Shown here: positions 1 through 3,901 of the stretch, in pieces | Position numbering within the stretch: the stretch's first letter is position 1 | Layout of the letters: each line of letters begins with the position of its first letter | Source of the DNA: a virus | Taxonomy: Duplodnaviria > Heunggongvirae > Uroviricota > Caudoviricetes | Direction: 5' to 3' (one strand) | Virus record (IMG/VR): IMGVR_UViG_2713896783_000032 | Length of the DNA: 3,901 nucleotides | The notes under the pieces: model-generated | Seen by the model: only the letters and a program-made list of their open reading frames with translations | Told to the model about the DNA's origin: nothing | Database searches by the model: none | Made by a program: the position numbers and the translations under genes

Positions 1-162
1 ATTACGAGCCAGGGCTTCCGGATGGCTGTCGTCGTACAGTTCCGGGAACGTCATCCCCAGTTCGAAATAAGTCCGGGCTATTTCAGCTGCAGGAACTTTC
101 TCACCATCAGGATATGCCCAGGCATTCATCGCCATGCGGATGTGCTCATGTTTGATTTTCAT
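1..162 (-). CDS. ydaT: YdaT-like protein (proposed cII analogue of Rac-type prophages), N-terminal 54 codons only; 3' end runs off the window
   Basis: Minus-strand ATG at 162..160 opens a frame that stays open to position 1, translating MKIKHEHIRMAMNAWAYPDGEKVPAAEIARTYFELGMTFPELYDDSHPEALARN. This matches my memory of the E. coli Rac YdaT N-terminus. A possible SD (AAGAGG) lies about 10 nt upstream, inside the ydaS coding region. Not in the supplied ORF track because it is truncated. Confidence 0.65.
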   Translation of the reverse strand, partial: MKIKHEHIRMAMNAWAYPDGEKVPAAEIARTYFELGMTFPELYDDSHPEALARN

Positions 163-469
163 GAATCATTTGCCTCTTGATGCTTCGGGTATGATCGTTT
201 TCGTCATTTGGTTGCTTCATCGACATATTCTGCGAATAACATGACGAGCGTCGTAAGTATGTCCAATCAACATCAGGACGAAGTTCTTCACACAGGACAC
301 CACCTTTTGTTGCTCGTTCAATCGCAGGACATCTCTCAGCAGGCAACTGACGTACACCTTTGATCCATTGATTTACGCTTGGAGGAGATACACCTAAAAG
401 CCTAGCCATTGCTGATTGCCCACCGACAACAGCACAAGCTCGTTTGAATGAATAGTTATCTTTTTTCAT
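146..469 (-). CDS. ydaS: YdaS-like Cro/CI-type helix-turn-helix regulator (cro analogue)
   Basis: ORF track 146..490 (-). The codon at 490..488 is GTG; the more likely start is the ATG at 469..467, which has GGAG 8 nt upstream, giving 107 aa. Translation MKKDNYSFKRACAVVGGQSAMARLLGVSPPSVNQWIKGVRQLPAERCPAIERAT... is an HTH motif and resembles Rac YdaS from memory. It is divergent from the repressor gene and overlaps the downstream ydaT-like start by 17 nt. Confidence 0.8.
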   Translation of the reverse strand: MKKDNYSFKRACAVVGGQSAMARLLGVSPPSVNQWIKGVRQLPAERCPAIERATKGGVLCEELRPDVDWTYLRRSSCYSQNMSMKQPNDENDHTRSIKRQMIHENQT

Positions 470-496
470 CGAATGAACTCCAAAAAACACACAATA

Positions 497-526
497 ATAT
501 TAGGCTTAGCCTAATGCAATTGTCAA
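497..526 (-). promoter_or_regulatory. Candidate sigma70 promoter for the ydaS-ydaT transcript (PR-like): -35 TTGACA, 18-nt spacer, -10 TAATAT
   Basis: On the minus strand TTGACA is the reverse complement of plus 521..526 and TAATAT is the reverse complement of plus 497..502. The -10 sits next to operator copy 1 and the -35 next to copy 2. Predicted start is near 490, about 20 nt before the ydaS ATG. Confidence 0.45.
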
Positions 527-565
527 TAGGCTATGCCTAACACTTCGAGAGTAGGCATTGCCTAA
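499..565. promoter_or_regulatory. Tripartite operator (OR-like): three copies of the dyad TTAGGC-N3-GCCTAA
   Basis: Copies at 500..514 (TTAGGCTTAGCCTAA), 526..540 (ATAGGCTATGCCTAA) and 551..565 (GTAGGCATTGCCTAA). Centre-to-centre spacing is 26 and 25 bp. They lie in the 103-bp divergent region between the ydaS-like and racR-like genes. Confidence 0.65.
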
Positions 566-593
566 TGCGATGCGCATAGGAGACTATTAAGCA

Positions 594-1070
594 ATGCTTA
601 GTGGTAAAGACTTAGGCCGAGCGATAGAGCAGGCCATTAACAAAAAAATTGCATCAGGAGCCGTCAAATCAAAGGCGGAAATCGCACGTCATTTCAAAGT
701 CCAACCACCATCAATCCATGACTGGATTAAGAAAGGTTCGATAAGTAAAGACAAACTTCCAGAACTATGGCGTTTCTTTTCTGATGTGGTTGGTCCAGAG
801 CATTGGGGGCTTAACGAATACCCCATACCAACCCCATCCACTTCAGATACAAAAAGTGAACTTTTAGACATAAACAGCCTTTATCAAGCCGCCTCTGATG
901 AAAAAAGAGCAATTGTGGCTTTCCTCTTATCTGGAAATGCTACGGAGCCTAGTTGGGTTGATCATGACGTTCGTGCCTACATTGCCGCAATGGAAATGAA
1001 GGTAGCTAACTATCTGAAAAATCAAGAATCAAAACGGAAAAGCCAGAACATCACCAAGACAGGAACTTAA
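594..1070 (+). CDS. racR: RacR-like prophage repressor (CI analogue), 158 aa, N-terminal HTH
   Basis: ORF track 594..1070 (+). AGGAG at 578..582 lies 11 nt before the ATG. Translation MLSGKDLGRAIEQAINKKIASGAVKSKAEIARHFKVQPPSIHDWIKKGS... resembles E. coli Rac RacR from memory. It is divergent from the cro-like gene and flanked on both sides by the same operator motif. Confidence 0.85.
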   Translation: MLSGKDLGRAIEQAINKKIASGAVKSKAEIARHFKVQPPSIHDWIKKGSISKDKLPELWRFFSDVVGPEHWGLNEYPIPTPSTSDTKSELLDINSLYQAASDEKRAIVAFLLSGNATEPSWVDHDVRAYIAAMEMKVANYLKNQESKRKSQNITKTGT

Positions 1071-1084
1071 ACTTATATGGTCCG

Positions 1085-1106
1085 ACGGGAAATTCCTAGT
1101 TCCCGT
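1085..1106 (+). other. Stem-loop 15 nt after the racR stop (ACGGGAA / 8-nt loop / TTCCCGT); possible transcript end or processing structure, not a canonical intrinsic terminator
   Basis: 7-bp perfect inverted repeat at 1085..1091 and 1100..1106. No U-tract follows; instead a C-rich, G-poor tract. Confidence 0.25.
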
Positions 1107-1164
1107 TAGTTAACTCCTACTACCTCTCCCACAAACCATCACCTATTAGGTCGCACCCAAATCA

Positions 1165-1204
1165 TTAGGCGTAGCCTATTGACAAGCAATTAGGCATTTC
1201 CTAT
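1165..1204. promoter_or_regulatory. Second operator pair (OL-like) with the same dyad motif
   Basis: Copies at 1165..1179 (TTAGGCGTAGCCTAT) and 1190..1204 (TTAGGCATTTCCTAT, one mismatch in the right half). Centres are 25 bp apart. One abuts the -35 and the other overlaps the spacer and -10 of the promoter below. Confidence 0.6.
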
Positions 1205-1207
1205 AGT
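1179..1207 (+). promoter_or_regulatory. Strong candidate sigma70 promoter (PL-like), rightward: -35 TTGACA, 17-nt spacer, -10 TATAGT
   Basis: TTGACA at 1179..1184 and TATAGT at 1202..1207 with exactly 17 nt between. Predicted start near 1214, pointing into the small downstream gene and on toward xis-int. Confidence 0.65.
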
Positions 1208-1385
1208 TTTCCCATACCAACCCATCCCGTCCCACACAATACAGGGCAATACCTAGAGTTACCCGGCAGTGGTCAGGGATTAAGTAGCCAGCCCGAGGCG
1301 TAAGAACATGACGGCAGGGTTCAACTTTAACTATGCAGCAGGTTTTTGTTCCGCTACCCCGGCGTTAAGGGGATATGAGGTCAGC

Positions 1386-1538
1386 ATGGATACTCTTGAT
1401 CTTGGCAACAACGAATCTCTGGTGTGCGGCGTGTTTCCCAACCAGGACGGCACGTTCACCGCGATGACGTATACCAAAAGCAAAACGTTTAAAACCGAAT
1501 CTGGCGCGCGTCGCTGGTTAGCAAGAAACTCTGACTAA
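1386..1538 (+). CDS. Small prophage protein, 50 aa, resembling the YdaF/YdfA (DUF1391) family; first gene of the PL-like operon
   Basis: ORF track gives 1308..1538. The internal ATG at 1386 has GAGG 5 nt upstream and yields MDTLDLGNNESLVCGVFPNQDGTFTAMTYTKSKTFKTESGARRWLARNSD, which matches my memory of the roughly 51-aa YdaF/YdfA proteins of Rac and Qin. The 1308 start (76 aa) is a possible alternative. Confidence 0.55.
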   Translation: MDTLDLGNNESLVCGVFPNQDGTFTAMTYTKSKTFKTESGARRWLARNSD

Positions 1539-1625
1539 TGAAATCTGGTAATTAAGGAATCCTCCACGGGGGGAGAGTGGTGCACACGCGCCGGACACAA
1601 GCAAGCATCCGGCATGCTCTTTAAC

Positions 1626-1638
1626 AATCTGGATATCC
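1626..1638. repeat. Left arm of a 13-bp perfect inverted repeat (AATCTGGATATCC), 15 bp downstream of the antisense gene stop
   Basis: Exact reverse complement of 2193..2205. The core GGATATCC is itself palindromic. Confidence 0.5.
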
Positions 1639-1652
1639 ATAACAGTAAAAAT

Positions 1653-2144
1653 CTACAGATTGCCGTTCAGTTTTCTGGCCAACTCTTCAATAGATGGAGG
1701 TGATACGTAATCCGGATTTTTATTCATAAGAAACTGATTTTCACAGTACAGGCACCTGCTTTTATGAAAAAATTCATATTCTCTAACCGGGAATGGCTGA
1801 AGTATCGATACTATCTTTTGTCCAAAACATTTTGGACAAAGATGCATGATTATGCTGCCGCCGTTCACGGTTACCTCCTTCGAGTACACAAAAGTTCCCG
1901 ACTCAAGTTGGCTAAGGATATAACCTTCCGTCTGAGCCTCAAAGTTTTCAAATTCTGCAATTTTAGCTTTGAGAGAAGCATTTATTTCTTGATAAGTGCC
2001 CACCAGCTCAACGAGAGACACGCATTCGCGCTGAATAGATGCAAGCTTTGAGTTCAGTTCACCAATAGCCGCATTTACTTCAGCTTGAGTTTTTGCCTCG
2101 TTCATTAGTTTTGCAATCTGGGCGGTTTCACGAATAGCCGTCAT
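1653..2144 (-). CDS. Hypothetical protein, about 163 aa: N-terminal coiled-coil-like segment plus C-terminal Cys4 zinc ribbon (CPKC-x24-CLYC); no family recognised
   Basis: ORF track 1653..2321 (-). The first 59 codons cover the repeat-rich upstream region and look non-coding. Likely start is ATG 2144..2142 (MTAIRETAQIAKLMNEAKTQAEVNAAIGELNSKLASIQRECVSLVELVGTYQEINASLKAKIAEFENFEAQTEGY...) or the in-frame GTG at 2168..2166, which has AAGAG upstream. Stop TAG is the reverse complement of plus 1653..1655. The region is AT-rich and the gene runs opposite to the PL-like operon. Confidence 0.55.
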   Translation of the reverse strand: MTAIRETAQIAKLMNEAKTQAEVNAAIGELNSKLASIQRECVSLVELVGTYQEINASLKAKIAEFENFEAQTEGYILSQLESGTFVYSKEVTVNGGSIIMHLCPKCFGQKIVSILQPFPVREYEFFHKSRCLYCENQFLMNKNPDYVSPPSIEELARKLNGNL

Positions 2145-2182
2145 TGCTGCCGTTAATTCAGCGATCACATTCAATACTCTTA

Positions 2183-2228
2183 TTGTTGTTGGGGATATCC
2201 AGATTAACAAGATCCTTGTTGTTGGGGA
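2183..2228. repeat. Two direct copies of TTGTTGTTGGGGA, 33 bp apart, in the upstream region of the antisense gene
   Basis: Identical 13-mers at 2183..2195 and 2216..2228. The first copy overlaps the right arm of the inverted repeat by 3 bp. Confidence 0.5.
2193..2205. repeat. Right arm of the 13-bp perfect inverted repeat (GGATATCCAGATT)
   Basis: Reverse complement of 1626..1638. Lies about 50 bp upstream of the ATG 2144 start of the antisense gene. Confidence 0.5.
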
Positions 2229-2354
2229 ATAACGGGGACCACCTCGCCTGACGTGGTAAAAAGCAGGCACACAACACGAAAGCACACGGCGAGGGACACC
2301 ATTAAATGGTGGCTTAAGCAATCACGCGAAGCGCAATCTGCCATTATGACCGAT

Positions 2355-2404
2355 NNNNNNNNNNNNNNNNNNNNNNNNNNNNNNNNNNNNNNNNNNNNNN
2401 NNNN
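2355..2404. other. Run of 50 N: assembly gap or masked sequence; true length and content unknown
   Basis: Fifty consecutive n characters. Reading frames cannot be trusted across it. Confidence 0.95.
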
Positions 2405-2483
2405 ACTTGATGACGCCCGTTACCAGGCAAAATACGTTTCAGTTATCTGGCAAAAACTGATCCCGAGTCAGGCTGATTTTTAA
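2405..2483 (+). CDS. Possible 3' end of an unidentified gene whose start lies inside or before the N block (...LDDARYQAKYVSVIWQKLIPSQADF)
   Basis: Open frame from the right edge of the gap to TAA at 2481..2483, in the same orientation as xis and int and 61 nt upstream of the xis start. No family recognised. Confidence 0.2.
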
Positions 2484-2494
2484 TGTTCAACCGT

Positions 2495-2526
2495 CGCCAG
2501 TTGTCGTTGATATTCTGCAACTGGCG
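2495..2526 (+). promoter_or_regulatory. 9-bp perfect inverted repeat (CGCCAGTTG / 14 nt / CAACTGGCG) just upstream of the xis ribosome-binding site
   Basis: Arms at 2495..2503 and 2518..2526. No T-tract follows on either strand, so it is more likely a protein-binding palindrome or an RNA stem-loop than an intrinsic terminator. Confidence 0.35.
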
Positions 2527-2544
2527 CGTTCCGGAGTGATAGCC

Positions 2545-2814
2545 ATGAGCGAACAGTACCTGATAACGCTCGACGAGTGGAAACCAAAACGGTTCAGTCT
2601 CCCAATAACAAACACTACCCTGGTGAAATACGGAAAACTAGGATACATCGTTCCAAGACCACAAAAAATTCGTGGGCGTTGGCTGATAGATCGCCGAGCA
2701 GTATTTGTTGGGCCTGGTGAAACGGGAATTGCGCCGGAAATTCATACTGGCGATGATGATGCACTGAAGGAGATTTTAACTCATGTCACCGAGGCCACGA
2801 AAAAACAGCACTGA
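2545..2814 (+). CDS. xis: Excisionase-like protein (Xis), 89 aa
   Basis: ORF track 2536..2814, whose first codon is GTG. ATG at 2545 has GGAG 8 nt upstream and gives MSEQYLITLDEWKPKRFSLPITNTTLVKYGKLGYIVPRPQKIRGRWLIDRRAVFVG.... Small, basic, immediately upstream of and overlapping the integrase by 32 nt, as with lambda xis-int. The Xis assignment rests on position and size more than on sequence. Confidence 0.6.
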   Translation: MSEQYLITLDEWKPKRFSLPITNTTLVKYGKLGYIVPRPQKIRGRWLIDRRAVFVGPGETGIAPEIHTGDDDALKEILTHVTEATKKQH

Positions 2815-3901
2815 CGTAGCCGGTCTTTACGAAAAGTTTGATCGCAGAACTGGCAGAGTTTACTACCAGTATAAAAATCCTGTGACTGGAAAATTTCACG
2901 GACTCGGAACAGACAAAGGTAAGGCAGAAAAAATCGCTTCCACAGCCAATCAGCGAATAGCTGCAGCAGAAGCTGAATATTTCATGCGCAAAATTGATGA
3001 AAGTCCGTCAGCAACAAAACGTCGGGGTATCAGATTAAAGGCATGGGTTGATCGATATCTGAAAATACAGGACACGCGACTGAAAAATGGAGATATTGCA
3101 GCTACAACTCACAAAGAAAAAACTCGAATGGCTGCATACCTGGTTTCCCGTCTGGGAAACCACCCATTGAAAGAACTGGAAGTAAGAGACTTTGCATTAA
3201 TACTGGATGAGTGGCTGGATAAAGACATGGTCAGTACAGCGAGAGTAAATCGTGGATTATGGGTTGATATTTATAAAGAAGCACAGCATGCAGGGGAAGT
3301 TCCTCCTGGATGGAATCCTCCGGAGGCTACCCGTAAACCGATCCCTAAAGTAACCAGAGCCAGGCTCACCATGGAAGACTGGCAAAAAATTTACAATGCA
3401 ACGCCTGAAAAACACTTTATCCGTAACGCAATGCTTCTTGCGATTGTTACTGGTCAGCGCCGTGATGACATTTGCCACATGCGTTTTTCAGATGTGTGGA
3501 ACGAACACTTGCATATCACCCAGGGAAAAACCGGAATGCGTCTGGCGTTACCGCTTACACTACGCTGTGATGCCATTGGGATAACGTTAAAAGAAGTTAT
3601 TGATGGGTGCCGAGACAGAATATTAAGTCCATATCTAATCCATAGTCGGCACCAGAAACAACCGAAGCCGATGAGTAAAGACAACCTGAGCGACTACTTT
3701 GCCAAAGCACGGGATCTGGCTGGGGTAATTCCACCAGCAGGAAAAACTCCGCCAACATTTCATGAACAACGCTCTCTATCAGAACGGCTGTACCGTGCAC
3801 AGGGTATCGATACAAAAACATTACTAGGACATAAAGTCCAGGCAACCACCGATCGCTATAACGATACTCGAGGTCAGGAATGGGTTAAGTTGGTTATTTG
3901 A
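2783..3901 (+). CDS. int: Lambda-family tyrosine integrase (site-specific recombinase), 372 aa, complete
   Basis: ORF track 2783..3901. AAGGAG lies 10 nt upstream of the ATG. The N-terminus YYQYKNPVTGKFHGLG resembles the lambda Int arm-binding domain. The C-terminus carries catalytic motifs VTGQRRDD, FHEQRSLSERLY, LLGHK and TDRYNDTRGQEW (catalytic Tyr), closely paralleling lambda Int. The stop TGA is at 3899..3901, the window end. Confidence 0.9.
   Translation: MSPRPRKNSTDVAGLYEKFDRRTGRVYYQYKNPVTGKFHGLGTDKGKAEKIASTANQRIAAAEAEYFMRKIDESPSATKRRGIRLKAWVDRYLKIQDTRLKNGDIAATTHKEKTRMAAYLVSRLGNHPLKELEVRDFALILDEWLDKDMVSTARVNRGLWVDIYKEAQHAGEVPPGWNPPEATRKPIPKVTRARLTMEDWQKIYNATPEKHFIRNAMLLAIVTGQRRDDICHMRFSDVWNEHLHITQGKTGMRLALPLTLRCDAIGITLKEVIDGCRDRILSPYLIHSRHQKQPKPMSKDNLSDYFAKARDLAGVIPPAGKTPPTFHEQRSLSERLYRAQGIDTKTLLGHKVQATTDRYNDTRGQEWVKLVI

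Follow-up and report, generated by a model that had tools for sequence, protein, structure and literature searches.

The three dyads that separate the divergent cro-like and repressor genes of the analyzed window (the whole stretch of viral DNA studied here, 3,901 nucleotides) very probably serve as operators for RacR, the repressor that governs the immunity switch in prophage Sp6. [quoted passage not shown] The three-site picture is nevertheless incomplete: the operator comprises a fourth dyad, located over the racR start codon, and a further part downstream of racR. This downstream cassette and the breadth of conservation of the operator may be new.

The Immunity Region of Prophage Sp6 and Its Operator Sites

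The first 1320 bases of the window are 100% identical to genomes of E. coli O157:H7, including prophage Sp6 of strain Sakai, where the region adjoins potC and is annotated as 'prophage Sp6; lambda-like phage'. The window is the immunity region of this Rac-type lambdoid prophage, in which the start of a YdaT-family gene and a ydaS-like gene on the minus strand are followed by racR and a ydaF-like gene on the plus strand, a hypothetical gene on the minus strand, a recE remnant, xis, and int. The racR, ydaS, and ydaT genes of Sp6 are intact open reading frames; the early-left side is degraded, with a remnant of recE and a stretch between the ydaF-like gene and xis that is much shorter than in K-12 Rac. 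A run of 50 Ns (2355-2404) masks the sequence beside the recE remnant. The hypothetical gene (ECs_1504, minus-strand ORF 1653-2168) encodes paired CxxC motifs, and a family search with it gave no significant match.

The repressor gene of the window is a racR orthologue: its product scores 246.8 bits on the NCBIfam RacR equivalog NF049929 (cut-off 200) and shares 92% identity with K-12 RacR across all 158 residues. The YdaS proteins of Sp6 and K-12 are 85% identical. A search of RacR against Pfam matched zero families, hence no S24 domain was detected, and a sequence search of PDB returned a single chance match (E = 0.63). The AF2 model of RacR has a helical N-terminal domain, for which the top Foldseek matches in PDB were the helix-turn-helix proteins Xre, lambda cI, and C-protein, all with E > 0.1; these weak matches are consistent with a helix-turn-helix domain and do not prove it. 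Three residues of the N-terminal domain differ between Sp6 and K-12 RacR, namely A23S, I30V, and H42Y, the last of which sits in what we take to be the recognition helix. The intergenic region and its flanks contain the following features:

146..469, minus strand, ydaS-like cro gene (PF15943, 3.8e-30; PF14549, 1e-08)
162..160, minus strand, start codon of the YdaT-family gene, annotated beside the ydaS-like gene
497..526, minus strand, PR-like promoter PydaS: TTGACA 526..521, 18-nt spacer, TAATAT 502..497; 10/12 consensus positions
500-514, dyad 1, TTAGGC TTA GCCTAA, 0 mismatches, overlaps the PydaS -10 box
526-540, dyad 2, ATAGGC TAT GCCTAA, 1 mismatch, abuts the PydaS -35 box, with base 526 in common
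551-565, dyad 3, GTAGGC ATT GCCTAA, 1 mismatch, contains the -35-like TTGCCT of the racR promoter
558..585, plus strand, putative racR promoter: TTGCCT 558-563 (4/6), 16-nt spacer, GAGACT 580-585 (3/6)
587-601, dyad 4, degenerate, TTAAGC AAT GCTTAG, over the racR ATG
594..1070, plus strand, racR repressor gene (ATG 594-596; NF049929 equivalog)
612-617, plus strand, lone half-site TTAGGC within racR codons 7-8

Dyads were scored by the number of mismatches to TTAGGCNNNGCCTAA (TTAGGC-N3-GCCTAA, 15 bp). The whole 3901-base window contains five matches with at most two mismatches, compared with 0.11 expected, the mean of 200 dinucleotide-preserving shuffles, none of which reached five. The first-pass annotation had described three dyads at a regular spacing of 25-26 bp; its interval 499-565 indeed encloses all three, and both the start-to-start and the centre distances are 26 bp between dyads 1 and 2 and 25 bp between dyads 2 and 3. 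The fourth and fifth matches (1165-1179 and 1190-1204) lie beyond that interval. The same annotation had placed the sites over a leftward TTGACA/TAATAT promoter and between divergent genes, and both statements hold: the -10 box of PydaS is situated in and beside the left half of dyad 1 and its -35 box abuts dyad 2, and the flanking genes are the cro-like gene at 146-469 on the minus strand, identified by PF15943 and PF14549, and racR at 594-1070 on the plus strand.

The intergenic region was compared across 11 E. coli and E. ruysiae variants that share 82-100% identity with the window. One of the 48 half-site columns varies, as do 35 of the remaining 82 intergenic columns (Fisher p = 1e-7). 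The sole varying half-site base is 556 in dyad 3, which is C, G, or T. The half-sites of dyads 1 and 2 are invariant while their spacers are variable, and these spacers, like the 10 bp that link dyad 2 to dyad 3, change almost freely; dyad 4 does not vary in any of the 11 variants. Such constancy of the half-sites is the pattern expected if they are contacted by a protein and under selection. Of 5426 complete E. coli genomes, 1086 (about a fifth) retain the intergenic region. It is essentially single-copy, being found in at most two places per genome, which argues against the presence of another set of RacR-type operators alongside the first; a count of '4 places' arose only with a longer query that took in coding sequence.

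The two hexamers of PydaS are the same as in the mapped K-12 promoter and do not vary in the 11 Escherichia variants. On the racR side, TTGCCT and GAGACT match 7 of 12 consensus positions and were not called by the promoter scan; we infer that they are the counterpart of the leaderless K-12 promoter PracR3. The earlier remark that no convincing -35 box is visible for racR was overstated, given a 4/6 TTGCCT inside dyad 3 and 16 nt upstream of GAGACT. The -10 box of PracR3 is GAGACT in Sp6 and GAGAAT in K-12, whereas the dyad overlapping the ATG is identical, and position 584, within this -10 box, is A, C, or G among the Escherichia variants. The K-12 PracR2 -10 box AGTAAG corresponds to TCGAGA in Sp6 (541-550 region). 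The counterpart of K-12 PracR4, a PRE-like promoter inside ydaS, is found at 347-352 and 374-379, with a -35 box CTGACG in place of K-12 TTGACG and an unchanged -10 box TACGCT; as judged from this T to C change, YdaT-dependent racR transcription may be weaker in Sp6. Because PracR2 and PracR3 differ from K-12 in their -10 boxes and PracR4 in its -35 box, autoregulation and racR-side control may differ in detail, quantitatively. Over the ydaT start codon, TTGATTTTCATGAATCAT at 152-169 is identical to the footprinted K-12 'YdaT-box' (TTGATT-N6-AATCAT; PMC11879457), from which the CII-like activator acts on PracR4.

RacR Binding in K-12 Rac and the Predicted Operation of the Sp6 Switch

The gel-shift, footprinting, and reporter checks proposed for the Sp6 sites have been carried out in the literature on the K-12 orthologue, with the outcome that RacR binds and ydaS is repressed. 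Three GCCTAA/TTAGGC repeats, RacR binding, and ydaS repression were described in K-12 by Krishnamurthi et al. (2017; PMC5700373), who observed three RacR-DNA complexes in EMSA and one complex on a 49-bp fragment with a single repeat, enrichment of the region in RacR ChIP-qPCR, and repression of a ydaS promoter-gfp fusion. DNase I footprints with purified RacR subsequently gave the consensus T/ATAGGC-n3-GCCTAT/A (Wisniewska et al., 2022; NAR; PMC9638921). The nine TARGC boxes counted in the K-12 operator in that work match the four dyads plus the lone half-site of the window; the lone TTAGGC half-site within racR was also noted for K-12 (PMC5700373, PMC9638921). The ydaS promoter region, which holds the counterpart of dyad 1 (TTAGGC GAC GCCTAA), was protected at the lowest RacR concentration, and the footprint also covers the dyad overlapping the ATG (PMC9638921). 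Dyad 4, the presumed autoregulatory site, is the counterpart of 'operator 3' in the same study; 'four inverted repeats' are described in PMC11014345, in which K-12 RacR behaved as an octamer in size-exclusion chromatography. We found no published report of point mutants in the half-sites of the RacR operator.

The K-12 promoters are also defined by experiment. The TTGACA/TAATAT boxes of PydaS were mapped by primer extension, and a substitution in the -10 box abolishes the promoter; three racR promoters were mapped, with the leaderless PracR3 as the main promoter, and repression in in vitro transcription requires that RacR is added before the polymerase (PMC9638921). The alignment of the Sp6 and K-12 intergenic regions is unambiguous, and all four dyads and both PydaS hexamers coincide column for column. 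From the K-12 data, and given 92% identity of the protein and 85.5% identity of the intergenic region, we infer RacR binding, repression of PydaS, and autorepression for Sp6.

According to the mechanism proposed here, a RacR dimer would bind each 15-bp dyad, probably through its N-terminal helix-turn-helix domain. RacR on dyads 1 and 2 would bar RNA polymerase from PydaS and thereby keep ydaS, ydaT (encoding a CII-like protein), and the replication genes silent. Dyad 3 covers the -35-like element of the weak racR promoter, and the weaker dyad 4 covers the racR start codon, in K-12 also the start of the leaderless transcript; occupation of the latter site would limit RacR synthesis at high RacR concentration, and dyads 3 and 4 together presumably mediate autorepression at higher RacR levels. 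Further downstream, the cassette at 1165-1207 probably allows RacR to control the early-left side, with the ydaF-like gene followed by xis and int, as OL/PL does in lambda.

The weakness of the racR-side promoter, which has 7/12 consensus positions and was missed by the promoter scan, would also suit a lambda-like PRM switch, in which RacR on one of the dyads activates this promoter in a positive autoregulation loop. The centre of dyad 2 precedes the racR ATG by ~61 bp, which we consider compatible with activation, and in vitro RacR at 50 nM, the lowest concentration tested, 'seems to activate' PracR3 when added after RNA polymerase (PMC9638921). However, the K-12 racR promoters drive lacZ in a strain lacking Rac, which shows that an activator is not required, and RacR reduces its own expression ~3-fold in vivo (PMC9638921); moreover, dyad 3 covers the -35-like element instead of flanking it, a point in favour of occlusion, and the known activator of racR is the CII-like protein YdaT, acting through PracR4 inside ydaS (PMC11879457). 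The first-pass suggestion of an activator-dependent promoter of the PRM type therefore retains the in vitro stimulation of PracR3 on its side, is at odds with the RacR-free activity and the autorepression in vivo, and is in our judgement unlikely to be right.

The two other regulators of the switch act on the same region. YdaS is an autorepressor (PMC9638921, PMC11014345) and is described as competing with RacR for the operators (PMC11014345), YdaT protects the -35/-10 region of PydaS in K-12 (PMC11879457), and ydaS-like genes accompany the sites in the related loci that were inspected. The dyads are thus not exclusive to RacR. It is very unlikely, though, that they serve mainly YdaS (Cro-like) or YdaT (CII-like) and that RacR is a secondary ligand, for purified RacR alone footprints the sites and forms three EMSA complexes (PMC9638921, PMC5700373), the YdaT box TTGATT-N6-AATCAT at 152-169 is a different sequence, the YdaT-protected PydaS region contains no palindrome according to the authors (PMC11879457), and the downstream pair of dyads lies beside racR and far from ydaS.

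Since Sp6 is defective, with a degraded early-left side, a recE remnant, a short region from the ydaF-like gene to xis, and a T to C change in the PracR4 -35 box, its operator might be a decaying relic that has no present function. This reading is highly improbable in view of the intact racR, ydaS, and ydaT reading frames, of half-sites that stay unvarying across 11 lineages while neighbouring bases vary, of the retention of the intergenic region in 1086/5426 complete E. coli genomes, and of the K-12 counterpart, which is essential. The chance that the palindromes are random matches or RNA hairpins is negligible, as five matches were found against 0.11 expected and the half-site bases are conserved while the three spacer bases vary, a protein-site pattern; the scan does flag 515..499 on the minus strand as terminator-like, with a 7-pair stem and a T-rich tail, but the stem is dyad 1 itself and, being upstream of the PydaS start, it is not transcribed from PydaS, so that the terminator reading was rejected.

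A Putative Second Operator-Promoter Cassette and the Wider RacR Family

Downstream of racR, the window contains two further dyads and a rightward promoter-like site, followed by the ydaF-like gene:

1165-1179, dyad OL-a, TTAGGC GTA GCCTAT, abuts the -35 box of the rightward promoter
1179-1207, plus strand, PL-like promoter, TTGACA-17-TATAGT, 11/12 consensus positions
1190-1204, dyad OL-b, TTAGGC ATT TCCTAT, overlaps the -10 box of the rightward promoter
1308-1538, plus strand, DUF1391 ydaF-like gene

The two dyads are 25 bp apart, lie just downstream of racR, and are both present in K-12. The TTGACA-17-TATAGT promoter is the best promoter-like site of the region and is directed away from racR, toward the ydaF-like gene and then xis and int. 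The PydaS region, read on the minus strand (540..495), is composed of TTAGGCATAGCCTA-TTGACA-ATTGCA-TTAGGCTAAGCCTAATATTA, and 1165-1207 has the same build, TTAGGCGTAGCCTA-TTGACA-AGCAA-TTAGGCATTTCCTATAGT. Thus, racR is flanked by two inverted copies of one two-operator-plus-promoter cassette, and at the sequence level the bipartite OR/OL layout, with a second operator and an outward promoter past the repressor gene, is present.

Two other elements were noticed nearby. A weak dyad TTAGGT CGC ACCCAA (1146-1160; 3 mismatches) is located 19 bp to the left of OL-a and does not fit the 25-bp register; K-12 retains its left half, and it may be a third OL site. A hairpin ACGGGAA-N8-TTCCCGT (1085-1106), 15 bp past the racR stop codon and without a T-run, differs from K-12 by one stem pair, G:C to A:T, changed on both sides, and could be a weak terminator or a protein site.

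In K-12, ydaG, ydaF, kilR, ydaE, and racC are up ~40- to >70-fold when RacR falls (PMC6765115), a derepression for which the downstream pair would account, as it probably represses a PL-like promoter. A literature search, outside which a 2026 bioRxiv preprint on racR silencing lies, found no description of a Rac OL/PL or of RacR looping. Looping between OR and OL is plausible, given six dyads and an octameric repressor. We give even odds to a joint reading in which the 1165-1204 dyads and TTGACA-17-TATAGT form a functional RacR-controlled OL/PL, RacR octamers bridge it to OR ~0.6 kb away, and the whole is a portable module. In this reading, the octamers might connect OL/PL to the four-site OR and loop out racR; the two-dyad promoter cassette together with the ATG dyad may be an ancient and portable unit, distributed from Enterobacterales to Pseudomonas and Burkholderiales; and repressors with an S24 domain and the S24-less RacR types may use the same DNA-binding domain and operators.

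The first ~75 residues of RacR hardly change among its homologues in many Gamma- and Betaproteobacteria, and the C-terminal part varies. For 57 non-redundant loci encoding this conserved N-terminal domain (Enterobacterales, Pseudomonas, Burkholderiales, and Nitrosomonas), dyads with at most three mismatches were located relative to the start codon of the repressor gene. Of the 57 loci, 52 have a dyad at about -67, 44 have one at about -42, and 52 have one at -7, with a density of 23.8 sites per kb between -100 and +25 versus 0.43 per kb elsewhere. The canonical operator of the family therefore has three sites, the last one over the start codon, and the Escherichia Rac type, with sites at -94, -68, -43, and -7, has one extra unit. 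The -7 site is usually TTAGGC AAT GCTTA. The site at about -42 (44/57 loci), equivalent to dyad 3, never varies in its ATT spacer or in the GCC of its right half, which fits a second role as the -35-like TTGCCT of a predicted repressor promoter. A downstream pair of dyads 24-25 bp apart, with TTGACA between them and the -10 box inside the second site, was found in 24 of the 57 loci; none of the 57 has the same two-dyad promoter pair upstream of the repressor gene.

RacR-type repressors are also encoded by isolated phages, including vB_EcoS-683R6, which has all the same sites, Klebsiella phage KpF5, and Pseudomonas phages. In Pseudomonas phage vB_PaeS-D14H the dyads are weak, with two or three mismatches (five matches versus 1.4 expected); in the most distant members, the exact E. 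coli operator consensus no longer applies as it stands. Proteins encoded in some Pectobacterium and other genomes (P0101, P0102, and P0114) carry the RacR N-terminal domain, with 70-86% identity to RacR across the alignment, fused to an S24 (PF00717) LexA-type peptidase. These presumably cleavable repressors would be served by the same family of operators. By analogy with lambda CI, S24-bearing repressors would be SOS-inducible. In several betaproteobacterial loci (L013-L018 and L059), the start codon of the divergent cro-like gene lies within ~20 bp of the leftward -10 box, hence both switch genes may be leaderless or nearly so. Two loci come from metagenomic contigs binned far from this range: one binned as 'Candidatus Nanosynbacter' (L005) encodes a RacR 92% identical to that of the window, with K-12-like dyads, and one binned as 'Alistipes senegalensis' (L019) carries a RacR-type module. 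Both are probably MAG binning errors.

Comparison with Known Repressor-Operator Systems

In Rac-type prophages, the toxic genes ydaS and ydaT are held silent by RacR, the loss of which is lethal in K-12 (PMC11879457, PMC5700373). Its operator is thus the control point of a module that is present in about one fifth of complete E. coli genomes, including O157:H7. The closest known system is the racR-ydaS operator of K-12 Rac, with which Sp6 shares an orthologous repressor (92%) and cro-like gene (85%), the positions of the four dyads, the hexamers of PydaS, the dyad overlapping the ATG, and the lone half-site in racR. The two differ in the intergenic sequence, 85.5% identical over 131 bp, with changes in the spacers of dyads 1 and 2, the linkers, and the -10 boxes of PracR2 and PracR3; dyad 3 is nearer to the consensus in Sp6 (GTAGGC) than in K-12 (GTAGGG). 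The integration sites also differ, Sp6 being located beside potC, with its early-left part largely deleted, and K-12 Rac at another position. The Sp6 locus is a member of the RacR-type immunity regions.

Prophage CP-933P of strain EDL933 (PaaR2/YdaS/YdaT; Jurenas et al., 2021; PMC8630535) is likewise a cryptic lambdoid prophage of O157:H7 in which ydaS and ydaT occupy one side of the switch. Its four equally spaced intergenic palindromes resemble those of Sp6, its leaderless repressor gene and octameric repressor resemble those of K-12 Rac, and a PL/OL with similar operators has been described for it (PMC8630535). However, its repressor is PaaR2, its operators are of the GTTTAGTAA type, and a toxin-antitoxin pair is located downstream of the repressor gene; CP-933P and Sp6 have different immunity specificities.

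The lambda OR/OL system has in common with Sp6 the divergent repressor and cro genes, tandem dyads that overlap the lytic promoter at intervals of ~2.4 helical turns, a site where repressor synthesis is limited, and a second operator-promoter past the repressor gene; a leaderless repressor transcript and an octameric repressor (by SEC) are further common traits shown in K-12 Rac. The first-pass view of a repressor operator of the lambda OR type agrees with the K-12 experiments and the comparative data, whereas its one-to-one mapping of three sites on OR1-3 is inexact, as there are four dyads and the ATG-overlapping site is canonical across the family. Among the differences, YdaS is reported not to repress racR (PMC9638921). 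RacR sites are 15 bp long and unrelated in sequence to the 17-bp lambda operators, the OR of Sp6 has four sites and its OL has two or possibly three, and RacR is without the S24 autopeptidase domain according to Pfam. The distance between OR and OL is ~0.6-0.7 kb in Sp6 versus 2.3 kb in lambda. The conserved downstream OL/PL-like cassette, which could explain the published early-left derepression of Rac, and an operator layout conserved far beyond Enterobacteriaceae are additions that extend a known kind of system and bring no surprise. Thus, with an unrelated operator sequence, four OR sites, and no S24 domain, the Sp6 switch is lambda-OR/OL-like and not a strict member of the lambda-CI family.

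Follow-up and report, generated by a model that had tools for sequence, protein, structure and literature searches.

A predicted RacR-controlled promoter and a second operator pair downstream of racR in prophage Sp6 and other Rac-family elements

Directly downstream of the repressor gene racR we find a near-consensus promoter interlocked with two copies of the RacR operator dyad (positions 1166-1207). In our view this module is very probably a RacR-repressed early-left promoter, equivalent to PL/OL of phage lambda, which would drive the DUF1391 gene and, as no intrinsic terminator intervenes, also xis and int. We regard the element as the Rac-family member of the lambdoid PL/OL class, a known kind of control region that is apparently not yet annotated for RacR.

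Results

Gene layout of the window

The window, that is, the whole stretch of 3,901 nt which we analyzed, stems from the viral record IMGVR_UViG_2713896783_000032. Over positions 1-2354 it shows 100% identity to E. coli O157:H7 genomes, Sakai among them, and in Sakai this part forms the left end of the lambdoid prophage Sp6. According to the gene calls, the window opens with the end of a ydaT-like gene and continues with ydaS (146-469, minus strand). The repressor gene (594-1070, plus strand) lies between the two operator sets; it is annotated as racR in the identical O157 genomes and its product shares 92% identity with RacR of K-12. The DUF1391 gene (ydaF/ydfA family, 1308-1538, plus strand) would be the first gene of the predicted transcript. 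ECs_1504 (1653-2168, minus strand) is convergent with this transcript, and an exonuclease remnant is called between ECs_1504 and xis. The likely distal targets are xis (2545-2814) and int (2783-3901), both on the plus strand, like the predicted promoter downstream of racR, and both intact in Sp6. Sp6 lacks kil, racC and recT and has kept only a fragment of the exonuclease. The 50 N at 2355-2404 stand for 257 nt of Sakai (L001 8355-8611), which are part of a truncated gene annotated as exodeoxyribonuclease VIII. Window coordinates past 2404 therefore run 207 nt short relative to Sakai.

Two of these genes deserve a comment of their own. ECs_1504 occupies the position of sieB in K-12 Rac. It matches phrog_1244 (function unknown) and has otherwise only a sub-threshold coiled-coil Pfam match. 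A role as a defence-system gene was rejected, as PADLOC returned no hits. In the gene at 1308-1538, a short leader open reading frame (MTAGF...) is joined in frame to the DUF1391 (ydaF-like) open reading frame and ydaG is absent. The K-12 equivalent (L002 8157-8545) has a stop after 18 codons, followed by ydaG and then ydaF. As phrog_751 spans residues 9-76 of the fused frame, the long form may be the real protein.

Two operator dyads interlocked with a promoter

We searched the whole window for the dyad TAGGC-N3-GCCTA with at most one mismatch. Exactly five instances were found, at 501, 527, 552, 1166 and 1191, where 0.05 would be expected by chance; none of 200 shuffled sequences reached five. 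The dyads at 1166 and 1191 match the three at 501, 527 and 552 but are located on the far side of racR. They start 25 nt apart, and the corresponding spacings in the racR-ydaS intergenic cluster are 26 and 25 nt.

The first dyad of the pair, the putative RacR operator OL-distal (TAGGCGTAGCCTA, 1166-1178), is perfect, adjoins the -35 hexamer and is centred at about -42 from the predicted start. The second, the putative operator OL-proximal (TAGGCATTTCCTA, 1191-1203), has one mismatch and its centre is at about -17; it occupies the spacer and contributes the first two nucleotides (TA) of the -10 hexamer. The promoter scan places the hexamers TTGACA at 1179-1184 and TATAGT at 1202-1207, both on the plus strand. 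With 17 nt between them they score 11 of 12 matches, and this is the sole site of at least 11/12 in the window (0.07 expected per window from dinucleotide shuffles). The predicted transcription start, as read from the sequence, is an A at 1214 (plus strand), 7 nt past the -10 hexamer. Compared with the published RacR operator consensus (T/A)TAGGC-n3-GCCTA(T/A) (PMC9638921), TTAGGCGTAGCCTAT is a full match and TTAGGCATTTCCTAT deviates at one position. OL-proximal has a mismatch in all Escherichia versions and the affinity of this operator for RacR may therefore be low.

An earlier note on this DNA had described the same dyad as occurring twice more around a TTGACA-17-TATAGT promoter that points from racR into the ydaF-like gene and toward xis-int. 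Our dyad and promoter scans reproduce these coordinates and the description, and DUF1391, xis and int are indeed encoded on the same strand. The note had further proposed a degenerate third copy at 1146-1160, and this site we reject as an operator. The sequence is as given there (core 1147-1159, TAGGTCGCACCCA). The core has three mismatches, however, and at this level chance alone would give about 10 matches in the window, where 11 are seen. It sits 19 nt from the next dyad as compared to 25-26 nt between the accepted dyads, Sp6 and K-12 do not agree in its right half, and no counterpart was seen in the distant relatives. At most this is a conserved TTAGGT half-site.

Relation to the operators between racR and ydaS

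The operator cluster on the other side of racR (OR) consists of the dyads at 501-513, 527-539 and 552-564, whose K-12 equivalents are covered by RacR footprints and gel-shift assays (PMC9638921, PMC5700373). It is interlocked with the PR-type promoter of ydaS, TTGACA-18-TAATAT (497-526, minus strand). Positions 1165-1185 are 95% reverse-complementary to 520-540, which hold an operator and the -35 hexamer of this divergent promoter. Thus, the module at 1166-1207 is a mirror image of the ydaS promoter. In K-12, binding of RacR to the racR-ydaS intergenic region has been demonstrated by EMSA, ChIP-qPCR and thermal-shift assay (PMC5700373). The start of PydaS was mapped by primer extension, a -10 mutation abolishes its activity, and PydaS is the first region that RacR protects in DNase I footprints (PMC9638921).

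Both studies place RacR operators only between racR and ydaS (PMC5700373, PMC9638921). In the literature on RacR operators that we searched, which was incomplete for some older and newer work, sites downstream of racR are nowhere mentioned. Likewise, the literature covered on ChIP and SELEX, on the immunity region and on a left operator yielded no prior description of a RacR-operated site at this place. The RacR regulon, with the "racR-proximal operons ydaFG" included, has been called uncharacterised (PMC11014345).

Two further elements are found at the start of racR. A weak dyad (TAAGCAATGCTTA, 588-600) extends across the ATG of racR, and the early coding sequence contains a TTAGGC half-site at 613-625. 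They correspond to "O3" of K-12 and to the extra half-site reported in PMC9638921.

The module is conserved in distant relatives

We located relatives by a protein search with RacR and then compared the register of the module downstream of each repressor gene. In K-12 Rac, the same module is present between racR and ydaG (TAGGCATAGCCTA-TTGACA-atcaat-TAGGCATTACCTA-TAGT). Besides K-12 Rac, it is found in exact register in E. ruysiae, Mixta, a Pseudomonadota MAG, Proteus mirabilis, two Achromobacter and the Klebsiella phage KpF5. The layout in the relatives is [dyad][TTGACA][N6][dyad overlapping TAnnnT]. The sequences on either side of the module show no relationship, and N3 and N6 are free to vary. 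OL-distal (1166-1178) is in register in all relatives compared, and the -35 hexamer is TTGACA or TTGACT in nine of nine lineages. The consensus from seven lineages reads aTTAGGC..aGCCTATTGACa.a..ATTAGGCa...CcTAataT.

The distance between the OR and OL operators ranges from 0.64 to 2.6 kb in the relatives. In KpF5 and in one of the Achromobacter (L011), the module is found 1.4-2.3 kb past the repressor gene directly after an intrinsic terminator and therefore starts a new transcription unit. In the relatives examined the open reading frames after the module are always on the same strand.

A scan of viral contigs gave the same picture. The search pattern extended no further than the left half of the second dyad, so that the right half and the -10 hexamer were left unconstrained. 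At least 120 contigs carry the module, and in 116 of 120 a RacR-like gene with a three-dyad OR cluster is located upstream on the same strand. Although unconstrained, the right half (xCCTA) is present in 37 of the 38 distinct module variants, and the same number (37/38) holds for the TAnnnT hexamer. Within the O157 lineage the genomes are 100% identical to each other across the region.

In the two Achromobacter (L011 2501-3601 and L013 2501-3589), the N-terminal domain of a protein of 362-366 amino acids is RacR-like (77-78% identity over 77 residues). The same operators and the same promoter module are found 1.6-2.3 kb downstream. Thus, the DNA-binding domain and the operator cassette travel together with different C-terminal domains.

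Repressor and both operator sets are exchanged together

With window positions 1071-1307 as query, we searched the complete E. coli genomes. The search matched 3,708 genomes, only 1,086 of which cover the whole query. In an evenly spaced sample, all partial matches start at query position 142-161 (window 1212-1231, mostly 1213). For about 2,600 additional E. coli genomes, similarity to the window begins only at about 1213, near the predicted start. The leader and DUF1391 gene (1213-1538) are common to Qin-like prophages of other immunity types, and 1213 marks a mosaic boundary.

One such Qin-like prophage (L017) encodes a different repressor. Its divergent intergenic region, at the OR position, contains TACC-N4-GGTA three times. 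At the OL position the same motif is found twice, 25 nt apart, around TTTACT-17-TATTCT, and a leader of the window type comes next. The promoter dicBp of K-12 Qin also aligns in register with the module (TTGACC-17-TAATCT). dicBp is the DicA-repressed promoter of dicBF; it has dicCp-like operators and is 22-fold derepressed upon deletion of dicA (PMC10448788). In the heteroimmune Qin-like prophages the repressor is thus replaced along with the operators at both positions, while the downstream sequence is homologous. Operators, spacing and promoter position therefore behave as one immunity cassette, whose left boundary would coincide with the predicted transcription start at about 1213-1214.

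An exact direct repeat of 13 nt (CCCATACCAACCC) occurs at 822-834 inside racR and at 1211-1223, that is, at the predicted start and mosaic joint. If one indel is allowed, the similarity reaches about 17 of 18 positions, and both copies are embedded in C-rich, G-poor sequence of rut-like appearance. In K-12, termination by Rho is reported to take place inside racR (PMC4150792). The repeat could be due to chance, could be a shared Rho-loading motif or could represent a recombination joint.

Leader, terminators and reach of the predicted transcript

The predicted transcript would begin with a conserved 5′ leader (1214-1307, plus strand) which is C-rich and G-poor at its start (18 C versus 4 G in 1208-1250), and for this reason Rho may attenuate the transcripts. 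No Rfam match was found in the leader at E values up to 1, and its folding does not stand out from shuffled sequences (z = 0.37). We therefore rejected a structured RNA or nut-like element in 1214-1307.

On the plus strand, from the promoter to xis and including the 257 masked nucleotides, no site resembling an intrinsic terminator was found. Transcripts may nevertheless be stopped by Rho or by convergent transcription, because the rut-like leader and the gene at 1653-2168 precede xis. Within the left arm of Sp6 (3.2 kb), 1179-1207 is the only promoter-like site that was found.

The stop codon of racR is immediately followed by a hairpin without T-tract (ACGGGAA-N8-TTCCCGT, 1085-1106), the stem of which is one base pair shorter in K-12. 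As an intrinsic terminator it was rejected since its stability is no better than that of shuffled sequences and it is absent in the relative L008. Neither Sp6 nor K-12 has a convincing intrinsic terminator after racR. The existing model for K-12 explains the silencing of Rac kil without a separate promoter: transcripts that run on from the racR promoter are terminated by Rho (PMC4150792). The supplements of Cappable-seq and SMRT-Cappable-seq contain no start-site entries for racR, ydaG, ydaF or kilR or at the expected coordinates.

Discussion

We suggest that the early-left side of the prophage is controlled in the following way. The near-consensus sigma-70 promoter would fire away from racR, and the transcript, starting at about 1214, would first cover the DUF1391 gene and then continue through xis and int. 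As long as the prophage is lysogenic, RacR dimers would sit on both dyads, one adjoining the -35 hexamer and the other covering the spacer together with the first bases of the -10 hexamer. With two RacR dimers bound 25 bp apart, RNA polymerase would be kept off the promoter, as at PydaS, its mirror image. Once the level of RacR drops, the promoter would fire. Most likely the excision and early genes of the prophage would thereby be kept off in the lysogen.

Published expression data from K-12, obtained by RNA-seq and qRT-PCR after depletion of RacR (PMC6765115, PMC11014345), are consistent with this mechanism. When RacR is lowered, ydaF, ydaG, ydaE and racC go up about 40-fold and kilR, ydaC and ralA more than 70-fold (PMC6765115). 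xisR and intR are raised about 100-fold by depletion, extra RacR being without effect, and this response was noted although both genes are "far away" from racR (PMC11014345). Part of the derepression could be indirect via YdaS or YdaT. Zygotic induction of the recombination functions of Rac is classical (PMC5917428). Sp6 itself excises spontaneously, mitomycin C does not raise this excision, and it can lysogenise K-12; its repressor has no peptidase domain (PMC2669165). In addition to the sequence of the module, the earlier note had deduced from the operators on both sides of racR a two-sided immunity region of the lambda type. The presence of the module in distant hosts, the heteroimmune swap, the register of dicBp and the 40- to 100-fold derepression in K-12 all support this idea.

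One of the closest known systems is PL/OL of lambda. There too, operators are repeated beyond the repressor gene, they overlap a strong promoter which leads away from it into recombination, kil, xis and int genes, and heteroimmune relatives differ in this entire unit along with the repressor. Adjacent operators in lambda are about 23-25 bp apart from centre to centre, similar to the Sp6 module. In contrast to lambda with its three operators (OL1-OL3), the Sp6 module has two; however, three tandem operators define lambda and not the wider PL/OL class. The Sp6 dyad is also different, being 13 bp long (TAGGC-N3-GCCTA), no N gene or nutL was recognised, and Rfam gave no hit. Furthermore, the Sp6 repressor is unrelated in sequence to the lambda repressor, is not cleavable via RecA and has no peptidase domain (PMC2669165).

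Three more promoters are instructive. dicBp of Qin is the positional homologue downstream of its repressor gene, with -35 and -10 hexamers in register and the homologous DUF1391 gene ydfA next, and experiments have demonstrated that its cognate repressor represses it (PMC10448788). It differs in that the repressor is DicA, which has other operators, and in that the leader of K-12 Qin is only partly homologous. The prophage CP-933P of E. coli O157:H7 (repressor PaaR2) has a Rac-like immunity region with ydaS and ydaT and, in PL933P/OL1-3, a second promoter which has the same hexamers as its PR and OR-like operators; in reporter assays PL933P is regulated by PaaR2 and YdaS (PMC8630535). Unlike in Sp6, the repressor family and the operator sequence are others, there are three operators, and a toxin-antitoxin pair is inserted between repressor gene and PL. 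PydaS/O1-O3 of K-12 shares with the module the dyad, the repressor and the interlocked order operator, -35, operator, -10, and is 95% complementary over 21 nt. It is found, however, on the other side of racR, points in the opposite direction and has a spacer of 18 instead of 17 nt; moreover, the racR promoters are served there by two additional sites, the third and the fourth.

The dyads could also be genuine RacR sites with a mainly architectural role. As an auxiliary OL they would loop to OR via RacR oligomers and tighten the repression of PydaS and the autoregulation of racR, the promoter being of minor importance. Lambda uses OL for looping to OR. RacR appears as an octamer in size-exclusion chromatography (PMC11014345), so that a loop over about 650 bp between OL and OR may form, and the distances of 0.64 to 2.6 kb between the operator sets of the relatives are in a range compatible with looping. 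Yet a pure looping site requires neither a -35 nor a -10 hexamer, whereas TTGACA and TAnnnT are conserved in distant lineages as strictly as the dyads, and genes always follow on the same strand. We consider a mainly architectural role unlikely, but looping and promoter function are compatible with each other.

Still less probable is that the Sp6 module is a relic kept by descent, the early-left operon having been deleted down to the DUF1391 gene and an exonuclease remnant. The loss of kil, racC and recT, with only the exonuclease fragment left, fits such a history and the complete identity among the O157 genomes hides any selection within the lineage. But xis and int are intact, are encoded downstream on the same strand and are not separated from the promoter by an intrinsic terminator, the left arm has no other promoter-like site, and Sp6 still excises and lysogenises (PMC2669165). 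It has also been proposed that read-through from the racR promoter is a source of kil expression (PMC4150792), and RacR bound to the two dyads might then act as a roadblock which halts this read-through into the early-left genes. The missing intrinsic terminator after racR in Sp6 and K-12 would be in line with a roadblock. However, relatives which have an intrinsic terminator immediately upstream retain the full module, and the conserved promoter hexamers would be left unexplained, so that in our view this possibility is hardly worth considering. A RacR-repressed early-left promoter thus stays our preferred interpretation.

Taken further, and here we are tentative and would rather doubt than assert that every part is correct, RacR-type immunity regions might use a minimal OL of two operators that pairs via RacR octamers with a three- to four-site OR, forming a loop of about 0.65 kb which encloses racR. 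The early-left deletion in Sp6 would then have left xis-int about 1.3 kb from the promoter, with no intrinsic terminator and no need for an antiterminator, and the occupancy of the two dyads alone would set the SOS-independent rate of spontaneous excision. In K-12 Rac, the kil, recET, xis and int transcripts would come from the same promoter and not from read-through of the racR promoter.

As the principle is textbook lambdoid biology, the value of the finding lies in annotation and mechanism for the Rac family and not in a new concept. If true, a RacR-operated promoter directly 3′ of racR would be the missing cis element for control by RacR. It would explain how RacR governs the whole leftward operon, which in K-12 includes kilR, recET, ralR and xis-int and in Sp6 xis-int. 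It would also provide a second source of kil transcripts beside the Rho-based "trac" read-through model, and the second operator set which lambda-like looping by octameric RacR needs. For E. coli O157:H7, the module bears on how excision is controlled by a prophage that is defective and yet mobile.

Follow-up and report, generated by a model that had tools for sequence, protein, structure and literature searches.

A predicted divergent member of the Rip1 family encoded against the early-left operon of prophage CP-933N in Escherichia coli O157:H7

Introduction

A stretch of 3,901 nucleotides from the viral record IMGVR_UViG_2713896783_000032, referred to here as the window, contains one sizeable gene on the minus strand. 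What does this gene encode, and what could it do for the prophage that carries it? The RefSeq label of its product, WP_000559928.1, is "hypothetical protein", and the name of the corresponding cluster in EDL933 is "unknown protein encoded by prophage CP-933N". The original prediction, made from the letters of the window, described a coiled coil followed by a Cys4 zinc ribbon and proposed a role in nucleic acid binding or in sensing and abortive infection. We followed up this prediction by profile, structure and genome comparisons. The gene is called rip1-like below, for reasons given with the family assignment, and positions are those of the window.

Results

Position of the gene in the prophage

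The window is found in O157:H7 chromosomes at 100% identity. It comprises the left arm of a Rac-type lambdoid prophage next to potC and matches CP-933N. The gene racR occupies nt 594–1070 on the plus strand (NCBIfam RacR, E=8.8e-74), and a ydaS/cro-like gene is divergent from it. A PL-like promoter for the early-left operon lies on the plus strand at nt 1179–1207, with TTGACA and TATAGT separated by 17 nucleotides and 11 of 12 positions matching the consensus. Palindromes of the form TAGGC..GCCTA are located at this promoter (nt 1165–1207) and between racR and the ydaS-like gene (nt 500–570), and are presumably operators for RacR. The operon continues with a ydaF-like DUF1391 gene at nt 1386–1538 on the plus strand (Pfam PF07151, E=6.6e-30; annotated as a CDS in RefSeq), the region of which is 89% identical to the ydaF region of K-12. 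The rip1-like gene is convergent with this DUF1391 gene. On its other side lies the 3′ remnant of an exonuclease gene (nt 2289–2483, plus strand), a pseudogene described in RefSeq as "incomplete; missing N-terminus" and interrupted by a run of N at nt 2355–2404, after which come xis and int on the plus strand.

The rip1-like ORF is the only sizeable minus-strand gene in this prophage arm. It opposes racR, the DUF1391 gene, the exonuclease remnant, xis and int, all of which are on the plus strand, as well as the PL-like transcription, in agreement with the predicted antisense orientation. The gene was also thought to lie between the PL-like operon and xis-int; it is in fact located within the early-left operon. 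A related prophage of E. coli C012 (locus L004), which has the same xis and int, contains dicB, ydfD and an intact exonuclease gene of 2,472 nucleotides. Compared with nt 5914–8854 of that locus, the window is devoid of dicB, ydfD and about 2.1 kb of the exonuclease gene. The rip1-like gene is near xis-int because dicB, ydfD and most of the exonuclease gene are deleted here.

The run of 50 N at nt 2355–2404 stands for 257 nucleotides in O157:H7 strain TR01 and in a related prophage, which are coding sequence of the truncated exonuclease gene. Window coordinates downstream of the run are therefore shifted by 207 nucleotides relative to real genomes. The C012 prophage also harbors, at nt 4920–5213 of L004, a shortened copy of the rip1-like gene that encodes 97 residues and is 74% identical in DNA. 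It adjoins a gene for an "ECs_2282 family putative zinc-binding protein", and looks like the product of gene decay in the same slot.

Start codon and maintenance of the gene

The ORF list and its translation show an intact minus-strand ORF that ends at nt 1653. The predicted interval of nt 1653–2144 had this end right; its start at ATG 2144 is probably displaced by 24 nucleotides, or eight codons, from a GTG at nt 2168. The CDS of RefSeq WP_000559928.1, with 171 residues, begins at this GTG. The eight added residues, MIAELTAA, are nearly invariant in an alignment of close relatives and align with the amino termini of JBD30 gp30 and HK620 HkaP, and the same GTG opens every extracted variant of the gene. 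On these grounds we take the gene to be nt 1653–2168 of the minus strand, with a TAG stop codon, and GTG 2168 is most likely the true start. Both the GTG at codon 1 and the in-frame ATG at codon 9 (nt 2142–2168) are kept in relatives, the Met at codon 9 being at least 90% conserved. Two forms of the protein may be made from these starts. In P22, the sieB/esc gene is known to give rise to two protein forms.

Compared with variants that are 94% and 69% identical, the gene has dN/dS ratios of 0.14 and 0.30, respectively, indicating that it is a genuine coding gene kept by purifying selection. Many O157:H7 genomes share the intact ORF at 100% identity, and the gene is present in 738 of 5,426 complete E. 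coli genomes. The gene was described as AT-rich relative to its neighbors. Its G+C content of 41.9% is slightly lower than the 45.3% of the window, the 50.2% of the DUF1391 gene and the 45–47% of xis and int, yet the difference is marginal and racR is close to it at 42.6%. Inside the CDS, at the first CxxC, nt 1817–1840 form a perfect 11-nucleotide palindrome with a spacer of 2 nucleotides (TTTGTCCAAAA/TTTTGGACAAA). Across this stretch hkaP of HK620 displays 74% DNA similarity.

Assignment to the Rip1 family

The original prediction could not assign the protein to a family. The protein falls in phrog_1244 of PHROGs with E=2.7e-56, a family annotated as "unknown function", and it also matches a structurally solved protein. 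A phmmer search of PDB sequences gave a single significant match, 9oox_L, "ring interacting pore 1 (Rip1)", with E=3.6e-7. A profile built from 20 relatives aligned with the same chain at E=1.6e-15, covering profile positions 8–151 of 170 and chain residues 18–160 of 164. According to its title, entry 9oox is the cryo-EM structure of Rip1 from Escherichia phage HK446 with the small terminase of Enterobacteria phage T6. When the predicted structure was compared with the PDB by Foldseek, 9oox_M and 9oox_L were the only significant matches (E of about 8e-7, probability 1.00, 28% identity), and no further match appeared below E=0.06. The alignment with 9oox_M (E=7.9e-7) has a TM score of 0.71 on the target and an rmsd of 3.6 over 120 columns. 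The profile and structure searches proposed with the original prediction thus returned Rip1 as their sole confident match.

Comparisons with phage proteins agree with this result. By hhalign the probability is 98.2% for HK446 gp37 and 98.9% (E=3.3e-17) for JBD30 gp30. A tblastn search of phage genomes detected homologs in the Mu-like Pseudomonas phages JBD30, DMS3, MP38 and D3112 (30% identity, E=2e-11), in HK620, HK629 and HK630 (hkaP; E=1e-12), and in HK446 (E=7e-6). HK446 gp37, HK620 HkaP and JBD30 gp30 are all members of phrog_1244, with E of about 1e-51 to 1e-61. When 1.84 billion cluster representatives were searched with a profile, 2,237 clusters matched at E<=1e-3, of which 582 also passed E<=1e-10; among the best 150 of the 2,237, most proteins are of 145–180 residues and are matched over nearly their full length. 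Relatives of Rip1 are reported to be widespread in proteobacteria, mostly in prophages (PMC13434031), and the 2,237 clusters fit this published spread.

Thus sequence and predicted fold together show that the protein belongs to the Rip1 family. Its identity to the characterized members is only 25–31%, so the specificity for the trigger, and even the activity, may differ. Pfam and NCBIfam returned nothing for the protein beyond sub-threshold coiled-coil noise. PADLOC-DB 2023 has no model that matches it, which is uninformative because this library is older than Rip1. A literature search found no paper on the rip1-like protein and nothing relevant on hkaP or HK446. The "Rip1" of PMC12557735 is apparently an unrelated protein, judging from the title and abstract of that paper.

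Architecture and conserved residues

The AlphaFold2 model, computed from the alignment of the 20 relatives and with a mean pLDDT of 87, consists of two N-terminal helices, a six-stranded domain with four Cys, and a short C-terminal helix. The N-terminal helical region, residues 1–79 (nt 1932–2168, minus strand), contains predicted helices at residues 2–24 and 28–79 and aligns with the helical part of HK446 Rip1. A helical N-terminus of about 90 heptad-like residues had been expected; the helices are borne out by the model, at a length of about 78 of the 171 residues. The supposed coiled coil corresponds to this region, the counterpart of which forms the pore in Rip1 (PMC13434031), and by homology residues 1–79 would be the amphipathic, pore-forming part. 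The peak hydrophobic moment of the N-terminal helices is about 0.44 per residue, similar to that of three reference proteins, which would be compatible with a pore.

Residues 84–150 (nt 1719–1919, minus strand) make up a C-terminal beta domain, a putative zinc ribbon, whose six strands are predicted with pLDDT above 90 and which superposes on 9oox_M in the Foldseek alignment. The predicted CxxC-x24-CxxC module is exact, with cysteines at 103, 106, 131 and 134 when counted from ATG 2144. In the numbering of the 171-residue protein these are Cys111, Cys114, Cys139 and Cys142, encoded at nt 1743–1838, and the same domain carries a SILQ motif. By homology with Rip1 this domain may be the sensor that binds the ring. 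An alignment of 60 diverse family members, including those of HK446, HK620 and JBD30, shows C111, C114 and C139 to be invariant, with 98% conservation of C142; conservation is at least 90% for Y83, G91, Y95 and L123 and 85–98% for the SILQ motif.

The protein ends 29 residues past the zinc ribbon. Its C-terminal tail, residues 151–171 (nt 1656–1718, minus strand), includes a short helix at residues 160–167, and the pLDDT falls to 52–78 there. It is the least conserved block of the family, with a top-residue frequency of 0.16 and an occupancy of 0.63, and HK446 Rip1 has no counterpart of it. Among close relatives, variability seems higher past the first CxxC than in the first 100 residues, as expected of a surface that determines specificity.

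The slot and its occupants

In the Rac prophage of K-12, the gene convergent with ydaF is sieB. Since sieB there and the rip1-like gene here are both convergent with a ydaF-type gene, they occupy one and the same slot, with one cargo exchanged for the other. The rip1 gene of HK446 opposes the PL operon, with N on one side and an anti-restriction gene on the other, and hkaP of HK620 is antisense between hkaQ/N and cIII; both fall within the interval from N to cIII/ral. The idea of accessory cargo in an exclusion-type slot is upheld by the sieB position and by the same antisense placement in HK446 and HK620. In JBD30, gp30 is antisense between the gene in the small-terminase position and TerL, in agreement with the published account that the Pseudomonas Rip1 locus sits between the small and large terminase genes (PMC13434031).

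Unrelated prophages, whose immunity and replication modules differ considerably, have the rip1-like gene next to the repressor gene. The check suggested with the original prediction thus came out positive: unrelated lambdoid prophages have the gene at an equivalent place among differing neighbors. No conserved partner gene was found beside it across these contexts, and it appears as a stand-alone single gene.

A 661-bp module bracketed by repeats

The gene is part of a module of 661 bp, nt 1616–2276, which includes 37 bp downstream and 108 bp upstream of it. The module is 93.6% identical to that of an E. coli PMV-1 prophage located by tRNA-Arg/folD (locus L003) and of phage PhiR49_1, and the homology to both stops at nt 1616 and 2276. 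The flanks, 108 bp upstream and about 37 bp downstream, are better conserved than the CDS and are kept where the gene has diverged to 69–74% identity.

An inverted repeat brackets the gene. Its arms of 26 nucleotides are 81% complementary; the downstream arm (nt 1626–1651) is conserved just past the stop codon, and the upstream arm (nt 2180–2205) is conserved in four variants and overlaps one copy of a direct repeat, TTGTTGTTGGGGA. This direct repeat occurs twice upstream of the gene, at nt 2183–2195 and 2216–2228. A perfect 13-mer, AATCTGGATATCC, is found at nt 1627–1639 and 2201–2213. The flanking repeats are present only in loci of this subfamily and may be operator-like or other regulatory elements, or elements related to recombination.

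The four variants display no compensatory changes between the arms of the inverted repeat that would favor RNA pairing. The conserved 5′ leader folds no better than shuffled sequence (z=+0.94), which makes a structured RNA element unlikely, and an Rfam scan of the whole window gave no match at E up to 1. A scan of nt 1200–2550 revealed no sigma-70 consensus promoter or intrinsic terminator around the gene, and expression in the lysogen thus stays putative. The only candidate promoter from a relaxed search, a weak one with TTGTTA and AACAAT spaced by 17 nucleotides (8 of 12 positions), was rejected as poorly conserved and too close to the start codon.

Discussion

A model for the rip1-like protein

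We consider it likely, from sequence homology and the predicted fold, that the gene encodes a divergent Rip1-family defence, expressed in the lysogen as a single prophage-encoded protein that acts by abortive infection. The framework comes from a review of the work of Patel et al. (2026) on Rip1 (PMC13434031) and from a conference summary (PMC12908700). Rip1 alone is not toxic, and phages escape it by mutations in the portal (Pseudomonas phages) or in the small terminase (coliphages) (PMC13434031; conference summary PMC12908700). Twelve Rip1 monomers ring an 11-mer of the small terminase (PMC13434031; PMC12908700); each touches the ring with its C-terminal half and has an amphipathic helix as its N-terminal part (PMC13434031). 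The Rip1 pore frees dye from liposomes, makes holes in E. coli membranes and aborts infection late (PMC13434031; PMC12908700).

By analogy, the lysogen would produce the rip1-like protein from a short module that belongs to this gene and opposes the repressed early-left operon; by itself the protein would do no harm. When a superinfecting phage reaches late expression, its small terminase or portal would assemble into a ring, and the Cys4 zinc-ribbon/beta domains of about 12 copies could dock round it. Docking would gather the long N-terminal helices into a membrane pore. The pore would then collapse the inner membrane, and the cell would be killed or prematurely lysed before progeny are complete. 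From the homology we infer that this protein is expressed in lysogens, forms a pore and acts against phages, and also what its trigger may be.

Other readings of the locus

The protein could descend from Rip1 and yet be inactive or repurposed, a hitch-hiking remnant in a decayed prophage. The truncated early-left operon, with its exonuclease pseudogene and missing dicB and ydfD, indicates that the prophage has decayed, so the gene could be a passenger. In addition, the related C012 prophage has only the shortened 97-residue copy, and no consensus promoter was found. Against this, the ORF is intact and uniform among many O157:H7 genomes, the dN/dS values are low (0.14–0.30), all family-invariant residues are kept, and the 108 bp upstream have changed less than the gene itself, suggesting a maintained control region. 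A remnant is accordingly improbable in our judgment, although it is the best placed of the three alternatives.

Cys4 zinc ribbons often bind nucleic acids. The protein or its gene might then be a nucleic-acid-binding regulator or an antisense-acting element that modulates the early-left operon, as would suit a Cys4 gene antisense to the PL-like transcription and flanked by conserved inverted and direct repeats. However, the protein has no match to DNA- or RNA-binding families in Pfam or NCBIfam, and Rip1 is the sole significant match; the equivalent domain there binds a ring of protein. The family is also encoded between the terminase genes of Mu-like Pseudomonas phages, where a regulator of PL makes no sense. 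We regard such a regulator as very unlikely. Of the functions first proposed, a sensor/effector in exclusion or abortive infection was broadly right, as far as homology to Rip1 can tell; nucleic acid binding found no support. The zinc ribbon is the counterpart of the domain that contacts the small-terminase ring (PMC13434031).

A SieB-type membrane protein that excludes superinfecting lambdoid phages by aborting their lytic growth is suggested by the slot and orientation of sieB in K-12 Rac and by the annotation of HK620 hkaP as a "putative superinfection exclusion protein", but this likeness is positional only: there is no match to SieB or a membrane family in Pfam at E up to 1, no hydrophobic segment (Kyte-Doolittle means of 18-residue windows are at most 0.82) and a predicted fold of helices with a zinc-ribbon beta domain, so that the reading appears already contradicted at the level of homology and has very little probability left.

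Within the preferred reading, that of a Rip1-family defence, a more specific version can be put forward tentatively. The subfamily might recognize a different oligomeric trigger, for example rings formed by the small terminase or the portal of lambdoid or Stx phages, and could also be under on/off control through the flanking repeats, like the antisense control of sieB. The identity of 25–30% to the known proteins, the subfamily's own C-terminal tail and the tightly conserved, repeat-bracketed cassette of 661 bp are the grounds for this version, which we think rather unlikely.

Implications

The analysis offers a mechanistic hypothesis for a gene labeled "hypothetical protein" in hundreds of E. 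coli genomes, and the hypothesis covers essentially all O157:H7 strains that carry CP-933N. It assigns a Rip1-type pore defence to the slot that is classically that of sieB in Rac-like prophages. An active protein would have consequences for both the phage therapy and the phage typing of O157:H7 and for the movement of Stx-converting phages. Should a different trigger or a control by the repeats prove true, the protein would influence which Stx and lambdoid phages are able to superinfect E. coli O157:H7. The boundaries of the cassette and its flanking repeats also provide a handle on how single-gene defences move among lambdoid prophages and are regulated.

Comparison with known systems

SieB of lambda, P22 and Rac is exclusion cargo expressed in the lysogen. 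The rip1-like gene shares its slot and orientation in Rac; the proteins, however, belong to unrelated families, with no sequence similarity and no predicted structural similarity between them.

RAZR (PD-T7-4), a ring-activated zinc-finger RNase, works on the principle proposed here. It is a small zinc-finger sensor that assembles on phage rings (portal, Gp77) and activates an abortive-infection effector (PMC13017515). The zinc-finger domain is the most variable part of RAZR and sets its specificity (PMC13017515), which is paralleled by the variability after the first CxxC among relatives of the rip1-like protein. In contrast, RAZR has an N-terminal zinc finger and a C-terminal HEPN RNase, and no pore-forming helices. 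The rip1-like protein gave no HEPN or DUF4145 match in Pfam, and RAZR was absent from the Foldseek and PDB sequence matches; the two are not homologous as far as tested.

HkaP of HK620 is a member of phrog_1244 (E=7.9e-51) with 29% identity to the rip1-like protein, and its gene occupies an antisense slot between N/hkaQ and cIII. It differs in its divergent sequence, and its exclusion function is annotated by position only. The Rip1 of Mu-like Pseudomonas aeruginosa phages, of the JBD30 gp30 type, is 30% identical over 89% of the length, belongs to phrog_1244 and is likewise encoded antisense. JBD30 gp30 lies in the late (packaging) region of a transposable phage, whereas the lambdoid prophage described here has its gene in the early-left region. 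Judging by the locus reported in PMC13434031, JBD30 gp30 would be the founding Rip1.

The structurally solved member is Rip1 of HK446 (gp37, YP_007111990.1). This protein and the rip1-like protein are of similar length (164 and 171 residues), both have N-terminal helices and a C-terminal Cys4 beta domain, and both fall in phrog_1244, with a profile E of 1.6e-15 and a Foldseek probability of 1.0; both genes are antisense in a lambdoid early-left operon. HK446 Rip1 with the T6 small terminase is the only pair for which binding to a ring as an approximately 12-mer is known (9oox title; PMC13434031; PMC12908700). HK446 Rip1 differs by an identity of only 25–28%, about 10 extra N-terminal residues and the lack of the 20-residue C-terminal tail. 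Its gene has N and anti-restriction neighbors, whereas the rip1-like gene follows the DUF1391 gene in a Rac-type immunity region, and the flanking repeats of the CP-933N-type cassette are not shared. The putative defence is of a known kind, that of Rip1, and the rip1-like protein is a new and divergent member of it, not a new kind of system.
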